From the sequence record ON711395.1: a stretch of 51,540 nt of DNA; one strand, 5' to 3'. The position numbers were made by a program, and so were the translations under genes. The notes under the pieces were generated by a model. The model had not been told where the DNA came from. It was given only the letters and a program-made list of their open reading frames with translations, and did not search any database. Of the stretch, positions 1 through 51,540 are shown piece after piece. Positions within the stretch are counted from its first letter, which is position 1, and each line of letters begins with the position of its first letter. This DNA is from Escherichia phage brachmannus.

Positions 1-25
1 GCATCTAACCAAAGGAGGATTAATA

Positions 26-553
26 ATGGCTAAAAATGTTGAGCCTGCTGTAAAGGCATTAAATTTCAAAGAGTTATACAATAAAACTTATGGCGATATT
101 GTCACGCTAAATAACCGCCACAAGTACACGCCGGAACAGGTTTTTGATATGGCGATCCGCTATTTCACTTGGGCCGAAGAGAATCACATCCAGGCGGCTG
201 AAACTGCTTCCTTTCAGGGTGACGTGTACGAGAGCAGAGTTTACAAGCCTCGCGTTTTCACGGTTAACGGATTCAGCTTGTATCTCGGCGTTACTGAGGC
301 TGCCGTAAGCAAATGGCGTAAAGAGCCTGGATTCTGCGATGTGATGGAGTTTGTTGATAAAGTAATTTACGAGCAAAAATTCCAGCTTGCGGCAAATAAC
401 ATGATTAATGCTGGATTCATCGGTAAAGAGATCGGAGTAGATAAGCCAGCAACAGTGAGCGTTGAAGCGAGCGCGGCAGCTAATGCAAGCATTGACGCAG
501 TAACTGCCGATGAGGTGAAAGAGGCTGTGGTTGATATTCTGGAGCAACTTTAA
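26..553 (+). CDS. terS: terminase small subunit (putative)
   Basis: 175-aa ORF, RBS AGGAGG upstream of ATG 26, stop overlaps start of large terminase (ATGA); size and position typical of TerS. Confidence 0.6.
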   Translation: MAKNVEPAVKALNFKELYNKTYGDIVTLNNRHKYTPEQVFDMAIRYFTWAEENHIQAAETASFQGDVYESRVYKPRVFTVNGFSLYLGVTEAAVSKWRKEPGFCDVMEFVDKVIYEQKFQLAANNMINAGFIGKEIGVDKPATVSVEASAAANASIDAVTADEVKEAVVDILEQL

Positions 554-2121
554 TGATCATATGGGAAGATTTGACGGCGGCGCAAAAGCGAGCCATTAAA
601 GAAATCAGTGAGCATTCATTCGAAAAGATGATCAGAATCTGGTTCCAGTTATTGCAGGGGCAAAAATTCCAGAGTAACTGGCATTTTAGCTTATTGTGCA
701 GTGAGGTAGAGAAGATCATCAATGGAGAGTCGCAGAATGTGATTTTCAATATTACGCCAGGTAGCGGTAAGACTGAGATTTTCTCGATCCACATGTCACC
801 CTACGCGTCATTGAAAAGCCGGAAGGTGAGAAATCTTAACCTTTCGTTTAGTGATGGCCTTGTCCAGCAAAACAGCAACCGGATAAAGGAGATTATTGGT
901 TCTCCTGAGTGGCAAGAGCTATGGCCAGGAAAACTGGCAAAGGCGAGCGCTAAAGATCTGATAGTCACCGAAGGCGGCAAGGTTAAATTGCAAGTTAACT
1001 CACGTTCTATTGGCGGCCAGGTAACAGGTTTGCGTGGCGGCTATATGGACGATGGTTTTACTGGTATGCTGGTTCTTGACGATCCAGACAAGCCGGATGA
1101 TATGCTTTCTAAGGTAAAGCGTGAGGCTATCCACATGCGGTTAAAAAACACAGTGCGATCGCGTCGAATGAAAGACACAACTCCGATTGTTATGGTGCAA
1201 CAGCGACTACACGTTAATGATTCCACCTGGTTTATGCTTAATGGCGGGATGGGTGGTATTGAGTTTAAAGTCGTGAGCATTCCGGCTCTGGTTACGAAAG
1301 AATACCGCGAAACGCTTCCTGATTGGTTGAAGCCTGAATTTGATCGTGATGTGCTATCAAGTAAGCCAGTGATGATAGATGGCGTTGCTCATTATTCATT
1401 TTGGCCTGCAAAGGAAAGCGCGGAGGAATTGCTTGCATTGCGCAATGCAGATCCTTACACGTTCGCCAGCCAATACCAACAGCAACCAATCGCGCTGGGC
1501 GGGAACGTGTTTAAAACAGAGTGGTTCCAGTATTACGGCAGCGGCGAAAAATGCGCACTACCAAAACCTGATCGCTTTGAATACACATTTATTACTGGAG
1601 ATACCGCGCAGAAGGCCGGAGAGCTTAACGACTATTCAGTTTTTTGTTATTGGGGGATGTATAAGAATCGCGTTTACTTCATTGATGGCATTCGCGGAAA
1701 GTGGGAAGCGCCGGATCTTGAATTAAATTTTATTGCCTTCGTTAACCAGTGCTGGAAGCGCAATAAGGAGTGTGGCAGCTTGCGACGTATCCACATTGAG
1801 GATAAGGCCAGCGGCACGGGTTTGATTCAGGGGGCCAAAAAGAAGATCCCGATTGATATAAATCCCGTTCAGCGAAGCAATGACAAGGTGACGCGAGCAA
1901 TGGACGCCGCGCCAGTAATGAGGGCCGGACGTGTGGCACTGCCAGAAAATCACCCCATGCTGCCTGAGATACTAGCAGAGGTTGCAGCATTCACTTTTGA
2001 TGATTCTCATCCCCATGATGATATTGTCGATAATATAGTTGATGCTGTTAACGTCGAAATGAATTTGGCAGATGATCCGGTAGCAAGGATGAAAAAGCTG
2101 GCAGGTCTACGCAATAAATAG
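553..2121 (+). CDS. terL: terminase large subunit
   Basis: 522 aa; Walker A-like TPGSGKTE, Walker B-like LVLDDPD, C-terminal nuclease-like region; followed by hairpin+T-run. Confidence 0.9.
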   Translation: MIIWEDLTAAQKRAIKEISEHSFEKMIRIWFQLLQGQKFQSNWHFSLLCSEVEKIINGESQNVIFNITPGSGKTEIFSIHMSPYASLKSRKVRNLNLSFSDGLVQQNSNRIKEIIGSPEWQELWPGKLAKASAKDLIVTEGGKVKLQVNSRSIGGQVTGLRGGYMDDGFTGMLVLDDPDKPDDMLSKVKREAIHMRLKNTVRSRRMKDTTPIVMVQQRLHVNDSTWFMLNGGMGGIEFKVVSIPALVTKEYRETLPDWLKPEFDRDVLSSKPVMIDGVAHYSFWPAKESAEELLALRNADPYTFASQYQQQPIALGGNVFKTEWFQYYGSGEKCALPKPDRFEYTFITGDTAQKAGELNDYSVFCYWGMYKNRVYFIDGIRGKWEAPDLELNFIAFVNQCWKRNKECGSLRRIHIEDKASGTGLIQGAKKKIPIDINPVQRSNDKVTRAMDAAPVMRAGRVALPENHPMLPEILAEVAAFTFDDSHPHDDIVDNIVDAVNVEMNLADDPVARMKKLAGLRNK

Positions 2122-2137
2122 CACTAATTGCTAAAAA
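2119..2137 (+). promoter_or_regulatory. conserved motif variant TAGCACTAATTGCTAAAAA
   Basis: overlaps terL stop TAG. Confidence 0.5.
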
Positions 2138-2148
2138 GTTATATAATC

Positions 2149-2177
2149 AAGGCTGGATTTTTCCAGCCTTTTTTATT
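2149..2177 (+). terminator. intrinsic terminator after terL
   Basis: GGCTGG-loop-CCAGCC stem then T-run. Confidence 0.6.
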
Positions 2178-2191
2178 ATGGAGATTTGACT

Positions 2192-3484
2192 ATGAGCGAA
2201 AAAACAAGGCTAGTTAAGGCCGATGGATACAACGAGATTTTCAAGGGTAGCAAGGGCAATGGGCGTGTGGAGTTGCCTTTCTTTATGCAAGGGTTCAAAT
2301 ACACCACGCACGCTGATTTTTACATTCGCGACGGCCTAGCAAAACGAATTATCGACGTTGTTCCAGAAGAAATGGTGACACCTGGATTTAATATTGATGG
2401 CGTGGAAGATGAGGAGAGTTTTAGATCTTTGTGGGATGAGAAGCGACTAAACGATAAAATCATTGATGCGCTTTGCTGGTCGCGTCTTTTTGGTGGCGCG
2501 GCAATCGTGGCAATCGTTCAGGATGGCAGGTCGTTAAAGTCACCTGCAGCGCCTGGTGCAATCCTTGAAGATGTTCGCGTTTACGATCGCTTTCAGGTTC
2601 GCGTGGAAAAGCGAGAAACTAATCCACGCAAGGTGCGATATGGTGAGCCATTAATTTACACCATTTCACCTGGTGCGGACTTGCCAGAATATCAGGTTCA
2701 CTATTCGCGAGTCTGTATTATCGACGGTGAGCGGCTACCAAATCAGCGACGTCAGTCAAATGATGGTTGGGGTGAGTCAATCCTGAATAAGCGATTGGTT
2801 GAGGCTATTTGTGATTACAACTACTGCGAAAACTTAGCAACTCAATTGTTGCGACGTAAGCAACAGGCAGTATGGAAAGCTAAAGGACTTGCCGATCTTT
2901 GTGATGATGATGATGGTGTTAACGCCGCACGTTTGCGCCTTGCTCAAGTTGATGATGAGGGTGGCGTAGGTCGTGCGATCGGCATTGATGCGGAAGATGA
3001 GGAATATGATGTTTTAAATTCTGATATTTCCGGCGTCGATTCATTTCTGGAAAAGAAGATGGATCGCATTGTATCTCTTTCCGGCATCCATGAAATCATC
3101 CTCAAAAACAAGAACGTTGGCGGTGTTAGCGCGAGCCAAAACACGGCGCTTGAAACCTTCTACAAGCTGATCGACAGAAAGCGAAAGGAAGAATACAAAC
3201 CAATCCTTGAATTTCTGATCCCGTTCCTGATTCAAGAACAAGAATGGAGTATTCAGTTTGCGCCGTTAAGCGTTCCAAGCGAAAAGGACCAGGCCGAGAT
3301 CTTGAACAAGAATATTGATTCTTTGAGCAAGGCTATTGACGGTCAATTCATGGATACAGAGGAGGCGCGCGACACATTGCGAGCCATTGCGCCTAACGTT
3401 AAACTAAAAGACGGCAATAACATTAAATTACCTGAGCAGGACGTAGAGCCGGAGCCAGGAACAACCGAGGGTAGCAATCAATGA
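2192..3484 (+). CDS. portal protein
   Basis: about 430 aa directly after terL; ORF-track start 2186 is TTG, ATG at 2192 has GGAG RBS; acidic C-terminus typical of portals. Confidence 0.75.
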   Translation: MSEKTRLVKADGYNEIFKGSKGNGRVELPFFMQGFKYTTHADFYIRDGLAKRIIDVVPEEMVTPGFNIDGVEDEESFRSLWDEKRLNDKIIDALCWSRLFGGAAIVAIVQDGRSLKSPAAPGAILEDVRVYDRFQVRVEKRETNPRKVRYGEPLIYTISPGADLPEYQVHYSRVCIIDGERLPNQRRQSNDGWGESILNKRLVEAICDYNYCENLATQLLRRKQQAVWKAKGLADLCDDDDGVNAARLRLAQVDDEGGVGRAIGIDAEDEEYDVLNSDISGVDSFLEKKMDRIVSLSGIHEIILKNKNVGGVSASQNTALETFYKLIDRKRKEEYKPILEFLIPFLIQEQEWSIQFAPLSVPSEKDQAEILNKNIDSLSKAIDGQFMDTEEARDTLRAIAPNVKLKDGNNIKLPEQDVEPEPGTTEGSNQ

Positions 3485-4236
3485 TAGTGAAAGGCGTCGT
3501 TAAACAATGGCGCTTTCCTGAAGCAAGCGAGCGGCAATTGCGCCGCTCAATTCAGGAGGCGATAAGGGATCTTGTTGTGATGATGCGCAGCAAAACAAAG
3601 GAAATGAAATTTGACGCGGACACCGAAGAAATCAACGCCGCAGAAGATGAGATTAGTAGCTTCGCGTTAAAGCTAATAGCTGGCATCGCCGCATCACTTC
3701 CGGCTATCGGTCTTGCTGTTTATAAATTCAACGCAAAGCAATTTATTAACGTAGCGAAATCAACGGGAGGCAAGTCAAATTCAGCCGTTATCATCCTTAT
3801 GGCTATTGGGGCCAATGCGAATGAGAGTTGGTATAGGACGCTATACGGTCAATGGCATGACATGACGATCGCATCTCTTCAAAAACTATTTGGAAACATT
3901 GTGTCTGACTGGTCAACAAATATCAGATCGGCAAACTTTCGCGGAATGAGAGATAGTCAGGTTAATGAATTGGCTGGCAAGAGGTTCGCAGTTTATAGCT
4001 CTTGGGGTAAGACAAGGGCGGAAAACATTATAGGCGCTTGGAATAGTAGACTCATGCGCCAGCGTCTGTATGATGCAAAAGTAACTCATTATTTTTGGCA
4101 TGGCATGCTTGATGACAGAGAGCGATTGCAGCATGTACAATGGGAAGGTAAGCGCATTGCGCTAGATTCTGAACATGATTTTCCTGGTGAGCCTTTCGGT
4201 TGTCGTTGTTGGGCCATACCAGATTGGAACAGTTAA
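3481..4236 (+). CDS. head morphogenesis protein (Mu F / SPP1 gp7-like minor head protein)
   Basis: 251 aa, start overlaps portal stop, canonical position after portal. Confidence 0.5.
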   Translation: MIVKGVVKQWRFPEASERQLRRSIQEAIRDLVVMMRSKTKEMKFDADTEEINAAEDEISSFALKLIAGIAASLPAIGLAVYKFNAKQFINVAKSTGGKSNSAVIILMAIGANANESWYRTLYGQWHDMTIASLQKLFGNIVSDWSTNIRSANFRGMRDSQVNELAGKRFAVYSSWGKTRAENIIGAWNSRLMRQRLYDAKVTHYFWHGMLDDRERLQHVQWEGKRIALDSEHDFPGEPFGCRCWAIPDWNS

Positions 4237-4246
4237 GAGGTATTAA

Positions 4247-5362
4247 ATGAAAGCAAAACAAAGATTTGATAGCGCCAAAGTAAAGGCGCACTTTGATGAT
4301 AACGGGTTTTTAGTTGATCGCCCTATCGTGGCGCGAATTGGTTTACAAGTCTATCAGACTCCTTTCGGTGAGCGCAGAGAATTTCGTCCGGCGTCCGAAG
4401 TATTCAAGGCCGACTCACTAGCCACCTTCGCAGGGAAGCCAGTCACGGTTGGTCACGTTACGGTAACTCCAGAAAACGCCGAAAAGGTTGTGGTTGGTTC
4501 TTGTGCTGGCGCTGGTGTGCCGAACGGGATCGGCGTAGAGGTTCCGTTAAGCATTTACTCAAAACGAGCAATCGAAAGCGCGAAGAAGCGAGACACGGCG
4601 GAAATTTCAGTTGGTTATACATCGGTTGATATTGATAAACCAGGCTGGGGCAATAATAAAACTGGTGAGTACGTTTTCGATGAGGATGTTAGCGAAGACT
4701 GGAAACCGGATTCTCCTGATTGGGTTGAGTTTGATGCAATCCAGACTGAAATCAAGGTAAACCACATCGCGTTAGTTTTCCGAGGTCGGGCTGGTATTGC
4801 GAAATTAAACCTTGATAGTCAGCAAGATTTTCCGTATAGTGACGAAGTTATTAACAACAAAGAGGATCAAATCATGACTGTAAAAATTAAACTGGATGGC
4901 GCTGTAGAATTTGATGTTCCGAAAGCAGTTGCGGATCACATTGAATCACTGAAAGCTGATGCCAAAGCACAGAAAGAAAAGGCGGACGGCTTGGAAGCTG
5001 AGCGCGATGCGCTGCAATCCAAAGTAGATGGCATTCAGGATCAGATTGATGCCGCAGTCAAGAAGGCCAAAGAAGATGCCGAGCAATATGCTCAATTAGT
5101 GGCAGACGCTAAAGAGTTAGGCATCAAGTGCGACGGTCTGGATGCGAAAGCAATCAAGGTTGCATACATCAAAGAAGTTATGGGCAATGACGTTTCCGAT
5201 AAAACTGATGCCTATATCGAAACAGCTTTCGACATCGCCAAAAACTCTGATAAAATGGCGGCGCAGCGTAAGAGCATTAAGGGTGACTCTTTCGCGAATG
5301 AAAAACAGGATGAAGCAGGTTCTAAGCTGAATCCTAACGCTCGTTTTGAGAAACTGAAATAA
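4247..5362 (+). CDS. putative prohead protease / scaffolding protein
   Basis: 371 aa; globular N-terminal domain plus long K/E/A-rich coiled-coil C-terminus; located between head morphogenesis and capsid genes. Confidence 0.5.
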   Translation: MKAKQRFDSAKVKAHFDDNGFLVDRPIVARIGLQVYQTPFGERREFRPASEVFKADSLATFAGKPVTVGHVTVTPENAEKVVVGSCAGAGVPNGIGVEVPLSIYSKRAIESAKKRDTAEISVGYTSVDIDKPGWGNNKTGEYVFDEDVSEDWKPDSPDWVEFDAIQTEIKVNHIALVFRGRAGIAKLNLDSQQDFPYSDEVINNKEDQIMTVKIKLDGAVEFDVPKAVADHIESLKADAKAQKEKADGLEAERDALQSKVDGIQDQIDAAVKKAKEDAEQYAQLVADAKELGIKCDGLDAKAIKVAYIKEVMGNDVSDKTDAYIETAFDIAKNSDKMAAQRKSIKGDSFANEKQDEAGSKLNPNARFEKLK

Positions 5363-5374
5363 GGAGTAATTAAA

Positions 5375-5884
5375 ATGGCTAAAATTGGAGCAAGTTATTT
5401 TGACACTATGGCGCGTGCGCTTCCTGGTCAGGTATCCGACACGTCAGCATATAACATCGACGGCGCTTGCGTTCTTGACAAGGAAGACGGCATCCCAATC
5501 CTGGTTGGCGTGGCTGTTAAGCTAAAAGGCGTTGACTCAATGGGTAATAAGCTGATCGACGCTATTTCTGGTGGTGGTGATGTTCCTTATGGCGTTGGCG
5601 TTCGTTCGCACTTTCAAACTACGGCTGATAATGGTCGAATGGTTTATGAGGCTGGCGGCGGAATCAACGTTATGACTGAGGGCCGTGTCTGGATGATTGG
5701 CGATGATTCCGATAAAAGCAAAAAGCCAGAATATCGTGATCCTGTAAAAATTGATGAAAACTCTGGCAAGGTGAAAAGTGCTGGATCTATCAATACAAAT
5801 TGGGTTTACACTGGCGATAAAACCACTTTTGGAACTGGCAATAATATGTTGACTTTGTTTGAAGTTCAGGTCTTCCCAAGCTAA
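5375..5884 (+). CDS. capsid-associated structural protein (possible decoration protein)
   Basis: 169 aa, strong RBS, MAK N-terminus, paralogous to next gene (shared YNIDG and RGRVW motifs), followed by intrinsic terminator. Confidence 0.4.
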   Translation: MAKIGASYFDTMARALPGQVSDTSAYNIDGACVLDKEDGIPILVGVAVKLKGVDSMGNKLIDAISGGGDVPYGVGVRSHFQTTADNGRMVYEAGGGINVMTEGRVWMIGDDSDKSKKPEYRDPVKIDENSGKVKSAGSINTNWVYTGDKTTFGTGNNMLTLFEVQVFPS

Positions 5885-5888
5885 AATC

Positions 5889-5917
5889 AAGGCGCTCGCT
5901 TGAGCGCCTTTTTTATT
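5889..5917 (+). terminator. intrinsic terminator between capsid-associated paralogs
   Basis: GGCGCTC-GCTT-GAGCGCC stem then T6. Confidence 0.7.
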
Positions 5918-5934
5918 ATGTAAGGAGAAATGAA

Positions 5935-6723
5935 ATGGCTAAAGACTATTCATCTGTTATGGGCCTTTCTTGCCCTGGTTGTTTGGTTGATTCTACTCGC
6001 TACAATATTGATGGCACTGGTGTTTGCGGATCTGAGTCGATCATTGCTGGCAAGGTTGTTTTCTTCAAAGAGAGAGTAGAAGGTTATAACATATTTGTTG
6101 ATCAAAAAGAGGATGATGCAGTAGTTGCTGGTATTGCGCTAAGGAGCAACATAACAACAACAGTTAACGAGGAGGGCGGGTACTCTGACTACAAAGAAGG
6201 TGATCCTATTAGCGTTGTAACTCGTGGTCGCGTGTGGGTGTTAACTGAAAGTATTGATGAAGCTCCTTCACACGGTGAAAAAGTATATGTTAATAACGAT
6301 GGATTTGTTGGTAAGTCCGGCGACCAGGTTGTTGATGGGTGGATTTTTACAGGTGATTTTATGAAATTTGACAGTAGCATTAACATTGTAGGGATTCATA
6401 TCAAACCTGTAATAGTACATGTTCAAAAGTTAACAGCGGCTATTATTGAAGATGTTGATGGTAACAAGCCTGATGGAAACAGACCAAACAATGAGCCTGT
6501 TAATCTCAAGGTTACTGTAGAGCCTGAATATGCAACAGATAAAACTGGAACATGGGAGATTTCATTAGGAGGAGAATACGCATCAATTTCGCCAAGTGGT
6601 GACACGGCGCAAGTAACGCCATCAAGCAATGGTGATGTATATGTAAACTGGATGGCAAATGACGGATCTGGTGTATCTGACACATTTATCATCAACTTTG
6701 TAGATCCAGAGCCTGGCCCTTAA
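5935..6723 (+). CDS. capsid-associated structural protein with Ig-like C-terminal domain (paralog of previous)
   Basis: 262 aa; N-terminal similarity to 5375-5884 ORF; C-terminal beta-rich Ig-like region. Confidence 0.4.
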   Translation: MAKDYSSVMGLSCPGCLVDSTRYNIDGTGVCGSESIIAGKVVFFKERVEGYNIFVDQKEDDAVVAGIALRSNITTTVNEEGGYSDYKEGDPISVVTRGRVWVLTESIDEAPSHGEKVYVNNDGFVGKSGDQVVDGWIFTGDFMKFDSSINIVGIHIKPVIVHVQKLTAAIIEDVDGNKPDGNRPNNEPVNLKVTVEPEYATDKTGTWEISLGGEYASISPSGDTAQVTPSSNGDVYVNWMANDGSGVSDTFIINFVDPEPGP

Positions 6724-6735
6724 CATAAAAACATC

Positions 6736-6763
6736 TTGCACGTTTAACAAAAAGTGCTATCAT
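6736..6763 (+). promoter_or_regulatory. promoter-like TTGCAC-16-TGcTATCAT upstream of major capsid gene (overlaps inverted motif copy)
   Basis: -35-like hexamer, 16-bp spacer, extended -10-like TGnTATCAT. Confidence 0.4.
6742..6759 (-). promoter_or_regulatory. conserved motif copy in inverted orientation upstream of major capsid gene
   Basis: plus strand reads GTTTAACAAAAAGTGCTA. Confidence 0.5.
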
Positions 6764-6804
6764 CTAGGCCGTTACATTTAACGGCCTTTTATGGAGGAAA
6801 CAAA

Positions 6805-7776
6805 ATGGCTAAAAAATATGATGAACTAGATGCTACGATTGTAGCGAATCATTTGCAGATTCAGGGCGTTAAGAGCGACGCTTCTGATATGGGTATTTGG
6901 ACCGCTCAAGAGCTACACAAGATCCGCTCTACCGCATACGAGAAAGAGTATCCGGCAGGTTCCGCGCTTCGCGTATTCCCTGTAACAAACGAGCTTTCTG
7001 ATACTGACAAGACTTTCGAATATCAGACTTTTGATAAGGTTGGCTACGCGAAAATTATCGCCGACTACACCGATGATCTGCCGACTGTTGACGCGTTGAT
7101 GACTTCTGAGTTTGGCAAAGTGTTCCGCCTGGGTAACGCTTATCTGATCTCCATTGATGAGATTAAAGCAGGTCAGCGAACTGGCAAGAGCCTGTCAACT
7201 CGCAAGGCTAACGCTGCGCAAAATGCGCATGATCAGTTGATTAACTTCCTGGTGTTCAAAGGTTCTAAGCCTCATAAGATCGTTTCCGTTTTCGATCATC
7301 CTAACCTTACGAAAATTGCATCCAAAGGCTGGATGAGCAATGACGGCAATACCAAGTTCCCGCAGGTAGCAAGCGATGAACTGGAGGCCGCAATCGAAAC
7401 GATCGAGGAAGTAACAAAAGGCCAGCACCGCGCGACTAACATCCTGATCCCGCCGTCCATGCGCAAAGTCCTGACGGTTCGAATGGAAAATACCACTGAA
7501 AGTTATCTGGAATACTTCCAGAAGCAAAACGGCGGTATCACTATCGACTCTATCGCAGAGCTTGAGGATATTGACGGCAAAGGTACGAAAGGTTGCTTGG
7601 TTTACGAAAAAGATCCAATGAACATGAGCATTGAGATTCCAGAAGCGTTTAACATGCTTCCGGCGCAGCCAAAAGACCTACATTTCAAGGTTCCTTGCAC
7701 TTCCAAGTGTACTGGCCTTACGATTTATCGTCCGTTTACGATGGTGCTAATTACTGGCTTGAAAAAAGCTGAGTAA
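6805..7776 (+). CDS. major capsid protein
   Basis: 323 aa; ATG 6805 with GGAGG RBS (ORF-track start 6754 is upstream alternative); own promoter-like element and terminator hairpin downstream; position before head-tail genes. Confidence 0.75.
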   Translation: MAKKYDELDATIVANHLQIQGVKSDASDMGIWTAQELHKIRSTAYEKEYPAGSALRVFPVTNELSDTDKTFEYQTFDKVGYAKIIADYTDDLPTVDALMTSEFGKVFRLGNAYLISIDEIKAGQRTGKSLSTRKANAAQNAHDQLINFLVFKGSKPHKIVSVFDHPNLTKIASKGWMSNDGNTKFPQVASDELEAAIETIEEVTKGQHRATNILIPPSMRKVLTVRMENTTESYLEYFQKQNGGITIDSIAELEDIDGKGTKGCLVYEKDPMNMSIEIPEAFNMLPAQPKDLHFKVPCTSKCTGLTIYRPFTMVLITGLKKAE

Positions 7777-7788
7777 TTAGATAACATG

Positions 7789-7817
7789 GGGGAGCCTTAA
7801 GGGTTCCCCTTTTTTAT
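7789..7817 (+). terminator. intrinsic terminator after major capsid gene
   Basis: GC-rich stem then T6. Confidence 0.65.
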
Positions 7818-7833
7818 TTATGGAGTACGCAAA

Positions 7834-8100
7834 ATGAGCAAAAATTTAAAACTTAAAGTAACTGGCGTTTGCATGATCATTATGAACGGTAAGCGTTATC
7901 ATCCTGGTGATGAAATTGAAATTGAATCCGATCGCATTAATGATTCCGCAATTGAATACCTGATCGCTCGCGGTGATGTGGAAGTTAAAGACAATTCCGA
8001 AATTAACGAGCAAATCAAGGCGAAAGCGGAGAAGAAGCGCAAAAAAGATCCTACCGAGGGTAAGAGCCGCAAAGAACTAGAGGATGGCGGCGAATATTAA
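7834..8100 (+). CDS. hypothetical protein (K/E-rich C-terminus)
   Basis: 88-aa ORF with RBS. Confidence 0.4.
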
Positions 8101-8146
8101 TAATTGGGGCGCTTATGCGCCCCTTGTCACATCTGGAGAAAACAAA

Positions 8147-8566
8147 ATGGTAGATGAATTTTACACAGACGCTGAAATCGTTCAGCAAATCGTAAAGTTA
8201 GCGCCGCCAATGCAACAAGTTGATCCCGATTTAATTGTGGCATGGATTGAGCTTGCTAAAGAGTTTGTTTGCAAAAAGCGGTTTAAAAACTCATACCCGA
8301 AAGCGGTTGCGCTTTACACTCTTCATCTTATGACCTTAGACGGGGCAATGAAACAGGAAGGTGAAAGCGTAGAAAGCTATTCCCGCCGCGTCGCCTCGTT
8401 CACTCTGACTGGTGAGTTTAGTCAGACGTTTGATCGAATCTCTTCCGATACAAGCGGAAAGCAGATCCGACAAACGCCGTGGGGCAAAATGTACGAAGTG
8501 TTAAACCGTAAGCACGGTGGCGGTTTTGGCCTTGTAACTGGATTACGCCGGAGATGTTGCCTATGA
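8147..8566 (+). CDS. putative head-tail connector protein
   Basis: ATG 8147 with GGAG RBS (track start 8084 alternative); position between capsid and tail genes. Confidence 0.4.
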
Positions 8567-8934
8567 ACTACAATGAGATTGCAAGAATGGCTACGGCTGG
8601 GATTAACTTTTTCAGCGATGCTAACGGTATGTTTAAGTGCATCACGCAGCAGGGAGGGGTTGAGATTATCGGCGGAGAGGAAGTTACCAAGCCGGAGATT
8701 TCAGTGATGATAAAGGGGCTTGTTAGATCTCCGAGGACTAGAGAGGTTGACGGTGAAACAATCCGAGTAACCGACAAATTGGGGATATTCACCAATGAAA
8801 CTGAGATCAAAAATGGTTATCAGATTGAAATTGATGGCGAACGTTATGTTGTCGTTGAAGCAAGGCCAGTCAGGCAGACTAACATCACGGCGGCTTATCG
8901 TCCGATATTAAGGAGGATTGCTGTGCATGGCTGA
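8554..8934 (+). CDS. putative head-tail joining protein
   Basis: 126 aa, overlapping starts and stops with neighbours (translational coupling). Confidence 0.4.
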
Positions 8935-9370
8935 TAACTATAAGATCAGGGAATTTCACGGTGATATAAGCAGGTGGATTGATTCAGTAAGCAGCGGCCT
9001 TGTTGATTGCGTTGAAATGTTCGCGACAAACGTCCACGAGGATCTTGTAAATCGCTCGCCAGTTGATACGGGCCGATATAAAGCCAACTGGCAGATAACA
9101 GCAAACAAGCCGCCGCTGTATGCGCTCAACCAATACGATCGCGATGGTAGTAAAACCATTGCAGAAGGCAAGCGAGCAATATATGCAATCATGCGTGGTG
9201 GTGGCGCGGTGCGGTCAATCTATTTTTCAAACATGCTCATTTACGCCAATGCGCTTGAATACGGTCATTCAAAACAAGCGCCGTCCGGCGTACTTGGAAT
9301 CGTGGCGGTAAAGCTGCGATCTTATATGGCTAAGGCAATAAAGGATTCGAGGGCAAAAAATGCACTATGA
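8927..9370 (+). CDS. HK97 gp10-like neck / tail-completion protein
   Basis: ATG 8927 after AGGAGG (track start 8918 is TTG); SPVDTGRYKANW motif reminiscent of HK97 gp10 family. Confidence 0.45.
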   Translation: MADNYKIREFHGDISRWIDSVSSGLVDCVEMFATNVHEDLVNRSPVDTGRYKANWQITANKPPLYALNQYDRDGSKTIAEGKRAIYAIMRGGGAVRSIYFSNMLIYANALEYGHSKQAPSGVLGIVAVKLRSYMAKAIKDSRAKNAL

Positions 9371-9761
9371 TTTAATGTTGGCGGCAAGAAAGGCGCTGGC
9401 GGCTGAATATGAATCACGATTTAAGATAGCCTATGAAAACGTTGATTTTGTGCCGCCTGGAGATGGTTCTATGTGGTTAAAATTTAACTACATGGAAGCA
9501 GACACGGATCGCATATCTCTTGATAGAAAATGTGTTTCTTATATCGGTTTGGTTCAGGTTGGAATTGTCATTCCTCCTGGCGGTGGCACTGATAACGCTC
9601 GTTTACTGGCTAAAGAGATTGCGAGATTTTTCTATGATGGTAGAATGTTTGAAACTGGCTATATTAGCGAGGGAGCAAACGTCCACGCATTACTAAAAAG
9701 TGAAACAGGTTGGTTCTTGCCGATCCGTTTCAGTGTTAGGCTTGACACAAAGGAGGAATAA
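9360..9761 (+). CDS. putative tail terminator protein
   Basis: 133 aa immediately upstream of major tail protein. Confidence 0.35.
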   Translation: MHYDLMLAARKALAAEYESRFKIAYENVDFVPPGDGSMWLKFNYMEADTDRISLDRKCVSYIGLVQVGIVIPPGGGTDNARLLAKEIARFFYDGRMFETGYISEGANVHALLKSETGWFLPIRFSVRLDTKEE

Positions 9762-9763
9762 TC

Positions 9764-10426
9764 ATGCACTTGCCTAATGGTTCTCAAATTTTCATCGGCG
9801 TTAATATGGGTGAGCCAATTAGCGCTACTCAAATCACCAATGCTGATAATCCTGTTTTTACAGCTGCAAACACTCAAAGCATCAAAAAAGGCGCTTATGT
9901 TCTTATTGAAACATCTTCTTGGGGCAAACTTGTTAGTCGAGTGCTTCGAGTTAAGGAAGTATCAGATAATGTAAGTGTTACTCTTGAAGGTGTTAGCACT
10001 AAAGATACAAACGTATTTCCAGAAGGACAGAACACAGCAACGTTCCGAGAAGTGAAATCTTGGGTGGAGGTTCCTTGCGTACAGGATCTTGCGCAGGACG
10101 GCGGCGAGCAACAGTATTACACTTATCAGTGTTTGGCTGATGACCAGGAACAGCAGTTGCCGACATACAAGAGCGCCGTTTCTCTTACCTATACTTTCGC
10201 GCATGAATATGATAATCCGATTTATCCGATCTTGCGCAAGGCTGAGGAATCCGGCGACGTAACCGCTTTGCGTATGTACGTGCCGAAAGCTAAAGAGATG
10301 CGTTGCTGGGCTGGCGTATTGTCTTTTAATGACATTCCGCAAACCACTATGAACGAAATGGAAACTGTTTCCCTTTCCGTATCTCTGAAAGGTCGATTCA
10401 CGTTCTTACCTTCTGACGTTAAGTAA
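9764..10426 (+). CDS. major tail protein
   Basis: 220 aa, RBS AAGGAGG, followed by strong intrinsic terminator, directly upstream of chaperone and tape measure genes. Confidence 0.6.
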   Translation: MHLPNGSQIFIGVNMGEPISATQITNADNPVFTAANTQSIKKGAYVLIETSSWGKLVSRVLRVKEVSDNVSVTLEGVSTKDTNVFPEGQNTATFREVKSWVEVPCVQDLAQDGGEQQYYTYQCLADDQEQQLPTYKSAVSLTYTFAHEYDNPIYPILRKAEESGDVTALRMYVPKAKEMRCWAGVLSFNDIPQTTMNEMETVSLSVSLKGRFTFLPSDVK

Positions 10427-10428
10427 AA

Positions 10429-10453
10429 CAAGGGGCGTTGCGCCCCTTTTTTC
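10429..10453 (+). terminator. intrinsic terminator after major tail gene
   Basis: GGGGCG-TTG-CGCCCC stem then T6. Confidence 0.75.
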
Positions 10454-10493
10454 ATTCCTGTAAAATCAATCTATCAAATAAATTAATTCCACT

Positions 10494-10510
10494 TTTAACA
10501 AAAAGTGCTA
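10494..10510 (-). promoter_or_regulatory. conserved motif copy in inverted orientation abutting RBS of tail chaperone gene
   Basis: plus strand reads TTTTAACAAAAAGTGCTATAAGGAG. Confidence 0.5.
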
Positions 10511-10525
10511 TAAGGAGATCTTGAG

Positions 10526-10843
10526 ATGGCAAAGATGAAACTAACGTTAGGCCCACTGCCTGATTTTAAACTGCCTGTTTCTTTCGTGCTTCCAAATGGT
10601 GATGAGCAAGTTATTGTTTTCACTGTGCGCCACAAGAAGGCAAGCGAGATTCACGAACGATACACGGCAGAAAAGCCGATGAGCGACGTAGAAATGATCA
10701 CCTTCCTTGCTTCCGGTTGGGATCTGGAAGATGAATTTAACGAGGAAAACGTTGCTAAATTGCTGGATTATTACCCTTCTGCGTCATTATCGCTGACTGG
10801 TCATTATATGAAAGCACTTGCGGGGCAGCGGGTAAAAAACTAA
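10526..10843 (+). CDS. tail assembly chaperone (lambda G-like)
   Basis: 105 aa, between major tail protein and tape measure, ends 3 nt after slippery A_AAA_AAC. Confidence 0.7.
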   Translation: MAKMKLTLGPLPDFKLPVSFVLPNGDEQVIVFTVRHKKASEIHERYTAEKPMSDVEMITFLASGWDLEDEFNEENVAKLLDYYPSASLSLTGHYMKALAGQRVKN

Positions 10844-11160
10844 AGCGGGCGGTTTACCTGTTTTACCTCAAGCCGCCAACTGACGCACAATTAGAGGCCG
10901 TCGGCCTATCCCGTTCAGACTACGAAGGGGAGGAGCCGCCGGAGGTAATTTTTGATGAATCAATGTTTCAATCTTGGGATCTGTTTTGCGCAATGCAGAC
11001 GCAATGGAGATCTACTAGCGGCAGCGTGTATGGGTTCGACTATAACGTTTTGCCCATGCTTTTTGACATTTACAAGATTGATGATCGTGAGATGGCGCTA
11101 AATGATTTGCGCATCATGGAACAAAAGGCGCTAGAAATGATTCATTCAAACAAAACATAA
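10526..11160 (+). CDS. tail assembly chaperone frameshift product (lambda GT-like), -1 shift at about 10834-10840
   Basis: -1 frame is open from before 10801 through 11160 with no stop; heptamer A_AAA_AAC in zero frame; downstream ORF 10963-11160 lies in that -1 frame. Confidence 0.6.
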
Positions 11161-11181
11161 GCGCCGCGAGGCGCTTTTTTA
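11158..11181 (+). terminator. hairpin + T-run between chaperone and tape measure genes
   Basis: GCGCC-GCGA-GGCGC stem then T6. Confidence 0.5.
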
Positions 11182-11199
11182 ATATCTGGAGGTTTTAAA

Positions 11200-13881
11200 A
11201 TGGCTGAAAAATACGCTGGCCTAACGCTAGGCGTTGACGTGTCGCAGGTCAACAATGCTGTTAAATCATTGCAGCAATTCAAGAAGGCAAACGACGACGC
11301 AAAAAAAAGCGTTAATGAATTTGTTGATTCTGAGGTTGTGGCCCGACAGCAAGCAAAACAGCTTGCCGAAGAACTGGCGCGCCAGAAAGCAGAATTTAAG
11401 AAAATCCAGGAGTCAATTGATCCCACCGCATCAAAGATGGATAAGCTGAGAAAGGCAGCGACACAGCTTGATGCGCTATGGAAAAAGGGCGTTGTTCCTG
11501 ATCAGACTTTTTTTGAGCTTGGGGCAATTCTTGAGACGCAGCAAAACAAGCTGATCGCAACAAAAAAAGCGATGACAGAGGAAGGCCGCGCGGCGCTTGA
11601 GGAATCAAAGAACAAGGCGCGTGCAGCGGAAGAGGCTAAAAAATTCGTCCAGGCTTTGCGTGAGCAGGAAGAAGCAGCAGGAAAAAGCAAGTCTGAATTG
11701 CTGGAAATGAAAGCGGCACAGCTTGGAGTTAGCCAGGAGGCAGCACCTTACATCGCAAGGCTGAAAGAGCAGGAAAAGCAGATCCAGAAACTTGGGATTT
11801 CTACAGGCCAATACAAACAAGCAATGGCGCAATTGCCAATGCAGATCACAGACGTGGTGACTTCACTTGCTTCTGGTATGCCCGTTTGGTTGGTCGCAGT
11901 CCAGCAGGGTGGACAGATCAAGGATTCTTTTGGTGGTGCATCCAATGCTTTAAAGGCGTTGCTATCTTTCCTGAATCCAGTAAACGTGGCGTTTGGCTTG
12001 CTTTCCGGCACGATGGCAATTGCTGCATATAATTCCTACAAAGCACAGACAGAGCTTGAGGCAATTAAAAAAACCGTTCAGGAAACAACTGGCTTGAGTG
12101 GTGAGTTTGCCGAAAAGATTGCTATAGGAATCCAGGAGCTTTCCGACAAGACAGGCGAAAGCGCCGAAGATCTGGCAAAGGCTTACATAACAACGAAAGA
12201 CGGCGCGAGCGAGGCGATTAAAAAACTGGTTGACGTTGGAATGACTTATGATGACGCAAAAAAGAAAGTCAACGAGTACAAGGGCGCGTCTAGCTTTGTC
12301 AGCTTGAATAACGAAATTGCAAACCACAAAAACAAAGTCCTTGAGTTGGGTGAGTCGTGGTATGAAGTTTTGAAAGCTAAGCGTGATTACGCTTCCCCGT
12401 CCGGCGGCCTGTTAGGTAAAGAGCTTGGCTATGTTAATCCTATGCTTAAGTTTGCACTTAACACTTATGAAGACATTGGAAAGGTCGTAAAAGATGCGAA
12501 TAAGGACATGGCGGAACGAGCGGAGCGAATCGACAAAGAAAACCTGTCATTAAACAGAGTGCGAGCGGCGCAAGAGGCTTTAAACAAAGCCATTGAGGAT
12601 CAGAAGGGCGTGGCGCGTTCTGCTGATGAAGAACTGAAAAAGCGCGCGGCTGAAAACGTGGAGTTCAGACGCAAAGAGCTTGAGGAGATCAAGAAGCAGG
12701 AGCAGAAAAAGAAAGAGGCTAAAGGGGGAATAGTTCGCGGCCCTACTGAGCAGCTTGATAAAGAGTTGTACGTTTTAAAAGCGCAACTGGAAACTCTTAA
12801 AGAGCATCGCACTGTTAACGATGTTATTTCTCGCCAGCGTAAATCTTTATGGAGCATCGAAAAGCAGATCGAGATCCTGGAGAATGCGCAGAGCAAGCGG
12901 AAATTGACGGGAGCGGAACAGGCGCTACTAAACGAGCAAAAAGCCGTTCTTGAAATGGCAAGGCAAAAAGCTGAGCTAGGGGATCAGATTGTTTTGCAGG
13001 AGCGCAAAAACAAGCTGGAGCAAGATAGTCTTAAGTTTATCCGTGAAACGGAGGCGGCTATTGATGCGATTGGCCTTAAGCAACTTGGCTACACTGAAAA
13101 GCAGATCGAGCGTGAGCTAGAGTTACGCAAGCTGCGCACCGACTACGAGGCGCAAGGCGGAAGCGTTAGCGACGAAGTTTTTCAGCAAATGGAGACGAAA
13201 CTTAAGCTGTATTACCAGGCGCAAGACGAGGCGCAAGGAAACTGGTTAGCCGGAGCAAAGAACGCATGGGAGCTATTCGCGGAAGATGCAAACAATGCCT
13301 ATGGCAATGTTCAGCAGATTGCAAGCGAGGCGTTAAACGGCCTTACAAACCAATTAGCGAATTTTATCGCTACTGGCAAGGCAAACTTTAAAGACTTCTC
13401 GACTGCTATCATCAAAATGATTATTCAGATGATCACGAAAATGGTTGTCTTTAATGCGTTATCTGGCCTGATGGGTGGTCAAACCTGGACGATGGGGAGC
13501 TTGCTTAAGAATATTGGCGGATTTGCTGGCGGTGGATATACTGGCGACGGCGGGAAGTATGAGCCAGCCGGAATTGTTCATAAGGGTGAATTTGTCATGA
13601 CGAAGGAGGCAACGCAGCGTATCGGAGTAGGCAACTTGTACCGCATGATGCGAGGCTATGCTAACGGCGGCGTTGTTGGTGGTTCCGGCTATACTGGCGG
13701 TGGCACTGTCACTGGTGGAGCACCTCAATTTAACATCGGTGGGATTGATGTTAGCATCAATAACGGCAATGATCCGAAGGGTATCGAAACTGGTGTTAAG
13801 ATGATCTTTACTGATATGATTAGACGTTCCTGTATGCAGGGCGGGGAGGTTTACGAATTTGTTATGAGCAAGCGAGGTTGA
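11200..13881 (+). CDS. tail tape measure protein
   Basis: 893 aa, long coiled-coil, Gly-rich C-terminal region, canonical position. Confidence 0.9.
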   Translation: MAEKYAGLTLGVDVSQVNNAVKSLQQFKKANDDAKKSVNEFVDSEVVARQQAKQLAEELARQKAEFKKIQESIDPTASKMDKLRKAATQLDALWKKGVVPDQTFFELGAILETQQNKLIATKKAMTEEGRAALEESKNKARAAEEAKKFVQALREQEEAAGKSKSELLEMKAAQLGVSQEAAPYIARLKEQEKQIQKLGISTGQYKQAMAQLPMQITDVVTSLASGMPVWLVAVQQGGQIKDSFGGASNALKALLSFLNPVNVAFGLLSGTMAIAAYNSYKAQTELEAIKKTVQETTGLSGEFAEKIAIGIQELSDKTGESAEDLAKAYITTKDGASEAIKKLVDVGMTYDDAKKKVNEYKGASSFVSLNNEIANHKNKVLELGESWYEVLKAKRDYASPSGGLLGKELGYVNPMLKFALNTYEDIGKVVKDANKDMAERAERIDKENLSLNRVRAAQEALNKAIEDQKGVARSADEELKKRAAENVEFRRKELEEIKKQEQKKKEAKGGIVRGPTEQLDKELYVLKAQLETLKEHRTVNDVISRQRKSLWSIEKQIEILENAQSKRKLTGAEQALLNEQKAVLEMARQKAELGDQIVLQERKNKLEQDSLKFIRETEAAIDAIGLKQLGYTEKQIERELELRKLRTDYEAQGGSVSDEVFQQMETKLKLYYQAQDEAQGNWLAGAKNAWELFAEDANNAYGNVQQIASEALNGLTNQLANFIATGKANFKDFSTAIIKMIIQMITKMVVFNALSGLMGGQTWTMGSLLKNIGGFAGGGYTGDGGKYEPAGIVHKGEFVMTKEATQRIGVGNLYRMMRGYANGGVVGGSGYTGGGTVTGGAPQFNIGGIDVSINNGNDPKGIETGVKMIFTDMIRRSCMQGGEVYEFVMSKRG

Positions 13882-13883
13882 TA

Positions 13884-14234
13884 ATGAAGCTGGATCAGTT
13901 TAAGTGGTGTACGCAGGTTCAGAACGGCGGCGGGGCAATGACGTCATCGAATAACGATCGAGAGATTGCATTCGGTAACGGATACACACAGGTAGCATCT
14001 GGAGGTTTTAACACAATCCGGCGAGAGTTTAGCATTGTTTACGCTGGGCTTGATTACAGAGATGTTGTCAAGTTCCTGAATGAGCACAGGCTAAAGCCTT
14101 TCTTGTGGATCATGCCTGATGGAAGCCCTGGATTGTTCAGGGTGAAAAGCGGCAGCGTCGGCCTTACTCCACTGTCGCCAACCGTTCAGGAAGTAAAAGC
14201 CACTTTTACGGAGCAATTTACATCAATGCAATAA
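13884..14234 (+). CDS. minor tail protein (lambda M-like)
   Basis: about 116 aa directly after tape measure (track start 13878 is TTG); followed by terminator. Confidence 0.6.
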   Translation: MKLDQFKWCTQVQNGGGAMTSSNNDREIAFGNGYTQVASGGFNTIRREFSIVYAGLDYRDVVKFLNEHRLKPFLWIMPDGSPGLFRVKSGSVGLTPLSPTVQEVKATFTEQFTSMQ

Positions 14235-14237
14235 TTT

Positions 14238-14264
14238 AAAGCCGCCTTTGTGCGGCTTTTTTCT
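14238..14264 (+). terminator. intrinsic terminator after M-like gene
   Basis: AAGCCGC-loop-GCGGCTT then T-run. Confidence 0.65.
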
Positions 14265-14296
14265 TGATGTTACAATGAGCAAAAAGGAGGTAGAAA

Positions 14297-15058
14297 ATGG
14301 CTAATAAAGAATCAGGTAGAGTTGAATTTGAGAACTGCCTACAAAGTTTGTACCCAGGAGAAATTATAACGCTTGTAGAGATTGACGGGACGAAGTTCGG
14401 AGCAAATATTTACCGATTTCACAATGAGAACATCTCTTATACTGCCGAGGAATTAATGCAAGCGCAGCAAACCGGAATCTTGCCGCCGAAAGATATTATT
14501 TTCCAGGGTGAGGTTTACGGAGCGCGGCCTTTCGGTGTGAGCGGGATTAACTTCACAAGTAACGGCAGGGCAGATAAGCCTCAGCTTATAGTGTCAAACC
14601 TTGACAGCAGGGTTAGCGCCATGATCAGAAATTACAATGGCATGATGCAAGCAAAGGTGACTTTCTGGATCACGGCAAAGGAATTTATCGGAGAAGGCGG
14701 GGCAATCAAAGATGGCGCTTACAGAAAATTGGTTTATTACATTGAGCGCCCAAGCCAGTATAATAGAGAGGTGGCGAAATTTGATCTGACGTCGCCTTAC
14801 GATATGGATGGACTGATGATCCCGCCGCGCATCACTCAAAGCGTTTGCTATTGGGCGCAAAGGGGGTGGTACAGGAGCGGAAAGGGTTGCTCTTATAACG
14901 GATCGGCAATGTTCGATAAAGACAATAAGCCAGTAACAGATCCATCGCAAGACTATTGCGCAGGAACTGTAACGGCTTGCAAATTGAGATTCGGTCAGCA
15001 AAACGAGTTGGATTTCGGCGGTTGCGCGGTGGCGTCACTGCTACGGAGGAATCAATAA
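14297..15058 (+). CDS. minor tail protein (lambda L-like)
   Basis: 253 aa with C-terminal cysteine cluster as in lambda gpL Fe-S site; synteny M-L-K-I-J. Confidence 0.7.
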   Translation: MANKESGRVEFENCLQSLYPGEIITLVEIDGTKFGANIYRFHNENISYTAEELMQAQQTGILPPKDIIFQGEVYGARPFGVSGINFTSNGRADKPQLIVSNLDSRVSAMIRNYNGMMQAKVTFWITAKEFIGEGGAIKDGAYRKLVYYIERPSQYNREVAKFDLTSPYDMDGLMIPPRITQSVCYWAQRGWYRSGKGCSYNGSAMFDKDNKPVTDPSQDYCAGTVTACKLRFGQQNELDFGGCAVASLLRRNQ

Positions 15059-15789
15059 TGATTAGTGCAAAAATTAAACTTGAAATAATGCAGCACGTTA
15101 AAGAGGAATACCCTAAAGAGGCTTGCGGCGTCATAACTCAAAAGTCACGGGTACAGAAATATCACCGCATAACCAACGTGCATGACGATCCAGAAAATCA
15201 TTTTGAAATGGACGCCGTAGAATACGCTGAATCGCTCGACAAAGGCGAATTAATCGCGGTGGTGCATTCCCATTGCGGTGATGGTGCTAGTACGATACCG
15301 AGCGCGCACGACTCATGTATGTGCGATGAAATGGGTGTGTCGTGGATTATAGTGTCATGGCCCGAAGGTGATATGAGAATTGTCGAGCCGCAGGAGAGGC
15401 AGCTTATCGGTCGACCGTGGTCGCTTGGGTCGTTCGATTGCTGGGGTCTTATCATGGCGTGGCATAAACAGCACGGAGTAGTATTGAATGACTTCCGAAA
15501 GCCTTACGAGTGGTGGAAGTCAGAATATGGTGAAAATCTTTACCAGGATAATTATTTGAAAGAGGGATTTGTTGAAACTAACGAACCTCCAAAACCTGGT
15601 GATATGGTGATTATGCAGCTATCATCGCCAGTCTGGAATCATGCGGGGATTTATTTGGGTAACAATCAGCTATTACATCATGCGTTTGGAAAGCTATCTC
15701 GCATTGACTTGTATTCTGGATGGTATCAGGAGCACACTGTGAAAATTTGCCGACATAAGGATCTGAAATATGACATTGAAAGTAATTAA
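15058..15789 (+). CDS. tail tip protein (lambda K-like; JAB/MPN + NlpC/P60 domains)
   Basis: ATG 15058 overlaps stop of L gene; HSH...D JAMM-like motif and Cys/His NlpC/P60-like motifs (DCWGL, HAGIY). Confidence 0.75.
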   Translation: MISAKIKLEIMQHVKEEYPKEACGVITQKSRVQKYHRITNVHDDPENHFEMDAVEYAESLDKGELIAVVHSHCGDGASTIPSAHDSCMCDEMGVSWIIVSWPEGDMRIVEPQERQLIGRPWSLGSFDCWGLIMAWHKQHGVVLNDFRKPYEWWKSEYGENLYQDNYLKEGFVETNEPPKPGDMVIMQLSSPVWNHAGIYLGNNQLLHHAFGKLSRIDLYSGWYQEHTVKICRHKDLKYDIESN

Positions 15790-16366
15790 ACTATCTGGTT
15801 CCCTGGGGCGTAGATTTGGCGTCTTTCACAAAATGGCGGTTGACTCATACCCCGAAGCAATACGCGCGTTATCTTCCCAGGTTGACGGGTTCAAAGACTA
15901 CATGCAAAGCGAAGTTGGATCGCGCATGAAGTATGCTATATTCGTTGACGGTAAAAACATTGGTCAGCATGATGAAAAATCATGGAAGTGCGCGCGAGAG
16001 GTTAGAATAGTTCCTGTTCCAACTGGTTCTAAGTCCGGCGGCCTGTTCAATGTTGTTTTTGGTGCTGTAATTATGGCTACTGCGTTCATTACTGGCGGTG
16101 CAAGCCTGGCGGCTATGGGCGCTTTTGCATCTTCCGCATTTATGATGGGTGGTGCTATCGCGCTTGGCGGTGTCATGCAAATGATCTCACCGCAGCAGGG
16201 CGGAATAAAACTGCAAAGCCAATCAGCAGAAAACAAGCCTTCTTACGCTTTCGGCGGCGCAGTAAATACCACGGCGGCAGGCTATCCGGTTCCTTTGCCA
16301 TATGGATATAGGACAGTAGGCGGCGCGATCTGGTCGGCTGGCAGCTACGCAGAGGACAAAGCATAA
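15770..16366 (+). CDS. tail assembly protein (lambda I-like)
   Basis: 198 aa with glycine/alanine-rich hydrophobic C-terminal half; synteny. Confidence 0.7.
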   Translation: MTLKVIKLSGSLGRRFGVFHKMAVDSYPEAIRALSSQVDGFKDYMQSEVGSRMKYAIFVDGKNIGQHDEKSWKCAREVRIVPVPTGSKSGGLFNVVFGAVIMATAFITGGASLAAMGAFASSAFMMGGAIALGGVMQMISPQQGGIKLQSQSAENKPSYAFGGAVNTTAAGYPVPLPYGYRTVGGAIWSAGSYAEDKA

Positions 16367-16367
16367 A

Positions 16368-16386
16368 TAGCACAATATGTTAAAGC
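16368..16386 (+). promoter_or_regulatory. conserved motif variant TAGCACAATATGTTAAAGC + 8-bp hairpin + TACAAT upstream of HNH gene
   Basis: same cassette architecture as early-gene copies. Confidence 0.5.
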
Positions 16387-16427
16387 GAAAACGGATTTTC
16401 GCTTTACAATTAATTAAGGAGATGATC

Positions 16428-16904
16428 ATGTGGCGTGATATTTTTTATTATAATGACGGTAAGTTATTTTGGGCTGTAGACGTAGGAAGAAGGATAAAGA
16501 AAGGAAGTGAGGCAGGAAGCGTAAGCAAAAGCAAGAAGAGTGGAGAAAGGGTTAGAATATCAATTGATGGAGAAAGATACTACAGGAGCAGGATAGTTTG
16601 GGAAATTCATAATGGAGAAATACCGCATGGAATGCAAGTTGATCACATAGATCACAACACAATGAACGACAATATTTCAAACTTAAGACTTGTTAGAATG
16701 AGTGTTAACAACAAGAATAAGTCGCTTTACAGGAACAGCAAGACGGGAATTACTGGGGTAAACTTTAGTCGCGGAAAATGGATTGCAAGAGCAAAGATTG
16801 ATGGTGTTAGGCATGAATTTTACTTTGATTCATTTCAGGATGCGGCAGAAAAGAGGATAGAGATTGAAGTTTTAAACAAATTCCACATAAACCACGGAAA
16901 GTAG
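16428..16904 (+). CDS. HNH homing endonuclease with AP2-like DNA-binding domain
   Basis: HNH motif VDHIDHN...NLRL; AT-rich with AGA/AGG arginine codons unlike surrounding genes; inserted between tail genes I and J; paralog at 35773-36246. Confidence 0.8.
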   Translation: MWRDIFYYNDGKLFWAVDVGRRIKKGSEAGSVSKSKKSGERVRISIDGERYYRSRIVWEIHNGEIPHGMQVDHIDHNTMNDNISNLRLVRMSVNNKNKSLYRNSKTGITGVNFSRGKWIARAKIDGVRHEFYFDSFQDAAEKRIEIEVLNKFHINHGK

Positions 16905-16907
16905 ATT

Positions 16908-16933
16908 TAACCAGCATTGCGCTGGTTTTTTTG
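16908..16933 (+). terminator. intrinsic terminator after HNH gene
   Basis: AACCAGC-ATTGC-GCTGGTT then T7. Confidence 0.65.
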
Positions 16934-16981
16934 TGCATTTATAATGAGCAAACCAATAAACAGCACAAAAGGTTAAAAGTC

Positions 16982-19900
16982 ATGGATAAATGTATGATAA
17001 GTGGCAGTAAGGGCGGAAGCAAAAAGCCATACGTGCCAAAAGAGATGGAAGATAACCTGATCTCGATAAACAAGATTAAAGTTTTGCTGGCTGTATCTGA
17101 TGGCGAGTGCGATCCAGACTTCACGTTGCGTGATCTTTATCTTGATGATGTTCCGGTTATTGCCAGCGATGGCACTGTTAACTATGAGGGGGTAACGGCT
17201 GAATATAGACCAGGTACACAGACGCAAGATTACATCCAGGGGTTTACTGACACATCAAGCGAGGTGACAGTTTCGCGAGATATTACAGCAGACAATCCCT
17301 ATATTATCTCTGTAACAAATAAAAATCTTTCTGCAATCAGAATCAAGATTCTGATGCCAGTTGGCATAAAACAGGAGGATAACGGCGATCTTGTTGGTGT
17401 AAGGGTTCAATATGCCGTAGATATGGCTGTTGATGGCGGTTCTTATAGCGAGGTTATGAGAGATGTAATTGACGGCAAGACAAGATCAGGATATGACCGC
17501 AGCAGAAGGATTGATCTTCCTAAGTTTGATGAGCGCGTTTTAATCAGGGTCAAGCGGCTGACTCCAGACAGCACATCTTCAAAGGTGACTGATAAAATCA
17601 AACTGCAAAGTTACGCTGAGGTTGTGGATGCAAAATTCCGTTATCCTCTGACTGGCCTTGTATTCGTAGAGTTTGACAGCGAATTGTTTCCTACGCAAAT
17701 CCCTAACATTTCTATAAAAAAGAAATGGAAGATTATTAATGTGCCAAGCAACTATGATCCAATATCTAGAGAATATCACGGGTCATGGGATGGGACTTTT
17801 AAAAAAGCGTGGTCAAATAATCCTGCTTGGGTTCTTTATGATCTGGTAACGAATCAGCGTTATGGACTTGACCAGCGAGAGTTAGGAATACAGATCGACA
17901 AGTGGAGCTTATACGAGGCTGGTGTTTACTGTGATCAGAAAGTTCCAGACGGTAAGGGCGGTACAGAGCCTCGCTACCTATGCGATGTGGTGATCCAGAA
18001 TCAGGTTGAGGCTTATCAGCTAATCCGTGACATTTGCTCAATCTTTCGCGGAATGAGCTTTTGGAATGGAGAGAGCTTATCAATCGTAATTGATAAACCG
18101 CGCGATCCATCATACGTGTTTACTAATGAAAACGTCATCAACGGTGATTTTCAGTACACAGCAGCAAGCGAAAAAAGCATGTACACGCAATGTAATGTGA
18201 CGTTTGACGACGAACAAAACATGTATCAGCAGGACGTAGAGGGGGTTTTTGATACTGAGGCGGCATTACGATTTGGATACAATCCAACAAGCATTACAGC
18301 GATCGGGTGTACACGCAGGAGCGAAGCGAATCGTCGCGGTCGGTGGGTTTTGAAAACAAACCTTAGAAGCACTACTGTAAACTTTGCTACCGGACTAGAG
18401 GGGATGATTCCATCCATAGGTGATGTGATTGCTATCGCTGATAATTTTCAGAGCAGCAATCTAACGTTAAATCTTTCGGGCCGAGTAATGGAAGTTTCAG
18501 GCTTGCAAGTTTTCGTTCCGTTTAAGGTTGATGCGCGTCCTGGTGATTTTATTATCATCAACAAGCCGGACGGAAAGCCAGTTAAGCGAACGATCTCAAA
18601 GGTGAGCGCAGACGGAAAAACCATTGAGTTAAATATTGGCTTTGGTTTTGATGTTAAGCCTGATACTGTTTTTGCGATTGACCGTACTGACCTTGCGTTG
18701 CAGCAATACGTTGTGACAACTATCAGCAAGGGTGATGACGAAAACGAGTTTACCTATTCAATCACGGCTGTGGAGTACGATCCGAACAAATACGACGAGA
18801 TTGATTATGGAGTAAACATTGATGACAGACCGACTTCAATTGTTCAGCCTGACGTGATGGCAGCGCCTGAGAACGTTAAGATCTCATCTTATTCTCGCGT
18901 CGTGCAGGGTGTTAGCGTTGAGACTATGGTTGTTTCATGGGATAAGGTTCCTTACGCATCGCTTTATGAAATGCAGTGGCGAAAAGGTGATGGTAACTGG
19001 CTGAATACGCCGCAGACAGCTAACAAAGAGATAGAGGTAGAAGGGATTTACTCTGGCAACTACCAAGTAAGGGTGAGATCCGTTTCTGCAAGCGGTAACG
19101 CTTCCCCGTGGTCAAAGATTGCAACCGCCACTCTGACAGGTAAAGTTGGCGAGCCAGGAGCGCCGATTAATCTTACGGCTTCTGATAATGAAGTTTTTGG
19201 CATTCGTGTCAAATGGGGTATGCCGGAAGGATCGGGCGATACGGCTTACATTGAGCTTCACCAATCGCCAGATGGGACGGTGGAAAACTCAAGTTTGCTT
19301 ACGCTGATCCCGTATCCTCAATATGAGTATTGGCATAGCACGTTACCAGCGGGTCAAGTTGTATGGTATAGAATCCGTAGCGTTGACAGGATCGGCAACG
19401 TTTCCGGCTGGACTGACTTTGTTCGCGGCATGGCGTCAGATGATGTTGAATCTGTTTTAGGCGACATTCTGGACAAGATTTTTGATACCGAAGCGGGTCA
19501 AGAAATCAAAGAGAACGCCATAGACAGTGCAAACAAAATCAAAGACCAGGCGCAATCAATCATCCAGAACGCATTGGCAAACGATGCCGATGTGAAGTGG
19601 ACGCGAGTACAAAACGGAAAGCGTAAGGCTGAATATGGTCATGCACTGGAGCTTATTGCTACCGAAACGGAGGCGCGAGTAACTCAAATCGAAGAGTTAA
19701 AGGCGTCAATTGATGAAGATATAGTTTCAAGTATCAAAACCGTTCAGGAAGCGATTGCCAATGAATCAGAGACGCGAGCTACTCAAGTGCAGCAGCTTGA
19801 TTCTAAATTTACGAAGGAAATAGACGGCGTAAAACGAGATACGGCTGCAAGCATTGGCGAGGTAAGGCAAACCATTACCAATGAATCAGAAGCGCGTGCG

Positions 19901-20560
19901 CAAGCCGTTCAGCAGCTTGACGCTAAGTTTTCGAAAGAGATTAATGACCTTAACGATGCAATCAAGGTTGATGTTGAGGCGAACATATCAGAAGTAAGAC
20001 AGGCTATCGCTAATGAGACAGAGGCAAGGGTTCAGGCTGACCAGGCTTTAACAGCCAAATTCGGAGACGTTGAATCAGCACTAGCCGAAAAACTTGATTC
20101 GTGGGCTAACGTTGATTCTGTTGGCGCTAAGTACGCTATGAAATTGGGCCTTACTTACAAGGGGCAGAAGTACAGCGCAGGAATGATCATGCAGTTGTCG
20201 CAATCTTCTCAAGGCCTGATCTCGCAAATCTTGTTCGATGCTAACAGGTTCGCGATCATGACTAGCTCTACTGGCGGTACGTTTACATTGCCGTTTGTAG
20301 TAGAAAATAACCAGGTGTTTATCAACAGTTTGTTGGTGAAAAACGGGTCCATTACTAACGCAATGATTGGTAACGTGATTCAGTCAAATAACTTTGTTCA
20401 GAATCAGCAAGGATGGAGGCTTGATAAAAATGGTAACTTTGAGAACTACGGAACGAGAGCGGGGGAAGGAGCTACAAAATTCACTAACGAAGGCTTAAAG
20501 GTGAAAGATGCAAATGGACGATTGAGGGTTGAGATAGGGAGAATAACCGGAAGTTGGTAA
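16982..20560 (+). CDS. central tail fibre / host specificity protein (lambda J-like)
   Basis: about 1190 aa; N-terminus GSKGGSKKPYVPKEMEDNL resembles lambda J N-terminus; alternative start ATG 16994; C-terminal coiled-coil repeats. Confidence 0.85.
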   Translation: MDKCMISGSKGGSKKPYVPKEMEDNLISINKIKVLLAVSDGECDPDFTLRDLYLDDVPVIASDGTVNYEGVTAEYRPGTQTQDYIQGFTDTSSEVTVSRDITADNPYIISVTNKNLSAIRIKILMPVGIKQEDNGDLVGVRVQYAVDMAVDGGSYSEVMRDVIDGKTRSGYDRSRRIDLPKFDERVLIRVKRLTPDSTSSKVTDKIKLQSYAEVVDAKFRYPLTGLVFVEFDSELFPTQIPNISIKKKWKIINVPSNYDPISREYHGSWDGTFKKAWSNNPAWVLYDLVTNQRYGLDQRELGIQIDKWSLYEAGVYCDQKVPDGKGGTEPRYLCDVVIQNQVEAYQLIRDICSIFRGMSFWNGESLSIVIDKPRDPSYVFTNENVINGDFQYTAASEKSMYTQCNVTFDDEQNMYQQDVEGVFDTEAALRFGYNPTSITAIGCTRRSEANRRGRWVLKTNLRSTTVNFATGLEGMIPSIGDVIAIADNFQSSNLTLNLSGRVMEVSGLQVFVPFKVDARPGDFIIINKPDGKPVKRTISKVSADGKTIELNIGFGFDVKPDTVFAIDRTDLALQQYVVTTISKGDDENEFTYSITAVEYDPNKYDEIDYGVNIDDRPTSIVQPDVMAAPENVKISSYSRVVQGVSVETMVVSWDKVPYASLYEMQWRKGDGNWLNTPQTANKEIEVEGIYSGNYQVRVRSVSASGNASPWSKIATATLTGKVGEPGAPINLTASDNEVFGIRVKWGMPEGSGDTAYIELHQSPDGTVENSSLLTLIPYPQYEYWHSTLPAGQVVWYRIRSVDRIGNVSGWTDFVRGMASDDVESVLGDILDKIFDTEAGQEIKENAIDSANKIKDQAQSIIQNALANDADVKWTRVQNGKRKAEYGHALELIATETEARVTQIEELKASIDEDIVSSIKTVQEAIANESETRATQVQQLDSKFTKEIDGVKRDTAASIGEVRQTITNESEARAQAVQQLDAKFSKEINDLNDAIKVDVEANISEVRQAIANETEARVQADQALTAKFGDVESALAEKLDSWANVDSVGAKYAMKLGLTYKGQKYSAGMIMQLSQSSQGLISQILFDANRFAIMTSSTGGTFTLPFVVENNQVFINSLLVKNGSITNAMIGNVIQSNNFVQNQQGWRLDKNGNFENYGTRAGEGATKFTNEGLKVKDANGRLRVEIGRITGSW
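19640..20060 (+). repeat. intragenic tandem repeats (three units of about 35 codons) in J-like gene
   Basis: protein repeats I(A/T)NE(S/T)E(A/T)R...VQQLD(S/A)KF(T/S)KEI. Confidence 0.6.
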
Positions 20561-20586
20561 AAAAGGGGGCATGGCCCCCTTTAATT
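20560..20586. terminator. bidirectional terminator between J and convergent minus-strand genes
   Basis: GGGGGC...GCCCCC stem flanked by A-run and T-rich tract. Confidence 0.65.
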
Positions 20587-21201
20587 TTAATCATAGTGCG
20601 ATGAATTTATAACCAAAACAGATGATGCCGTGTAAATACCAACAGGACCAGGAGTTTGCGCAACCTGCCTAGATAAAGAATATACCCCGTTGCCATACGC
20701 GGCAGCTTGAGACTCAAATATCATGAATCCACCTAAAGACGGATTGGGCACAGAGTTTAAAGCTGTTAGTGATGGCATGATGGCGCAAGGGTATCCCAAG
20801 TTAACGTCAAAAGCGATCCCGCTTACAGATACAAGTTTTGCATCCAAAGGCTTCATCTTTCCATGATAAACCATCTCACCATTAGCATTATAAAAAGCTA
20901 TTCCGTGACTACCAGGAGGAGTAACCATGTTGCTAAAAGCATAAACAAATACCTCGCCTTGATTGTCGGACTTTTCTATCTTTATTGCGTGCTTCCCACC
21001 ATTATTAAACTGAGTAAATGCTATGTATGATTTTGATGTTAACCTTACAAAAAAGAAGCACGGTCTATTTATTGGTATAGAAGTATTAAAAACGGTTCCT
21101 GTTCTTGCTGATATTTTCCCTTTATCTATAAGGTTAACAGGAGTGAAATCTGGACTTAACCACAATGAACCGTCCGGTTTTTTTATGCTCATCCCGTACA
21201 T
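20587..21201 (-). CDS. hypothetical protein (possible tail fibre-associated)
   Basis: ORF on minus strand; ATG at 21199-21201 with GGGGG RBS-like run (track start 21213 is TTG). Confidence 0.4.
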   Translation of the reverse strand: MYGMSIKKPDGSLWLSPDFTPVNLIDKGKISARTGTVFNTSIPINRPCFFFVRLTSKSYIAFTQFNNGGKHAIKIEKSDNQGEVFVYAFSNMVTPPGSHGIAFYNANGEMVYHGKMKPLDAKLVSVSGIAFDVNLGYPCAIMPSLTALNSVPNPSLGGFMIFESQAAAYGNGVYSLSRQVAQTPGPVGIYTASSVLVINSSHYD

Positions 21202-21203
21202 TA

Positions 21204-21482
21204 TTACCCCCAAAAAGTATATATATATCTTGAGTCAGATCCAGAAAGGCCACTCCATGTAACGGTATCACCACTTACACCCAACTTTGGAGCGCCTGGA
21301 TCGCCTCCTCGCCACGAATTAATTCCAACATATATTGCTTTCAAAGACTTACCTGGCGGCCTGTTTGAGTAGGTCTTACTGCCGGATGATTGGGTAAATT
21401 TATCCAAGAAAAAAACTGGAGTTAAAAGACCAGTAACATTTCTACCTTGCTCATCATATATTGCATACCCATATTCAGCCAT
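21204..21482 (-). CDS. hypothetical protein
   Basis: 92-aa ORF with GAGGTG RBS; ends in T5G5 homopolymer region abutting downstream ORF. Confidence 0.4.
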   Translation of the reverse strand: MAEYGYAIYDEQGRNVTGLLTPVFFLDKFTQSSGSKTYSNRPPGKSLKAIYVGINSWRGGDPGAPKLGVSGDTVTWSGLSGSDSRYIYTFWG

Positions 21483-21750
21483 TTTTGCACCTCAAATCAA
21501 TGAATTTTCTTTCATCTTGCCAACGGTTGATAAATTTAACTTCTTTATTGTCAACGCTCAACCTGTATTGCTTTTGGCTGAATCTGTTTTCGCGGACAGC
21601 ATTAATTTTAACTTCATGGAATCCGTTAACAGGGAATGTTTTAACGTTAAATTTTGCCGTGCAATCGATCTCCTTGAAGTTGCCAGTAGGCGAAGAAGAA
21701 CATCCGGTCAGAGCGGCTACGGTGGCGATAACTGCGATTAATTTTTTCAT
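21475..21750 (-). CDS. lipoprotein, candidate Cor/Llp-like superinfection exclusion protein
   Basis: signal peptide with lipobox LTGC; AAGGAG RBS; small size; located next to tail fibre genes with own promoter region. Confidence 0.45.
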   Translation of the reverse strand: MKKLIAVIATVAALTGCSSSPTGNFKEIDCTAKFNVKTFPVNGFHEVKINAVRENRFSQKQYRLSVDNKEVKFINRWQDERKFIDLRCKNG

Positions 21751-21806
21751 CTTCAATACTCCTTAGTTGTTGTTGGCTGTAACTATACACGATCCGACAA
21801 GCTGAG

Positions 21807-21823
21807 TTTAGCAAAAAGTGCTA
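21807..21823 (-). promoter_or_regulatory. conserved motif variant + TATAGT upstream of lipoprotein gene (minus strand)
   Basis: minus strand reads TAGCACTTTTTGCTAAAC, TATAGT 21 bp after TTGCTA. Confidence 0.55.
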
Positions 21824-22193
21824 CTTGTTATTTTTTGTTTTCCAGTGTTATCGAATTTAAGACGGCGCAAATTTGGCGCAAATTTTAACCAACACAAGAG
21901 CAATAAACAACCAATAAAATAGATATATGCATATAAAATCAATAGTTTATTTATTTATGTATGTATATTTGTTTTTTCTTGTTATCTGTGTTTCTTGTGG
22001 TTTTGGTTGTTTGTGGTGATTTTTCTTTCTGAGTATCTGCATGTGCCATCATTCATGTGTATGTATATAATCCGGCGTATCTGAGAGAACAAGGGAACAA
22101 GAAAAATAACACATGTTAATCATTAACTTACGTGTCAGATTTGTTTTCTTGCCATCTGAGAACGTTTAGAAAACAGAAAAAACAAAACAACTA

Positions 22194-22221
22194 TTGACTA
22201 AATCAACCAAATGGCTACAAT
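22194..22221 (+). promoter_or_regulatory. sigma70-like promoter TTGACT-16-TACAAT upstream of recombination module
   Basis: near-consensus hexamers about 30 nt upstream of GAGGAG RBS of 22252 gene. Confidence 0.6.
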
Positions 22222-22251
22222 GCACACACAAAGCAACGAGGAGCATTAAAG

Positions 22252-23307
22252 ATGAGTGATTTTAACGCCTATACTAGCGAAGAAATGAGCAATGAGCTTT
22301 ATCATGATCCTAGCGCGTGGACGGCTGAATACGTCAGCGGTTCCAGCCTGGCGGAGATTTACAGCACTTGCCCGGCGTACTGGAAGTACAAACCTCGCCA
22401 GGAAACCAAAGCACTTGTTTTCGGTACGCAGTCGCATACCAATTTTGAAAGCAAGGAGTTATTCGAAAAAACATATCGCCGCGCACCGTCGCAGGATGAC
22501 TTTAAAGATCTGATCACAAGCCAAACGGCGTTAGCTGCAAAGCTGAAATCTTTTGGCCTGAAAGGTACGACGGGTAAGCAGTATCCAGAATTGCTGGAAA
22601 TGCTGTACAAGTGCGGTGAGGATCTCAATGTATGGTGGCTTATCGAAATGATGGCAGAATGCCAGGCCGCAGCGGACGGCGTGCAGTTAATCGACGCGAA
22701 AGATTATGATGCCTGTGTAGCGATGCGGCGCGTACTTGAGGCAATACCTGAGCATAATGCTTGCATGAATAGCCCAACCGCGCAGCGTGAAATGTCAATA
22801 TTCGGGATCATCAATGGCGTAAAAGTTAAAGTGCGCCTTGATCACGTTGACGTAAACAAGGATGTAAAGGCCACAATCATTAACGGTTACGACGAAAAAG
22901 GCCGACCGATTTATGAAGAAGTCATATATCCAGAAGCTGTGATTATAACTGACTATAAAACAACGGTTAGCGCAAATCCGGTTGACTTCCAGCGCCTGGC
23001 TTACAATCACGGCTATTATCTCAAAATGGCTTTGCAACATGATTTATTCAAAAAGGCGTATCCAGACGAGGAAAGACCAGTAATTGTGAGATTGCTTGCT
23101 CAAGAGAAGAAAGATCCTTACTTGCCGCTCGCATTCCGCATGAACATTGAGCAATTGAAGATTGGGCGTATCCAGTACATGAGCGTGATCAATAAGTTCA
23201 ATGTTTGCCAGAAGTTAGATGAATGGCCTTCGTATGCAAACGGGCAGCCAGAAATTGATCTTGATACTCCTGATTGGGTGCGCGCTCAATTCAGGCAGTA
23301 TCTATAA
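22252..23307 (+). CDS. PD-(D/E)XK recombination exonuclease (RecE/RecB-nuclease-like)
   Basis: 351 aa; motifs VRLDHVD and IITDYKTT and QRLAYNHGYY match RecB-family nuclease motifs; first gene after strong promoter; upstream of erf and ssb. Confidence 0.6.
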   Translation: MSDFNAYTSEEMSNELYHDPSAWTAEYVSGSSLAEIYSTCPAYWKYKPRQETKALVFGTQSHTNFESKELFEKTYRRAPSQDDFKDLITSQTALAAKLKSFGLKGTTGKQYPELLEMLYKCGEDLNVWWLIEMMAECQAAADGVQLIDAKDYDACVAMRRVLEAIPEHNACMNSPTAQREMSIFGIINGVKVKVRLDHVDVNKDVKATIINGYDEKGRPIYEEVIYPEAVIITDYKTTVSANPVDFQRLAYNHGYYLKMALQHDLFKKAYPDEERPVIVRLLAQEKKDPYLPLAFRMNIEQLKIGRIQYMSVINKFNVCQKLDEWPSYANGQPEIDLDTPDWVRAQFRQYL

Positions 23308-23368
23308 CAAACTAAACAAATAGCTAAACTTTTATAATGGTTGGTGATATAATTCGCCAACCAGATAA

Positions 23369-24037
<669 letters not shown>

Positions 24038-24080
24038 TAAACGGGGCGCTTGCGCCCCTTTTGTCATAGGAGAAAACAAA

Positions 24081-24533
24081 ATGCACGTTATTACAGGTGA
24101 GATTCGAAAAGAGCCAAAAGTAAAGCAAATGCCTAACGGCAGCACGCTATATGTTATTGAGCTTTCCGAACGATATAAAGATCGTGAAGGAAATTGGCAG
24201 TATACAAACTATGTGTTTTTCTTTAACGCGAAAACAGACGTCCTGAATGGTTGGTATGCTGAGGCGTTCCAGGTAGGCAAGGTTATTTCTGTTTCCTGCG
24301 ATACCTTGCGAGTTGAAACGCGAGAATACAACGGAAAGATTTACAGCACCGTGCAGCCTGGCGGATTTGCAAACTTGCTATTTAGCCAGAGAGGTGAAAG
24401 CCAGCAACAATATCAGCAGCGAACGCAAGGAGGATGGGGGCAACCACAACAGCAACAGCAACAAAATACTCAACAGCAGCCGCAGCAAAGCAATCAGCCT
24501 CCGATTGACTTTGACGACGATATACCATTCTGA
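24081..24533 (+). CDS. ssb: single-stranded DNA-binding protein
   Basis: OB-fold-like N-terminus, Gln/Gly-rich linker, acidic C-terminal tail DFDDDIPF; ATG 24081 with GGAG RBS (track start 24030 alternative). Confidence 0.9.
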   Translation: MHVITGEIRKEPKVKQMPNGSTLYVIELSERYKDREGNWQYTNYVFFFNAKTDVLNGWYAEAFQVGKVISVSCDTLRVETREYNGKIYSTVQPGGFANLLFSQRGESQQQYQQRTQGGWGQPQQQQQQNTQQQPQQSNQPPIDFDDDIPF

Positions 24534-24545
24534 TAACAAAAAGCC

Positions 24546-24577
24546 CCGCATATGCGGGGCTTTTTTAGTCTAACGTG
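24546..24577. terminator. bidirectional terminator after ssb
   Basis: AAAAAGCCCCGCA-TAT-GCGGGGCTTTTTT. Confidence 0.75.
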
Positions 24578-25089
24578 GTTGGTTTGTTTACCAGTGCCTC
24601 TACAACCGCTTTTAGCTCGTCAATTTCTTTTCTCATCTCATCGTTTTCCGCTTTCAGTTTCTTAACGTGGTGAATCAGTGGAACAGTGAGGCGGTCATAC
24701 ATAACGCCTTCCGCCACCATGCCATTACTTGAAGCAATGGCAGGATCTTCTCCTTCTTGCAGCGGTCGCCAGTGAACGTACTCCGGCGCAATTTCTCCAA
24801 CCTCTTCCGCGATTAGCCCGTACCATCCCCAATCTTTACGGTCGCTTTCACAAGTTGACCGATACCAAACAGGACGCATTTCAAGCATCAGATCCGCATA
24901 TTCATCAATAACCGATTCTACGCTGCGCTTATAACGAGAAGAGGAAGTGGAGCGTAAAACTTGCGAAACTCCAGCATTTGGATCAAGCCATAAGTTTGCT
25001 GATTGAGCGGTTGTGTTAAGATTAAATAAATAAAATGCATCGTTACCAGTTAGGGGGTAAAAACTCCCACTATACCTTCCGCTATCCAA
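24565..25089 (-). CDS. tail fibre C-terminal intramolecular chaperone-like domain protein (peptidase S74-like)
   Basis: SSSRYKRSVESVIDEY and YGLIAEEVGEIAPE resemble S74 chaperone domain motifs; C-terminal coiled coil; only TTG start available, likely fused with upstream ORF. Confidence 0.45.
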   Translation of the reverse strand: MDSGRYSGSFYPLTGNDAFYLFNLNTTAQSANLWLDPNAGVSQVLRSTSSSRYKRSVESVIDEYADLMLEMRPVWYRSTCESDRKDWGWYGLIAEEVGEIAPEYVHWRPLQEGEDPAIASSNGMVAEGVMYDRLTVPLIHHVKKLKAENDEMRKEIDELKAVVEALVNKPTTLD

Positions 25090-25238
25090 CTCGGACGATA
25101 GATCATTTTGTTTAGATACAACTTCAACTTATTGTCAACATCAGTAGTTGATGCTTTTCCTGCAACATCCTGTTTTAGTGTTGAAACGTCATTTTTCAGC
25201 TTCGTTATATCACTAGGTATAACAGTGACTGTAGCCAT
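25050..25238 (-). CDS. small coiled-coil protein, probable N-terminal part of split fibre/chaperone gene
   Basis: 62-aa ORF ending in T5C5 run; downstream ORF continues in -1 frame. Confidence 0.35.
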   Translation of the reverse strand: MATVTVIPSDITKLKNDVSTLKQDVAGKASTTDVDNKLKLYLNKMIYRPSWIAEGIVGVFTP

Positions 25239-25250
25239 TTTCCTAACTCC

Positions 25251-25529
25251 TTAAGCCCATTCTCTAATAGGCCGATCTAACTCAACCACGTATCCATTAA
25301 AAATTACGGCATCAAACTTATCATCAATGATTCGCACATTAACGAAATAGCCGTCGTTCTTTCGCGCAATCTCCTCGCCATCGTCATATCGTGCAATTAC
25401 TGTATAAGTATTGCCGATTACATCGAGCAGGGTTGCATCCTGAATGGATTCGTTTTCGTTCCATTCAATTTCTTCCAGAAAGGCGGAAAACTCCGCCTTG
25501 TCTACAAATTTCAGTGTTAAATCACGCAT
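25251..25529 (-). CDS. hypothetical protein (tail fibre-associated)
   Basis: ATG overlapping stop of tail fibre gene. Confidence 0.4.
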   Translation of the reverse strand: MRDLTLKFVDKAEFSAFLEEIEWNENESIQDATLLDVIGNTYTVIARYDDGEEIARKNDGYFVNVRIIDDKFDAVIFNGYVVELDRPIREWA

Positions 25530-27508
25530 TATACAATTTCCCCCAATTGATGATCTGTTAGTGCCTTGTGCCATATACGGAAGTTTCTAACGTGACCGAA
25601 AAGATGGCGTTCGCCTGTACTTGTTTGTCCGCCAATCCTTATAGTAGCCGTTGATACTATATATCTCCATTCCGTTTTTGTTTCGCTTGATATTCTGGCA
25701 TTACTTACACAACAAGTATTGTAATCACTCTTTACTCTCATTCCTATGATCATCTTTTTTAGTTTTGCATTCTCGTAAACCCTTCTTTTTGATCCACCTA
25801 TATCGCAATAAGGGAATCCATCATTATCGCCATCGGCAGGCCCGAAAGCAAGAATAATTGCCGCACCAGATTGATGACCTCCAGTATCGAAAACACGAGG
25901 CGCAGCATTTGGCGTTATATACCAGTTCTTATGTACCTCACAAAGAACAGTAAAAGGAAGATTATAAAGGTTATTCTTGATTGGGATTGTCACCATATCG
26001 CTTGCCCGTGTTACTGGAGTCTCTTCTGTAATAATAAACGATGAAGCGCACACACCTCCTTCAACTTGAGGGGTAGCAATATAAATATAATCACCTGCAC
26101 CAGTTCCCCCTCCATCTTTTGCTGGTGCATACTGCACCATTGCACCGATCATATTTTCTGTATCAAGCGCTTTAATTGTTGCCTCAAAGAAAATCCATTT
26201 GCTTGCTTCATCTTTAACAGCCCTTGCAGTAATACGATTTGCAGCGCCGCCAGTTTTTTCAATTGATAAATCTGTCAGATTTACGTAAGCATCACCCAAA
26301 AATGCATAAGAAGATCCATCGTAGTTTTCAAATCGTAATCGGCATCTTAAATTTGGAGTCCCACTTTGCGCCCTGCATGATATGGTTACATACTTTTCAT
26401 TTCCTGTTACATCAAAACCTCTACTGCCGGAAACGGTTACTATGTTAATCGCTGAAGTTTGTCCTACCATTTCTGGTTTTAATGTAAATTTTGCGTACTG
26501 GAATCCGAAATCATCTACACCTGATCTATCTAAGATCATATTTGATGACTTGTTCCATTTTGAAGGATTGGTACTATTTATAAGAAGGTTTGTTCTTTGC
26601 CCCTCAATGAGCAGACCATCCTTTTCAAATCTAGGTTCATCAATAGCAGCATTAGTAAGCACCCCAGACTTATTAATGTAAGTAGCGGTTGATGCTCGTT
26701 TAAACTTAACTATCTTGTCACCTGGCATCGTGATCTCATCGTCACCTATAACAATCTTTTTGTATGACGGCGAGAATCCGGTAATCATATCCAGGGAGTC
26801 ATTAAATGGTATCCACACGTCCGGCAACGGTTGCAATAAGTCCTTGTAAGGTTCTGCCGCCTGCTTTGCGTATTCCTCCGCTTGATCTCGCGCACTTTCA
26901 GCTCCTGCCTTTGCAGTGTTCGCAGCGTCACGCGCGGATTCAGCGCCAGACTTTGCTGCTTCAGCGCCAGTCTTTGCAGTGTTTGCAGCGTCGCGCGCGG
27001 ATTCAGCGGCAGCCTTTGCAGTATCAGCACCTTTCTTGCTATTCGCTGCATTTGTTGCGCTTGTCTTCGCGTTATTCTCGCTGGTTTTAGCTGCCTGCTG
27101 GCTTGCTGCTGCTGCGTCAGCATTTGTCTTTACGTCTTCCTGGATCTTCTGTAGCTTATCCCAATCAAAATCCTTGATGATCTCAATAAATCCAGCAAAC
27201 TCCGATTCCTTCCCCTGGTAATAACGCAGCGTTTCCGCTACGTCTTGCGCAAGACCGTCAACCGTTAACGAGTCATGAAGCAAGATCAGGTAATTTGTCT
27301 TCTGGACTACCGCGCCGCCAGTAGTAATTGCGCGAATGCTTGTATCGCTAATCACTTCTGTAATCACAGCAGCTTGCAAAGGTTGAGCAAGAAAGAAAAT
27401 AGTTGCGCCTGGGCGAATCAATGTTAATTGCTCACGCCATTTTGTACCGTAACCAGTTACATAACCTTGCTCGTCCATAGACGCTTGGCCTTGTCTGTAA
27501 ATCGCCAT
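25529..27508 (-). CDS. tail fibre protein
   Basis: about 660 aa; Ala/Ser/Thr-rich tandem repeats typical of fibre shafts; C-terminal lectin-like region (NFRIWHKALTDHQLGEI); ATG 27506-27508 with AGGAGG RBS. Confidence 0.7.
   Translation of the reverse strand: MAIYRQGQASMDEQGYVTGYGTKWREQLTLIRPGATIFFLAQPLQAAVITEVISDTSIRAITTGGAVVQKTNYLILLHDSLTVDGLAQDVAETLRYYQGKESEFAGFIEIIKDFDWDKLQKIQEDVKTNADAAAASQQAAKTSENNAKTSATNAANSKKGADTAKAAAESARDAANTAKTGAEAAKSGAESARDAANTAKAGAESARDQAEEYAKQAAEPYKDLLQPLPDVWIPFNDSLDMITGFSPSYKKIVIGDDEITMPGDKIVKFKRASTATYINKSGVLTNAAIDEPRFEKDGLLIEGQRTNLLINSTNPSKWNKSSNMILDRSGVDDFGFQYAKFTLKPEMVGQTSAINIVTVSGSRGFDVTGNEKYVTISCRAQSGTPNLRCRLRFENYDGSSYAFLGDAYVNLTDLSIEKTGGAANRITARAVKDEASKWIFFEATIKALDTENMIGAMVQYAPAKDGGGTGAGDYIYIATPQVEGGVCASSFIITEETPVTRASDMVTIPIKNNLYNLPFTVLCEVHKNWYITPNAAPRVFDTGGHQSGAAIILAFGPADGDNDGFPYCDIGGSKRRVYENAKLKKMIIGMRVKSDYNTCCVSNARISSETKTEWRYIVSTATIRIGGQTSTGERHLFGHVRNFRIWHKALTDHQLGEIV
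26880..27120 (-). repeat. intragenic tandem repeats in tail fibre gene (Ala-rich shaft repeats)
   Basis: repeated DNA blocks CTTTGCAGTGTT(C/T)GCAGCGTC(A/G)CGCGCGGATTCAGCG; protein AESARDAANTAK repeats. Confidence 0.6.
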
Positions 27509-27526
27509 TTGTAAAATCCTCCTAAA

Positions 27527-27546
27527 TAGCACTTTTTGCTAATGAC
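27527..27546 (+). promoter_or_regulatory. conserved motif copy TAGCACTTTTTGCTAATGAC (antisense to adjacent tail fibre gene start)
   Basis: abuts RBS of tail fibre gene on opposite strand. Confidence 0.5.
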
Positions 27547-27572
27547 AATGCAGATAATAGCATTTTCAAGTG

Positions 27573-27599
27573 CAAAAAAAAACCCCGCATAAGCGGGGC
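27573..27599 (-). terminator. intrinsic terminator after primase (minus strand)
   Basis: CCCCGC-ATAA-GCGGGG with A9 upstream on plus strand (T-run on minus strand). Confidence 0.7.
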
Positions 27600-27614
27600 A
27601 ATACTAGCGGAGTT

Positions 27615-28544
27615 TTATAGCAGTGATTCGGGCTTGTAGAGTTTTCTTTCTACTCCCTGTTTAAAATTATCGTTAACAGGCATCATTATGTCAAGCCCTC
27701 TTTCCTCTGCCGCGATTATCACATCACGATCATCTTTCCGGCAGACTACGCGCATTCTTCTTTCTCCTTTATATCTATGCGCAACCATTTCAAGATTTGA
27801 AGGAGTAAAACAGGCCCACACCTCTTGACCAGTTGATAAATGAACATGCTGAGAATCAACCCAATCAAGGCACAAATAGATCGTCTTATCTGTACTACCT
27901 GTTTTAACAACAGATCCTCGCGTGTAGTCGCGAGCTAAAAACCAATCCTTTCCATCCTCATCAATGAAAAGCACGTTACACATTTCATCATCCAGCCCGT
28001 CATCATGCACCAGGTGACAAGGTAGCGCGTGAATGTATCGACCATCCTTGACGCCGCAATCATAATGACAATCTTCCGGCGGATATATCCCCTCATAAAC
28101 GCTTAAAGGTGTGCGATCGAATTTTAATGTTTTTGCCATCACTTTTTCGCAACATTCATGACTTGCCTGTTTCCCGAACGAGTAACCAGAAGAACGCGAA
28201 GCGCATTTGTTTGCTCTGATCCTGTAATCTTGTGGCACTTTTCCGAGGAAGCGGCCCAAAATGTTGATGGCCTCGCTGTAAGGTTCGCCAGTTAATTTCA
28301 TTAACCAACCGATCCCCGTGTCGTTGCCGCACACGTTGCAGATCGCGCCGCCGTCGCCCTCTTCATTTAGCTTATCAGTCCATCTAAAACGATCCTTACC
28401 GCCGCAGTGTGGGCAAGGTTGATGCTTTTTGTTGAAAACATCGCTATGCAGTCCGCAAATGCTTTGTAGTGCTTCACGCCATAACCCCTTCATATATGGC
28501 AAAACATCTTCTTTCTGATAGGTCATAAAGTTTTCAGTATTCAT
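27615..28544 (-). CDS. DNA primase (zinc-binding)
   Basis: CPHCGG...CNVCG zinc ribbon; acidic toprim-like region; ATG at 28542-28544 with GAGGT RBS. Confidence 0.6.
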   Translation of the reverse strand: MNTENFMTYQKEDVLPYMKGLWREALQSICGLHSDVFNKKHQPCPHCGGKDRFRWTDKLNEEGDGGAICNVCGNDTGIGWLMKLTGEPYSEAINILGRFLGKVPQDYRIRANKCASRSSGYSFGKQASHECCEKVMAKTLKFDRTPLSVYEGIYPPEDCHYDCGVKDGRYIHALPCHLVHDDGLDDEMCNVLFIDEDGKDWFLARDYTRGSVVKTGSTDKTIYLCLDWVDSQHVHLSTGQEVWACFTPSNLEMVAHRYKGERRMRVVCRKDDRDVIIAAEERGLDIMMPVNDNFKQGVERKLYKPESLL

Positions 28545-28599
28545 GGCAAACCTCAATAAAAAAGCCCAGCAAATATTATCATTTCGCTGGGCCTTATCA

Positions 28600-29076
28600 T
28601 TAGCTATTCGTGCTGTTATCACCTTTGTAGAATCGTCCGCCTGGTTCGTAGTCTGAATTTTTGACTACGCGCAACATATCGTATTTGTCGCAACGGGTAG
28701 TAAGAGGCTTACCGTTAGAATCAAACCGCAGATCTGGACGACAAAATGATGCGCGGTATCCTTTGCATCCATTATATTTGTAGTCGTTATGCACCTTTTG
28801 TGCTCCAGCGGCTGAAATCATACCACGCTTTCGCCACTGGTTAACGACTTGCTGAGATACGCGCAGACGTCGAGCCATAGCAGGAACGCCGCCGTAATAC
28901 TCGATCAGAATGTCAAGGCGAGATTTCAGGCTTGCTTTTACCTCATCTCGCAGGATAAGAAATCCGGTTCGGTGTTTTCGTGGTTTTTTGTCTTTACCTC
29001 GTCGCGTTCCGTTGTTACCGTTAATAGTGCGCTTGTCGATCTCACCAGTAGATACTGCAATTCGTGCATCTTTCAT
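28600..29076 (-). CDS. HTH DNA-binding protein (putative transcriptional regulator)
   Basis: helix-turn-helix-like segment GVPAMARRLRVSQQVVNQWRKRG; basic N-terminus. Confidence 0.45.
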   Translation of the reverse strand: MKDARIAVSTGEIDKRTINGNNGTRRGKDKKPRKHRTGFLILRDEVKASLKSRLDILIEYYGGVPAMARRLRVSQQVVNQWRKRGMISAAGAQKVHNDYKYNGCKGYRASFCRPDLRFDSNGKPLTTRCDKYDMLRVVKNSDYEPGGRFYKGDNSTNS

Positions 29077-29088
29077 CTAGTCACCTCA

Positions 29089-29107
29089 TAGCATTTTTTG
29101 TTAAAAC
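29089..29107 (+). promoter_or_regulatory. conserved motif copy TAGCATTTTTTGTTAAAAC upstream of helicase
   Basis: TATTAT 22 bp downstream of TTGTTA. Confidence 0.55.
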
Positions 29108-29163
29108 AGTTTATTGTAATGAGTCTATTATATACTCCAAATGGCATTTTTTAAAGGTTTAAG

Positions 29164-31161
29164 ATGATTCCAAATATCGAAAAACAAATATCAGCATTAG
29201 GCGAGGCAGTAATAAAAAGCATCCAAGAGCGATTCACGGTTGGCAATATAGTGCCTTATCCTTATCAGTGCGTTGCGTATGCAGAGATCGCAAAGCGCAT
29301 GAAAAACTATGATCATCCTTTCTTTGTTAAGGCTTCTGTATCGGCTGGCAAAACATTGATGTTTGCGATGGTTGCGGCGCAATGCCGCAAAATGGGATTG
29401 AAAATGATGGTCCTTGCTCGCCAGGCTGAAATTGTTGATCAGGATTCGGAAGAGATCAGCAATCTTGGCGTGCCAAACTCAATCTATTGCGCCGGACTGA
29501 AAACAAAAAGCGCATACTTTCCGATCGTAGTAGGTTCTGAGGGCACTGTAGTAAACGGATTGTTTAAGTCGTTAGGTGATTATGTTCCGCACGTTATCGG
29601 TATTGATGAATGTCACCAGGTGGATTGGGAGGATCTCGCGGACGCGATAGAAAATAATGAATCTTACCAGCAGATGACCACTAAGAAGGATTTGCCTGTA
29701 CTGATTGGAGAAGAACAGCAATTTGATTCCAATGGCGATCCAATGTTCGGAACAGGGCGCACACAGTACACCGTAATAATCATGGAAATGATGCGTAGGT
29801 GTCGCGAGGCATACGGGCACGAATTGCGAATATTCGGCATGACTGGATCTGAGTTTCGCGGCGTGGTTACAATACTGGTTGAAGATAAGAACAAAAAGGG
29901 ATTCTGGCGTGAGCAGGTGACTAACATAGACACAAACTACTTAATCAAATTCGGTTCGGTAGTGCCAACAAACTTCGGCGACGTAGGCGACCTGGGTTAT
30001 GACCTTTCAGAGTTCGAAGCCAGTAGCGAGGATGGCGTTTCAGACTTTGACGCTAAAACATTGCGCAAGATGGAAGAAAAGATCCATCAAGACGCAACAA
30101 TGACACAGAAAATCATGGCTAAAGTCCATGAGATATGCAAAGACAGGAACGGAGTTTTAGTTACATGCGCAGGGGAAAGGCACTGCAAGGAGGCCGCCGC
30201 CGCACTGCCGCCAGGCGTTGAATACAGGATCATAACTGGCAAGACTGGAGATAATCAGCGTAAAGAGTGGCTGAGGGAGGCATACGAGGGAAAAGTAAAA
30301 TACATCTTCCAGGTACAGGCGCTTACCACTGGCGTTAACGTTCCGTTTTGGGATACTTCGGTAATACTGAGAAAAATAGGATCTCTAACATTGCTTATCC
30401 AGCTTTTGGGGCGCGGCATGCGACTGCTTAAGCAATGGCACATTGAGCAGGGATTCAAGAAAAAAGATCATCTTGTATTGGATTTTGCAGGTACTATGGA
30501 TGAGTTAGGTGATTTGTATTTCGATCCAATCCTTGAGCAAGCGCAATTCCAAAAGAGATTTACAAACGGGAAAGAGCCTAAGACTTGTCCGATATGTGGA
30601 ACGCTAAACAGCTTTTACGCTCGCCGATGTATGCACGTAGACGATAACGGGAAGCGATGTGAGCATTTTTGGACTTACAGAATTTGCGAGGATCAGGTAG
30701 ATCAGAGAACGAAAAAGATAATCAAGCGCGGTTGCGGAACAAAAAACGACGTAGTGGCGAGAGTATGCCGTTGTTGCGATATTTCTCTTGTCGATCCTAA
30801 CGAGAAGTTAAGCGGTAAGCACTACACCAAAAACGATTGGTGCAACGTTAAATCTTTCCGCGTTGATATGACGAAAAACCAGAAAGGAATTATTTTTTGC
30901 TATGAGCTTGAGGCCAACGGCGATACGTTCAAGGCATACGAAAGATTTTTCCCTGAGTCAGAAAGCAACATTTGCCGGACGATATGGAGAAAAATAGCAT
31001 TGCAGCACATACCGGATCGCAAGATTGCTGGTATGGTGGCGAGCTATAGAAATGCTCGTAAAATAATGTCATACGCTCATCACATCATGCCGCCTGTACG
31101 CGTAACGCATCGCAAAAACGGCAAAGGTGAGGATAACATTGCAAAACGGGAGTTTGTTTAA
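29164..31161 (+). CDS. SF2 DNA helicase (DExH-box) with C-terminal Cys-rich domain
   Basis: Walker A SVSAGKT, DECH box, multiple CxxC pairs in C-terminal third. Confidence 0.75.
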   Translation: MIPNIEKQISALGEAVIKSIQERFTVGNIVPYPYQCVAYAEIAKRMKNYDHPFFVKASVSAGKTLMFAMVAAQCRKMGLKMMVLARQAEIVDQDSEEISNLGVPNSIYCAGLKTKSAYFPIVVGSEGTVVNGLFKSLGDYVPHVIGIDECHQVDWEDLADAIENNESYQQMTTKKDLPVLIGEEQQFDSNGDPMFGTGRTQYTVIIMEMMRRCREAYGHELRIFGMTGSEFRGVVTILVEDKNKKGFWREQVTNIDTNYLIKFGSVVPTNFGDVGDLGYDLSEFEASSEDGVSDFDAKTLRKMEEKIHQDATMTQKIMAKVHEICKDRNGVLVTCAGERHCKEAAAALPPGVEYRIITGKTGDNQRKEWLREAYEGKVKYIFQVQALTTGVNVPFWDTSVILRKIGSLTLLIQLLGRGMRLLKQWHIEQGFKKKDHLVLDFAGTMDELGDLYFDPILEQAQFQKRFTNGKEPKTCPICGTLNSFYARRCMHVDDNGKRCEHFWTYRICEDQVDQRTKKIIKRGCGTKNDVVARVCRCCDISLVDPNEKLSGKHYTKNDWCNVKSFRVDMTKNQKGIIFCYELEANGDTFKAYERFFPESESNICRTIWRKIALQHIPDRKIAGMVASYRNARKIMSYAHHIMPPVRVTHRKNGKGEDNIAKREFV

Positions 31162-31580
31162 TGGCTATAACTGATAAAGGAGATTATCTTGAGTTTTACG
31201 AAAGAGATCCAACCGACACGAGAAAGGAAGTTAATCACCAGATAGATAGCTTTCAGTGGTTGACTTATGCTCATCCTTATTTGCTAGCGTGGCATACGGT
31301 AAACGAGAATGAGAAGTCGAAAGTAACGGCGATGATTGATCAGCAGTCCGGCTTGGTTAAGGGGGTAAGCGATTTCATCATCCTGATTGGTTCAAACGGA
31401 AAATACCCCTTTGCAGCGATTGAGATCAAACGAGTGAATAAATCAGGCAAGGGGAAAGCATCACCAGTCAGCGATGAACAAAAGGCTTTTTTGCGTCGCG
31501 TTCGCAGCTTAGGAGGATTCGCTGCGGTCGCCTACGGATTTAATCAGTTTAAGTTAGCTATTGAATACATGCTTAAATAG
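31161..31580 (+). CDS. VRR-NUC-like PD-(D/E)XK nuclease
   Basis: motif GVSDFIIL...AIEIK; start overlaps helicase stop. Confidence 0.5.
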   Translation: MAITDKGDYLEFYERDPTDTRKEVNHQIDSFQWLTYAHPYLLAWHTVNENEKSKVTAMIDQQSGLVKGVSDFIILIGSNGKYPFAAIEIKRVNKSGKGKASPVSDEQKAFLRRVRSLGGFAAVAYGFNQFKLAIEYMLK

Positions 31581-31596
31581 CACTTTTTGTTAAAAC
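31578..31596 (+). promoter_or_regulatory. conserved motif TAGCACTTTTTGTTAAAAC + hairpin + ATAAT
   Basis: overlaps stop TAG of VRR-NUC gene; hairpin TGGCGC...GCGCCA. Confidence 0.6.
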
Positions 31597-31660
31597 TGGC
31601 GCGATGGATTGCGCCATAATTCAATAACACGAGATGGCTTTTGATAGCGGAGAAATGAAA

Positions 31661-32386
31661 ATGGCTAAAGATATTTTAGATAAAGACACCCATGACGCAT
31701 TTGTTAGCTTTGAGCAGTTGGAGAGAGAAACGTTTATAGGAAATGCTCTTGCAACTGGAGGCCATTACCAAGCAGTAAAGCCAAATCAATATTATAAGGT
31801 AAGCGGCAACCGATACGCTGGAAGCACTACGCCGGACGTTGTGCGCGATATGTGGAGCACACCTCAAGAGATCGTGGAGTGGATGGAATCAGAATTTGGC
31901 GAATACGATCTCGACGCGGCAGCAAGCCAGGAAAACGCAGTTTGCGAGAAGTTCTATAGCAAGAAAACAAACTGCTTAAAGCGTTGGTGGGGTAGCAACA
32001 AGCACGTATGGCTTAACCCGCCGTACAGCAACCCAACTCCATTTATCAAGAAAGCAATTGAGCAAATGGAGCACAACAACCAAATTGATGTTTTGTTGCC
32101 ATCCGACAACTCTACAGCATGGTTTTATGAGGCGCAGAAAAACGCGGCTGAAATCATCTGGATCACTGGCGAGGTTTACGAAGAGGGGGGAGTGGAATAT
32201 TCCCGCACCGGAAGAATCGCCTTTGTGTCTGGATTGACTGGCGAGCCTGTACAGGGCAACAATAAGGGAAGCGTGATTTTTGTCATGCGCAAACTTAAAG
32301 AAGGCGAGGAGCAGAAAACGCGATACGTTAAGATCAGCGATATTTGCCCCTCTGTAACCGAACGCCGCGCGCGCAAACGGAGCTAA
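31661..32386 (+). CDS. dam: DNA N6-adenine methyltransferase (phage Dam-type)
   Basis: LNPPYSN catalytic motif; ATG 31661 with GGAG RBS (track start 31634 alternative). Confidence 0.8.
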   Translation: MAKDILDKDTHDAFVSFEQLERETFIGNALATGGHYQAVKPNQYYKVSGNRYAGSTTPDVVRDMWSTPQEIVEWMESEFGEYDLDAAASQENAVCEKFYSKKTNCLKRWWGSNKHVWLNPPYSNPTPFIKKAIEQMEHNNQIDVLLPSDNSTAWFYEAQKNAAEIIWITGEVYEEGGVEYSRTGRIAFVSGLTGEPVQGNNKGSVIFVMRKLKEGEEQKTRYVKISDICPSVTERRARKRS

Positions 32387-32390
32387 CACG

Positions 32391-32648
32391 ATGAAAAAAG
32401 AGAGAAGCGTTTATTTAAATGAAACTGGCGAGTGGTTGTTATTTCGCGCTATGGTGTGCGATGCACTTGATAAAAACCCTAACGTGAAAAAGATGATTGA
32501 TTGCGATCCGTGGGAATTTTCAAGCGCATTAGATATGAGCTTTGATGAGACAAGAAAACTCCCTCTTGAAAAATGGCACGAACAAATCAGAAATGATATG
32601 CAAGAGTTTGTAGATTCGTGGAATTTTCAGAACGGAATGATCCACTAA
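32391..32648 (+). CDS. hypothetical protein
   Basis: 85-aa ORF, ends at TAATAG preceding motif copy. Confidence 0.5.
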   Translation: MKKERSVYLNETGEWLLFRAMVCDALDKNPNVKKMIDCDPWEFSSALDMSFDETRKLPLEKWHEQIRNDMQEFVDSWNFQNGMIH

Positions 32649-32667
32649 TAGCACTTTTTGTTAAAAC
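32649..32667 (+). promoter_or_regulatory. conserved motif + hairpin + CATAAT
   Basis: after TAATAG; downstream leader TCATCGAAACGA...GAGGAAA shared with the 43503 copy. Confidence 0.6.
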
Positions 32668-32723
32668 GCCCGGCATTTTGTCGGGCATAATTATTTCATC
32701 GAAACGAACGTGAGGAAATGAAA

Positions 32724-32903
32724 ATGGTAGTATATAGCAAGAAAGCATTTGACCAGGCGCAACAAGCCGCACGCGAGGCGGTAAAAGGTGGAACGAAAAA
32801 CAATATGCAGCTTGATTGGGGCGCTGCAATGATTCTACTTCGCGTTGCATATGGTCACTACCCATTAGAATTTGCGGAGGCATATTATAAGCATGAAGGT
32901 TGA
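32724..32903 (+). CDS. hypothetical protein
   Basis: ATG after GAGGAAATGAAA leader conserved with other early genes. Confidence 0.45.
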   Translation: MVVYSKKAFDQAQQAAREAVKGGTKNNMQLDWGAAMILLRVAYGHYPLEFAEAYYKHEG

Positions 32904-33135
32904 ACAAGGTAGAGAGGCGGTATGGAATCACGCTAAAGAATGCGGAATAGCCGACGATATAAAGAAGATCGCGCAATACTTTGATATTGCAGATGTGAGC
33001 ATAATTAGCGGTGATAAGATGACTTTCCTCAAGGAAAGGCCGCGAAAAATGGTAAGAGTTCCAGCAGTTCCAACAAAAATTGATTTCAAAGAGGCAATGG
33101 CTAAAATCCGAGAGCCTCGCAAATATTATAAATGA
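32893..33135 (+). CDS. hypothetical protein
   Basis: ATG 32893 overlapping previous stop (track start 32872 is TTG). Confidence 0.4.
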   Translation: MKVEQGREAVWNHAKECGIADDIKKIAQYFDIADVSIISGDKMTFLKERPRKMVRVPAVPTKIDFKEAMAKIREPRKYYK

Positions 33136-33229
33136 GGATAGTTATCATGTGGCGCTTGTTTGTTCTACCGTTACCCGTTATCATCGCTGTTACAGTTATG
33201 TACCATATAGTGATGAGATAGGTAGCAGA

Positions 33230-34345
33230 ATGAAAAATGTAAAAATTACAGATGAGCAATTCAAGATCGAACGGGCGGCTGGTAAGACATATAAACAGAT
33301 CGCTCAAGAGTACGGAATGAATGTGAGAAGCGTCGAGCGTCGCGCGGCGCGACTTGCAAAGCAAGGCCAAGTATCCACAATTGGAGCGCCTGGTTTTGGC
33401 GTTCATGGTGAGTCAGTAATGACTGACAAAGAAGGCAACATAATCCTAAAGTGGACTAAAACCAGCAAGGATAAAGAGCAATTAGAAGCATTAATGCGCG
33501 CAGCAATGGAGGCATTTAGCGAGGAAGTGCCGCGATTAGATCCGGTTCCATTACAGGAGCGCGACTATAACGAAACGCTTTCCTTGTATCCGATCTTTGA
33601 CATGCACTTAGGCGCTATGGCCCATAAGCACGAATGCGGCGAAAATTGGGATACTGCCACGGCAGAGCGCGTTATGAATAACTTTATCGACTATGCTTTA
33701 ATGTGCGCACCGGATAGCGAAAAGGCTGTCATCCTGATTGGCGGCGATATGCTGCATAGCGACGGCCTGGAGGCGGTTACACCTGCAAGCGGTCACGTAC
33801 TGGATCAAGATAGTCGATATGCAAAATTGGTTTACGTTGCCATCCGTGCAATGCGACGCGCAATCAATAAAATGTTGTTAAAGCATAAACATGTTGAAGT
33901 CCAGATCGTAGAGGGCAATCATGACCAATCAGGAATGATTTGGCTACGCGCAGCAATGGCGGCAGCATATGAAAACGAGCCGCGCGTTTACGTTGATGTT
34001 TCCCCTCGCGTTGTGCACCACACGCAATACGGAAAAACTTTCCTTGCGTACCATCACGGGCACACAGTGCGTAAACCGGAGGCTTTGCTAATGATGTGCG
34101 CGTCAGATTGGCGGGAGGACTTCGGAAACTCAAAAACGATGTATGCGCACGTAGGGCACTGGCATCACCAGACCGTGACAGAAACGTCTCTTGGCATCGT
34201 TGAGGTGCATAGCACCCTGGCGGCAAAAGACGCATACGCAGCGCGCGGTGGCTGGCGATCTCGACGCCGTGCGGCGGTTATCATTTACGACAAAGAGCAT
34301 GGAGAGGTTGGGCGATTTGTTCACTATCCAGAAATGATGAATTGA
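33230..34345 (+). CDS. calcineurin-like metallophosphoesterase with N-terminal HTH-like region
   Basis: motifs GDMLHSDG, EGNHD, HHGH, GHWHH; N-terminal KQIAQEYGMNVRSVERRAARL HTH-like. Confidence 0.5.
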   Translation: MKNVKITDEQFKIERAAGKTYKQIAQEYGMNVRSVERRAARLAKQGQVSTIGAPGFGVHGESVMTDKEGNIILKWTKTSKDKEQLEALMRAAMEAFSEEVPRLDPVPLQERDYNETLSLYPIFDMHLGAMAHKHECGENWDTATAERVMNNFIDYALMCAPDSEKAVILIGGDMLHSDGLEAVTPASGHVLDQDSRYAKLVYVAIRAMRRAINKMLLKHKHVEVQIVEGNHDQSGMIWLRAAMAAAYENEPRVYVDVSPRVVHHTQYGKTFLAYHHGHTVRKPEALLMMCASDWREDFGNSKTMYAHVGHWHHQTVTETSLGIVEVHSTLAAKDAYAARGGWRSRRRAAVIIYDKEHGEVGRFVHYPEMMN

Positions 34346-34389
34346 TGAATTTTTATTTAAATCAATGACAAATTAAATCAAAAACTTGC

Positions 34390-34421
34390 AAAGGGGCGGC
34401 GTTTGTCGCCTCTTTTTTTTG
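34390..34421 (+). terminator. terminator after phosphoesterase gene, before lysis cassette
   Basis: GC-rich hairpin then T8. Confidence 0.6.
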
Positions 34422-34490
34422 TTTAATTTTTTACCATGTACGTTTATCATGCGGTCAATATATTGACTTTAATTAATATGGAGAATAAAA

Positions 34491-34706
34491 ATGAAAGATT
34501 TTATTAACGCAGCTACCGCTGGATCTGGCGGTTCATCTATCGCAAGCGCCGCTACAGGGCAGTTAACCATTGCTATTGCCAGCTTTGTTTTAATGGCTGC
34601 ATTCGGTGCATGGGGCGCTTACCTTCGCTGGCGTGATAGTAAAAAATTCCACGAGGCGATCGAAAAAGGTGATATTCAAAAAGCTATTGAGATCAGGGGC
34701 AAGTAA
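34491..34706 (+). CDS. holin
   Basis: 71 aa, single hydrophobic TMD, charged C-terminus, immediately upstream of endolysin. Confidence 0.6.
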
Positions 34707-35197
34707 TGAGCATAAAGAACAGGGTAGCGGCTGCGGCCTTTGGCGTTGCGGTTGCCTTGACTTCTCCACTTCTTGAAGAGATCGAAGGTGTAAGATACAA
34801 GCCATACAAAGATATTGCTGGAGTATGGACGGTTTGCGCAGGAATCACCGGACCAGATGTTATCCTGGGGAAAACGTACACTAAAAAAGAGTGTGATGCT
34901 TTGTTGGCTAAGCATATCCAGGTTGCTAAAAAGGAAGTTGATAAGCAAGTTAAGGTTGACATTCCTGATAGTATGCGTGCAGCAATGTACTCATTCACCT
35001 ACAATGCAGGTGTGGGAGCTTTCAGAAATTCAACAATGCTGAAACTCATCAACCAGGGGAAATTAAGCGAGGCTTGCGATCAGCTTTATCGTTGGACGTA
35101 TTACCATAACCCAAAAACAGGAAAGCGCGAGAAGTCTAAAGGCTTACTTAACAGGCGCAAGGTCGAATACAAATATTGCACAATGGATCTGAAATGA
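34706..35197 (+). CDS. SAR endolysin (GH24 lysozyme)
   Basis: N-terminal signal-anchor-release-like hydrophobic segment; catalytic E-x8-D-x5-T motif ([16 protein letters not shown]). Confidence 0.8.
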
Positions 35198-35589
35198 TGA
35201 AGAAATTTTTAATCGCACCAATCGCAATGGCGGTGATCTTGTCTGGATGTTCAAGCGTTACGCCACTGACCGGATTAATCGGCAGTAAGCCGGAAATCAC
35301 AGCACAGGCTGGCGCGGAGAACGTGAAGCAGACAGTCGGCATTACAGCAAAGCAGGACACTAGCACAAAACAGGAAACCACAATAAAGGAATCTGCGGTT
35401 GATAAGGTGGACACGTCCAGCAAGAAGGATTTCACAACATCAACCATTCAGGCCAATACCATCAAGGCAGACAAAATTCAGGTCGTGCAGGGTAATAACG
35501 GCAGATGGTACGATCCAATAATCATATGCGTGGTTGTGTTCATTGTGCTGATTTGTCTTTACTGGAGGGAAAAGAAAAAGGAGGCTTAA
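35194..35589 (+). CDS. unimolecular spanin (u-spanin, T1 gp11-like)
   Basis: N-terminal lipoprotein signal with lipobox LSGC plus C-terminal transmembrane helix; start overlaps endolysin stop. Confidence 0.7.
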
Positions 35590-35603
35590 TGCCTCCTTTG
35601 TTA
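35574..35603. terminator. bidirectional terminator after lysis cassette
   Basis: AGGAGGC-TTAAT-GCCTCCT with flanking A and T tracts. Confidence 0.6.
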
Positions 35604-35783
35604 TTCGATACGCTTTACAGTAACCAACAAAACGCCGTCTTCATCACACAAATTATGCTCTGATATATCAAACGCTCGCATGTCAGAATGAATGAGCGTT
35701 AACATTGCGTGCATGAAGTCGTCATGTGAGATTTGAGAAGTGGCGCAAAATTTAAGAATTTCATCTATCAGTTTACTTTCCAT
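35601..35783 (-). CDS. hypothetical protein
   Basis: about 60 aa from internal ATG (MESKLIDE...). Confidence 0.35.
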   Translation of the reverse strand: MESKLIDEILKFCATSQISHDDFMHAMLTLIHSDMRAFDISEHNLCDEDGVLLVTVKRIE

Positions 35784-36246
35784 GATTTTTGTGGTAGCCA
35801 AATTTAACCTCCGCCTGTTCCCTTGCCTTAATTGCATCATCAAGACTTAAAAAATATCCTAAATGCACGCTCTTACCGTTATCATATATAGTTGCGTGCC
35901 ATCTTTTGTTTTTCTTATTCCAGCAAACACCAACTCGACCAGAGTTATTTCTTTTTAGTAGAGATACGTTTTTGCTGTTATCTAATCTTGATGCAAGCCT
36001 TAGATTTTCAATTCTGTTATCGCTCCTATTGTGCCATATATGGTCTATTTCCATTCCTTCTGGTATTTTTCCATTGTGCATTTCCCATATTATCCTATGC
36101 GCCAAAAACAATACACCATTATACCTTATTCTCACATATCCATTTTCACATACACATCCCGCAACGCTTCCAGGCTTTGCTTTCCCTCTTCTGTTTCTCC
36201 ATCTCAATATTCCATTGTCATATATAAATACTTCATTCCAATCCAT
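35773..36246 (-). CDS. HNH homing endonuclease with AP2-like domain (paralog of 16428-16904)
   Basis: EIDHIWHN...NLRL HNH motif; AT-rich, AGA/AGG codons; similar to first HNH gene. Confidence 0.8.
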   Translation of the reverse strand: MDWNEVFIYDNGILRWRNRRGKAKPGSVAGCVCENGYVRIRYNGVLFLAHRIIWEMHNGKIPEGMEIDHIWHNRSDNRIENLRLASRLDNSKNVSLLKRNNSGRVGVCWNKKNKRWHATIYDNGKSVHLGYFLSLDDAIKAREQAEVKFGYHKNHGK

Positions 36247-36628
36247 ATCTTTTCCTTAGAGCTTTTATTTGTTGTCTATTAGCTTTTGCCTGGAACAATT
36301 CATCATCGCCCATCTCCCCTATTCTCGCCATATCCCTGATCCAGTCGTTGCGCATACCATCCAGGCTATACAATTCGAATCCGAAAGGCCGCTTTGACGA
36401 TCCTTTGGACCAGTATTTACCGCAGACCCCATCTATATAGCCAGCCGTCATCATTCTTGCGCAAAATTCCTTAGATGTAAGGCTGGCGAACATTCGCGGC
36501 GTAAGTCCGGCGGCCCGTGCGAGCCGCTCGCATTCTCTATGCTGATAGATAAATTTGGCTATGTGCTGCCTGTTAAACCAGTCGTATGACTCACACCATT
36601 TATACAGATCAAGCAAAAACATAATCAT
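36233..36628 (-). CDS. hypothetical protein
   Basis: 131-aa ORF, overlapping neighbours. Confidence 0.45.
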   Translation of the reverse strand: MIMFLLDLYKWCESYDWFNRQHIAKFIYQHRECERLARAAGLTPRMFASLTSKEFCARMMTAGYIDGVCGKYWSKGSSKRPFGFELYSLDGMRNDWIRDMARIGEMGDDELFQAKANRQQIKALRKRYGLE

Positions 36629-38205
36629 CCCAGCAGTATTGGATTGACAAAAATAACACCATTAATCACGCAAACATAATTTCTTTCTTCCAGCATTGGC
36701 AGCAAGTGCCCCTCTATCCTCTTCATTACGCCAGCCTGACCAACGAAAGGTTTTACCTTTCTCGCTGATTCGTACAGGGCGCGAATATTCAGAATCCCTT
36801 TATTAGCCTTGCCGTGTCTAGTGATCAATTCAATCAATTTGCCCATTTCAGCATCATCACCAGCATAACCAGAAGCATTGGCGGCGCTAATGTATGTTTT
36901 GCTCAATTCCTGAAACATGATCAACGCCTCTTGCATTGTTTCCACGTCGATCTCTTTCGACTTCTGCGGGTATCCAGCAGGATTAAACCAGTTGCGGATA
37001 ACATGCAGGACGGAAGCAAGCCTGATCACCTGTTTATCCATTTTACCCAGCGCGCCGCGTAACATTGTATGAGAATACTTTCCGCCGTCTGCAAGATGCG
37101 GTTCCATATCCTGGCGAGCAATGTTGAGCACTCGCATAGCTGAACGGCTTATTTTCAGCGATATATTTGATTCGCTCATGATGTTATGCACCAATTGATA
37201 ATATTGGGCCTTCAATTCAGGATCCACCGCCTCATAGGTAGAATCACCATTTTCATCAATGAATGAGCGACGGCCTAAGAATGATCCCTCTCGGACCAAC
37301 AAAAAACGCTCACTAACACCGATGCCTCGCGATCCAGCGTCCATGATTCCGCTTATCGTTTCATCCTGGGCTATGACGCTCATACATCCAAGCGCGCGAA
37401 AACTCATATTATTGTCAGCATTAGCACGGGCAATTGATACGTGACCATTATCCCACGCCTTAAGCACTAACTCACTGTTAGTCTTCCTTTCGCTATTTGC
37501 ATAGGTCAAGCCTAACAGACTGTTAATACTTGTTGCTTCATCAGATATTACGGCAAAGTTACCTTGCTTGTTGTTGATTTTCGCCAAGCCTTCTGGAGTT
37601 GTATCTGAAACAGGAAAAGTTATATCACACATTTTTTCCAGCTTTTCCTCCAGATCCTCTTTTTCCTGGTATAGAGATTCCATATCAGCGCCGGATCTTT
37701 CGCTTTTCATCTCCTTTGCAAGACCTGCCAACTTTGCCTGTATTTTCTTTCTTTCCTTGCGGCGTTGCTCGTTGATCTTCTCAACTTCCGCAATCATCGG
37801 AGCAATAGCCATACTGTTGATTGCAGATTTACCAGTTGACGGCGGTTGGCTTGTAACGACGTAAAGCGCAGTCGGCTGATCGGTTCCGTGATAGTCAACC
37901 GTAAAGCGTCCAAGCATAGCGGCAGAAATGCAGCCGATAAAGTGCATGTAAGCCGATGATTCAGGGAATTGAACGGATCGCGCAATGCTGCGTGATAGCT
38001 TGCCGACAACATCAATATCATTACCAAGAGAAATAACGGGGTAGCGATCGTGGCCGCTATTTACATCCTTCACGTCGCCCCAAAAGCTGGACGACTGGCG
38101 ATAGCCGTTAGCCTGAATTGATACGCGAACTGGTGAAAGGTTCTGGCTTTCAGCCATAGCGATTATTTGCTGTGGAGTTAATTTGTTCGTTTCTAATGAA
38201 AACAT
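36625..38205 (-). CDS. P-loop ATPase, possible replication-associated helicase-like protein
   Basis: 526 aa; Walker A-like QPPSTGKSA and Walker B-like AVISDEATS. Confidence 0.4.
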   Translation of the reverse strand: MFSLETNKLTPQQIIAMAESQNLSPVRVSIQANGYRQSSSFWGDVKDVNSGHDRYPVISLGNDIDVVGKLSRSIARSVQFPESSAYMHFIGCISAAMLGRFTVDYHGTDQPTALYVVTSQPPSTGKSAINSMAIAPMIAEVEKINEQRRKERKKIQAKLAGLAKEMKSERSGADMESLYQEKEDLEEKLEKMCDITFPVSDTTPEGLAKINNKQGNFAVISDEATSINSLLGLTYANSERKTNSELVLKAWDNGHVSIARANADNNMSFRALGCMSVIAQDETISGIMDAGSRGIGVSERFLLVREGSFLGRRSFIDENGDSTYEAVDPELKAQYYQLVHNIMSESNISLKISRSAMRVLNIARQDMEPHLADGGKYSHTMLRGALGKMDKQVIRLASVLHVIRNWFNPAGYPQKSKEIDVETMQEALIMFQELSKTYISAANASGYAGDDAEMGKLIELITRHGKANKGILNIRALYESARKVKPFVGQAGVMKRIEGHLLPMLEERNYVCVINGVIFVNPILLG

Positions 38206-38257
38206 TCGTTAGCTTCTCCTTTGTGGGCCGTAAATTTTAACGGCCCAATACTACCCC

Positions 38258-38276
38258 GTTTTGTCAAAAAGTGCTA
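38258..38276 (-). promoter_or_regulatory. conserved motif variant (TTGACA form) + hairpin, minus strand
   Basis: minus strand TAGCACTTTTTGACAAAAC; overlaps stop of 38274 gene. Confidence 0.55.
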
Positions 38277-38495
38277 TTTGATCCGCTCTATTGCAACCAG
38301 AAGTCGATCAGGCTGGCGGTCGCTGTAGCATTCTCCTGCAATCCCATCCTTAAACGTAAAGTAAAGCGCCTTATGATATGAAAAACCAATCAGCCAACCT
38401 ACCGCCGTTTTTTTGATGGGCCTGACTATATCGCCAGGCTTGAAAGTCTTTGTGGTAGAATGCGTTACTTTGTAACGGTTTTCACTGTTTATCAC
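38274..38495 (-). CDS. hypothetical protein
   Basis: 73 aa, stop codon embedded in motif copy. Confidence 0.45.
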   Translation of the reverse strand: MINSENRYKVTHSTTKTFKPGDIVRPIKKTAVGWLIGFSYHKALYFTFKDGIAGECYSDRQPDRLLVAIERIK

Positions 38496-38878
38496 AGATA
38501 TTTGCCCTCAAACAGATAACAGCCGCCAGCAGAGAATCCGACCTCTTCACGGTACAGGTTCCAGCGGTCGCCGCACTCATCAAAAACATAACCCGCAACG
38601 CTTCCAAGCGGTCGCCCTTTCTCGATCTGGTATCGCTTGCCCTGCTTAAAGTGCTTTTTGCACGGCATGTTATGATCTACAAACGTGCAAAGAACGGTCT
38701 TTGTGTTAATTGCGCGGTAATCATCTCGGTTTGCTGGAAGCCAACGGCTACCCTTAACAAGCGTCTTAACCTGGAACTCTTCCACCTCGATCACATCATT
38801 ACTTCCTGCAATCTTCTGATAAACAGTTTTAAAACGGCCTTTCATCAATACGTTGGTTTCATTACAGATAACATTCAT
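38492..38878 (-). CDS. hypothetical protein
   Basis: 128 aa downstream of motif-hairpin cassette. Confidence 0.45.
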   Translation of the reverse strand: MNVICNETNVLMKGRFKTVYQKIAGSNDVIEVEEFQVKTLVKGSRWLPANRDDYRAINTKTVLCTFVDHNMPCKKHFKQGKRYQIEKGRPLGSVAGYVFDECGDRWNLYREEVGFSAGGCYLFEGKYL

Positions 38879-38932
38879 GATTAGATCTCCTTTGTTTGTT
38901 CGATGTGATTATGCCAGGTTTTTACACCTGGC

Positions 38933-38950
38933 TTTTAACAAAAAGTGCTA
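38933..38950 (-). promoter_or_regulatory. conserved motif + hairpin GCCAGGTG...CCTGGC + CATAAT, minus strand
   Basis: overlaps stop of methyltransferase-like gene; upstream of 38878 start. Confidence 0.6.
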
Positions 38951-39658
38951 TTTTGAGTTTGACTCAAAGACGGCGCGAGCAAAGCCGCGCGGAGTGAGGG
39001 AGCGGATCATCTTTGTGCGCGATGACTTGCCGCCAGTTTTGGCCCAGCCTGGATTATCTTTGTCTTCCTCTTTCGGCAGGATTAAAGCGCGCGGAGGAAT
39101 AACAAAGCCGTTGCCAGTCCAGAGGCACGTTCTCTTAAAGTAGCGATCCCGCGCCGGAATAATATCAGGGAAGTCGGGATGTTTATCATCTTCCGGCAGA
39201 TAGCCAGCGTAATCGCACGGATGGAACGTATAATCAGGCTTACGCCATAACGTTGACAACTTGCCAACCGGATTTTCGATCATGTAAGGAACACCGAAAT
39301 AATCAGCTATATCAGCCGCGATTCTGCAAGTGTCTGCGGCCTCATCCTGGAACGATGGATTCTCAAGGCGTTTTTTGGCCCAATGGCGAGATCCGCTATT
39401 TGCAAGGTCGGTGCAAGGAGGGAACGCCATAATAAAATCAGGATTGCCCCACTCATTATTGATTGCCTTAACATAAAAAGCATCATCAATCCAGACGTTA
39501 ACGTATTCGATATTCTCATGCTGTATGCGCACTGACTGGTAATCACCGTGATCGCCGCCGTCAGCATTAAAGCAAATGCACTTATATCCATTATCAGCCC
39601 AATCTTTAACGGCTTTACCAGATCCATCAAATAGGGAGAATATTAAACCTTTATACAT
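38948..39658 (-). CDS. C5-cytosine DNA methyltransferase-like protein (short, no obvious target-recognition domain)
   Basis: motifs LFDGSG (I), FPPC (IV), ENPVG (VI), GNGFV (X-like), SLTPRGFARAV C-terminal; ATG 39656-39658 with GAGGT RBS. Confidence 0.5.
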   Translation of the reverse strand: MYKGLIFSLFDGSGKAVKDWADNGYKCICFNADGGDHGDYQSVRIQHENIEYVNVWIDDAFYVKAINNEWGNPDFIMAFPPCTDLANSGSRHWAKKRLENPSFQDEAADTCRIAADIADYFGVPYMIENPVGKLSTLWRKPDYTFHPCDYAGYLPEDDKHPDFPDIIPARDRYFKRTCLWTGNGFVIPPRALILPKEEDKDNPGWAKTGGKSSRTKMIRSLTPRGFARAVFESNSK

Positions 39659-39668
39659 CGTCATTACC

Positions 39669-39893
39669 TCAAAACGGAAAACAGCGCGGACAACCAGGAT
39701 CGAAAACGCATCCACAATCATTAACAATCATAGTGGGATCTGCAAATATTGCGCTTGATTCAAGATCCATATCCATATCACCTAAAGCCTCATCAAGACT
39801 CTTAATTTTATATGCCACTTCAAGCGCCGCCTCTTTATTTAGTCCGGCATCTTCTGCCATTTGAAGGCGCTCAAAAAATCCGTCTTGACTCAT
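39669..39893 (-). CDS. hypothetical protein (Cys-rich C-terminus)
   Basis: 74 aa; CGC...CPRC pattern. Confidence 0.4.
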   Translation of the reverse strand: MSQDGFFERLQMAEDAGLNKEAALEVAYKIKSLDEALGDMDMDLESSAIFADPTMIVNDCGCVFDPGCPRCFPF

Positions 39894-40018
39894 CGCATAA
39901 TCCCCTTAATAACAGCCAAGATAATAGCCATGCCAGCAGCAGTAACCAAAAAACAAACCGCGCCAATAATCGAATAAAAAAAGAAATCAATAGCTTTATC
40001 TATCACTTTCCACCTCAT
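39890..40018 (-). CDS. small hydrophobic membrane protein (42 aa, not in ORF track)
   Basis: manual translation MRWKVIDKAIDFFFYSIIGAVCFLVTAAGMAIILAVIKGIMR; stop overlaps next gene start (ATGA); no clear RBS. Confidence 0.3.
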   Translation of the reverse strand: MRWKVIDKAIDFFFYSIIGAVCFLVTAAGMAIILAVIKGIMR

Positions 40019-40048
40019 TTAAAAGGCGGCAACACGCCGCCAGATTAA

Positions 40049-40276
40049 TTAAAGAGCGCGCCAGCTTTGAATATAGAAAGCGTTTTCTTCCAGTAATTCT
40101 TTTAACTGATCTTTATTGTATTTGCGCACCTTACCGCCTGGATGGATACCAATAAGATAGCCGCCTTTGCCCTCGGTGATAGTGATTTGGCTAATTCCAC
40201 AAGACTTATCAAGTTTTACAGCCACGCGGTGATGAGCGTCAATAGTTGACATAATGTTTAAAACTTTTGCTTTCAT
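40049..40276 (-). CDS. hypothetical protein
   Basis: 75-aa ORF followed by hairpin+T-run. Confidence 0.45.
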   Translation of the reverse strand: MKAKVLNIMSTIDAHHRVAVKLDKSCGISQITITEGKGGYLIGIHPGGKVRKYNKDQLKELLEENAFYIQSWRAL

Positions 40277-40384
40277 TTAAATATCCTCAATTGAAATATG
40301 AATGGCGTCGTGCTCTTTTTCCGTCGCCGACGTAATGGTAATTTGCAACCGCTACCATCCAGGCATTTTTGAAAATAAATAGCC

Positions 40385-40597
40385 TCATTTATTATTTTTC
40401 ATCTTAAATTTATGGCCTGGAACACCAGCACCAATATAGCCATCGTTGTATCCCATTAAATAAAGGCGAAGGCCATTATCTGAAATTACATGAGGATATT
40501 CTTTGAGATTTCCCATTAGCGGGTATTCTTTTCCGCGCGTAAATCTCCAAGTTGAGTCATAAGTTTCTACGCATTTAAGTTTTAATTGCTTTGCCAT
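40385..40597 (-). CDS. hypothetical protein
   Basis: 70 aa; TAATG overlap with upstream gene. Confidence 0.45.
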   Translation of the reverse strand: MAKQLKLKCVETYDSTWRFTRGKEYPLMGNLKEYPHVISDNGLRLYLMGYNDGYIGAGVPGHKFKMKNNK

Positions 40598-40794
40598 TAG
40601 ATGATCTCCATGTATGTTTCAAAGCCATTTAACTTGAACAGGTCGTTTTCACATTTGCGAACGTTCCAAGTTAGCCCTGAGTGGTACGCCTCCATATCAT
40701 CAAGGTCAATGGTGATTTCAGCACCTTTCTTAAACAAACCTTTTTCGTGAGACTTGTCGCGCTTAACAACTTTAACATCAACCTGATTTTCCAT
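40597..40794 (-). CDS. hypothetical protein
   Basis: 65 aa. Confidence 0.45.
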   Translation of the reverse strand: MENQVDVKVVKRDKSHEKGLFKKGAEITIDLDDMEAYHSGLTWNVRKCENDLFKLNGFETYMEII

Positions 40795-40848
40795 CTTTAA
40801 ATCCTCGTTTGTTGTCGATGCGCTTACTATACCAATCAGCAGCGCATC

Positions 40849-40868
40849 GTTTTTAACAAAAAGTGCTA
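40849..40868 (-). promoter_or_regulatory. conserved motif + 8-bp hairpin + TATAGT, minus strand
   Basis: minus strand TAGCACTTTTTGTTAAAAAC then CGATGCGC...GCGCATCG. Confidence 0.6.
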
Positions 40869-40869
40869 T

Positions 40870-41133
40870 TTAGTCCAGAAATTCGATTTCACGCTCTCCA
40901 GTTAACGGATCTACAAGCCAGAATCCGAGCGGTTCGCCGTGCATACCGCCATAGAATCCAAGCGCCGCCAGATCTTCACCTTTAACAAATACCAGGTTTC
41001 CGCTACGGCTTACGTGAGACACGTTAACGATAACCGGAAATGTGCGATCCTTAAATTCGGGCCGCAGGGCGTAACACCCGTTATTGAGCAAGCGTGCTTT
41101 GCGCTTAACTGGAATAGGTGCATTAATTTTCAT
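40870..41133 (-). CDS. hypothetical protein
   Basis: 87 aa; stop embedded in motif copy. Confidence 0.45.
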   Translation of the reverse strand: MKINAPIPVKRKARLLNNGCYALRPEFKDRTFPVIVNVSHVSRSGNLVFVKGEDLAALGFYGGMHGEPLGFWLVDPLTGEREIEFLD

Positions 41134-41359
41134 GGTTATTACTCCTTATCGTAAAGATTTAAAGACGTATAGTTTATTTCGGTAACTATATATCCGCATT
41201 GTTATTTCTCGCAGCGCAATATATTCCTTCCTGTTTTCCGGAAGACTGGCGAGCAACAACAGGCAGTATTTATAAGCGCGGTCAAGATTCCTTTCCGTGC
41301 CCCTGCAATATCCCTTGTTGCGCCTGGAGCGGTACAGCCATAACAATTTCTTGAACATT

Positions 41360-41569
41360 TCAGATACGCCCATACAGATCGCAAACTTCGTTGATAAAAC
41401 AGCGTTGAGACTCTTTATCCTGCTTCTCAAAAATTGCGCGGCATTCAAACTTAAGATTATGCACGATGACTACAACCATATTTTCAGGCATTGAGCGGTT
41501 ATAGCGTCGCGCGTCAGTGATTAAAACATCCATACCCATCTCATGTGCTTTCTTGATCACATCCAACAT
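41360..41569 (-). CDS. hypothetical protein
   Basis: ATG with GGAGAAG RBS; alternative overlapping ORF 41146-41448 judged less likely. Confidence 0.35.
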   Translation of the reverse strand: MLDVIKKAHEMGMDVLITDARRYNRSMPENMVVVIVHNLKFECRAIFEKQDKESQRCFINEVCDLYGRI

Positions 41570-41823
41570 TTTTTCTTCTCCTGCAATAAGCAAACATCAT
41601 TGATAAAATCAGCACGGCCCTTAATGTTGCTGATGTGGAACGTCTTTTCAGCGTACAGGCCATCACCTTCAATCACGATCATTACGCGAGTCGGTTTATT
41701 CACTGGCGCACACGAAAAGAGTGGTCGCGCCGGAAGAAATTTAGTGGTCACATCCAGGTTAGCCCTGGCGGCCCTGCAAAACGCCTCCGCCAGATCCAAA
41801 TCATTTTCGGTAATCACCGCCAT
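41557..41823 (-). CDS. hypothetical protein
   Basis: 88 aa. Confidence 0.45.
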   Translation of the reverse strand: MAVITENDLDLAEAFCRAARANLDVTTKFLPARPLFSCAPVNKPTRVMIVIEGDGLYAEKTFHISNIKGRADFINDVCLLQEKKKCWM

Positions 41824-42095
41824 TACTTTTTGATCTCCTTACTGATAAATTTCAGCACCTGGCGCAAGAAAACTTCGTTGTTGATAGTCGCTGGCAATTC
41901 TTCTTTCACTTCTTGCGGCAGATAGATATTGCCGTGCCAGGTCAAGCAATCGTAGTTGATACGATAAGAGCAAAGCCACTCGCAATCGTTATCTGCTTCC
42001 CAAATGCAGAGTTGCAGAACATCGCCAAAATCTTCAACAGTCAGATCCAGACCGTGACGCTTAGCGAAATTGAAAGTGGTTTTGCTGATGTTCAT
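41823..42095 (-). CDS. hypothetical protein (first gene of minus-strand early block)
   Basis: 90 aa downstream of motif-hairpin cassette. Confidence 0.45.
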   Translation of the reverse strand: MNISKTTFNFAKRHGLDLTVEDFGDVLQLCIWEADNDCEWLCSYRINYDCLTWHGNIYLPQEVKEELPATINNEVFLRQVLKFISKEIKK

Positions 42096-42154
42096 TTACT
42101 ATCTCCTGAGCGGTTCGTTTCGATGTGTGTAATGTACCCGATCAGGCGGCCTGA

Positions 42155-42173
42155 TTTTTAACAAAAAGTGCTA
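42155..42173 (-). promoter_or_regulatory. conserved motif + hairpin, minus strand, upstream of first minus-strand early gene
   Basis: minus strand TAGCACTTTTTGTTAAAAATCAGGCCGCCTGAT. Confidence 0.55.
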
Positions 42174-42713
42174 TTTGACGGTTAGCACCAGGATTGTGAT
42201 CGAAATAATCAAAAGTAATCATTCGTAATCAAATCACGTCAAAATGATGATTGCCTTTGCAAATTTGATGAGAAAAGTAATCACGTTTAATCATTGGTTG
42301 CAGGGGAGATAGTGAAACCTTCCCCTCTTGCCTCACTTTTCCGCCCGGCTGTCAGTGGTTGTTATGTTCCGTTCCCGCCTGTTCTTTTGTTGACCTTCCG
42401 CAAAATACGATAACAAAAAATAACAAACAGTACCTATATAATACATTGAAAAATAAGTATTATTTATTTATATGTATCTATATATTCTCTTTTGTTATCT
42501 TGGTTATTGTGGTATTTGGTGGGGTATATAGTTTTTGTGTATCTGTATGTGTGTATGGGTATGTAGGGGGCATATATATCTATATGGCACTTTCCGCGAG
42601 AAAACTTCGATAACAGGCAATGATAACATTGATTTATAAGGAAAAATAACGCCCATATTGTTATTGTGCCACCATATAAAATTGATAAAACACGCGGGAA
42701 CAAGAAAAAACAG

Positions 42714-42742
42714 TTGACACATTAAATAGCATTATTGATAAT
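42714..42742 (+). promoter_or_regulatory. sigma70-like promoter TTGACA-17-GATAAT upstream of plus-strand early array
   Basis: consensus -35 and good -10 about 30 nt upstream of AGGAGG RBS of 42772 gene. Confidence 0.6.
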
Positions 42743-42771
42743 GCCGACACCTAACAACCAGGAGGTAGAAA

Positions 42772-43236
42772 ATGAGCGAGCAATCATTCACTGACACGCT
42801 GCGCCGTGCAGCTATTATGCTGGCTAATGGCGAGGAAGAGACGATCAAGATTCCTGACGCGTATTTGCAGGTCCACATGTTCGGTAAGAAGTCGGCAAGC
42901 AATCCGGCGGCCTACATTCGCCAGATCATGAGTCGAGTGCCAGAAGTCGCCGAGCGGGGGCGCGTATCCGTTACCCGTGGCGTTTACGGGCCGGAAGATG
43001 AAAACTTCGGTAGCACTTTCTACGAGGTGCGGATTGTTGAAGGCCGTCGCAAGGTTTACAACAAAGAGGCACTGGAAAAGGCAGTGCGCCAGGCTAAGCG
43101 CAAGGTTGCAGAGGCGATCATTGATATGTCACCAAACCTGGCAAACTATGCGCCGGAAGAGTACGAAACATTATCAAAGGCCGTCGCTGACTTTCACGCG
43201 ATGATCAAAAAAACTTTCCTGGAGGATGAGCAATGA
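42772..43236 (+). CDS. hypothetical protein (first plus-strand early gene)
   Basis: 154 aa, AGGAGG RBS, downstream of TTGACA-17-GATAAT promoter. Confidence 0.55.
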   Translation: MSEQSFTDTLRRAAIMLANGEEETIKIPDAYLQVHMFGKKSASNPAAYIRQIMSRVPEVAERGRVSVTRGVYGPEDENFGSTFYEVRIVEGRRKVYNKEALEKAVRQAKRKVAEAIIDMSPNLANYAPEEYETLSKAVADFHAMIKKTFLEDEQ

Positions 43237-43505
43237 AAAAGGCATTAATCAGCGTTTTGGCGGCAATGGCATTCCTGACCGGATGCAAAGAAGATGGCGC
43301 GCATGTTGGCAATGTGCAGATGGCTAACCCTGGCGATGACTACAGCGTAAGGGAGCTATTCACCGCTGACGGTTGCACCGTTTACCGATTCTATGACGAT
43401 CGCACTGTTTACTTCACCAACTGTAAGGGCACGACTATCTGGGAAGTGTCGAAAAGCAATGGCAAAGGCACGAAGACAGAACATATGACCGTCGAGACAA
43501 AATAG
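43233..43505 (+). CDS. small lipoprotein
   Basis: signal peptide with lipobox LTGC. Confidence 0.5.
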   Translation: MKKALISVLAAMAFLTGCKEDGAHVGNVQMANPGDDYSVRELFTADGCTVYRFYDDRTVYFTNCKGTTIWEVSKSNGKGTKTEHMTVETK

Positions 43506-43521
43506 CACTTTTTGTTAAAAC
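43503..43521 (+). promoter_or_regulatory. conserved motif + hairpin GCCAGGC-GCAAA-GCCTGGC + ATAAT
   Basis: overlaps stop TAG of lipoprotein gene. Confidence 0.6.
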
Positions 43522-43577
43522 GCCAGGCGCAAAGCCTGGCATAATAGCCTCATCGAAACGAGATTGAGGAAACAAAA

Positions 43578-43763
43578 ATGGCACGTCGCATCACCAAAGA
43601 CCTTAAAGTCCTGAACAAAGAAAACGTAGTTAAAATCCTGGTTATCTGGGGCTACAACGAAGAAACAGCAAAGCAGAAGGTAGAGGCAGGTTATGACCTG
43701 GCTGTAAAAGCAATGCCAAACGATGACGCCAAAGGCATTGCAAACTATGTAGCGTTCTTTTAA
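43578..43763 (+). CDS. hypothetical protein
   Basis: 61 aa with RBS, after motif-hairpin cassette. Confidence 0.45.
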   Translation: MARRITKDLKVLNKENVVKILVIWGYNEETAKQKVEAGYDLAVKAMPNDDAKGIANYVAFF

Positions 43764-43778
43764 TTAGCAGGTGAATAG

Positions 43779-43964
43779 ATGAAAACGAAATTAGTCCATA
43801 AATCAGAAATCAAGATCGGCGATACTGTGATTCACAACGGCGAGCTTAGAACGGTTGGCAAGGAGTCAATAAGCCACGATGAATTTATGGGGATCTTGTT
43901 GTTCGGTGACTCTTATCGTCTTGGTTACAAGATGGTTGAGCTTGTGGAAGATGTCAAATTCTAA
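43779..43964 (+). CDS. hypothetical protein
   Basis: 61 aa. Confidence 0.45.
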   Translation: MKTKLVHKSEIKIGDTVIHNGELRTVGKESISHDEFMGILLFGDSYRLGYKMVELVEDVKF

Positions 43965-43965
43965 A

Positions 43966-43984
43966 TAGCACTTTTTGTTAAAAC
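43966..43984 (+). promoter_or_regulatory. conserved motif + CATAAT
   Basis: follows stop TAA; CATAAT 22 bp after TTGTTA. Confidence 0.55.
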
Positions 43985-44062
43985 TCTAAAACGATAACCA
44001 GGCATAATAAATCACATAGGGCGGCACGGCGTCGCCCACAAAACCAATCAGGAGAAAGCACC

Positions 44063-44323
44063 ATGTTAAAACTTGCTGACATTAAATTCCAGATCACCTT
44101 CGAATCTCGCGGCATTGGTCATTACATTTTTACCGATGAAAAAACATGCCATAAGGTTGATATGAATAGCGACAAACTAAGCCCATCAGACATGGAGATT
44201 GAACACTTCATTGATGCGCACAATACGCAGTACAACGCACTTAAAGACTATGGCTATGCAATGCCAGGATATACCAGCTTCCACTACAAGCCATATAAAG
44301 GCCAGGTGTTGCCAGTGCGCTAA
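44063..44323 (+). CDS. hypothetical protein
   Basis: 86 aa. Confidence 0.45.
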   Translation: MLKLADIKFQITFESRGIGHYIFTDEKTCHKVDMNSDKLSPSDMEIEHFIDAHNTQYNALKDYGYAMPGYTSFHYKPYKGQVLPVR

Positions 44324-44344
44324 CCGGAACGCGCAGAGATTCCG

Positions 44345-44956
44345 ATGGTCGAGATGAAAACATGCGACTACAAAAAGCTGTGGTGCTTAAGTGTGGACAA
44401 TATCAAGTATCCGATCACGTTCTACACGGTTGGTAATTCAACGATTCGATTCACATCGCGCGACAATGGCGTTTATAGCGATGGTACGAAATCAGAGTTG
44501 AAAGTTGATTTCTTTGTCAACGGTCACAATAGATACAATCCGCACAACGAAAAAGATAAAGTGTATTACGTGGAAGACATTACAAAACACTTGTTTGGAG
44601 AAACTCCATTCGGCGGCGGTAAGACGTCAATTCAAAAAATCATTGGCGATGAGATCCACAAAGCGGCTGCCGAAATGAAAGCGCCTGGAGGCTGGCGCAT
44701 TGACAAGAGCGCATTTGCAAATCAAGAAATCGTAACGCAGGGCGCAATTGAAGATATGCCAGTTGCAGCCACTCTAAAAGGAGTCCGGCTTGATGACGGC
44801 ACCTGGTATGAAGTAACGGCTACACCAAAGACGATCGAGATTCATGATGACGTTGTTATCCTTCTGCTTCACTACGGCGGCTATAAAAACCGGACGATTG
44901 CAGGTGAGACCAGCATTAAGCGCGGAACGATGGTTAAGTGGAAGGTGAAGATTTGA
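44345..44956 (+). CDS. hypothetical protein
   Basis: 203 aa. Confidence 0.5.
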   Translation: MVEMKTCDYKKLWCLSVDNIKYPITFYTVGNSTIRFTSRDNGVYSDGTKSELKVDFFVNGHNRYNPHNEKDKVYYVEDITKHLFGETPFGGGKTSIQKIIGDEIHKAAAEMKAPGGWRIDKSAFANQEIVTQGAIEDMPVAATLKGVRLDDGTWYEVTATPKTIEIHDDVVILLLHYGGYKNRTIAGETSIKRGTMVKWKVKI

Positions 44957-45032
44957 GTTTGCTCACTGCGGCGCACGTCGCCGCATGGATCGGATTGTTT
45001 TCCTACCTGTTTAGCTTTTATTTAGGTGAGAG

Positions 45033-45176
45033 ATGGCTACCTGGATTTTGCTGATTCTTATGATTGATGGCGGCGTTGACCATATCGAAATGAATAGCCA
45101 GCAATCTTGCATTGAGGCACGAGAGCAGATCAAGAACAACAACAGGTTTTATGCGTACACTCACACGCTATGTATT
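45033..45176 (+). CDS. small hydrophobic protein (47 aa, not in ORF track)
   Basis: manual translation MATWILLILMIDGGVDHIEM...; GGTGAGAG RBS-like upstream. Confidence 0.3.
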
Positions 45177-45180
45177 AAGA

Positions 45181-45199
45181 AATAGCACTTTTTGTTAAA
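45181..45199 (+). promoter_or_regulatory. conserved motif + hairpin with TATAAT in loop
   Basis: GGCCAGGTATAATGGCC. Confidence 0.6.
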
Positions 45200-45254
45200 A
45201 CTCAAATGTGGGGCCAGGTATAATGGCCTCACTTTCAACGAAGGAGATAAAACG

Positions 45255-45473
45255 ATGTACATTAAAAAGAAGATGAAATGCGTTTCCGTTAACTACGCTT
45301 GCTCTGGCATGTTCAAGCCTGGCGAAATCTATACGGCGCAAAAACTGAAATCATCAACCGGATCTTTTTACGTGAGCAATAGTAAGGGGCATCGCATGTT
45401 CCTGAACGGCGGCGAAGGCACTAAGGTTATGGCACACGCTATGGTAATGGCTGAATTTGAGGAGGTGAAATAA
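45255..45473 (+). CDS. hypothetical protein (paralog of next gene)
   Basis: ATG 45255 with AAGGAG RBS; shares LNGGEGT...AEFEEV pattern with 45473-45706. Confidence 0.5.
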   Translation: MYIKKKMKCVSVNYACSGMFKPGEIYTAQKLKSSTGSFYVSNSKGHRMFLNGGEGTKVMAHAMVMAEFEEVK

Positions 45474-45706
45474 TGATCATTGAAAACAACTTTCTTTGCG
45501 TTAAGAGCAATAGACCATTCTTCACGCCTGGCAAGGTGTACCAGGGCAAGAAGGACACAAGAGATGGTCACTCTTATCATGTTCACTGCAACAACGGATA
45601 CAAGTTTTACCTTAACGGCGAGAATGGAACTGAGATCGTTGCGTTTGAAAACGTAGTTGCAGAGTTCGAGCAGGTTACAGACGCGGAATTTGAGGAAGTG
45701 CAATAA
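45473..45706 (+). CDS. hypothetical protein (paralog of previous gene)
   Basis: 77 aa; tandem duplicate. Confidence 0.5.
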   Translation: MIIENNFLCVKSNRPFFTPGKVYQGKKDTRDGHSYHVHCNNGYKFYLNGENGTEIVAFENVVAEFEQVTDAEFEEVQ

Positions 45707-45888
45707 TGGATGATTTTACTCGGCTTGTTCTCGGCTGGATTGTGTTTCTTTTTGCGTGGCTTATCCACTGTGCGAGGCATAAATTCAGACTGAGCTATGA
45801 TAATTCATTCGTTATGACCTGCTTCAGTATTCCAGGATGGATCATTTTGCTTGTGGCTACTGCTGAATACATCCATAAAACATTTTAA
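45706..45888 (+). CDS. small membrane protein
   Basis: 60 aa with two hydrophobic segments. Confidence 0.4.
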   Translation: MDDFTRLVLGWIVFLFAWLIHCARHKFRLSYDNSFVMTCFSIPGWIILLVATAEYIHKTF

Positions 45889-45898
45889 GGATTAATAT

Positions 45899-46441
45899 AT
45901 GAAAAAATACACTTTCGAACTATGGGGCAAGAAATACGAATTAATGACCAGCAAGCCTATTGTTATCGTTGATCTGGATGGCACGCTATCTGACGGATCG
46001 CATCGTTTGCACTTGCTGCCAACCGAAAACTTGCACCTTACGGAATCGTGGAGCGAATTTAACAGGGCAGCCGCCGGAGATTCACCGATTAAGAGCACGA
46101 TTGCTGTTATCAATGGTTTGTGGGTATCTGGCTTTGCCGTCGTTATTCTTACCGGACGCAGTGACGAGGTTCGCTATGAAACCTGCAAATGGTTGAATGA
46201 GAACGGCGTGAAGTTTGACGAAATCATCATGCGCCGCCAGGAGGACAACCGAAAGGATACGGTTATTAAAGAAGAAGCCTTGCGCGCTATTGGCCTGGAC
46301 AACATTGTTTGCGCCTTTGACGATTCTCCGAACGTGGTTAAGCACTTCCGCAGCTTGGGGATAACAACCTATCAGGTCACGGAATACGACAAGCCTCACG
46401 CTCACCTGCAATCTCACGGCGTGGAGGAGTTGCAGAAATGA
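45899..46441 (+). CDS. HAD-superfamily phosphatase (PNK 3-prime-phosphatase-like)
   Basis: motif I VIVDLDGTLSD; small HAD fold size. Confidence 0.55.
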   Translation: MKKYTFELWGKKYELMTSKPIVIVDLDGTLSDGSHRLHLLPTENLHLTESWSEFNRAAAGDSPIKSTIAVINGLWVSGFAVVILTGRSDEVRYETCKWLNENGVKFDEIIMRRQEDNRKDTVIKEEALRAIGLDNIVCAFDDSPNVVKHFRSLGITTYQVTEYDKPHAHLQSHGVEELQK

Positions 46442-46647
46442 TCCTGAATGTAGCATATGCTAACCCTCGCGGCTGCAATATATACGGCTTTAAGGTTGGC
46501 GCGACGGTCAACGCCAGGATAAACGAAAAAGGCGTATTAGTTGTCAAGTCACCTAAAACTGGCATTGATATGCGCATCAAGGAGAACGGCGGAAGATTGT
46601 TTATCAGGTCAATGTCTGGTCAAACGCTCGCAACTTTCACCAAATAG
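46438..46647 (+). CDS. hypothetical protein
   Basis: 69 aa, stop TAG within motif variant. Confidence 0.45.
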   Translation: MILNVAYANPRGCNIYGFKVGATVNARINEKGVLVVKSPKTGIDMRIKENGGRLFIRSMSGQTLATFTK

Positions 46648-46663
46648 CACGAATTGCAAAAAC
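46645..46663 (+). promoter_or_regulatory. conserved motif variant TAGCACGAATTGCAAAAAC
   Basis: overlaps stop TAG of 46438 gene. Confidence 0.5.
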
Positions 46664-46718
46664 AGATCATCGGGCTTGCTGTATGGTAAGCACATCAACA
46701 ACAAACGAGGATTAAATC

Positions 46719-46982
46719 ATGGCTAACAAGATCGAATTTTTTAAAGCGGTAGACATTATTGATGGTGCGCCTAGCTTCTTTGCGATCCATTCTATTGACG
46801 GCAAGGATATTGGGTACAACGTTATCAGTCGAGATGGAATATCAAAACTTAGTGACCTGGTAGGCCATATTGTGTCAATCGGGAAATGCGCATGGCCCGA
46901 TTCGCCACGAGAGCCGCTCCGCAGCGACATGATTAATCCTGAATTGCTTTACACGCTGGTAGTAGAGGGAGAAAATAAATGA
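46719..46982 (+). CDS. hypothetical protein
   Basis: 87 aa. Confidence 0.45.
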   Translation: MANKIEFFKAVDIIDGAPSFFAIHSIDGKDIGYNVISRDGISKLSDLVGHIVSIGKCAWPDSPREPLRSDMINPELLYTLVVEGENK

Positions 46983-47164
46983 TTTGGTTACTTGCTTTTT
47001 TGGTTGTTTTTCTTTACATTTCAGGCTTGTTTACGTTCCGCGCGTTGGTGAAATATTCTGACGCGACAGACAAAGACGATAAAATCGTTCTCGCTTTCTG
47101 GTTTGTTTGGGTGTGGTTAGCAATTTACGAGAACATCAGAGACAAACAGAAATTTGAGTGGTGA
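46979..47164 (+). CDS. small membrane protein
   Basis: 61 aa hydrophobic. Confidence 0.4.
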   Translation: MIWLLAFLVVFLYISGLFTFRALVKYSDATDKDDKIVLAFWFVWVWLAIYENIRDKQKFEW

Positions 47165-47220
47165 TTCTTGCTATGGCGCATTCATGCAGTGCGCCATGTT
47201 GAGAAAACATAAAGGGGGAA

Positions 47221-47364
47221 ATGATGCGTAACTTTGAAAAAATCATTACCAAAAAGAAGCGTCGCGGGTACGATGAGCATGTGGAGTTTGTGAACAAGCA
47301 GCGCAAGAAGCGCCATAGACGCGAAATGCTGCATAATATCAACTCACGCTATGGAGGAAACTAA
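47221..47364 (+). CDS. small highly basic protein (47 aa, not in ORF track)
   Basis: AAGGGGGAA RBS then ATGATG; translation MMRNFEKIITKKKRRGYDEH...; stop abuts next start. Confidence 0.4.
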   Translation: MMRNFEKIITKKKRRGYDEHVEFVNKQRKKRHRREMLHNINSRYGGN

Positions 47365-47556
47365 ATGCAATTGCCACCATTTAACGAAAAAAGCGAAGAG
47401 ATTGCCAAAACTGCATGTCACCTTCGAGAGCTTGCCGACATGATAGATCGCGGTCAGGTTATGATTGTCAATATGGCGATTAAAAGCGAGAATAGAAATT
47501 TCAAGGTTTTAAGCGAGACAACAGAAATTACTGTGTTGAAAGCAAGGGGAGAATAA
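47365..47556 (+). CDS. hypothetical protein
   Basis: 63 aa. Confidence 0.45.
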   Translation: MQLPPFNEKSEEIAKTACHLRELADMIDRGQVMIVNMAIKSENRNFKVLSETTEITVLKARGE

Positions 47557-47558
47557 TC

Positions 47559-48149
47559 ATGAAACGAGACATTATTATCCTTAATGGGCCGCCTGGCTGT
47601 GGAAAGGACACTATTGCAGCTTACCTAACGGGCCATCGTTACCCAGCGGTTAAGGCGTCATTCAAACAGCCGATGTTCGATATTGCGTTTTCCATGCTGG
47701 GCGTGTACCTATACGATGAATTTATGGACCTGTACAACGACCGAGAACAAAAAGAAAAGCCTCAAGTTATTTTGGGCGGCAAGTCACCTCGACAATTCAT
47801 GATCTGGATTAGCGAGGATGTAATGAAGCCAGTTTTTGGAGATCACTATTTCGGGCGTCGAATGGTTGAAGAGATTCACGAGATGTACCGAGATTTGGCG
47901 GTTGTGATCAGTGATGGCGGATTCCCCGAAGAAATCAAGCCGCTGGTTAAGGCAGGGCATGAAGTGCATATTTGCCGATTGCATCGCGACGGCTTCACGT
48001 TTGCTGGCGATTCGAGAGACTATATTGACCTGAGCGGTTATCACTATCGAATCCATCACTATGACTTCCACTTGCAGGACGGCAAGCCGGAACTGGCTGT
48101 AAACGAGATCGTCAATGCTGTCAAATGGAAGCACACAAAGATTAAATAG
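47559..48149 (+). CDS. P-loop nucleotide kinase (dNMP kinase-like)
   Basis: Walker A NGPPGCGKDT close to dNMP kinase G-x-GKDT signature. Confidence 0.5.
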   Translation: MKRDIIILNGPPGCGKDTIAAYLTGHRYPAVKASFKQPMFDIAFSMLGVYLYDEFMDLYNDREQKEKPQVILGGKSPRQFMIWISEDVMKPVFGDHYFGRRMVEEIHEMYRDLAVVISDGGFPEEIKPLVKAGHEVHICRLHRDGFTFAGDSRDYIDLSGYHYRIHHYDFHLQDGKPELAVNEIVNAVKWKHTKIK

Positions 48150-48165
48150 CACGAATTGCTAAACG
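48147..48165 (+). promoter_or_regulatory. conserved motif variant TAGCACGAATTGCTAAACG + TATAAT at 22 bp
   Basis: overlaps stop TAG of kinase gene. Confidence 0.55.
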
Positions 48166-48219
48166 CGGGGCGCAATGCCTCGCTATAATGCAAACACCAA
48201 TCAACGAGAGGAAATCACA

Positions 48220-48600
48220 ATGGTTAACATCAGAAAAATCCGCGTCGGCACTAAATTCTTAGTTACTTACGCAATTCCAGATAGCGGAATGAAGAAGGGC
48301 CAGATTGTTAAGGTTGATAGCAAAAGATTTGGAATCCCTGGTATCAATGGCTATCTAATCAATAAAGATCTTGGATTCGGCGGATTCGCTATCCGTTCGC
48401 TTGAGGGTATTGTTGCCACCCTTAAACGAATCACAAATCATCGAGGCTGCCCAATCAAGACTATTAAAGCGCCAACCAATCACGGCAAACTGGATAATCG
48501 TCGAATCCGCCGCCTGGCGCGTAACGCGTTAAAATTCCGTGGCGTAGGCGATGATTTCTACTATGGATACAAGAGGATTGCGCGCAATGCTGGGAAATAA
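48220..48600 (+). CDS. hypothetical protein
   Basis: ATG 48220 with GAGAGGAAA leader (track start 48175 alternative). Confidence 0.45.
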   Translation: MVNIRKIRVGTKFLVTYAIPDSGMKKGQIVKVDSKRFGIPGINGYLINKDLGFGGFAIRSLEGIVATLKRITNHRGCPIKTIKAPTNHGKLDNRRIRRLARNALKFRGVGDDFYYGYKRIARNAGK

Positions 48601-48699
48601 CAATAACGCAACGAATCCTAAGCCACCTTTTGATTTTCATTCCGCAATGATTGCGGTATTATCAATGCTACTTTTTCTTTATAGCATGAGGGCGCTACT

Positions 48700-48948
48700 A
48701 TGGTTTTTAACGCATTGAAACGACTGTTTAAGCCGGAATACCGGATCGTATTTTGCCGCGACTGTTCTACTTATCATGTGCAGCGACGCAGCTTAGGCGG
48801 CAATTGGCACTATGTTACAGATGACTTTTTCGGCATCATTGCCACTGAATTTAAGTGTTATAGCGATGCTTATATGTACGTCAAGAAGCGCCACCGCTTA
48901 CGCAAGTGTCGTTTTTCCGCACTGATTCACTTTAATGATTGTTACTGA
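48700..48948 (+). CDS. hypothetical Cys-containing protein
   Basis: 82 aa; CRDC...C pattern. Confidence 0.4.
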   Translation: MVFNALKRLFKPEYRIVFCRDCSTYHVQRRSLGGNWHYVTDDFFGIIATEFKCYSDAYMYVKKRHRLRKCRFSALIHFNDCY

Positions 48949-48955
48949 GGTGAAA

Positions 48956-49138
48956 ATGAAAACTGGTGTTATTATTCTTTTTCTGATCCTTTTAGGCAGC
49001 CATTTAACCATTAACTATGAGGGCATTATGGCCTTTTGGGGCAACTTGATGATGTTTGCTGCTGGTTCAATTGCTGGCTACTCTGACGGGAAAAATGATG
49101 GTGTGCGCAAGATGCTGATGGGGCTTAAACAAAAATAA
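48956..49138 (+). CDS. small membrane protein
   Basis: ATG 48956 with GAGGTG RBS; two hydrophobic helices. Confidence 0.4.
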   Translation: MKTGVIILFLILLGSHLTINYEGIMAFWGNLMMFAAGSIAGYSDGKNDGVRKMLMGLKQK

Positions 49139-49149
49139 GGGGATATGAA

Positions 49150-49440
49150 ATGGCAAACAAAACTTACCGCAAACTACTGGTTAACGCTTTTGAAAACATC
49201 GCGCAGTGTAACAAGTGGAACGACTCTAAACACTCGCCAATCACAATGAAGCGCGCCGGATTCAAAAATACTCGTTCATGGGCGCGAGCTTTCGCAGCTT
49301 GCTATATGCCGGATGGCGGACTAGGGGTGATGAACGATTTTTTGATCAACATGATAGAGGAAGCTGCGCGAGAGGATCGACCGCTGACACAGCGAGATTT
49401 TGACGACTTCGCGCGCGATGAGCTTTACTATCTGAGCTAA
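49150..49440 (+). CDS. hypothetical protein
   Basis: 96 aa; stop followed by TAG of motif copy. Confidence 0.45.
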   Translation: MANKTYRKLLVNAFENIAQCNKWNDSKHSPITMKRAGFKNTRSWARAFAACYMPDGGLGVMNDFLINMIEEAAREDRPLTQRDFDDFARDELYYLS

Positions 49441-49459
49441 TAGCACTTTTTGTTAAAAC
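49441..49459 (+). promoter_or_regulatory. conserved motif + hairpin AAGGGCA...TGCCCTT
   Basis: after TAATAG. Confidence 0.55.
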
Positions 49460-49515
49460 TTCCGCAAGGGCATTTGGTAAAGTGCCCTTATTGAAGCGAA
49501 ACAGAGGAAAGCGCA

Positions 49516-49728
49516 ATGAAAATTAAAATCACCAAAATCGACACCATCAACGGAGACGGATCAATCACTCTTGAGCAATGCGGTTTGGTTGTTGGTGATG
49601 TGCTGGAAGTTGACGGTCATTTCAGCTACGGATCTTATTGTGTTATTGCGCCGCGTAACAGCGAGTTTATCAAGGCTGGCGACAATATTAGTGTTAACCA
49701 TGACGAATGCGAGGTAGTAGAAGAATGA
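49516..49728 (+). CDS. hypothetical protein
   Basis: 70 aa. Confidence 0.45.
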   Translation: MKIKITKIDTINGDGSITLEQCGLVVGDVLEVDGHFSYGSYCVIAPRNSEFIKAGDNISVNHDECEVVEE

Positions 49729-49988
49729 TCACGATTAACCTGTCAGAGCAGCAAGCGCGCATTATGTTGTCGGCCTTCGGTTGGCGAGACAATGACGGTT
49801 TACAGGCCACAGTTAAAATTTATGAGCCAGTGGCGCGTGAAGTTTTCAGCCAGCTAGAACACGCATTTGATCCTGCTGGGACTGAGCAAGCGGAAACTGC
49901 CGCATGGTTCGGAGAGAACGGATACAGAGATCAGCAAGTCGAAAACTGGAAGCGCATAAACGAGACTATGGAGGAATCAGGTTTATGA
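49725..49988 (+). CDS. hypothetical protein
   Basis: ATGA overlap with previous gene. Confidence 0.4.
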   Translation: MITINLSEQQARIMLSAFGWRDNDGLQATVKIYEPVAREVFSQLEHAFDPAGTEQAETAAWFGENGYRDQQVENWKRINETMEESGL

Positions 49989-50299
49989 TTTACATTCACT
50001 ACTACCAAATCGGAACTAACGAGAACAAAAAAGAGCATCGTTTCATCCACGATGATTTGGACAAGGCAAAGGCCCAGCAACAGGTTTTAGGCGGCGTCAT
50101 TCAGGCTTTTGAGCCTGTAGAGGATATTGAGTACCGCGAGCATTTAAAAGATGTTGTTATTGATGAGATCTCTTGCTTGATTGATGATATGACAAATCAC
50201 GGCCCTGGTTCCCCGTGGGAAGACGCAGGATCTGTAACGTGGGACAAGGCCAAAGTTAAGACGCTAAACAACTTTCGAGAGATTCTCGACGGTTTTTAA
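49985..50299 (+). CDS. hypothetical protein
   Basis: ATGA overlap with previous gene. Confidence 0.4.
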   Translation: MIYIHYYQIGTNENKKEHRFIHDDLDKAKAQQQVLGGVIQAFEPVEDIEYREHLKDVVIDEISCLIDDMTNHGPGSPWEDAGSVTWDKAKVKTLNNFREILDGF

Positions 50300-50497
50300 T
50301 TAAAAACGCATAGCCGTTAGAGCGCCTCAATCGCATTCTAACGAGCTATTTTTCTGGTAAGGTGATTTAATGGATGAGTACAAACAACCTTCGCAGTGGT
50401 GCAAAGAGAAGCAAGAAGAGGCACTGGAGCGCGGAGATGTGGAAGAAGCTATGAACTATTTCAAACTTGCGGAAGAATGGAAGGGGAGAGGATACTG

Positions 50498-50728
50498 ATG
50501 TTCGGCATGAATGAGGCGCAATTCAACGCAGCTAAACGCCAGGCTAAAAAGTGCGGCGAGGCGATGAAAGCGGATGTGGAAAAGCGCGGGAAGTATGTTG
50601 ATGAAGTAATGAAGGGCATCATTGCAGAACACTACCAGCCAATCGCGCCAATGTTGACGATCACTCAATTCATTTGGCTATGTGGTTACTTGCGTGGACG
50701 TTGGGGGAACGCTTTCGACAGGGAATGA
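50498..50728 (+). CDS. hypothetical protein
   Basis: ATG 50498 after GGGGAGAGG RBS; alternative small ORF 50370-50498 upstream. Confidence 0.35.
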   Translation: MFGMNEAQFNAAKRQAKKCGEAMKADVEKRGKYVDEVMKGIIAEHYQPIAPMLTITQFIWLCGYLRGRWGNAFDRE

Positions 50729-50890
50729 TTGACAACTCTTTCCTGATTGGTTAGCATGGCGTCGTTTACATAAGAGCGGCTTAGTCCGAACGCGTGACGC
50801 GATAGTCACACAACAACGGCGATATGCAGGAGGTTTTTGCAATGAAAAATAATCCGTAAGACGTATCGCCTTTTTTAATGGAGATCCAAA

Positions 50891-51124
50891 ATGATTAAAT
50901 ACAAATTAACCGTTTCTTTCCGTGATACCGTTATCCATCCTTTCTACAATAGCTTTGTTAACAGCTTTACAGTAGAAGCGACAGAGGATCAGCTAGACGG
51001 TGACGAAACTTGCATTTCTATTGGAAATGTTGCTTACCCGATTCACAACATTACCAGCATTAAGCGTGAGGTTGTCGCTGATGAATTACAAAGTGAAGAT
51101 GACGATCCGGCGAATGGGGCGTAA
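50891..51124 (+). CDS. hypothetical protein
   Basis: 77 aa. Confidence 0.45.
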   Translation: MIKYKLTVSFRDTVIHPFYNSFVNSFTVEATEDQLDGDETCISIGNVAYPIHNITSIKREVVADELQSEDDDPANGA

Positions 51125-51266
51125 TTGCCAATCATGCAAACAGGAATATGAATGCGTAGTTGATGCTCTTGATGAACTTGAAGCAGTAGCAAAAGCAAAA
51201 GAGCAATCGGGCGCTAATCCTGAAACACATCAATTTTCAATTAACCTTGTGAGGGCTTTACAATGA
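51099..51266 (+). CDS. small Cys-containing protein (start uncertain)
   Basis: CQSC...C pattern; overlaps previous gene end. Confidence 0.3.
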   Translation: MTIRRMGRNCQSCKQEYECVVDALDELEAVAKAKEQSGANPETHQFSINLVRALQ

Positions 51267-51487
51267 TCGCATTATCTTTCTGCATTGGTTTTATCATGGC
51301 TATCATTATCTTTTCCGTTGTCATGCGCTTTGCTTATAAGTTCGTGATCAATAAAGGCTGGTACGCTTCTGCAATCTGGAGCGAAAAACAAAAGAAATGG
51401 CTTGTACGTGGTCAATACCTGATGATCGGCAGCAAGATCCTAAATTCCATTCGAGCCAAAGATGGAAAAGTAAAATATACAGCTTAA
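51263..51487 (+). CDS. small membrane protein
   Basis: 74 aa, N-terminal TMD; followed by intrinsic terminator. Confidence 0.45.
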   Translation: MIALSFCIGFIMAIIIFSVVMRFAYKFVINKGWYASAIWSEKQKKWLVRGQYLMIGSKILNSIRAKDGKVKYTA

Positions 51488-51491
51488 AAAT

Positions 51492-51518
51492 TACCCGCCG
51501 CACGGCGGGTTTTTTATT
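51492..51518 (+). terminator. intrinsic terminator at end of plus-strand early array
   Basis: CCCGCCG-CAC-GGCGGG then T6. Confidence 0.7.
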
Positions 51519-51528
51519 GCCCGTTGTC

Positions 51529-51537
51529 TGGTATAAT
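51529..51537 (+). promoter_or_regulatory. extended -10 element TGgTATAAT at window end
   Basis: perfect TGnTATAAT after terminator; would read toward terS if genome is circular or permuted. Confidence 0.4.
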
Positions 51538-51540
51538 CAG

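What the first reader, a model, noticed from the sequence alone, without database searches (positions are those of the whole stretch)
21475..21750. Candidate receptor-blocking lipoprotein next to the fibre genes
A small lipoprotein gene with a classic lipobox (LTGC) lies on the opposite strand next to the tail fibre and J region and has its own motif-plus-TATAGT leader. This mirrors the arrangement of cor and llp, which protect infected cells by inactivating the phage receptor.
Basis: partly seen in the sequence, partly recalled or inferred. Interest (0 to 1): 0.55.

Follow-up and report, generated by a model that had tools for sequence, protein, structure and literature searches.

The report
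Receptor-blocking lipoprotein of a T1-like phage
The small gene is real and is very probably this T1-like phage's "superinfection exclusion" lipoprotein, which shuts off the phage's own receptor (predicted to be BtuB) in infected cells; this kind of gene at this position has already been described, so the finding is correct but ordinary.

Summary
Window 21475-21750 (-) encodes a 91-aa outer-membrane lipoprotein precursor (MKK, hydrophobic core, lipobox LTGC, Ser at +2). It has a good ribosome-binding site and its own promoter region: a phage motif found 18 times in the window, followed by TATAGT.

The window is a Warwickvirus (T1-like, Drexlerviridae). The gene leads a three-gene minus-strand operon (lipoprotein, 92-aa protein, 204-aa protein) that converges on the J tail-tip gene. 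This is the published [quoted passage not shown].

The cassette is 88-94% identical to that of BASEL phage Bas04 and 56-73% identical to that of Bas06. These are the two BtuB-dependent Drexlerviridae in that collection. FhuA-dependent relatives carry classical cor in the same slot, behind the same promoter.

The database label "Cor" for the full-length protein comes from the signal peptide; the mature domain fails the PHROG and NCBIfam Cor models. A mature-only profile-profile comparison with Cor, T5 Llp and BF23 Llp still supports remote homology (E 4e-6, controls far lower), and the three-cysteine pattern matches.

Best reading: a divergent Cor/Llp-type lipoprotein that jams BtuB from the periplasm. 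It is already known as a class, and untested experimentally for this allele.

The parts
21807..21823 (-). Conserved phage promoter-associated 17-mer TAGCACTTTTTGCTAAA, centred about 41 nt upstream of the expected transcription start
   Evidence: There are 18 copies in the window against 0.59 expected. Each is followed after about 20 nt by a -10-like hexamer and a gene. The same motif precedes the exclusion-type lipoprotein gene in Bas04, Bas05, Bas06 and Bas01.
21782..21787 (-). -10-like hexamer TATAGT
   Evidence: It lies 19 nt downstream of the motif. The simple sigma-70 scan found no canonical -35/-10 pair on this strand.
21759..21764 (-). Shine-Dalgarno sequence AAGGAG, 8 nt before the ATG
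   Evidence: Read directly from the sequence.
21475..21750 (-). Lipoprotein precursor gene (91 aa, stop included). Signal peptide is residues 1-16 (21703-21750), the lipidated Cys17 codon is 21700-21702, and the mature domain is 74 residues after that Cys, with invariant Cys30 and Cys88
   Evidence: The protein is 100% identical in 14 GenBank phages. The AF2 model of the mature domain is all-beta with pLDDT 80.
21204..21482 (-). 92-aa protein (phrog_557, legacy name 'outer membrane protein', same PHROG family as T1 ST32). Its start overlaps the lipoprotein stop by 8 nt. It has no signal peptide and is a presumed part of the receptor-binding module
   Evidence: It is 91% identical to Bas04 and 73% to Bas06.
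20587..21201 (-). 204-aa protein (phrog_425, legacy name 'membrane associated protein', same PHROG family as T1 ST31). It has no signal peptide and is the presumed BtuB-type receptor-binding protein
   Evidence: It is 88% identical to Bas04 and 64% to Bas06, but only 23-25% to the FhuA-type proteins of T1 and Bas05.
20562..20582 (.). GC-rich hairpin between the convergent J gene and the lipoprotein operon. T-runs follow on both strands, so it is a likely bidirectional terminator
20563..21700 (-). Exchangeable cassette: the stretch with no DNA similarity to the FhuA-type congener Bas05. It is bounded by the J stop codon and the lipobox Cys codon
   Evidence: The blastn similarity map and alignment are.
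16931..20560 (+). J-like central tail-tip protein gene (context)

Best explanation
The gene encodes a superinfection-exclusion (receptor-blocking) outer-membrane lipoprotein of the Cor/Llp type. It belongs to the BtuB-specific allele of the host-recognition cassette of T1-like phages.

Proposed mechanism:
1. The gene is transcribed from its own phage-motif promoter, of the type that precedes most non-structural genes of this phage.
2. The precursor is exported, lipidated at Cys17 and sorted to the inner leaflet of the outer membrane (Ser at +2).
3. A Cys30-Cys88 disulfide ties the ends of a small all-beta domain.
4. The domain binds the periplasmic face or plug of the TonB-dependent transporter BtuB and locks it in a state whose extracellular loops no longer accept the phage's receptor-binding protein. 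This is the mechanism shown structurally for T5 Llp on FhuA.
5. That prevents secondary infection and loss of progeny on cell debris.

What is shown: the gene, its signals, its conservation, its place in the cassette, and its co-variation with BtuB use in relatives. What is inferred: export, the disulfide, BtuB as target, the periplasmic jamming mechanism and the timing of expression.
For: - Lipoprotein signals and translation signals are present.
- The window is a Warwickvirus.
- J, then 204-aa, 92-aa and lipoprotein genes on the opposite strand, is exactly the architecture of Bas04 and Bas06. Identities are 94/91/88% and 56/73/64%. These are the two Drexlerviridae that BASEL found experimentally to depend on BtuB (PMC8594841 S5 Table).
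- FhuA-dependent T1 and Bas05 carry cor there instead. YncD (Bas10) and LptD (Bas01) phages carry other alleles.
- Against Bas05 (same genus), DNA similarity runs through J to its stop codon. It is lost at 20563-21700 and resumes at the lipobox Cys codon, with the promoter motif, 5' UTR and first codons nearly identical. The mature domain is therefore an allelic replacement of Cor that travels with the receptor-binding genes.
- A mature-domain profile (30 representatives) against a mature Cor + T5 Llp + BF23 Llp profile gives hhalign probability 86.6%, E 4.4e-6, score 32.2 over 52 columns from Cys to Cys. The reversed control scores 10.6 and 30 column shuffles score at most 13.9.
- Three cysteines are invariant, matching the lipid Cys plus the Cys11-Cys58 disulfide of Llp (PMC9586334).
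- BtuB-blocking by a phage lipoprotein has precedent in BF23/DT57C Llp (PMC4728585). Periplasmic binding has been shown for Llp-FhuA and Rtp45-LptD.
Against: - No experiment exists for this allele.
- The mature domain alone does not match PHROG 1119. None of 30 family members does.
- The full-length score against NCBIfam 'phage exclusion lipoprotein Cor' is 18.6 bits, below the cutoff of 31.
- The mature profile does not find Llp in the PDB by hmmsearch.
- The unrelated u-spanin also hits PHROG 1119, so the database label is not evidence.
- The fold match to Llp is no better than matches to many SH3/Tudor/BAH-like barrels. AF2 is reported to mispredict free Llp.
- BtuB is assigned by similarity to Bas04 and Bas06, not measured for this phage.
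- Here the presumed receptor-binding genes sit downstream in the same operon, which is unusual for a gene expected to act early.
Confidence: 0.72

Rival explanations
1. It is an exclusion lipoprotein, but its target or mechanism differs. It might block FhuA like classical Cor, another TonB-dependent transporter, TonB coupling, or a post-adsorption step such as DNA entry, rather than jamming BtuB.
For: The target is inferred only from relatives. The 204-aa protein has 45% identical homologues in Stx phages and a 41.5% identical one in JenP2, whose receptors were not examined here. Rtp45 shows that non-TBDT targets and steric rather than allosteric mechanisms exist.
Against: FhuA-dependent congeners carry a clearly different allele in the same slot. 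Both BtuB-dependent BASEL Drexlerviridae carry this allele. Ser at +2 predicts outer-membrane rather than inner-membrane placement.
Confidence: 0.12
2. It is an accessory factor of the adsorption apparatus, for example a chaperone or host-range cofactor for the 92-aa and 204-aa proteins, rather than an exclusion factor.
For: It is co-transcribed and translationally coupled with the two presumed receptor-binding genes. [quoted passage not shown]
Against: A lipidated, exported protein is in the wrong compartment to assist cytoplasmic virion assembly. Homologous 92-aa/204-aa pairs in VT2-Sakai and JenP2 have no such lipoprotein nearby. The gene occupies exactly the cor slot with the cor promoter.
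Confidence: 0.06
3. It is a lysis-related or otherwise unrelated small lipoprotein (spanin-like or a moron), and its resemblance to Cor/Llp comes only from a shared signal peptide.
For: All HMM-level hits to Cor disappear when the signal peptide is removed. A family member sits alone on conjugative plasmids.
Against: The lysis cassette with its own u-spanin is elsewhere, at 35197-35589. The mature-only profile-profile score is far above the controls. The cysteine pattern and the genomic slot match Cor/Llp.
Confidence: 0.07
4. It is a chance ORF and not a gene.
For: None beyond its small size.
Against: It is conserved as protein in 83 phage records and in 25 clusters at 50% identity, with invariant cysteines. 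It has a Shine-Dalgarno sequence, a promoter motif and translational coupling to the next gene.
Confidence: 0.01

Closest known systems
Cor of phage T1 / phi80 / N15 (FhuA-blocking exclusion lipoprotein; NCBIfam NF047972, PHROG 1119)
   Same: - Small outer-membrane lipoprotein with a near-identical signal peptide and lipobox (LTGC).
- Two further cysteines near the two ends of the mature domain.
- Encoded just beyond the receptor-binding genes downstream of J, on the strand opposite J.
- In the congener Bas05 it sits behind the same promoter motif and 5' UTR.
   Different: - The mature domain is 74 residues rather than 58.
- It has no HMM-level similarity to Cor: NF047972 scores 18.6 bits against a cutoff of 31, and the mature domain gives no PHROG hit.
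- It is linked to BtuB-type rather than FhuA-type receptor-binding genes.
- Those genes are downstream in the same operon here, whereas in T1 they follow J on the other strand.
Llp of phage T5 (PDB 8A60, 7QJF)
   Different: It comes from a different phage family (Demerecviridae) and its receptor is FhuA. Sequence identity is about 13-22% in the aligned columns. The fold match is not specific.
Llp of BF23 / DT57C (BtuB-blocking lipoprotein of T5-like phages)
   Same: The presumed target is the same, BtuB. Expression of DT57C llp lowers plating of BtuB-dependent phages more than 100-fold (PMC4728585). The two share the motifs C-T-G/A-x-F/Y and KVR-x-x-DRF. BLASTP gives 30% identity over 67 residues, and mature-only hhalign gives E 1.9e-3.
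   Different: BF23 Llp is a firm PHROG 1119 member even without its signal peptide (4.4e-15). The window protein is not. Only about 30 mature columns align.
Rtp45 / Bas18 exclusion lipoprotein (LptD-blocking, small siphophages)
   Same: It occupies the same genomic slot in the same phage group, as the first gene of a minus-strand operon that also carries the receptor-binding gene (Bas01 layout). It is a periplasmic lipoprotein with an internal disulfide that changes extracellular loops of the receptor.
   Different: No sequence similarity was detected here. The target is not a TonB-dependent transporter, and the mechanism is steric rather than plug-mediated.

Membership tests
Cor/Llp superinfection-exclusion lipoproteins | Signal peptidase II signal peptide with lipobox, and outer-membrane sorting (no Asp at +2) | tested here: met
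   MKK, an 11-residue hydrophobic core, then LTGC, with Ser at +2. It is one of only three credible lipobox genes in the window. Pfam LPAM_1 gives only a weak hit.
Cor/Llp superinfection-exclusion lipoproteins | Small mature domain with two cysteines near its ends forming an internal disulfide (Llp Cys11-Cys58) | tested here: met
   The mature domain is 74 residues. Cys30 and Cys88 are invariant in 30 representatives down to 23% identity and align with the Cor/Llp cysteines.
Cor/Llp superinfection-exclusion lipoproteins | Mature domain matches the family HMM (PHROG 1119) | tested here: not met
   The full-length protein scores E 5.9e-8. The mature domain gives no hit at E<=1, whereas mature T1 Cor (3e-19), T5 Llp (2e-10) and BF23 Llp (4e-15) all match. 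None of 30 mature family members matches. The u-spanin also hits this model at 7.8e-6 through its signal peptide.
Cor proper (NCBIfam NF047972, equivalog) | Score above the curated cutoff of 31 bits | tested here: not met
   The window protein scores 18.6 bits. T1 Cor scores 52.4. BF23 Llp scores 15 and T5 Llp gives no hit.
Cor/Llp superinfection-exclusion lipoproteins | Remote homology of the mature domain at profile-profile level | tested here: met
   hhalign of A4 against mature Cor+Llp+BF23 Llp gives probability 86.6%, E 4.4e-6 and score 32.2 over 52 columns. The reversed control scores 10.6 and 30 column shuffles score at most 13.9. Single comparisons give E 2.5e-3, 5e-4 and 1.9e-3. The target alignment was home-made and is dominated by close Cor sequences.
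Cor/Llp superinfection-exclusion lipoproteins | Fold like Llp | tested here: inconclusive
Cor/Llp superinfection-exclusion lipoproteins | Encoded beside the receptor-binding gene(s) at the tail-tip locus, with its own promoter | tested here: met
Cor/Llp superinfection-exclusion lipoproteins | Allele co-varies with the receptor used by the phage | tested here: met
   This allele occurs in the BtuB-dependent phages Bas04 and Bas06. Cor occurs in the FhuA-dependent phages T1 and Bas05. Other alleles occur in YncD and LptD phages. Only six phages were compared here; the published surveys are larger.
Cor/Llp superinfection-exclusion lipoproteins | Expression blocks adsorption through the cognate receptor, and the protein binds the receptor's periplasmic face | not testable with these tools
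   This needs plating and adsorption assays or a complex structure. No complex prediction tool was available.
Spanins (o-/u-spanin lipoproteins) | Located in the lysis cassette and matching a spanin family | tested here: not met
   The u-spanin is at 35197-35589 (phrog_1804, 6.7e-48). The finding's gene is 13 kb away and has no spanin hit.

The most novel reading that the evidence does not exclude
This lipoprotein family may be a separate, very divergent branch of the Cor/Llp superfamily specialised on BtuB. It would move as a self-contained 'receptor-switch cassette' (mature exclusion domain plus two receptor-binding genes, window 20563-21700). Its recombination junctions would be the J stop codon and the lipobox cysteine codon, so that the conserved promoter, 5' UTR and signal peptide act as a universal docking handle for new alleles. 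Stand-alone homologues on conjugative Enterobacteriaceae plasmids would then be receptor-masking defence genes against BtuB- or other TBDT-dependent phages and colicins.
Probability: 0.3. Interest if true: 0.45.

Novelty: already known. Interest (0 to 1): 0.22.

Why it matters
Exclusion lipoproteins tell, from sequence alone, which outer-membrane protein a phage uses. They also show how that protein can be switched off from the periplasm.

For this window the practical yield is a receptor prediction (BtuB) and an annotation for a gene that most GenBank records call 'hypothetical protein'.

The analysis also gives a caution. The 'Cor' label given by PHROG-based annotators to small lipoproteins can rest on the signal peptide alone.

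A validated BtuB-jamming lipoprotein from a T1-like phage would give a second, independent example beside BF23 Llp for structural comparison with Llp-FhuA. The concept, however, is established.

Tried and rejected
- **Pfam:** nothing beyond a weak lipid-attachment-site hit.
- **phmmer against PDB sequences:** only noise.
- **Foldseek against the PDB with the full-length model:** no significant hit.
- **PHROG 1119 hit as evidence of Cor membership:** rejected after the signal-peptide controls.
- **Profile of the full-length family against the PDB:** Llp was the best hit (E 0.004), but only over the signal peptide and the first cysteine motif. The hit vanishes with the mature profile.
- **The search for related loci:** The close alignment returned only two near-identical IMG/VR loci, so no broad context survey of distant members was possible.
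- **Canonical sigma-70 promoter scan:** found nothing on the gene's strand. The motif's TTGYTA lies about 22 nt from the -10, too far for a normal -35.
- **Literature search for the motif string:** only unrelated primers.
- **Spanin or lysis role:** considered and rejected.
- **FhuA as target:** considered and rejected, because FhuA-dependent congeners carry a different allele.

Full report
**1. What is there**

The minus strand of window 21475-21750 carries a 91-codon ORF. The ATG at 21750 is preceded at 8 nt by AAGGAG (21759-21764).

The product starts MKKLIAVIATVAALTGC. That is a textbook signal peptidase II signal: two lysines, a hydrophobic core and lipobox LTGC. Ser follows the lipidated Cys17, which by the E. 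coli +2 rule (established knowledge) predicts outer-membrane sorting.

A strict lipoprotein pattern finds only three credible lipobox genes in the 51.5-kb window. They are this one, the u-spanin (35197-35589) and an orphan at 43233-43505. Block-shuffled sequence gives about 1.8 mostly short pattern matches.

**2. The leader**

Upstream lies TAGCACTTTTTGCTAAA (21807-21823, minus strand), followed after 19 nt by TATAGT (21782-21787). The 17-mer occurs 18 times in the window at up to 3 mismatches, against 0.59 expected, and none of 100 shuffles reached 18.

Nearly every copy is followed after about 20 nt, often a GC-rich dyad, by a -10-like hexamer, a Shine-Dalgarno sequence and a gene. T1 and Bas04 each have 21 copies.

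So the 'motif-plus-TATAGT leader' is real and is a family-wide promoter type. The TTGYTA inside the motif sits about 22 nt from the -10, too far for a standard -35, and the simple sigma-70 scan finds no promoter on this strand. How this promoter is recognised is therefore open. Most copies precede replication, methylase and small non-structural genes. An early or middle expression class is an inference from that.

**3. Where the window comes from, and the gene's neighbourhood**

The region is 93-97% identical to Warwickvirus phages (JLBYU10, tonijn, vB_EcoS-95; Drexlerviridae, Tempevirinae). The lipoprotein is 100% identical in 14 GenBank records. Most call it 'hypothetical protein', and one record with a 93% identical copy (Kalemo) calls it 'Cor superinfection exclusion protein'.

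It is the first gene of a three-gene minus-strand operon:
- the lipoprotein;
- a 92-aa protein (21204-21482), whose start overlaps the lipoprotein stop by 8 nt;
- a 204-aa protein (20587-21201), which starts 2 nt after the previous stop.

The operon ends at a hairpin (20562-20582) with T-runs on both strands, shared with the convergent J-like tail-tip gene (16931-20560).

The two downstream proteins have no signal peptide. They fall in the PHROG families of T1 ST32 and ST31 but are only about 23-31% identical to them. In T1 those two genes follow J on the plus strand, and only cor is on the minus strand.

**4. Which receptor**

[quoted passage not shown] Its alleles match the terminal receptor without exception (PMC8594841). 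A 2026 preprint confirms four unrelated RBP families, for FhuA, BtuB, LptD and YncD.

I tested this directly against the BASEL receptor table.
- **BtuB.** Bas04 has the same three-gene layout, with 94%, 91% and 88% identity for the three proteins. Bas06 has it with 56%, 73% and 64%.
- **FhuA.** Bas05 (same genus as the window) and T1 have the ST32/ST31 pair on the plus strand plus cor.
- **YncD and LptD.** Bas10 (YncD) and Bas01 (LptD) have unrelated alleles.

The window phage is therefore predicted to use BtuB, and its lipoprotein is the exclusion-type gene of the BtuB allele.

**5. An allelic replacement of cor**

Against Bas05, DNA similarity (about 90%) runs through J to its stop codon. 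It is absent at 20563-21700 and resumes at 21701, the lipobox Cys codon. From there it continues through the signal-peptide codons, 5' UTR, TATAGT and motif into the recombination genes.

The unit that is swapped is thus the mature lipoprotein domain plus the two receptor-binding genes. This accounts for the shared signal peptides of otherwise dissimilar lipoproteins. It is also the strongest contextual argument that this protein does for BtuB what Cor does for FhuA.

**6. Is it a Cor/Llp family member?**

The full-length protein hits PHROG 1119 ('Cor') at E 5.9e-8, and BLASTP to T1 Cor aligns only residues 1-34. Several controls show that the PHROG hit is carried by the signal peptide.
- The mature domain gives no hit at E<=1. 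Mature T1 Cor (3e-19), T5 Llp (2e-10) and BF23-type Llp (4e-15) do hit.
- None of 30 mature family members hits.
- The unrelated u-spanin hits the same model at 7.8e-6.
- The curated NCBIfam Cor model gives 18.6 bits against a cutoff of 31.
- The mature family profile finds nothing in PDB sequences.

By sequence-to-HMM criteria it is therefore not a member.

More sensitive tests do link it.
- An exhaustive profile search found a small family: 25 clusters at 50% identity.
- Within that family Cys17, Cys30 and Cys88 are invariant. This is the arrangement of Llp, with a lipid Cys plus a Cys11-Cys58 disulfide 'constraining the termini', a bond that paper notes is shared with Cor (PMC9586334).
- Mature-only profile comparisons give E 2.5e-3 to the T1 Cor family, 5e-4 to T5 Llp and 1.9e-3 to BF23 Llp. 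All are colinear.
- Against a combined mature Cor+Llp+BF23 Llp profile, hhalign gives probability 86.6%, E 4.4e-6 and score 32.2 over 52 columns from cysteine to cysteine. The reversed control scores 10.6 and 30 column shuffles score at most 13.9.

My reading is that it is a remote branch of the Cor/Llp superfamily, not Cor proper.

**7. Mechanism**

Llp binds the periplasmic face and plug of FhuA and folds two extracellular loops inward over the pb5 site. The authors expect the same for other TonB-dependent transporters. BF23/DT57C Llp blocks BtuB-dependent phages when expressed from a plasmid. Rtp45 binds periplasmic LptD and alters its extracellular loops.

BtuB is a TonB-dependent transporter. 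The most likely mechanism here is therefore periplasmic jamming of BtuB by the lipid-anchored, disulfide-clamped domain. This is inference from homology, context and precedent, and nothing here measures it. I put it at about 0.72.

The rivals are a different target or mechanism, an adsorption-apparatus accessory, and an unrelated lipoprotein. They are listed separately, each with the result that would refute it.

**8. Novelty**

The class and its genomic logic are published (PMC8594841; PMC9586334; PMC11990801). A 2026 paper explicitly reports Cor-like genes in BtuB-using Tempevirinae and suggests that the Cor/Llp mechanism extends to other receptors (PMC13164509). The protein itself is already in GenBank many times.

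What this analysis adds is minor:
- a receptor prediction for this window;
- the demonstration that the 'Cor' label rests on the signal peptide, while a mature-domain link can still be recovered;
- the position of the cassette junction at the lipobox codon.

I found no experimental test of this allele in the papers I could search.

Noticed in passing
window, 18 sites (e.g. 6743-6759 -, 31578-31594 +, 38934-38950 -, 43503-43519 +, 49441-49457 +); also L003 (T1) and L004 (Bas04), 21 sites each: The 17-mer TAGCACTTTTTGYTAAA is centred about 41 nt upstream of the expected start. A 20-nt spacer follows, which is often a GC-rich dyad of variable sequence, and then a -10-like hexamer (CATAAT, TATAGT or TATAAT). 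The TTGYTA is about 22 nt from the -10, too far for a normal -35, which suggests an activator- or factor-dependent promoter class conserved across Drexlerviridae. No description was found under that string in the searchable literature.
   Followed up: partly
window 43233-43505 (+): A second orphan lipoprotein gene (90 aa, MKKALISVLAAMAFLTGCKEDG..., Lys at +2) lies in the region of small non-structural genes. It matches phrog_6360 (2e-8) of unknown function, and Bas04 has an equivalent ORF. It could be another envelope-modifying or exclusion factor.
   Followed up: partly
window 16377-16904 (+), motif at 16368-16384: An HNH endonuclease gene (175 aa...HIDHNTMNDNISNL...) is inserted between the tail assembly gene and J. 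It is absent from Bas04, Bas05, Bas06 and T1 at this position (blastn gap 16368-16909) and present in Kalemo. A degenerate copy of the promoter motif overlaps its upstream start codon.
   Followed up: partly
L009 (VT2-Sakai 42793-43643) and L010 (JenP2 18789-19687): The 204-aa protein has 45% identical homologues in about 100 Stx-converting short-tailed phages, located after the tail fibre gene and before lom. It also has a 41.5% identical homologue in the Nonagvirus JenP2. Each is paired with a small upstream gene (annotated 'outer membrane protein' in VT2-Sakai) but has no lipoprotein of this family nearby. The module is shared across very different phage morphotypes.
   Followed up: partly
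L014 (E. coli plasmid pC16EC0292-3, CP088671.1 59038-59301); protein cluster P0018/P0060: A member of the same lipoprotein family (87 aa; cluster representative P0018 33% identical to the window protein) is seen on 439 contigs of Enterobacter, Salmonella, E. coli and Citrobacter. It sits as a stand-alone gene on ~80-kb conjugative MOBF/MPF_F plasmids, next to dnaB and tra genes and not near tail genes. It is possibly a plasmid-borne receptor-masking defence.
   Followed up: partly
window 35197-35589 (+): The u-spanin hits PHROG 1119 'Cor superinfection exclusion protein' at E 7.8e-6 through its signal peptide alone. Automatic 'Cor' annotations of small phage lipoproteins should be checked on the mature domain.
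   Followed up: yes
window about 21830-22250 and about 42480-42580: Two intergenic regions have unusual T/G-rich, low-complexity runs (e.g. gtttcttgtggttttggttgtttgtggtg and ggtattgtggtatttggtggggta...tgtatgtgtgtatgggtatgtag). At least the first (21830-22250) separates divergently transcribed operons. Their function is unknown.
   Followed up: no
one search hits MG065649.1, MG065680.1: Several records named 'Campylobacter phage' (A113, A143, about 50 kb) carry this E. coli T1-like cassette at 53-63% protein identity. They look like T1-like coliphage genomes under a Campylobacter label.
   Followed up: no

What the first reader, a model, noticed from the sequence alone, without database searches (positions are those of the whole stretch)
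21757..22251. AT-rich divergent control region 1 with repeated TATCTG words and a strong outward promoter
About 500 bp of non-coding, TG/TA-rich DNA lies between the minus-strand lipoprotein gene and the plus-strand recombination module. It contains repeated words (GAGTATCTGCATG, GCGTATCTGAGAGAAC, GCCATCTGAGAACG), the block GGGAACAAGAAAAA and a near-consensus promoter TTGACT-16-TACAAT at 22194-22221. Such a region is a candidate early promoter hub, operator array, replication origin or packaging-related site.
Basis: seen in the sequence. Interest (0 to 1): 0.6.

Follow-up and report, generated by a model that had tools for sequence, protein, structure and literature searches.

The report
Conserved promoter hub, possible replication origin
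This 500-base gene-free stretch of a T1-like coliphage holds two outward-facing promoters around a strongly conserved, easily melted DNA core that exists in two related copies per genome and is the best sequence candidate so far for the still-unmapped replication origin of this phage family.

Summary
The window is a complete Warwickvirus genome (T1-like, Drexlerviridae).

The promoter is the only sigma-70 site conserved in position across genera. It was already predicted in phages TLS and T1.

TATCTG is not the conserved unit. Only one of its three copies survives in other genera. The recurrent words are 10-bp-phased TGTT(A/T)TC and GGCGCAAAT.

New here:
- The region is under purifying selection: 68-74% identity against 54% at recE third codon positions.
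- 353 bp are paralogous to 42404-42764.
- The two AT cores are the two least stable duplex segments of the genome. The same holds in phage T1.
- Spacings between landmarks are held within ±2 bp, or +11 bp in one phage, despite 13-20 nt of indels.
- The leftward promoter uses the family's unexplained 21-nt repeat. That repeat matches the MarA/SoxS/Rob marbox consensus exactly, in class II geometry.

Best reading: a divergent promoter hub wrapped around one of two candidate replication origins. The origin role is inferred, not shown. A pac site, a small RNA and small genes are unlikely.

The parts
21751..21781 (-). 5' untranslated leader and RBS (AAGGAG, 21765-21760) of the lipoprotein gene. The predicted transcription start is near 21775.
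   Evidence: Sequence. Start codon ATG 21750 agrees with the tonijn annotation. The transcription start is inferred from the -10 position.
21782..21787 (-). -10 hexamer TATAGT of the leftward promoter.
   Evidence: ACTATACACGATC is invariant in 9 relatives. It lies 21 nt downstream of the repeat palindrome. 14 of 18 repeat copies have such a hexamer 21-22 nt downstream.
21806..21826 (-). One copy of the family-wide 21-nt repeat. GCACTTTTTGCTAAA (21807-21821) is an exact marbox consensus. It also reads as the palindrome TAGCA-N5-TGCTA (21809-21823), centred about -41.
   Evidence: Repeat described in TLS. Marbox consensus from PMC12052159. Geometry compared with micF.
21826..21852 (+). First triplet of 10-bp-phased TGTT words (TGTTATT 21826, TGTTTTC 21836, TGTTATC 21846).
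   Evidence: The triplet is conserved in all aligned genera and in Tlsvirus and Henuseptimavirus.
21864..21885 (+). Tandem GGCGCAAATTT x2.
   Evidence: D6. Conservation 0.85-0.88. A third copy of the word lies right of the core (22074-22082). That copy reads GGCGCAAAT in other genera.
21904..21983 (.). AT-rich core (16% GC), a candidate DNA-unwinding element. It contains TTATTTATTTAT (21947-21958) and the palindrome TATATGCATATA (21923-21934).
   Evidence: Second least stable 40, 80 and 150-bp duplex segment of the genome. The least stable is its paralogue at 42410-42489. The same ranking holds in T1. The core is retained in every relative that matched.
21937..21949 (+). AATCAATAGTTTA, a strict match to the IHF consensus WATCAANNNNTTR.
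   Evidence: One of only 6 strict matches in the genome. Kept in Hanrivervirus but not in Jahat or PaulSarasin.
21970..21995 (+). Second triplet of phased TGTT words (21970, 21980, 21989), including TTGTTATCTG.
   Evidence: Best conserved part of the interior, 0.88-0.91. TTGTTATCT is shared exactly with the paralogue. TGTTAT/ATAACA is the top enriched word shared by both regions, with 10 of 57 genome copies.
21996..22030 (+). T/G-rich spacer. Its sequence and local length vary, but its total length is compensated.
   Evidence: Conservation 0.51-0.66. Indels of -2, -4 and +5 cancel to a net of ±1.
22031..22046 (+). GAGTATCTGCATGTG block.
   Evidence: Shared with the paralogue as GTGTATCTGTATGTG. 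Reads GTGATTATGCATGTG in other genera.
22072..22112 (+). CCGGCG word followed by inverted AACA words (GAGAACA, GGGAACA, AATAACA), including GGGAACAAGAAAAA.
   Evidence: CCGGCG lies 122-124 bp from the -35 in all 9 relatives. The block is conserved in the paralogue and across genera.
22114..22143 (.). Conserved block holding the palindrome GTTAATCATTAAC (22115-22127) and the IHF-like AATCATTAACTTA.
   Evidence: Conservation 0.86-0.87. Other genera have a perfect IHF consensus here, TATCAATCACTTA.
22154..22192 (+). Promoter-proximal copy of the ATCTGAGAAC...A-tract block. The A-rich stretch resembles an UP element.
   Evidence: ATCTGAGA occurs only twice in the genome, at 22079 and 22154. The A-tract is conserved, and it is paralleled by GGGAACAAGAAAAAACAG upstream of the R2 promoter.
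22194..22221 (+). Sigma-70 promoter TTGACT-16-TACAAT for recE-erf-ssb. Predicted start near 22228, RBS GAGGAG at 22238-22243, ATG at 22252.
   Evidence: one of 8 sites scoring at least 12.5 bits in the genome. Predicted as P51 in TLS and in the T1 record.
42404..42764 (+). Paralogous module (R2) upstream of the first gene of the rightward small-gene cluster, ending in TTGACA-17-GATAAT (42714-42742).

Best explanation
The region is a composite, non-transcribed control module of a T1-like phage.

**Shown by sequence and comparison**
- At its right edge sits a strong host-type (sigma-70) promoter with an A-rich upstream tract. It drives the recombination operon recE-erf-ssb.
- At its left edge sits a promoter of the family's 21-nt-repeat type. 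It has a -10 hexamer and no -35. An exact marbox, which also reads as a palindrome, is centred near -41. This promoter drives the lipoprotein genes.
- The ~330 bp between them carry no conserved promoter, ORF or RNA motif, yet they are conserved in sequence and, more strikingly, in length.
- The interior is laid out as phased TGTT(A/T)TC triplets and GGCGCAAAT words on both sides of the second most easily melted segment of the genome.
- A paralogous copy of the module lies 20 kb away.

**Inferred**
- The interior is a platform on which proteins assemble at fixed distance and helical phase to open the AT core.
- That would make it one of two replication origins, or an origin plus a cis-acting partner.
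- Divergent transcription from the flanking promoters would add negative supercoiling that favours melting.
- The protein that reads the words is unknown. Candidates are the phage DUF3987 helicase and the small HTH proteins encoded next to it.
For: **Purifying selection**
- Identity to other genera is 68-74% in the region.
- recE third codon positions are only 54% identical.

**Paralogy**
- 21891-22243 aligns with 42404-42764 with E 2e-17.
- The score has z = 7.4 even against block-wise shuffles.
- T1's two regions are also paralogous in their cores: 75% over 91 columns.

**Duplex stability**
- The two cores rank first and second as the least stable segments in this genome.
- They rank the same way in T1, with z of 5.3-6.3.

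**Spacing**
- Repeat centre to TTGTTATCT is 163-166 bp.
- CCGGCG to -35 is 122-124 bp.
- Repeat centre to -35 is 377-382 bp in 8 phages. In the ninth it is +11 bp, about one helical turn.
- This holds despite 5-9 indel blocks totalling 13-20 nt.
- The same constancy is seen in R2: 548 bp here against 545 bp in phage vojen.
- Conserved blocks separated by spacers of fixed length but free sequence is the classic pattern of enterobacterial oriC. This comparison is from my own knowledge of Zyskind et al. 1983.

**Words**
- TGTTAT/ATAACA is the top word enriched in both regions.
- The words are phased at 10 bp.
- T1 carries a different word, TGTAAC, at the same position. That fits a phage-specific reader.

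**Strand composition**
- Composition switches at every core from A/C-rich to T/G-rich, above the 99.4th percentile genome-wide.
- For A versus T this polarity is opposite to the gene-orientation skew.

**Absence of transcription signals inside**
- Only the outward promoter is conserved in position.
- There is no Rfam match and no conserved ORF.

**Replication genes**
- The phage has its own primase and a DUF3987 helicase.
- The origin of T1-like phages is unmapped.
Against: - There is no experimental evidence of any kind.
- There are no DnaA boxes and no GATC cluster.
- Single-strand hairpin potential is not significant (z = -1.6).
- Predicted curvature in this region is ordinary.
- The words are short and AT-rich, so part of their enrichment is compositional.
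- T1-like phages carry RecE/Erf and may start much of their replication by recombination, without a fixed origin.
- AT-rich, length-constrained upstream regions also occur at highly regulated promoters.
- The TLS authors looked for iterons and reported none.
- A Keio screen of the T1-like phage LL5 found no need for IHF, Fis or HU. The IHF-like sites are therefore not essential on their own.
Confidence: 0.45

Rival explanations
1. The region is purely transcriptional. The interior would be an enhancer, operator or insulator array that tunes or later shuts off the two flanking promoters. It would work by binding a phage regulator at the TGTT and GGCGCAAAT words and looping the DNA, with no role in replication.
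For: - AACA/TGTT words run right up to the -35 of both paralogous promoters, with 10-bp phasing at 42689, 42699 and 42709.
- Fixed spacing and helical phase between the two promoters is what DNA looping requires.
- The phage encodes several small HTH proteins.
- These two promoters are among the few consensus sigma-70 sites in the genome. They are therefore presumably the early promoters that must be switched off.
Against: - The AT core lies 215-290 bp from the -35 and 130-210 bp from the leftward start. That is too far for an UP element.
- This reading gives no reason why regulation would need the two least stable segments of the genome, conserved as far as T1.
- The third divergent promoter region, at 29077-29163, has no such module.
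Confidence: 0.3
2. Only the two promoters are functional. The interior would be conserved because of low divergence, recent exchange between phages or AT-rich mutational bias.
For: - Flanking genes on the left are mosaic among relatives: cor in some, other lipoprotein genes in others. Recombination therefore happens near here.
- The TG tract is poorly conserved.
Against: - Neutral sites in the adjacent recE gene are only 54% identical, against about 74% in the region.
- Compensating indels keep the spacings constant.
- The architecture persists at 67% identity in Tlsvirus, and in Henuseptimavirus.
- The core properties persist in T1.
Confidence: 0.08
3. The region is a packaging (pac) or recombination site recognised by terminase or by the RecE/Erf system.
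For: - The paralogous region R2 lies where the T1 and TLS records begin. Both records were opened at pac.
- The region sits directly upstream of the recombination genes.
Against: - T1 and TLS pac map into the roughly 225-bp segment of R2 that this region lacks. That segment holds a GTAATCA word array and a GC-rich hairpin.
- Headful phages are expected to use one pac site.
- There are no Chi sites in the genome.
Confidence: 0.07
4. The interior encodes small hydrophobic peptides or a small RNA.
For: - Several annotators-45-aa ORFs here.
- T1 has an annotated 46-aa ORF at the equivalent place.
- T-rich DNA translates into membrane-like peptides.
Against: - No ORF keeps its frame, start and stop across genera. 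Some are lost even at 96% identity.
- The T1 ORF has no counterpart here.
- There is no Shine-Dalgarno sequence.
- There is no conserved internal promoter and no Rfam hit.
- Indel lengths are not multiples of three.
Confidence: 0.05

Closest known systems
Predicted promoter P51 of phage TLS and the promoter annotated at 30319-30346 in the T1 GenBank record AY216660
   Same: - Same position, directly upstream of the exonuclease VIII gene.
- Same -35 hexamer, TTGACT.
- Same role as one of very few sigma-70-like intergenic promoters.
   Different: - Those are in-silico predictions too. None has been mapped.
- The upstream 330-bp module and its paralogue are not described in the TLS paper.
Origins built from repeated words flanking an AT-rich unwinding element, present as two cis sites per genome: SPP1 oriL/oriR and P4 ori/crr (from my own knowledge, not checked here)
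   Same: - Two related non-coding sites kilobases apart.
- Short words in phased arrays on both sides of an AT-rich core.
[quoted passage not shown]
   Different: - No initiator is identified.
- No binding or initiation is shown.
- The words (TGTTATC, GGCGCAAAT) are unrelated to those of SPP1 or P4.
Enterobacterial oriC (from my own knowledge: Zyskind et al. 1983; Woelker and Messer 1993)
   Same: - Conserved blocks are separated by spacers of conserved length but free sequence.
- A one-turn length change is tolerated.
- An AT-rich unwinding element and an IHF-type site are present.
- Flanking outward transcription is present.
   Different: There are no DnaA boxes and no GATC clustering.
Class II MarA/SoxS/Rob (marbox) promoters such as micF
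   Same: - The leftward promoter's repeat matches gcannwwntgnnaaa exactly.
- It is in forward orientation and overlaps the -35 position.
- GCAC is predicted at about -46 to -43. In most other copies it is at -47 to -44, where Rob contacts G-47 and A-45 in micF.
   Different: - No binding or dependence has been tested.
- The phage has no detectable MarA-family gene.
- A Keio screen of a related phage did not pick up rob, marA or soxS.
- The site also reads as a palindrome, which would suit a dimeric phage HTH protein.
Promoter-linked origins of T7 and T4 (from my own knowledge)
   Same: A promoter lies next to an AT-rich unwinding region.
   Different: Here both promoters point away from the AT core. 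An R-loop primer made by read-through is therefore not expected.

Membership tests
Sigma-70 promoter | -35 and -10 hexamers close to TTGACA/TATAAT with a 16-18 bp spacer | tested here: met
   TTGACT-16-TACAAT matches 10 of 12 positions and scores 13.7 bits, one of 8 sites of at least 12.5 bits in the genome.
Sigma-70 promoter | Positional conservation in relatives | tested here: met
   It is the only promoter-like site at the same alignment column in all R1 and R2 sequences. TTGACTAAA and the A and T of the -10 are invariant.
Sigma-70 promoter | Transcription starts there | not testable with these tools
   I found no transcription-start data for any T1-like phage.
Class II marbox (MarA/SoxS/Rob) promoter | Match to the marbox consensus gcannwwntgnnaaa | tested here: met
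   There is an exact match at 21807-21821 on the minus strand. The genome has 18 exact matches against 1.58±1.37 in shuffles. T1 has 20 against 0.87.
Class II marbox (MarA/SoxS/Rob) promoter | Forward orientation, overlapping the -35, centred between -36 and -55, with a -10 hexamer downstream | tested here: met
   A -10-like hexamer lies 21-22 nt after the site in 14 of 18 copies. The centre falls at about -41 to -42. The transcription starts are inferred, not measured.
Class II marbox (MarA/SoxS/Rob) promoter | Binding of, and activation by, MarA, SoxS or Rob | not testable with these tools
   The phage has no MarA-family homologue. The Keio screen of LL5 gave no rob, marA or soxS hit.
Replication origin with repeated words and an unwinding element | AT-rich segment of exceptionally low duplex stability | tested here: met
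   The segment ranks second in the genome, and its paralogue ranks first. The same holds in T1.
Replication origin with repeated words and an unwinding element | Arrays of a repeated word, helically phased, next to the AT-rich segment | tested here: inconclusive
   TGTT triplets are spaced at 10 bp on both sides of the core. TGTTAT is enriched at 10 of 57 genome copies. GGCGCAAAT occurs on both sides. The words are short, degenerate and AT-rich.
Replication origin with repeated words and an unwinding element | An initiator protein binds the words and replication starts there | not testable with these tools
   The candidates are the DUF3987 helicase and small HTH proteins. No solved homologue was found by sequence.
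oriC-type origin | DnaA boxes and GATC clustering | tested here: not met
   No TTATCCACA is present, and no relaxed DnaA box lies in the region. Only one of the genome's 311 GATC sites is here.
pac site of headful phages | Coincides with the mapped packaging start of relatives | tested here: not met
   The T1 and TLS records start in the segment specific to the other region.
Known RNA family | Match to an Rfam covariance model | tested here: not met
   No match with E up to 1.
Small protein-coding gene | An ORF conserved in frame and extent in relatives | tested here: not met

The most novel reading that the evidence does not exclude
T1-like phages would replicate from two paralogous, length-constrained origins, this region and 42404-42713. 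A phage protein would recognise each through lineage-specific phased words (TGTTATC here, TGTAAC in T1). Each would be bordered by a promoter of the family's 21-nt-repeat class. That class would in fact be a set of 18-20 consensus marboxes through which the phage borrows the host stress regulators Rob, MarA and SoxS for most of its transcription.
Probability: 0.2. Interest if true: 0.75.

Novelty: new member of a known kind. Interest (0 to 1): 0.55.

Why it matters
Phage T1 is one of the seven classic T phages, yet neither its origin of replication nor its transcription programme has been mapped. The 2024 TLS paper lists the function of the 21-nt repeats as an open question and reports no iterons anywhere in the genome.

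This analysis gives both questions concrete, testable coordinates:
- Two 80-bp cores, flanked by phased words, are origin candidates.
- A precise promoter model is proposed for the repeats: a marbox at about -42 plus a -10 hexamer.

If the marbox reading holds, gene expression in a whole family of virulent enteric phages would be wired to the host's antibiotic and oxidative-stress regulators. That would bear on phage therapy given together with antibiotics or in bile-rich environments.

Tried and rejected
- **TATCTG as the operator word.** Rejected. Only one of its three copies is conserved.
- **Intrinsic curvature.** A wedge model gave a maximum at the 92nd percentile and a mean equal to the genome mean for this region. 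The GTAATCA array in the other region is strongly curved, at the 99.95th percentile.
- **Cruciform or long hairpin across the core.** z = -1.6, and 18 of 200 shuffles fold as well.
- **DnaA boxes, Chi sites and GATC clusters.** None found.
- **Second promoter GTGCCA-17-TATAAT at 22043-22071.** Present only in this genus.
- **Small ORFs.** Not conserved.
- **Rfam.** Nothing.
- **Degenerate marboxes inside the interior.** Nothing convincing.
- **Literature.** I searched for transcription-start, RNA-seq or origin data on T1-like phages and found nothing usable beyond the TLS paper. The daunorubicin preprint has RNA-seq only for a T5-like phage.
- **Solved structure related to the DUF3987 helicase.** None found by sequence. 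I did not go on to structure prediction.

Full report
**Identity of the window**

The window is a complete, roughly 51.5-kb genome of a T1-like siphophage. It belongs to Drexlerviridae, Tempevirinae, genus Warwickvirus, and is 97% identical to phage tonijn around the finding.

The finding lies between two genes:
- On the left is a minus-strand lipoprotein gene with the lipobox LTGC. It most likely starts at ATG 21750.
- On the right is the plus-strand operon recE (22252), erf and ssb.

**Checking the observation**

Every word, the GGGAACAAGAAAAA block and the promoter TTGACT-16-TACAAT (22194-22221) are at the stated coordinates.

- TATCTG occurs three times, against 0.1 expected. However, 99% of shuffles contain some 6-mer three times, so this is weak.
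- General self-repetition is significant: 18 repeated 8-mers against 5.3±2.9.
- In an alignment of nine relatives from four genera, only the TATCTG inside TTGTTATCTG is kept.
- The word GCGTATCTGAGAGAAC corresponds to GCGCAAATGGAGGAAC elsewhere. It is therefore a diverged copy of the tandem GGCGCAAATTT x2 at 21864-21885.

**The region is constrained**

- Identity to other genera is 68-74% across the full 495 bp.
- Third codon positions of the adjacent recE gene are only 54% identical.
- Conservation peaks at six places:
  - the leftward promoter;
  - the GGCGCAAATTT tandem;
  - the right half of the AT core together with the adjacent TGTT words (0.88-0.91);
  - a block at 22114-22143;
  - the A-tract;
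  - the rightward promoter (0.90-0.94).
- Conservation is lowest in the T/G-rich tract at 22002-22040.

**The two promoters**

*Rightward promoter*
- A position-weight scan of all R1 and R2 sequences finds only one promoter-like site at the same alignment column everywhere. That site is the rightward promoter.
- It is one of eight sites scoring at least 12.5 bits in the genome.
- It corresponds to P51, one of only three intergenic sigma-70 promoters predicted in TLS.
- It also corresponds to a promoter annotated in the T1 record.

*Leftward promoter*
- The left edge holds one copy of the family's 21-nt repeat, aaATAGCACnnnTTGnTAAAA. The TLS paper calls its function unknown.
- In 14 of 18 copies a -10-like hexamer (CATAAT, TATAAT, TATAGT and similar) lies 21-22 nt after the repeat, usually with G at -14.
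- No -35 hexamer is present.
- The repeat is therefore centred at about -41 to -42.
- Here the hexamer is TATAGT (21787-21782, minus strand) and the predicted start is near 21775.

**The repeat is a marbox**

- The repeat matches the published MarA/SoxS/Rob consensus gcannwwntgnnaaa without mismatch.
- There are 18 exact matches in the window against 1.58±1.37 in shuffles.
- There are 20 in T1 against 0.87.
- Its orientation and position fit class II marbox promoters, which have a forward site overlapping the -35.
- GCAC is predicted at -47 to -44. Rob contacts G-47 and A-45 in the micF complex.
- Neither this phage nor T1 encodes a detectable MarA-family protein.
- Against an essential dependence on the host regulators, a Keio screen of the T1-like phage LL5 did not find rob, marA or soxS. 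Redundancy among the three could hide this.
- The site is also a palindrome, TAGCA-N5-TGCTA, so a dimeric phage HTH protein could read it. One candidate is the Cro/YdaS-like protein at 28600-29076.

**The interior (about 21830-22190)**

- It has no conserved promoter.
- It has no Rfam match.
- It has no ORF conserved in frame. Some ORFs vanish even at 96% identity. The small ORF annotated in T1 has no counterpart here.
- Both flanking operons are transcribed away from it. It is therefore most likely a DNA element rather than a gene.

**A paralogous copy exists**

- 21891-22243 aligns in the same order with 42404-42764, at 62% identity over 370 columns and E 2e-17.
- The local score is 54, against 13.0±1.7 for global shuffles and 26.5±3.7 for shuffles within 40-nt blocks.
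- The shared blocks include:
  - TTATTTATTTAT;
  - TTGTTATCT;
  - GTATCTGNATGTG;
  - ATAACA words;
  - the A-tract;
  - the -35 and -10 hexamers.
- The other region (R2) has about 225 extra bases. They hold a GTAATCA word array, which is strongly curved, and a GC-rich hairpin.
- The T1 and TLS records, opened at pac, start in that part. A pac role for the present region is therefore unlikely.

**Physical properties**

- The cores of R2 (42410-42489) and R1 (21904-21983) are the first and second least stable duplex segments of the genome at windows of 40, 80 and 150 bp, with z of 3.6-4.6.
- In T1 the primary sequence is not alignable by BLAST beyond the core. Even so, the two positionally equivalent regions are again first and second, with z of 5.3-6.3.
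- All eight TATATATA octamers of the T1 genome lie in those two regions.
- The T1 cores are paralogous to each other.
- At all four cores the plus strand switches from A/C-rich to T/G-rich, above the 99.4th percentile.
- For A versus T this is opposite to the skew that follows gene orientation in this genome.

**Repeated words**

- TGTTAT/ATAACA is the most enriched 6-mer shared by both interiors: 10 of 57 genome copies in 1.4% of the genome.
- TGTT words form 10-bp-phased triplets on both sides of the core, at 21826/21836/21846 and 21970/21980/21989. Inverted copies lie further right.
- In the R2 of phage vojen the array is even clearer.
- The same layout holds in Tlsvirus and Henuseptimavirus. 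There a CGCAAAT-type word also flanks the core on both sides.
- T1 carries TGTAAC words at the corresponding places.

**Spacing is held constant**

- Repeat centre to TTGTTATCT is 163-166 bp in all relatives.
- CCGGCG to -35 is 122-124 bp.
- Repeat centre to -35 is 377-382 bp in eight phages and 389 bp in Jahat, which is +11 bp or about one helical turn.
- This holds although 5-9 indel blocks totalling 13-20 nt separate the sequences. Their net is ±1 in two independent lineages.
- R2 shows the same constancy: 548 bp here against 545 bp in vojen, at 67% identity.
- Such constancy points to proteins that must sit at fixed distance and phase.

**Interpretation**

*Shown*
- Two outward promoters flank the region.
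- A conserved, duplicated, length-constrained, untranscribed interior is built around the most meltable DNA in the genome.

*Inferred*
- The interior is one of two replication origins, or an origin with a cis partner.
- The flanking divergent transcription would help to unwind it.

*Support*
- The layout resembles origins made of repeated words around an unwinding element, and the conserved-block, fixed-spacer pattern of oriC. Both comparisons rest on my own knowledge.
- The phage has its own primase and a DUF3987 helicase.
- No origin is known for this family.

*Against*
- There are no DnaA boxes or GATC clusters.
- Hairpin potential and curvature are unremarkable.
- The words are short.
- Replication might instead be driven by recombination.

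The main rival is a purely transcriptional looping or operator array.

**Novelty**

- The rightward promoter is already predicted in relatives.
- I did not find the paired modules, their physical properties or the spacing constraint described in the searchable literature.
- I did not find the marbox identity of the 21-nt repeats described either.
- If the interior is an origin, it would be a new member of a known kind.

Noticed in passing
window 2121, 6743, 10494, 16370, 21807, 29091, 31580, 32651, 38260, 38934, 40852, 42157, 43505, 43968, 45185, 46647, 48149, 49443 (start of each 15-nt match): The family's 21-nt intergenic repeat is an exact marbox (MarA/SoxS/Rob site). There are 18 copies against 1.6 expected, and 20 in T1. 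Most sit 21-22 nt upstream of a -10-like hexamer, in class II geometry. The 2024 TLS paper calls the repeat's function unknown. The phage has no detectable MarA-family gene.
   Followed up: partly
window 31595-31620, 32666-32690, 38908-38933, 43520-43545, 48164-48185: In many repeat-type promoters the 22-nt spacer between the marbox and the -10 hexamer is itself a GC-rich inverted repeat, for example GCCAGGC-GCAAA-GCCTGGC. Read on the opposite strand, the hairpin is followed by GTTTTAAC. It could therefore act as a terminator for antisense transcription.
   Followed up: no
window 42178-42403: The paralogous region carries about 225 extra bases. They hold five GTAATCA/TAATCA words (42206-42295), the most curved DNA of that area (99.95th percentile), a GC-rich hairpin GGGGAGATAGTGAAACCTTCCCC and TTCCGC words. 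The T1 and TLS records, opened at pac, begin in the equivalent segment. This is the likely pac side.
   Followed up: partly
phage records MG065636-MG065687 (for example hits H57, H63, H64): Eighteen unannotated records named 'Campylobacter phage', 47-50 kb long, match this coliphage intergenic region at 72-74% over its full length. They look like Hanrivervirus-type T1-like genomes. Mislabelling or contamination seems likely.
   Followed up: no
window 20587-21756 and loci L005-L012: The gene cassette left of the region differs among relatives: cor superinfection-exclusion gene, other lipoprotein genes, or none annotated. The region itself and recE stay in place. The region marks a mosaic boundary.
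   Followed up: partly
window 23982-24011: The best sigma-70 match in the genome (TTGACA-18-TAAAAT, 15.2 bits) lies inside the 3' end of erf, just upstream of ssb. The T1 record annotates a promoter at the equivalent place (32109-32138).
   Followed up: no
window 26897-27022: There is a tandem 63-nt repeat (two copies, 86% identical) inside the 667-aa minus-strand ORF 25529-27532.
   Followed up: no
whole window: GATC occurs 311 times, against roughly 196 expected from base composition by my own arithmetic. There are no Chi sites (GCTGGTGG) on either strand. T1 encodes a Dam methylase.
   Followed up: no
L016 (T1) 29918-29959 and 30061-30101: In T1 a roughly 42-bp unit containing TGTAACAG words is repeated directly on both sides of the AT core of the equivalent region (76% identity). 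The updated T1 record also annotates a 46-aa ORF (30110-30250) there, which has no counterpart in the window.
   Followed up: partly

What the first reader, a model, noticed from the sequence alone, without database searches (positions are those of the whole stretch)
24565..25238. Tail fibre chaperone-domain gene split at a T5C5 homopolymer
The 62-aa ORF (25050-25238) ends GTT TTT ACC CCC TAA, and the downstream 174-aa ORF, which carries S74-like chaperone motifs, lies in the -1 frame with only a TTG start and no Shine-Dalgarno sequence. One extra base in the T or C run would fuse them into a single protein of about 236 aa with an N-terminal coiled coil. This could be a homopolymer sequencing error, a genuine frameshift mutation or slippage-based expression.
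Basis: seen in the sequence. Interest (0 to 1): 0.5.

Follow-up and report, generated by a model that had tools for sequence, protein, structure and literature searches.

The report
Broken branch tail-fibre gene, recurrent in relatives
A small tail-fibre gene of this T1-like coliphage is knocked out by a one-base deletion, at a different spot from the one first proposed, and the same gene is independently broken in about a third of related phage genomes, which points to repeated real loss of a dispensable host-recognition part rather than a sequencing error or a special decoding trick.

Summary
Window 24565-25238 (- strand) is one gene that is intact (224-245 aa) in most Warwickvirus (Drexlerviridae, T1-like) relatives. 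The T5-A-C5 tract (25053-25063) is unchanged and is read in frame as S-F-Y-P-L. The lesion is a missing A 50 nt upstream: relatives have CTAAAACAAA and the window has CTAAACAAA (25111-25113).

The protein looks like a minimal LtfB-type branch fibre. It has an LtfB-like N-terminus (MATVTVIPSDITKLK), a short coiled coil and a C-terminal S74 self-cleaving chaperone domain. It lacks the receptor-binding body.

The gene is broken in 13 of 34 related genomes, by at least 10 different lesions. Intact copies show dN/dS of about 0.1-0.2. The window has no other frameshift in 76 shared genes, despite 77 homopolymers of 6 nt or more.

The best reading is a genuine loss-of-function mutation in a conditionally dispensable fibre gene, analogous to the lambda PaPa stf frameshift and to fibre loss in T5-like phages on rough K-12. 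Programmed slippage is not supported. A sequencing error cannot be excluded without reads. This is ordinary in kind; the recurrence is the modestly interesting part.

The parts
24565..25238 (-). Whole disrupted gene (674 nt). It is the orthologue of the 675-738 nt single ORF of Warwickvirus relatives: a stand-alone mini LtfB-type branch fibre with an S74 domain.
   Evidence: the gene is intact in swan01, JK16, XY3, tunus, PeterMerian, G3B1 and others; tblastn with the swan01 protein gives two HSPs, residues 1-44 in frame -2 and residues 43-224 in frame -1.
25111..25113 (-). Site of the lesion: an A3 run where all relatives have A4 (CTAAAACAAA). The -1 frameshift falls at codon 42/43.
   Evidence: Alignments; coordinates checked.
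25053..25063 (-). It is unaltered in the window and is read as S-F-Y-P-L in intact genes. The C5 run is a recurrent +1 insertion hot spot (C6) in relatives.
   Evidence: C6 in JLBYU19, orkinos and AV105 on three different sequence backgrounds. C6-type truncated products also occur in Logan assemblies (P0017, P0139-P0141).
25050..25052 (-). Premature TAA reached in the shifted frame. It lies out of frame in intact relatives.
25114..25238 (-). Part still in the native frame (codons 1 to about 42). It holds the LtfB-like N-terminal motif MATVTVIPSDITKLK and coiled-coil repeats (DITKLKNDVSTLKQDV). The repeat number varies among relatives by in-frame 21-nt or 63-nt units.
   Evidence: 13/17 and 13/15 identical to the N-terminus of the LtfB-type fibres of the T5-like phages BUCT632 and mar004NP2.
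24565..25110 (-). Remainder of the gene, now out of frame with the start. It encodes native residues 43-224: the conserved pre-cleavage module FYPLTG...LDPN...RSTS and the S74 intramolecular chaperone domain. The TTG-initiated 174-aa ORF (24565-25089) lies within it.
24928..24945 (-). S-S-S-R-Y-K (native residues 99-104). This is the predicted autocleavage Ser and catalytic Lys of the S74 domain (pattern S-x-x-R-x-K).
   Evidence: the Lys is invariant and the Ser is at least 90% conserved in 22 homologues. One search gives the positions; the motif aligns with S-D-S-R-x-K of the T5-like LtfB-type fibres.
24775..24945 (-). Pfam PF13884 (Peptidase_S74, 'chaperone of endosialidase') match.
   Evidence: ORF residues 49-105, E=1.6e-4, 22.4 bits against a cut-off of 22; a family profile hits the C-terminus of PDB 8hqz_d, 'L-shaped tail fiber assembly', at E=2.1e-5.
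25247..25252 (-). Shine-Dalgarno sequence AAGGAG, 8 nt upstream of the ATG at 25238.
   Evidence: Read directly from the sequence.
24538..24564 (.). GC-rich hairpin GCCCCGC-ATAT-GCGGGGC flanked by an A-run and a T-run. It is a likely bidirectional terminator shared with the convergent SSB gene.
   Evidence: Read directly from the sequence. The consensus scan did not list it.
25251..25529 (-). 92-aa protein of unknown function (MRDLTLKF...REWA). It is the middle gene of the conserved three-gene lateral-fibre cassette.
   Evidence: annotated in relatives; 46-49% identical to the gene in the same position in the T5-like phages mar004NP2 and BUCT632.
25529..27508 (-). Main lateral tail fibre gene (LtfA position). 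It is intact here and annotated as a single CDS in the Warwickvirus relatives listed.
   Evidence: The 3' part of the gene (gene nt 696-1980, roughly its last two thirds) is 85-92% nt identical to T5-like phage fibre genes.

Best explanation
The window is a complete 51,540-bp genome of a Warwickvirus (T1-like Drexlerviridae) coliphage. Positions 24565-25238 (- strand) are one gene, the third of a three-gene lateral-tail-fibre cassette: main fibre, a 92-aa protein, then this gene.

The intact product (224 aa) is a minimal LtfB-type branch fibre. It has:
- a short N-terminal motif shared with the LtfB-type fibres of T5-like phages, presumed to dock it on the main fibre;
- a variable coiled coil;
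- a conserved module of about 45 aa;
- a C-terminal S74 intramolecular chaperone, which would fold the trimer in cis and then cut itself off at Ser99 using Lys104.

In this genome one A has been lost from an A4 run (25111-25113). Translation shifts frame after codon 42 and stops at 25050-25052. The downstream 174-aa ORF has only a TTG start and no ribosome-binding site, so the gene is most likely null.

This is most likely a genuine mutation. It is one instance of a recurrent pattern in which this conditionally dispensable fibre branch is lost, probably under selection or relaxed constraint during growth on hosts that do not need it, such as rough laboratory E. coli.

Shown: the lesion, the orthology, the domain content, the recurrence and the purifying selection. 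Inferred: docking on the main fibre, self-cleavage, and the selective cause.
For: Lesion and orthology:
- All 16 relatives aligned have A4 where the window has A3. The T5-A-C5 tract is unchanged in the window.
- tblastn with the swan01 protein splits at residue 43/44 into two frames.
- The nearest allele, G3B1, is intact and differs at 5 nt only.

Not a generally error-prone assembly:
- Of 81 swan01 CDS, 73 are full length without a stop in the window. This gene is the only frameshifted one.
- This holds although the window has 77 homopolymers of 6 nt or more and 290 of 5 nt or more.
- The genome also carries a TCA->TAA nonsense codon at 44321-44323 in an accessory gene. That cannot be a homopolymer artefact.

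Recurrence: 13 of 34 distinct database genomes have this gene broken.
- Frameshifts and deletions: -G (ityhuna), a 13-nt deletion (KMB46), +CC (JLBYU10), and C5->C6 (JLBYU19, orkinos, AV105).
- Nonsense: TAC->TAA (JLBYU07; EC195/EC125), E->stop (tuinn), GGA->TGA (Phunderstruck), GAA->TAA (JLBYU01).
- A probable 3' frameshift (SECphi27).
- Further broken copies: a TA insertion in two Logan assemblies, and an in-frame stop in a 65%-identical metagenomic relative, L020.
- Close sequence pairs carry different lesions, so the events are independent and recent.

Specificity:
- The 3x larger main fibre gene is annotated as a single CDS in the Warwickvirus relatives listed.
- In orkinos this is the only broken gene. 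In ityhuna it is one of at most two.

Functional gene in the long term:
- dN/dS is 0.08-0.35 among intact copies and about 0.1 against L020.
- Stand-alone homologues of 221-269 aa with the same N-terminus are widespread in E. coli prophages, with clusters of 2,928 and 650 members.

Identity:
- PF13884 hit and a profile hit to the C-terminus of an L-shaped tail fibre in the PDB.
- The same C-terminal module ends large fibres in other Drexlerviridae-like contigs and prophages.
- The N-terminus and gene order match mar004NP2 MAR004NP2_00162, which PMC6563131 calls an ltfB orthologue.

Precedent:
- About 30% of DT571/2 clones grown on E. coli C600 spontaneously lost lateral-fibre function (PMC4728585).
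- A lateral-fibre deletion mutant of the Drexlerviridae phage Bas13 outcompeted wild type (bioRxiv 10.1101/2023.05.21.541620).
Against: - No reads are available, so a single-base assembly or sequencing error at this one site cannot be excluded.
- The A3 allele is unique to this genome: the 62-aa ORF cluster has one member.
- The selective driver is not tested. Hosts of the broken isolates include non-K-12 strains (ESBL128, KMB575). One broken copy comes from a metagenome contig (L020), so some losses may arise in nature rather than in the laboratory.
- If loss of lateral fibres as such were favoured, the larger main fibre gene should be hit more often. No split of it was seen, which is unexplained.
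- Docking on the main fibre, presence in the virion and self-cleavage are inferred from homology only.
- The AlphaFold monomer model was too poor to use (pLDDT 50.8).
- Eight of the 21 genomes counted as intact were judged from protein length or annotation rather than from sequence I read.
Confidence: 0.7

Rival explanations
1. Sequencing or assembly error: the phage really has A4 and an intact 224-aa gene, and one A was dropped in the consensus.
For: - A single-base indel in a homopolymer is the classic assembly error.
- The allele is unique to this record.
- The nearest allele, G3B1, is intact and only 5 nt away.
Against: - The run is only 4 nt long. The window has 77 runs of 6 nt or more and 290 of 5 nt or more, yet no other frameshift in 76 shared genes.
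- The genome has a second null mutation that is a substitution (TCA->TAA).
- The same gene is broken in 13 of 34 relatives from many laboratories, five of them by nonsense substitutions. A real lesion here therefore has a high prior.
Confidence: 0.17
2. Slippage-based expression: ribosomal -1 slippage at the T5 or C5/stop site, or polymerase slippage, fuses the two ORFs so that a full-length product is still made. This would be a programmed or tolerated recoding event.
For: - The shifted frame ends ACC CCC TAA. A P-site tRNA-Pro could re-pair one base back on the C5 run at the stop and continue as L-T-G-N in the native frame (sequence).
- Homopolymer-driven reversible frameshifts have been proposed as phage contingency loci, and Warwickvirus has the highest density of such runs among the BASEL genera (bioRxiv 10.1101/2025.10.21.683753).
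Against: - 21 of 34 relatives encode the protein in one frame straight through this tract, so no two-frame organisation is conserved.
- A slip there would leave about 20 wrong residues replacing a segment that is well conserved among the close relatives and whose FYPLTG end persists in distant stand-alone homologues.
- Lesions in relatives lie at many positions and include stop codons that slippage cannot rescue.
- There is no evidence of a stimulatory structure, and none was sought because the premise fails.
Confidence: 0.03
3. Neutral decay of a vestigial remnant: the gene is a leftover 3' end of an older, larger fibre gene, displaced when the LamG-type fibre cassette was acquired. It has no function and is decaying at random.
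For: - In other Drexlerviridae-like contigs (L018, L019) the same C-terminal 190-aa module is the end of a fibre of at least 698 aa that sits directly before the SSB gene.
- The protein lacks any recognisable receptor-binding body.
Against: - dN/dS is about 0.1-0.2 among intact copies and about 0.1 against a 65%-identical relative with the same stand-alone layout.
- Each broken copy carries a single lesion rather than accumulated damage.
- The gene has its own Shine-Dalgarno sequence, ATG and LtfB-like N-terminus.
- Stand-alone homologues are abundant in E. coli prophages.
- By my own estimate from Drake's rule (about 0.003 mutations per genome per replication), neutral fixation through plaque bottlenecks would give roughly 1e-4, not 38%.
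Confidence: 0.08

Closest known systems
LtfB, the branch subunit of the two-protein lateral tail fibres of T5-like phages DT57C and DT571/2. Its orthologue MAR004NP2_00162 in mar004NP2 and the 579-aa fibre of BUCT632 belong here. The N-terminus is related to phiEco32 gp15.
   Same: - The gene lies immediately downstream of the main lateral fibre gene, with the same small 92-aa ORF in between.
- The N-terminus MATVTVIPSDITKLK matches MVTKTVIPTDITKLK (13/15 to 13/17 identical).
- It has a C-terminal S74 self-cleaving chaperone with the S-x-S-R-x-K motif.
- It is dispensable on rough hosts and genetically unstable (PMC4728585).
   Different: - It is 224 aa rather than 579-589 aa. The receptor-binding body of about 350-430 aa is missing, leaving only a coiled coil and a module of about 45 aa before the cleavage site.
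- It is found in Drexlerviridae and, as a widespread stand-alone family, in E. coli prophages.
- It was not compared directly with the DT57C LtfB sequence.
C-terminal intramolecular chaperone domain (MEROPS/Pfam Peptidase_S74, PF13884) of endosialidase K1F, the phage T5 L-shaped fibre pb1 and GA-1 gp12.
   Same: - Pfam match at threshold.
- Profile match to the C-terminus of a solved L-shaped tail fibre.
- Conserved Ser and Lys in S-x-x-R-x-K, and a C-terminal position followed by a long helix.
   Different: - The passenger is tiny (about 98 aa).
- Database names such as 'chaperone of endosialidase' or 'putative lateral tail fiber chaperone' suggest a trans-acting chaperone for the main fibre. 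The family is known (my knowledge) to act in cis on its own polypeptide.
- Cleavage was not tested.
The lambda PaPa stf frameshift (Hendrix and Duda 1992; from my own knowledge) and spontaneous fibre-less mutants of T5-like phages grown on E. coli C600 (PMC4728585).
   Same: - A one-base frameshift inactivates a side or lateral tail-fibre gene that is dispensable on rough K-12.
- The loss is recurrent or rapid in laboratory propagation.
- A Drexlerviridae fibre-deletion mutant outcompeted wild type.
   Different: - Here many independent alleles are seen across deposited genomes of a whole genus.
- They hit the small branch gene rather than the main fibre gene.
- Laboratory selection is inferred, not shown.
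Phage contingency loci: homopolymer tracts giving reversible +/-1 frameshifts (T2 agt, T4 rIIA; bioRxiv 10.1101/2025.10.21.683753).
   Same: - There are +/-1 indels in homopolymers of a non-essential gene.
- The C5 tract recurrently becomes C6 in relatives.
- Warwickvirus is rich in homopolymers.
   Different: - The window's tract is only A4, and C5 is below the 6-nt criterion used there.
- Most lesions in relatives are substitutions or multi-base indels that slippage cannot revert.

Membership tests
Peptidase S74 / C-terminal intramolecular chaperone domain (PF13884) | Sequence match to the family model at or above the curated threshold. | tested here: met
   22.4 bits against a cut-off of 22.0, E=1.6e-4 (marginal). 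PF13884 is precomputed for many homologues; a family profile hits the C-terminal 123 residues of PDB 8hqz_d (L-shaped tail fiber) at E=2.1e-5.
Peptidase S74 / C-terminal intramolecular chaperone domain (PF13884) | Ser-Lys catalytic pair in the S-x-x-R-x-K cleavage motif. | tested here: met
   S99-S-S-R-Y-K104 (window 24928-24945). The Lys is invariant and the Ser is at least 90% conserved in 22 homologues. The motif aligns with S-D-S-R-x-K of the T5-like fibres.
Peptidase S74 / C-terminal intramolecular chaperone domain (PF13884) | The domain is the C-terminal end of a fibre or spike polypeptide. | tested here: met
   The domain occupies native residues 99-224. The same module ends fibres of at least 698 aa in L018 and L019 and in prophage fibres.
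Peptidase S74 / C-terminal intramolecular chaperone domain (PF13884) | The chaperone fold. | tested here: inconclusive
   The AlphaFold2 monomer model has mean pLDDT 50.8 and pTM 0.32. No fold search was attempted on it.
Peptidase S74 / C-terminal intramolecular chaperone domain (PF13884) | Autoproteolytic release after trimerisation. | not testable with these tools
   This needs biochemistry, or virion mass spectrometry of an intact relative.
LtfB-type branch fibre of branched lateral tail fibres (DT57C type) | N-terminal segment shared with LtfB orthologues (the presumed docking region). | tested here: met
   13/15 identical to MAR004NP2_00162, which PMC6563131 calls an ltfB orthologue. 13/17 identical to the BUCT632 fibre. 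DT57C LtfB itself was not compared.
LtfB-type branch fibre of branched lateral tail fibres (DT57C type) | The gene is encoded directly downstream of the main lateral fibre gene. | tested here: met
   The three-gene order is the same in the window, in mar004NP2 and in BUCT632. The 92-aa middle gene is 46-49% identical.
LtfB-type branch fibre of branched lateral tail fibres (DT57C type) | A receptor-recognising body of several hundred residues between the N-terminus and the chaperone domain. | tested here: not met
   224 aa against 579-589 aa. The alignment shows the whole central part absent. I therefore describe it as a minimal LtfB-like protein, not as a bona fide LtfB.
LtfB-type branch fibre of branched lateral tail fibres (DT57C type) | Physical attachment to the main fibre and presence in the virion. 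| not testable with these tools
   This needs virion proteomics or cryo-EM.
Programmed ribosomal frameshifting or recoding site | A two-frame organisation and shift site conserved among homologues. | tested here: not met
   21 of 34 relatives have a single ORF. Lesions in the other 13 are at different positions and of different kinds.
Recurrent loss-of-function of a dispensable tail-fibre gene (lambda PaPa stf type) | Independent inactivating alleles in separate isolates, against a background of long-term purifying selection. | tested here: met
   There are at least 12 independent events in 34 genomes, and close pairs carry different lesions. dN/dS is about 0.1-0.2.
Recurrent loss-of-function of a dispensable tail-fibre gene (lambda PaPa stf type) | A fitness advantage, or no cost, of the null allele on the propagation host. 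| not testable with these tools
   Only literature precedents in other phages are available.

The most novel reading that the evidence does not exclude
The mini branch-fibre gene is an on/off bet-hedging locus of Warwickvirus populations. Different hosts (smooth or rough, or carrying a defence that senses this protein) select one state. The window's A3 allele would be one 'off' state caught by plaque purification.
Probability: 0.12. Interest if true: 0.6.

Novelty: new member of a known kind. Interest (0 to 1): 0.38.

Why it matters
For this genome, the two small ORFs should be annotated as one frameshifted pseudogene of a lateral-fibre branch protein. They are not two hypothetical proteins or a 'chaperone'.

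More broadly, about a third of deposited Warwickvirus genomes carry a null allele of this gene. Host-range predictions, receptor-binding-protein catalogues and therapeutic or engineering uses based on those sequences may therefore describe laboratory-adapted phages that lack part of their adsorption apparatus.

The stand-alone mini LtfB-like family is also abundant in E. coli prophages. It has no assigned function and almost no mature body. What such a stub does on a fibre is an open and testable question.

Tried and rejected
- A single-sequence search of solved structures gave only coiled-coil noise. A family profile was needed to get a hit.
- The AlphaFold2 monomer prediction of an intact homologue from a 22-sequence alignment was poor (pLDDT 50.8). 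I ran no fold search and did not use the model.
- The metagenome scan found only one complete close relative (L057, intact) and one fragment. IMG/VR gave one intact copy (L017) and one broken copy (L020). This is too few to say whether null alleles are as common in nature as in isolates.
- The consensus terminator scan missed the obvious hairpin after the gene.
- A first multi-term literature search was uninformative.
- I considered and rejected these readings:
  - The 174-aa ORF is an independently expressed trans-acting chaperone. It has a TTG start, no Shine-Dalgarno sequence, and is an internal fragment of a conserved ORF.
  - The T5-A-C5 tract is the lesion site.
  - The gene is decaying neutrally as a vestigial remnant.
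Full report
**What is in the sequence**

- On the - strand, a 62-aa ATG ORF (25050-25238) ends GTT TTT ACC CCC TAA.
- A 174-aa TTG ORF (24565-25089) overlaps it in the -1 frame.
- The 174-aa ORF matches Pfam Peptidase_S74, the 'chaperone of endosialidase' domain, just at threshold: 22.4 bits against 22, E=1.6e-4.
- The flagged tract is T5-A-C5 (25053-25063), not an uninterrupted T5C5 run.
- A good Shine-Dalgarno sequence (AAGGAG, 25247-25252) precedes the ATG. None precedes the TTG.
- A GC-rich hairpin flanked by A and T runs (24538-24564) separates the gene from the convergent SSB gene.

**Where the window comes from**

- The region is 95-99% identical to many Escherichia phages of the genus Warwickvirus (Drexlerviridae, Tempevirinae; T1-like).
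- Both ORFs are on record from one NCBI contig of 51,540 bp, so the window is a whole phage genome.
- In relatives such as swan01, JK16, XY3, tunus, PeterMerian and G3B1, the two ORFs are a single CDS of 675-738 nt. It is annotated 'hypothetical protein', 'chaperone of endosialidase' or 'putative lateral tail fiber chaperone'.

**Where the gene is actually broken**

- The T5-A-C5 tract in the window is the same as in 12 of the 16 relatives aligned. Three carry C6 and ityhuna reads CCCAC. The intact genes read it in frame as AGT TTT TAC CCC CTA (S-F-Y-P-L). The TAA after it is out of frame there.
- The only indel between the window and the intact genes is one missing A, 50 nt upstream. All 16 relatives read CTAAAACAAA; the window reads CTAAACAAA, with A3 at 25111-25113.
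- tblastn with the swan01 protein gives the same answer: residues 1-44 in one frame and 43-224 in another.
- The repaired protein is 224 aa, not about 236.
- An extra base in the T or C run would fuse the ORFs but leave about 20 residues garbled.

**What the protein is**

- The S74 motif S-S-S-R-Y-K (native residues 99-104, window 24928-24945) has its Lys invariant and its Ser nearly invariant in 22 homologues.
- A family profile hits the C-terminal 123 residues of a solved 'L-shaped tail fiber' (PDB 8hqz_d) at E=2.1e-5.
- In other Drexlerviridae-like contigs and in prophages, the same C-terminal module of about 190 aa ends large fibres of at least 698 aa. It is therefore the usual cis-acting, self-cleaving chaperone of a fibre, not a separate chaperone.
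- The main fibre gene upstream (25529-27508) shares 85-92% nt identity over gene nt 696-1980, roughly its last two thirds, with lateral fibre genes of T5-like phages.
- In BUCT632 and mar004NP2 that fibre gene is followed by a homologue of the window's 92-aa ORF (46-49% identity). Next comes a 579-589-aa fibre that starts MVTKTVIPTDITKLK and ends in an S74 domain.
- The mar004NP2 gene is described in the literature as an orthologue of ltfB, the branch subunit of DT57C-type branched lateral fibres (PMC6563131; PMC4728585; PMC10713586).
- The window protein begins MATVTVIPSDITKLK (13/15 identical) and sits in the same position, but it lacks the whole central body. I therefore read it as a minimal LtfB-like branch fibre: N-terminal motif, coiled coil, a 45-aa module and the S74 domain.
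- Stand-alone proteins of this design (221-269 aa) are common in E. coli prophages, in clusters of 2,928 and 650 sequences.

**The gene is broken again and again**

Of 34 distinct database genomes with this gene (40 records less 6 RefSeq duplicates), 13 have it inactivated.

| Lesion | Genomes |
|---|---|
| -G | ityhuna |
| 13-nt deletion | KMB46 |
| +CC | JLBYU10 |
| C5->C6 in the flagged tract | JLBYU19, orkinos, AV105 |
| TAC->TAA | JLBYU07, EC195/EC125 |
| Glu->stop | tuinn |
| GGA->TGA | Phunderstruck |
| GAA->TAA | JLBYU01 |
| Probable 3' frameshift | SECphi27 |

- Further broken copies occur in read-archive assemblies: a TA insertion and several C6-type products. A 65%-identical metagenomic relative has an in-frame stop (L020).
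- Closely related alleles carry different lesions, so the events are independent and recent:
  - AV105 and EC195 are 4 nt apart.
  - orkinos and tuinn are 6 nt apart.
  - ityhuna and KMB46 are 5 nt apart.
- Thirteen intact copies were checked in sequence or in the CDS table I read. Six were judged from protein length. Two were judged from identical search statistics.

**Controls**

- With 81 swan01 proteins as probes, the window has 73 full-length genes without stops, 5 absent, 1 divergent and only two defective. The defective ones are this gene and a TCA->TAA nonsense codon at 44321-44323 in an accessory 297-aa gene.
- This holds despite 77 homopolymers of 6 nt or more and 290 of 5 nt or more in the window. 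The assembly is therefore not prone to homopolymer errors.
- In orkinos this is the only broken gene. In ityhuna it is one of at most two.
- With a background of about 1% broken genes per genome, 13 of 34 has a binomial tail of about 8e-18. The background rate rests on three genomes only.
- The three-fold larger main fibre gene is annotated as a single CDS in the Warwickvirus relatives listed (by annotation only).
- dN/dS among intact copies is 0.08-0.35 (0.1-0.2 for well-diverged pairs) and about 0.1 against L020. The gene is maintained by selection over the long term.

**Interpretation**

- Long-term constraint combined with many recent single-hit null alleles is the signature of a conditionally useful gene that is repeatedly lost.
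- Known precedents:
  - The lambda PaPa stf frameshift (my own knowledge).
  - The finding that about 30% of DT571/2 clones grown on E. coli C600 had lost fibre function (PMC4728585).
  - A lateral-fibre deletion of the Drexlerviridae phage Bas13 that outcompeted wild type.
- Lateral fibres of Drexlerviridae are thought to bind O-antigen and to be unnecessary on K-12 (PMC8594841).
- By a rough estimate from Drake's rule (my own knowledge), neutral fixation through plaque bottlenecks would be about 1e-4 per isolate. A frequency of 38% implies positive selection or standing natural polymorphism.
- I cannot tell which applies. Uncultivated samples gave only two intact copies and one broken copy.
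- Why the small branch gene is hit rather than the main fibre gene is unexplained.

**Rival explanations**

- A sequencing error at this one site cannot be excluded without reads, but nothing supports it.
- Programmed or tolerated slippage is not supported.
  - Intact relatives need none.
  - Lesions are scattered and include stop codons.
  - A slip at the C5/stop site would leave a garbled segment where the close relatives are well conserved.
- Neutral decay of a vestigial remnant is contradicted by the dN/dS values, by the single lesion per copy and by the abundance of stand-alone homologues.
- A recent preprint proposes homopolymer 'contingency loci' in phages and notes that Warwickvirus has the highest density of such runs among the BASEL genera. 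The recurrent C5->C6 change fits that idea. Most alleles here, however, are not revertible by slippage, and the window's own tract is only 4 nt long.

**Verdict**

- The added value is the correct lesion, the identification of the gene as a minimal LtfB-like branch fibre with a cis chaperone, and the observation that this gene is a recurrent target of inactivation across the genus.

Noticed in passing
window 44321-44323 (+ strand), within 44063-44956: There is an in-frame TAA at codon 87 of the homologue of swan01 SWAN_00054, a 297-aa hypothetical protein. swan01 has TCA (Ser) there. This is a second null mutation in this genome, in an accessory gene that is absent from orkinos.
   Followed up: partly
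relatives' copies of the gene (L008, L010, L012, L014, L053); L020; window 44321-44323: Where the codon change was read, every nonsense lesion is a G:C->T:A transversion: TAC->TAA (twice), GAA->TAA, GGA->TGA, and the window's TCA->TAA. The Glu->stop changes in tuinn and L020 must be too, because GAA or GAG can reach a stop only by G->T. No CAA, CAG or TGG transitions were seen, although the gene has at least 10 such sites. This could be an oxidative-damage signature.
   Followed up: no
window 25140-25238 and relatives: The N-terminal coiled coil varies by in-frame 21-nt and 63-nt repeat units, giving 224-, 231- and 245-aa forms of the protein. KMB46 has a 13-nt deletion inside the repeats.
   Followed up: partly
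window 25251-27508; L042; L048: The whole three-gene lateral-fibre cassette (main fibre, 92-aa protein, LtfB-type gene) is shared between T1-like Warwickvirus and T5-like Tequintavirus phages. The 3' two thirds of the main fibre gene is 85-92% nt identical, which points to recent exchange between families.
   Followed up: partly
L045 (ityhuna) 14446-15226: The HtjA-like head-decoration gene of phage ityhuna appears split into two frames when compared with swan01 and orkinos.
   Followed up: no
window, whole: Homopolymer density is high: 77 runs of 6 nt or more, 1.49 per kb. This matches the value reported for Warwickvirus, the highest among the BASEL genera, in a preprint on phage contingency loci.
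   Followed up: partly
E. coli prophage proteins P0022, P0024 (no window coordinates): Stand-alone proteins of 227-234 aa with the same design are very abundant in E. coli genomes (clusters of 2,928 and 650 sequences). They share the MAT/VT-x-T-V-I-P-x-D-I-T-x-L-K N-terminus, the coiled coil, the FYPLTG module and the S74 domain. They are named only 'tail fiber domain-containing protein'.
   Followed up: no

What the first reader, a model, noticed from the sequence alone, without database searches (positions are those of the whole stretch)
25529..27508. Minus-strand tail fibre with Ala-rich shaft repeats and a lectin-like C-terminus
The fibre gene lies on the opposite strand between ssb and primase, away from the main tail module. 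It contains DNA-level tandem repeats (about 26880-27120) and a C-terminal segment (NFRIWHKALTDHQLGEI) reminiscent of lectin-like receptor-binding domains, and is followed by the split chaperone-domain ORFs, so it is a likely host-range determinant.
Basis: partly seen in the sequence, partly recalled or inferred. Interest (0 to 1): 0.45.

Follow-up and report, generated by a model that had tools for sequence, protein, structure and literature searches.

The report
T1-like phage lateral tail fibre
This is the ordinary side tail fibre gene of a T1-like coliphage (Warwickvirus), sitting where this phage family always keeps it. It has a sugar-binding-type tip, and its small partner fibre gene is broken by a one-base deletion.

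Summary
ORF 25529-27508 (minus strand, 659 aa) is 98-99% identical to annotated tail fibre genes of Warwickvirus phages swan01 and XY3 (Drexlerviridae). The ssb-to-primase position is the standard lateral-fibre locus of this family.

Domains:
- An N-terminal anchor shared with the Klebsiella phage RAD2 depolymerase.
- Twelve Ala-rich heptads; a 63-nt tandem duplication lies at 26897-27019.
- A carbohydrate-binding-module (CBM)-like "GTA head-spike-fibre" domain.

Refinements:
- Between near-identical phages the swapped segment is the middle CBM-like domain (aa ~271-540). The LamG tip is conserved.
- The "split chaperone ORFs" are one gene, intact in about 40 of 47 relatives, broken here by a 1-nt deletion in an A-run. 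It encodes a small distal fibre with its own intramolecular chaperone, not a chaperone for the big fibre.
- A 92-aa gene overlaps the fibre stop by one base and accompanies this LamG-ended module in at least six phage groups.
- The homologous trio in T5-like phage IrisVonRoten has been published as a proximal fibre plus an attached distal fibre.

Verdict: already known, low interest. The receptor is unknown.

The parts
27582..27599 (-). Intrinsic terminator hairpin (GCCCCGC-TTAT-GCGGGGT followed by T8) between the primase stop and the fibre gene
   Evidence: scan; sequence
27518..27523 (-). Shine-Dalgarno AGGAGG, 9 nt upstream of the fibre ATG
25529..27508 (-). Lateral (proximal) tail fibre CDS, 659 aa plus stop
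27149..27508 (-). aa 1-120: N-terminal virion-anchor domain shared by Drexlerviridae lateral fibres and depolymerases
   Evidence: aa 1-175 match RAD2 DpK2 7LZJ/7VYV, E 1e-52; fibre PHROGs match aa 1-129 to 1-212; (literature)
26825..27148 (-). aa 121-228: Ala-rich (32% Ala) shaft. Twelve heptads at aa 136-219 (26852-27103), inferred to form a triple-helical coiled coil
   Evidence: (DpK2 N-terminal 'extended triple helical bundle')
26897..27019 (-). 63-nt tandem duplication (2.0 copies, 88% matches), equal to three heptads repeated
25958..26824 (-). aa 229-517: conserved linker plus a CBM-like beta-sandwich ('GTA head-spike-fibre' domain, NCBIfam NF048003)
   Evidence: 59.7 bits vs cut-off 36, aa 300-502; 6TB9, E 1e-5, aa 269-517; profile vs 6TB9, 4e-9; model confident for aa ~310-485; Foldseek hits to Pa193/E217 baseplate complex/tail fibre entries and CBM4
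25889..26698 (-). aa ~271-540: the segment replaced by recombination between otherwise near-identical Warwickvirus phages; likely specificity cassette
   Evidence: vs tinuso: flanks 90-100% identical with pS <=0.16; this segment 43-90% with pS 0.54-0.89
25532..25957 (-). aa 518-659: C-terminal LamG/pentraxin/CBM40-type (ConA-like) lectin-fold domain ending in the NFRIWHKALTDHQLGEI motif
25251..25529 (-). 92-aa ORF (phrog_1361, no known function). Its ATG overlaps the fibre stop (TAATG). Obligate companion of LamG-ended fibres; inferred assembly chaperone or adaptor
24565..25238 (-). Small distal fibre gene (224 aa when intact): conserved N-terminal connector MATVTVIPSDITKLK, short tip, then a Peptidase_S74 intramolecular chaperone. 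Here split into 62-aa and 174-aa ORFs
25111..25113 (-). Site of the frameshift: a run of 3 A where swan01 and XY3 have 4
24543..24560 (.). GC-rich hairpin (GCCCCGC-ATAT-GCGGGGC) between the convergent ssb and small-fibre genes. T6 follows on the + strand; likely a shared terminator

Best explanation
The ORF encodes the proximal lateral (side) tail fibre subunit of a Warwickvirus (Drexlerviridae, T1-like) coliphage.

Shown by sequence or structure comparison:
- A family-wide N-terminal anchor domain.
- A shaft of 12 Ala-rich heptads.
- Two distal beta-sandwich domains of carbohydrate-binding type. The first is a CBM-like 'GTA head-spike-fibre' domain, which is the part exchanged between sister phages. 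The second is a terminal LamG/pentraxin-fold domain, conserved within the genus.

Inferred:
- The protein is a homotrimer fixed to the tail tip by its N-terminus.
- It binds a surface polysaccharide (O-antigen-type primary receptor) reversibly. This speeds adsorption and helps set which smooth strains can be infected.
- Irreversible binding and DNA ejection depend on the J-like tip protein and its RBP.

The neighbouring genes:
- The fibre gene overlaps by one base (so is probably translationally coupled to) a 92-aa gene that travels with this LamG-ended module in every lineage examined. This protein is most likely its assembly chaperone or adaptor.
- Next comes a small second fibre subunit: a conserved N-terminal connector, a T5-like tip and a self-cleaving S74 intramolecular chaperone. 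By homology with IrisVonRoten Gp22/Gp24 it docks on the proximal fibre.
- In this genome that second gene is disrupted by a 1-nt deletion, so the phage probably carries only the proximal fibre. Alternatively, the sequence has a homopolymer error.
For: Identity and locus:
- 98.9% DNA identity to swan01 and XY3, with the same gene order.
- BASEL phages PeterMerian and KarlJaspers annotate the same trio at the same locus.
- Maffei 2021 describes this locus, with only its 5' end conserved, as the Drexlerviridae lateral fibre locus.

Anchor:
- aa 1-175 match the RAD2 depolymerase DpK2 (E 1e-52).
- DpK2 was immunogold-localised to tail-tip appendages and has an N-terminal triple-helix bundle.

Shaft: heptad periodicity.

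Middle domain:
- NCBIfam GTA_spike_fiber scores above its cut-off; PDB 6TB9 matches.
- CBM-like fold.
- The RcGTA head spike fibre binds capsular polysaccharide.

LamG domain.

Mosaic swap of aa ~271-540 with saturated synonymous differences, flanked by near-identical sequence.

Purifying selection on all three genes: dN/dS 0.04-0.67 in individual comparisons, and at most 0.40 where dS is large enough to be informative.

Cassette conservation:
- 80 IMG/VR loci with the 92-aa gene were examined. About 73 have an upstream gene ending in the LamG motif, with a 1- or 4-nt overlap.
- The cassette also occurs in lambdoid prophages and T5-like phages.
- The C-terminal module is present in 206 phage records.

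Proximal/distal model:
- Window aa 192-659 are 68% identical to IrisVonRoten Gp22.
- That gene is followed by a 92-aa gene and by Gp24, whose N-terminus is 71% identical to the small fibre's N-terminus.
- Humolli 2025 models Gp24 attached to proximal fibre Gp22, which has a protruding 'galectin-like' C-terminal domain.

Host-range role of a Drexlerviridae fibre: CRES7/CRES9.
Against: - There is no experiment on this protein or on any >90% relative.
- Virion proteomics of swan01 found only five proteins, and the fibre was not among them. That dataset is too shallow to count as absence.
- The window's own Laminin_G_3 score is below Pfam's threshold.
- The models are monomers.
- Most close relatives were isolated on O-antigen-less K-12, so the fibre is not needed there and its ligand is unknown.
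- Attachment of the small fibre, and the role of the 92-aa protein, rest on synteny and on a published prediction for a 68%-identical homologue.
Confidence: 0.8

Rival explanations
1. The terminal LamG domain, rather than the middle CBM-like domain, is the main receptor-binding and host-range-determining part.
For: It is the most distal domain, with a lectin fold closest to sialic-acid-binding CBM40 and pentraxins. Humolli 2025 suggests the homologous domain of Gp22 may act as an additional RBD. It does diverge strongly between genera: KarlJaspers is 17-33% identical over aa 541-630.
Against: Within Warwickvirus the LamG domain stays 89-94% identical while the middle domain drops to 60-67% through recombination. 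Conservation alongside the always-present 92-aa partner also fits a structural or docking role.
Confidence: 0.25
2. The downstream S74 ORFs encode a trans-acting chaperone needed to fold the 659-aa fibre. This follows database names such as 'chaperone of endosialidase' and 'putative lateral tail fiber chaperone'. The frameshift would then abolish fibre assembly.
For: Peptidase_S74 hit. Annotations in JK16, XY3, PeterMerian and KarlJaspers. The gene is conserved next to the fibre.
Against: - By established knowledge of endosialidase and T5 pb1, S74 domains act on their own polypeptide and are then cleaved off. The Ser-Lys pair (S49/K54 of the 174-aa ORF) and a pre-cleavage tip are present.
- In a related contig the same C-terminus ends a single 1187-aa fibre.
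- The N-terminal 17 aa match the connector of the 574-aa distal fibre Gp24.
- About 45 of 80 cassette loci lack any such gene yet keep the LamG fibre and the 92-aa gene.
- At least six isolates carry frameshifts in it.
Confidence: 0.12
3. The fibre is an enzyme (a depolymerase or glycanase tailspike) rather than a non-catalytic adhesin.
Against: There is no beta-helix. The best fold matches are non-catalytic lectin and CBM domains. No glycoside-hydrolase or lyase family was found by Pfam or NCBIfam. No GH16-type ExDxxE motif is visible in aa 518-659 (read).
Confidence: 0.05
4. The split of the small fibre gene is a sequencing or assembly error in a homopolymer, not a real mutation. The phage would then make both fibre subunits.
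For: The change is a single base in an A-run. Three other isolates differ by +1 in a C5 run, which is typical of homopolymer miscalls. The intact gene is under purifying selection.
Against: - Frameshifts in relatives also occur at non-homopolymer sites (ityhuna -1, JLBYU10 +2).
- Loss of side fibres by frameshift during growth on rough laboratory strains is a known phenomenon. Lambda PaPa stf is an example from my own knowledge; only says that lambda PaPa lacks the side tail fibres Ur-lambda has, without mentioning a frameshift.
- No read data are available here.
Confidence: 0.45

Closest known systems
Lateral tail fibre locus of Drexlerviridae (for example swan01 SWAN_00002-00004, XY3 GNY05_00056-58, PeterMerian bas05_0029-0031; Maffei et al. 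2021)
   Same: Same position between ssb/recombination genes and primase, the same three genes, and 78-99% protein identity. The N-terminal anchor is conserved across the family.
   Different: In the window the third gene is frameshifted. The middle-domain allele differs from tinuso and PeterMerian.
IrisVonRoten (Bas32, T5-like) Gp22 proximal fibre, Gp23 and Gp24 T-shaped distal fibre (Humolli et al. 2025)
   Same: Gp22 is 68% identical over window aa 192-659, including the 'galectin-like' (LamG) end. A 92-aa gene follows. The distal fibre shares the N-terminal connector MxTxTVIPxDITKLK and an S74 chaperone.
   Different: Gp22 has a T5-type anchor and works with LtfC. Gp24 is 574 aa with two receptor-binding domains, whereas the window's distal subunit is only 224 aa (connector, short tip and chaperone) and is broken.
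Klebsiella phage RAD2 depolymerase DpK2 (PDB 7LZJ; Dunstan et al. 2021)
   Same: The N-terminal 175 aa are homologous (E 1e-52): the anchor and the start of the triple-helix bundle. Both are tail-tip appendages of a Drexlerviridae phage.
   Different: The distal part of DpK2 is a beta-helix capsule hydrolase. Here it is two lectin/CBM-type beta-sandwiches.
RcGTA head spike fibre Rcc01080 (PDB 6TB9; NCBIfam NF048003)
   Same: The middle domain is homologous, including the QxExGxxxSSYIPTxxxxxTRxxD end motif. The RcGTA fibre binds capsular polysaccharide.
   Different: It sits on a capsid vertex of a gene transfer agent and has no LamG domain after it. Here the domain is part of a tail fibre.
Branched LtfA/LtfB fibres of T5-like phages DT57C and DT571/2 (Golomidova et al. 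2016)
   Same: The principle is the same: a proximal fibre carries a second fibre that docks through a short conserved N-terminus, and the subunits end in S74 chaperones.
   Different: The docking sequences differ (LtfB resembles phiEco32 gp15). LtfA itself ends in an S74 domain, and there is no 92-aa gene.
Lambda Stf/Tfa side tail fibres
   Same: Accessory side fibres with an Ala-rich shaft. The same C-terminal module occurs behind the lambda-type N-terminus PF08400 in many E. coli prophages. From my own knowledge, the laboratory strain lambda PaPa lost Stf through a frameshift; one search states only that PaPa lacks these fibres.
   Different: Lambda's own Stf tip and Tfa chaperone are unrelated to the LamG module and the 92-aa protein (no Pfam hit).

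Membership tests
Drexlerviridae lateral tail fibre | Conserved N-terminal anchor domain (about the first 120 aa) | tested here: met
   E 1e-52 to DpK2 aa 1-175. 87-99% identity to tinuso, PeterMerian and KarlJaspers over aa 1-120.
Drexlerviridae lateral tail fibre | Gene located between the recombination/ssb genes and primase/helicase, with variable 3' part | tested here: met
   family description; 3' mosaicism
Drexlerviridae lateral tail fibre | Present on virions as tail-tip appendages | not testable with these tools
   Shown only for the homologous-anchor protein DpK2. swan01 proteomics is too shallow.
NCBIfam NF048003 GTA_spike_fiber domain | Score at or above the curated cut-off (36 bits) | tested here: met
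   59.7 bits, aa 300-502, model positions 1-181 of 182
Pfam PF13385 Laminin_G_3 (ConA-like lectin/glucanase) | Score at or above the gathering threshold (27.6 bits) | tested here: not met
   14.8-16.9 bits for the window protein. However, 31 of 35 diverse homologues of the same domain match at E <=0.01, best 5e-13.
LamG / pentraxin / CBM40 fold (ConA-like beta-sandwich) | Predicted fold superposes on solved members | tested here: met
LamG / lectin function | Actual carbohydrate binding | not testable with these tools
Pfam PF13884 Peptidase_S74 intramolecular chaperone (downstream gene) | Domain score at or above the gathering threshold, with the Ser-Lys catalytic pair | tested here: met
   22.4 bits vs 22. 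S49 and K54 of the 174-aa ORF align with model positions 1 and 6.
Pfam PF13884 Peptidase_S74 intramolecular chaperone (downstream gene) | Domain fused in frame to the fibre part it folds | tested here: not met
   In the window a 1-nt deletion separates the N-terminal 41 codons from the rest. The gene is intact in about 40 of 47 relatives.
Two-subunit (proximal + distal) lateral fibre of the IrisVonRoten Gp22/Gp24 type | Proximal fibre with the LamG-ended module, a 92-aa gene, and a distal fibre with the conserved N-terminal connector, in that order | tested here: met
   same order in 32 of 80 surveyed loci
Two-subunit (proximal + distal) lateral fibre of the IrisVonRoten Gp22/Gp24 type | Physical attachment of the distal subunit to the proximal subunit | not testable with these tools
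   Only a published multimer prediction exists for the homologue. No multimer prediction tool is available here.
Tail fibre assembly chaperones (Tfa, gp38 and similar) for the 92-aa protein | Sequence homology to a known chaperone family | tested here: not met
   No Pfam, NCBIfam or PDB match. PHROG 1361 has no assigned function. The chaperone idea rests on position and co-occurrence only.

The most novel reading that the evidence does not exclude
The LamG-ended fibre module and its obligatory 92-aa partner would form a shared docking 'socket'. Distal fibres beginning M-x-T-x-T-x-IP-x-DI-x-x-LK would be the matching 'plug'. The pair would be exchanged as a kit between at least six phage groups: Drexlerviridae, Dhillonvirus, Queuovirinae, T5-like, lambdoid and rV5-like. 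On this reading the 92-aa protein is an undescribed class of fibre chaperone or adaptor. The middle CBM-like domain and the plug-in distal fibre would then be two independently swappable specificity elements.
Probability: 0.3. Interest if true: 0.45.

Novelty: already known. Interest (0 to 1): 0.15.

Why it matters
The practical value is modest.
- The domain map shows which part of the fibre is actually exchanged between sister phages: aa ~271-540, not the lectin-like tip.
- The "chaperone" annotation of the downstream gene in public records is probably wrong.
- This genome may lack the distal fibre subunit.

These points matter to anyone who wants to retarget T1-like phages or to interpret their host ranges. 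The uncharacterised 92-aa partner protein is a small, testable open question. Nothing here challenges current understanding.

Tried and rejected
- Direct Pfam scan of the fibre gave only a sub-threshold Laminin_G_3 hit, so fold evidence came from a diverse alignment.
- AlphaFold on aa 225-659 with 38 close homologues (at least 67% identical) modelled only the middle domain. The LamG part had pLDDT <35. Re-running the last 180 aa with 35 diverse representatives worked.
The link to the RcGTA fibre therefore rests on sequence.
- Programmed frameshifting in the small fibre gene was rejected. There is no X_XXY_YYZ slippery site at CTAAACAAAATG, relatives read straight through with one more A, and other isolates are broken at other sites.
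- The small S74 gene as a mere leftover of an ancestral long fibre was considered, because a related contig has one 1187-aa fibre with the same two ends. It was rejected as the whole story. The gene has its own strong RBS and ATG, low dN/dS and a connector shared with real distal fibres.
- Homology searches for the 92-aa protein (Pfam, NCBIfam, PDB profile) found nothing.
- The promoter scan found no convincing sigma-70 promoter between the terminator and the fibre start.
Tandem Repeats Finder and a protein-level autocorrelation were used instead.
Full report
**What the window is**

The 51.5-kb window is a T1-like phage genome.
- Terminase, portal, major head protein, tape measure (11200-13881) and a J-like tip protein (16931-20560) lie on the + strand. 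They are followed by exonuclease, recombinase and ssb, then primase and helicase.
- The 3.15 kb around the finding is 98.9% identical to Escherichia phages vB_EcoS_swan01 and vB_EcoS_XY3 (Drexlerviridae, Tempevirinae, Warwickvirus). 102 phage records match it.

**Checking the observation**

- The minus-strand ORF ends at 25529. The mechanical ORF starts at GTG 27532.
- AGGAGG sits 9 nt upstream of ATG 27508, and relatives annotate the same 1980-nt CDS.
- Tandem Repeats Finder reports a 63-nt unit in 2.0 copies (88% matches, score 197) at 26897-27019.
- At protein level aa 121-228 are 32% Ala. Residues 136-219 are twelve heptads of the form [AS][KRQ]x[AGN]A[EKA][TSN], with identity peaks at lags 7, 14 and 21. 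The DNA repeat is a recent duplication of three heptads.
- The C-terminal motif and the two overlapping downstream ORFs are present.

**Is the position unusual?**

No. XY3, AV105, swan01, tinuso, PeterMerian and KarlJaspers all have the same order: ssb, then convergently the small S74 gene, a 92-aa gene, the fibre, then primase. Maffei et al. 2021 describe this as the lateral tail fibre locus of Drexlerviridae. It is flanked by conserved recombination and primase/helicase genes, and only the 5' end of the main fibre gene is conserved.

**Domain anatomy of the fibre**

1. *Anchor.* aa 1-175 match the N-terminus of the Klebsiella phage RAD2 capsule depolymerase DpK2 (7LZJ, 7VYV; E 1e-52). That protein was located by immunogold on tail-tip appendages and has an N-terminal extended triple-helix bundle. 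This part is the anchor plus the start of the shaft.
2. *Middle domain.* aa ~269-517 match the RcGTA head spike fibre Rcc01080 (6TB9, E 1e-5) and the NCBIfam model GTA_spike_fiber (59.7 bits against a cut-off of 36).
   - A first AlphaFold model of aa 225-659 was confident only for aa ~310-485.
   - That part is a beta-sandwich resembling chains of the Pseudomonas phage Pa193/E217 baseplate complex/tail fibre structures and CBM4/22/28/30 modules.
   - The RcGTA fibre has been shown to bind capsular polysaccharide.
3. *C-terminal domain.* The last 180 aa form a discrete domain found in 136 representative clusters, almost always at the protein's C-terminus.
   - The window's own Laminin_G_3 score is below threshold.
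   - 31 of 35 diverse members match that family, best E 5e-13.
   - A profile of them finds LamG, CBM40, neurotoxin Hc-N and pentraxin structures.

**Which part varies**

I compared the window fibre with sister phages in 30-aa windows.
- Against tinuso, aa 1-270 and 541-659 are 90-100% identical with almost no synonymous change.
- aa 271-540 fall mostly to 43-67% identity (87-90% in the two end windows), with synonymous differences at or near saturation (pS 0.54-0.89).
- PeterMerian shows the same pattern.
- This is replacement of the middle CBM-like domain by recombination. The LamG domain stays 89-94% identical within the genus.
- Only in the other genus (KarlJaspers) does the LamG domain also diverge.

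The likely specificity cassette is therefore the middle domain.

**The "split chaperone ORFs"**

- Alignment with relatives shows one gene: 675 nt in swan01, and 738 nt in XY3, which has an extra 63-nt repeat. In the window it is broken by loss of one A in an A-run at 25111-25113.
- The 174-aa "ORF" with a TTG start is an ORF-calling artefact.
- A tblastn survey finds the gene in one piece in about 40 of 47 relatives.
- Frame-breaking indels occur at four different sites in six isolates: window; AV105, orkinos and JLBYU19; ityhuna; JLBYU10.
- Intact copies have dN/dS of 0.04-0.49, and 0.04-0.23 in the three better-resolved comparisons.
- The S74 domain has its Ser-Lys pair, and such domains act on their own chain.
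- In a related 51.9-kb contig the same C-terminus (76% identical) ends a single 1187-aa fibre that has the same anchor.

So this is a small fibre subunit, not a chaperone for the 659-aa protein.

**A conserved three-gene kit**

- The C-terminal module (aa ~229-659) occurs behind other anchors: the lambda Stf-type N-terminus PF08400, P2-type domains, and T5-type anchors. It is present in 206 phage records from Drexlerviridae, Dhillonvirus, Queuovirinae, T5-like, lambda-like and rV5-like phages.
- In E. coli lambdoid prophages and in T5-like KS_S14 the fibre is followed by a homologous 92/93-aa gene (46-51% identity). Next come proteins that share the N-terminus MATxTVIPxDIxxLK but differ elsewhere.
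- I surveyed 80 IMG/VR loci holding the 92-aa gene:
  - About 73 have an upstream gene ending in the LamG motif and overlapping the small gene's start by 1 or 4 nt. The window has TAATG.
  - 32 are followed by a connector-bearing protein of 151-583 aa.
  - About 45 are followed instead by a 97-aa membrane-like ORF.
- The 92-aa gene is thus tied to the LamG fibre, and the distal protein is optional.
- The 92-aa family has no Pfam, NCBIfam or PDB match and a dN/dS of 0.12-0.40 in the three more diverged comparisons.

**Comparison with published work**

- IrisVonRoten (Bas32, T5-like) has Gp22 (796 aa, 68% identical to window aa 192-659), a 92-aa Gp23, and Gp24 (574 aa). Gp24's N-terminus MVTKTVIPTDITKLKNE is 71% identical to that of the small fibre.
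- Humolli et al. 2025 model Gp24 as a T-shaped distal fibre attached to proximal fibre Gp22. They note a "galectin-like" domain protruding from the Gp22 C-terminus as a possible extra receptor-binding domain.
- Branched LtfA/LtfB fibres in DT57C are an older precedent for the principle.
- For Drexlerviridae specifically, two residues in a lateral fibre change the O-serotype range of Cronobacter phages CRES7 and CRES9.
- Maffei et al. state that the O-antigen role of these fibres is likely but had not been directly shown, and that terminal receptors are set by the locus downstream of gpJ.

**Mechanism proposed**

- *Shown:* the domain homologies, the fold of the two distal domains, the mosaic pattern, the gene order and its conservation, and the frameshift.
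- *Inferred:*
  - trimeric fibre anchored by its N-terminus;
  - a coiled-coil shaft;
  - reversible binding of a surface polysaccharide through the distal beta-sandwiches;
  - the 92-aa protein as chaperone or adaptor;
  - the small subunit docking by its N-terminal connector;
  - loss of that subunit in this isolate.
- Such loss would be tolerated on rough laboratory hosts, as in lambda PaPa (the stf frameshift is from my own knowledge; only says PaPa lacks the side fibres Ur-lambda has).

**Other details**

- A strong terminator (27599-27582 plus T8) separates primase from the fibre gene, and no good sigma-70 promoter lies in the 65-nt gap.
- A GC-rich hairpin at 24543-24560 sits between the convergent ssb and small-fibre genes.

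**Verdict**

The useful additions are:
- the domain map;
- the identification of the middle domain as the exchanged cassette;
- the corrected reading of the downstream ORFs;
- the obligate link between the LamG module and an uncharacterised 92-aa protein.

Noticed in passing
window 25251-25529 (-); L029:5187-5465, L032:4671-4946, L116:5790-6068: A 92/93-aa acidic protein family (phrog_1361) with no Pfam, NCBIfam or PDB match. It always sits directly after a LamG-ended fibre gene with a 1- or 4-nt overlap, across T1-like, T5-like, Queuovirinae and lambdoid elements. GenBank calls it 'hypothetical' or, in IrisVonRoten, 'tail fiber protein'.
   Followed up: partly
L001:2240-2303 (XY3), L002 (AV105), L115:4501-5196 (PeterMerian) versus window 25176-25238: The N-terminal connector of the small fibre (VTVIPSDITKLKNDVSTLKQD, 63 nt) is present in one copy in the window, swan01 and tinuso. 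XY3, AV105, orkinos, tuinn and JLBYU19 have two tandem copies. PeterMerian, JLBYU10 and L004 have an intermediate length (+21 nt). This is a copy-number polymorphism of the presumed docking peptide.
   Followed up: partly
L002, L118, L121 (C5 to C6 run, about position 182 of the gene); L117 (position ~373); L119 (position ~229): The small S74 fibre gene is frame-broken at four different sites in six isolates, most of them grown on K-12. Three isolates from Denmark and Utah share the same +1 C. This could be recurrent loss on rough hosts, shared ancestry or homopolymer miscalls.
   Followed up: partly
L029:5187-7859: In one E. coli prophage the pair [93-aa gene + S74 fibre gene] is tandemly duplicated, with identical 93-aa copies and the first S74 copy truncated at 263 aa.
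   Followed up: no
L035-L087 (about 45 loci), for example L030:6561-6854: In lambdoid prophages the LamG fibre and 92-aa gene are followed by a conserved 97-aa hydrophobic ORF (MDISPLLHALCAVAAQILVGLFTGNWAY...). It may be a membrane moron or exclusion protein; its function is unknown.
   Followed up: no
window 27572-27599 and 27666-27694 (-): A strong terminator lies immediately upstream of the fibre gene. The only good sigma-70-like promoter (TTGACA-17-GATAAT) lies before that terminator, inside the primase 3' end. How the fibre operon is transcribed is unclear.
   Followed up: no
one search hits H182, H186, H187 (Campylobacter phages C14, C11, C2) and H195, H201 (Listeria phage LM 4-11-1): Records labelled as Campylobacter or Listeria phages carry this coliphage fibre module at 45-86% identity. 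The Campylobacter records match as closely (about 46% identity) as the ~137-kb coliphages listed beside them (FFH2, nomo, nimi). They are probably mislabelled or contaminant sequences.
   Followed up: no
L113:5336-7160 (KarlJaspers): In the Hanrivervirus KarlJaspers four extra genes, one annotated 'putative sugar-binding protein', lie between the small S74 fibre gene and ssb. They are absent from the window.
   Followed up: no
window 24030-24533 and 27615-28622: Mechanical ORF starts (TTG for ssb, GTG for primase) are longer than the CDSs annotated in relatives (453-459 nt and 930 nt). The true starts are probably the internal ATGs.
   Followed up: no
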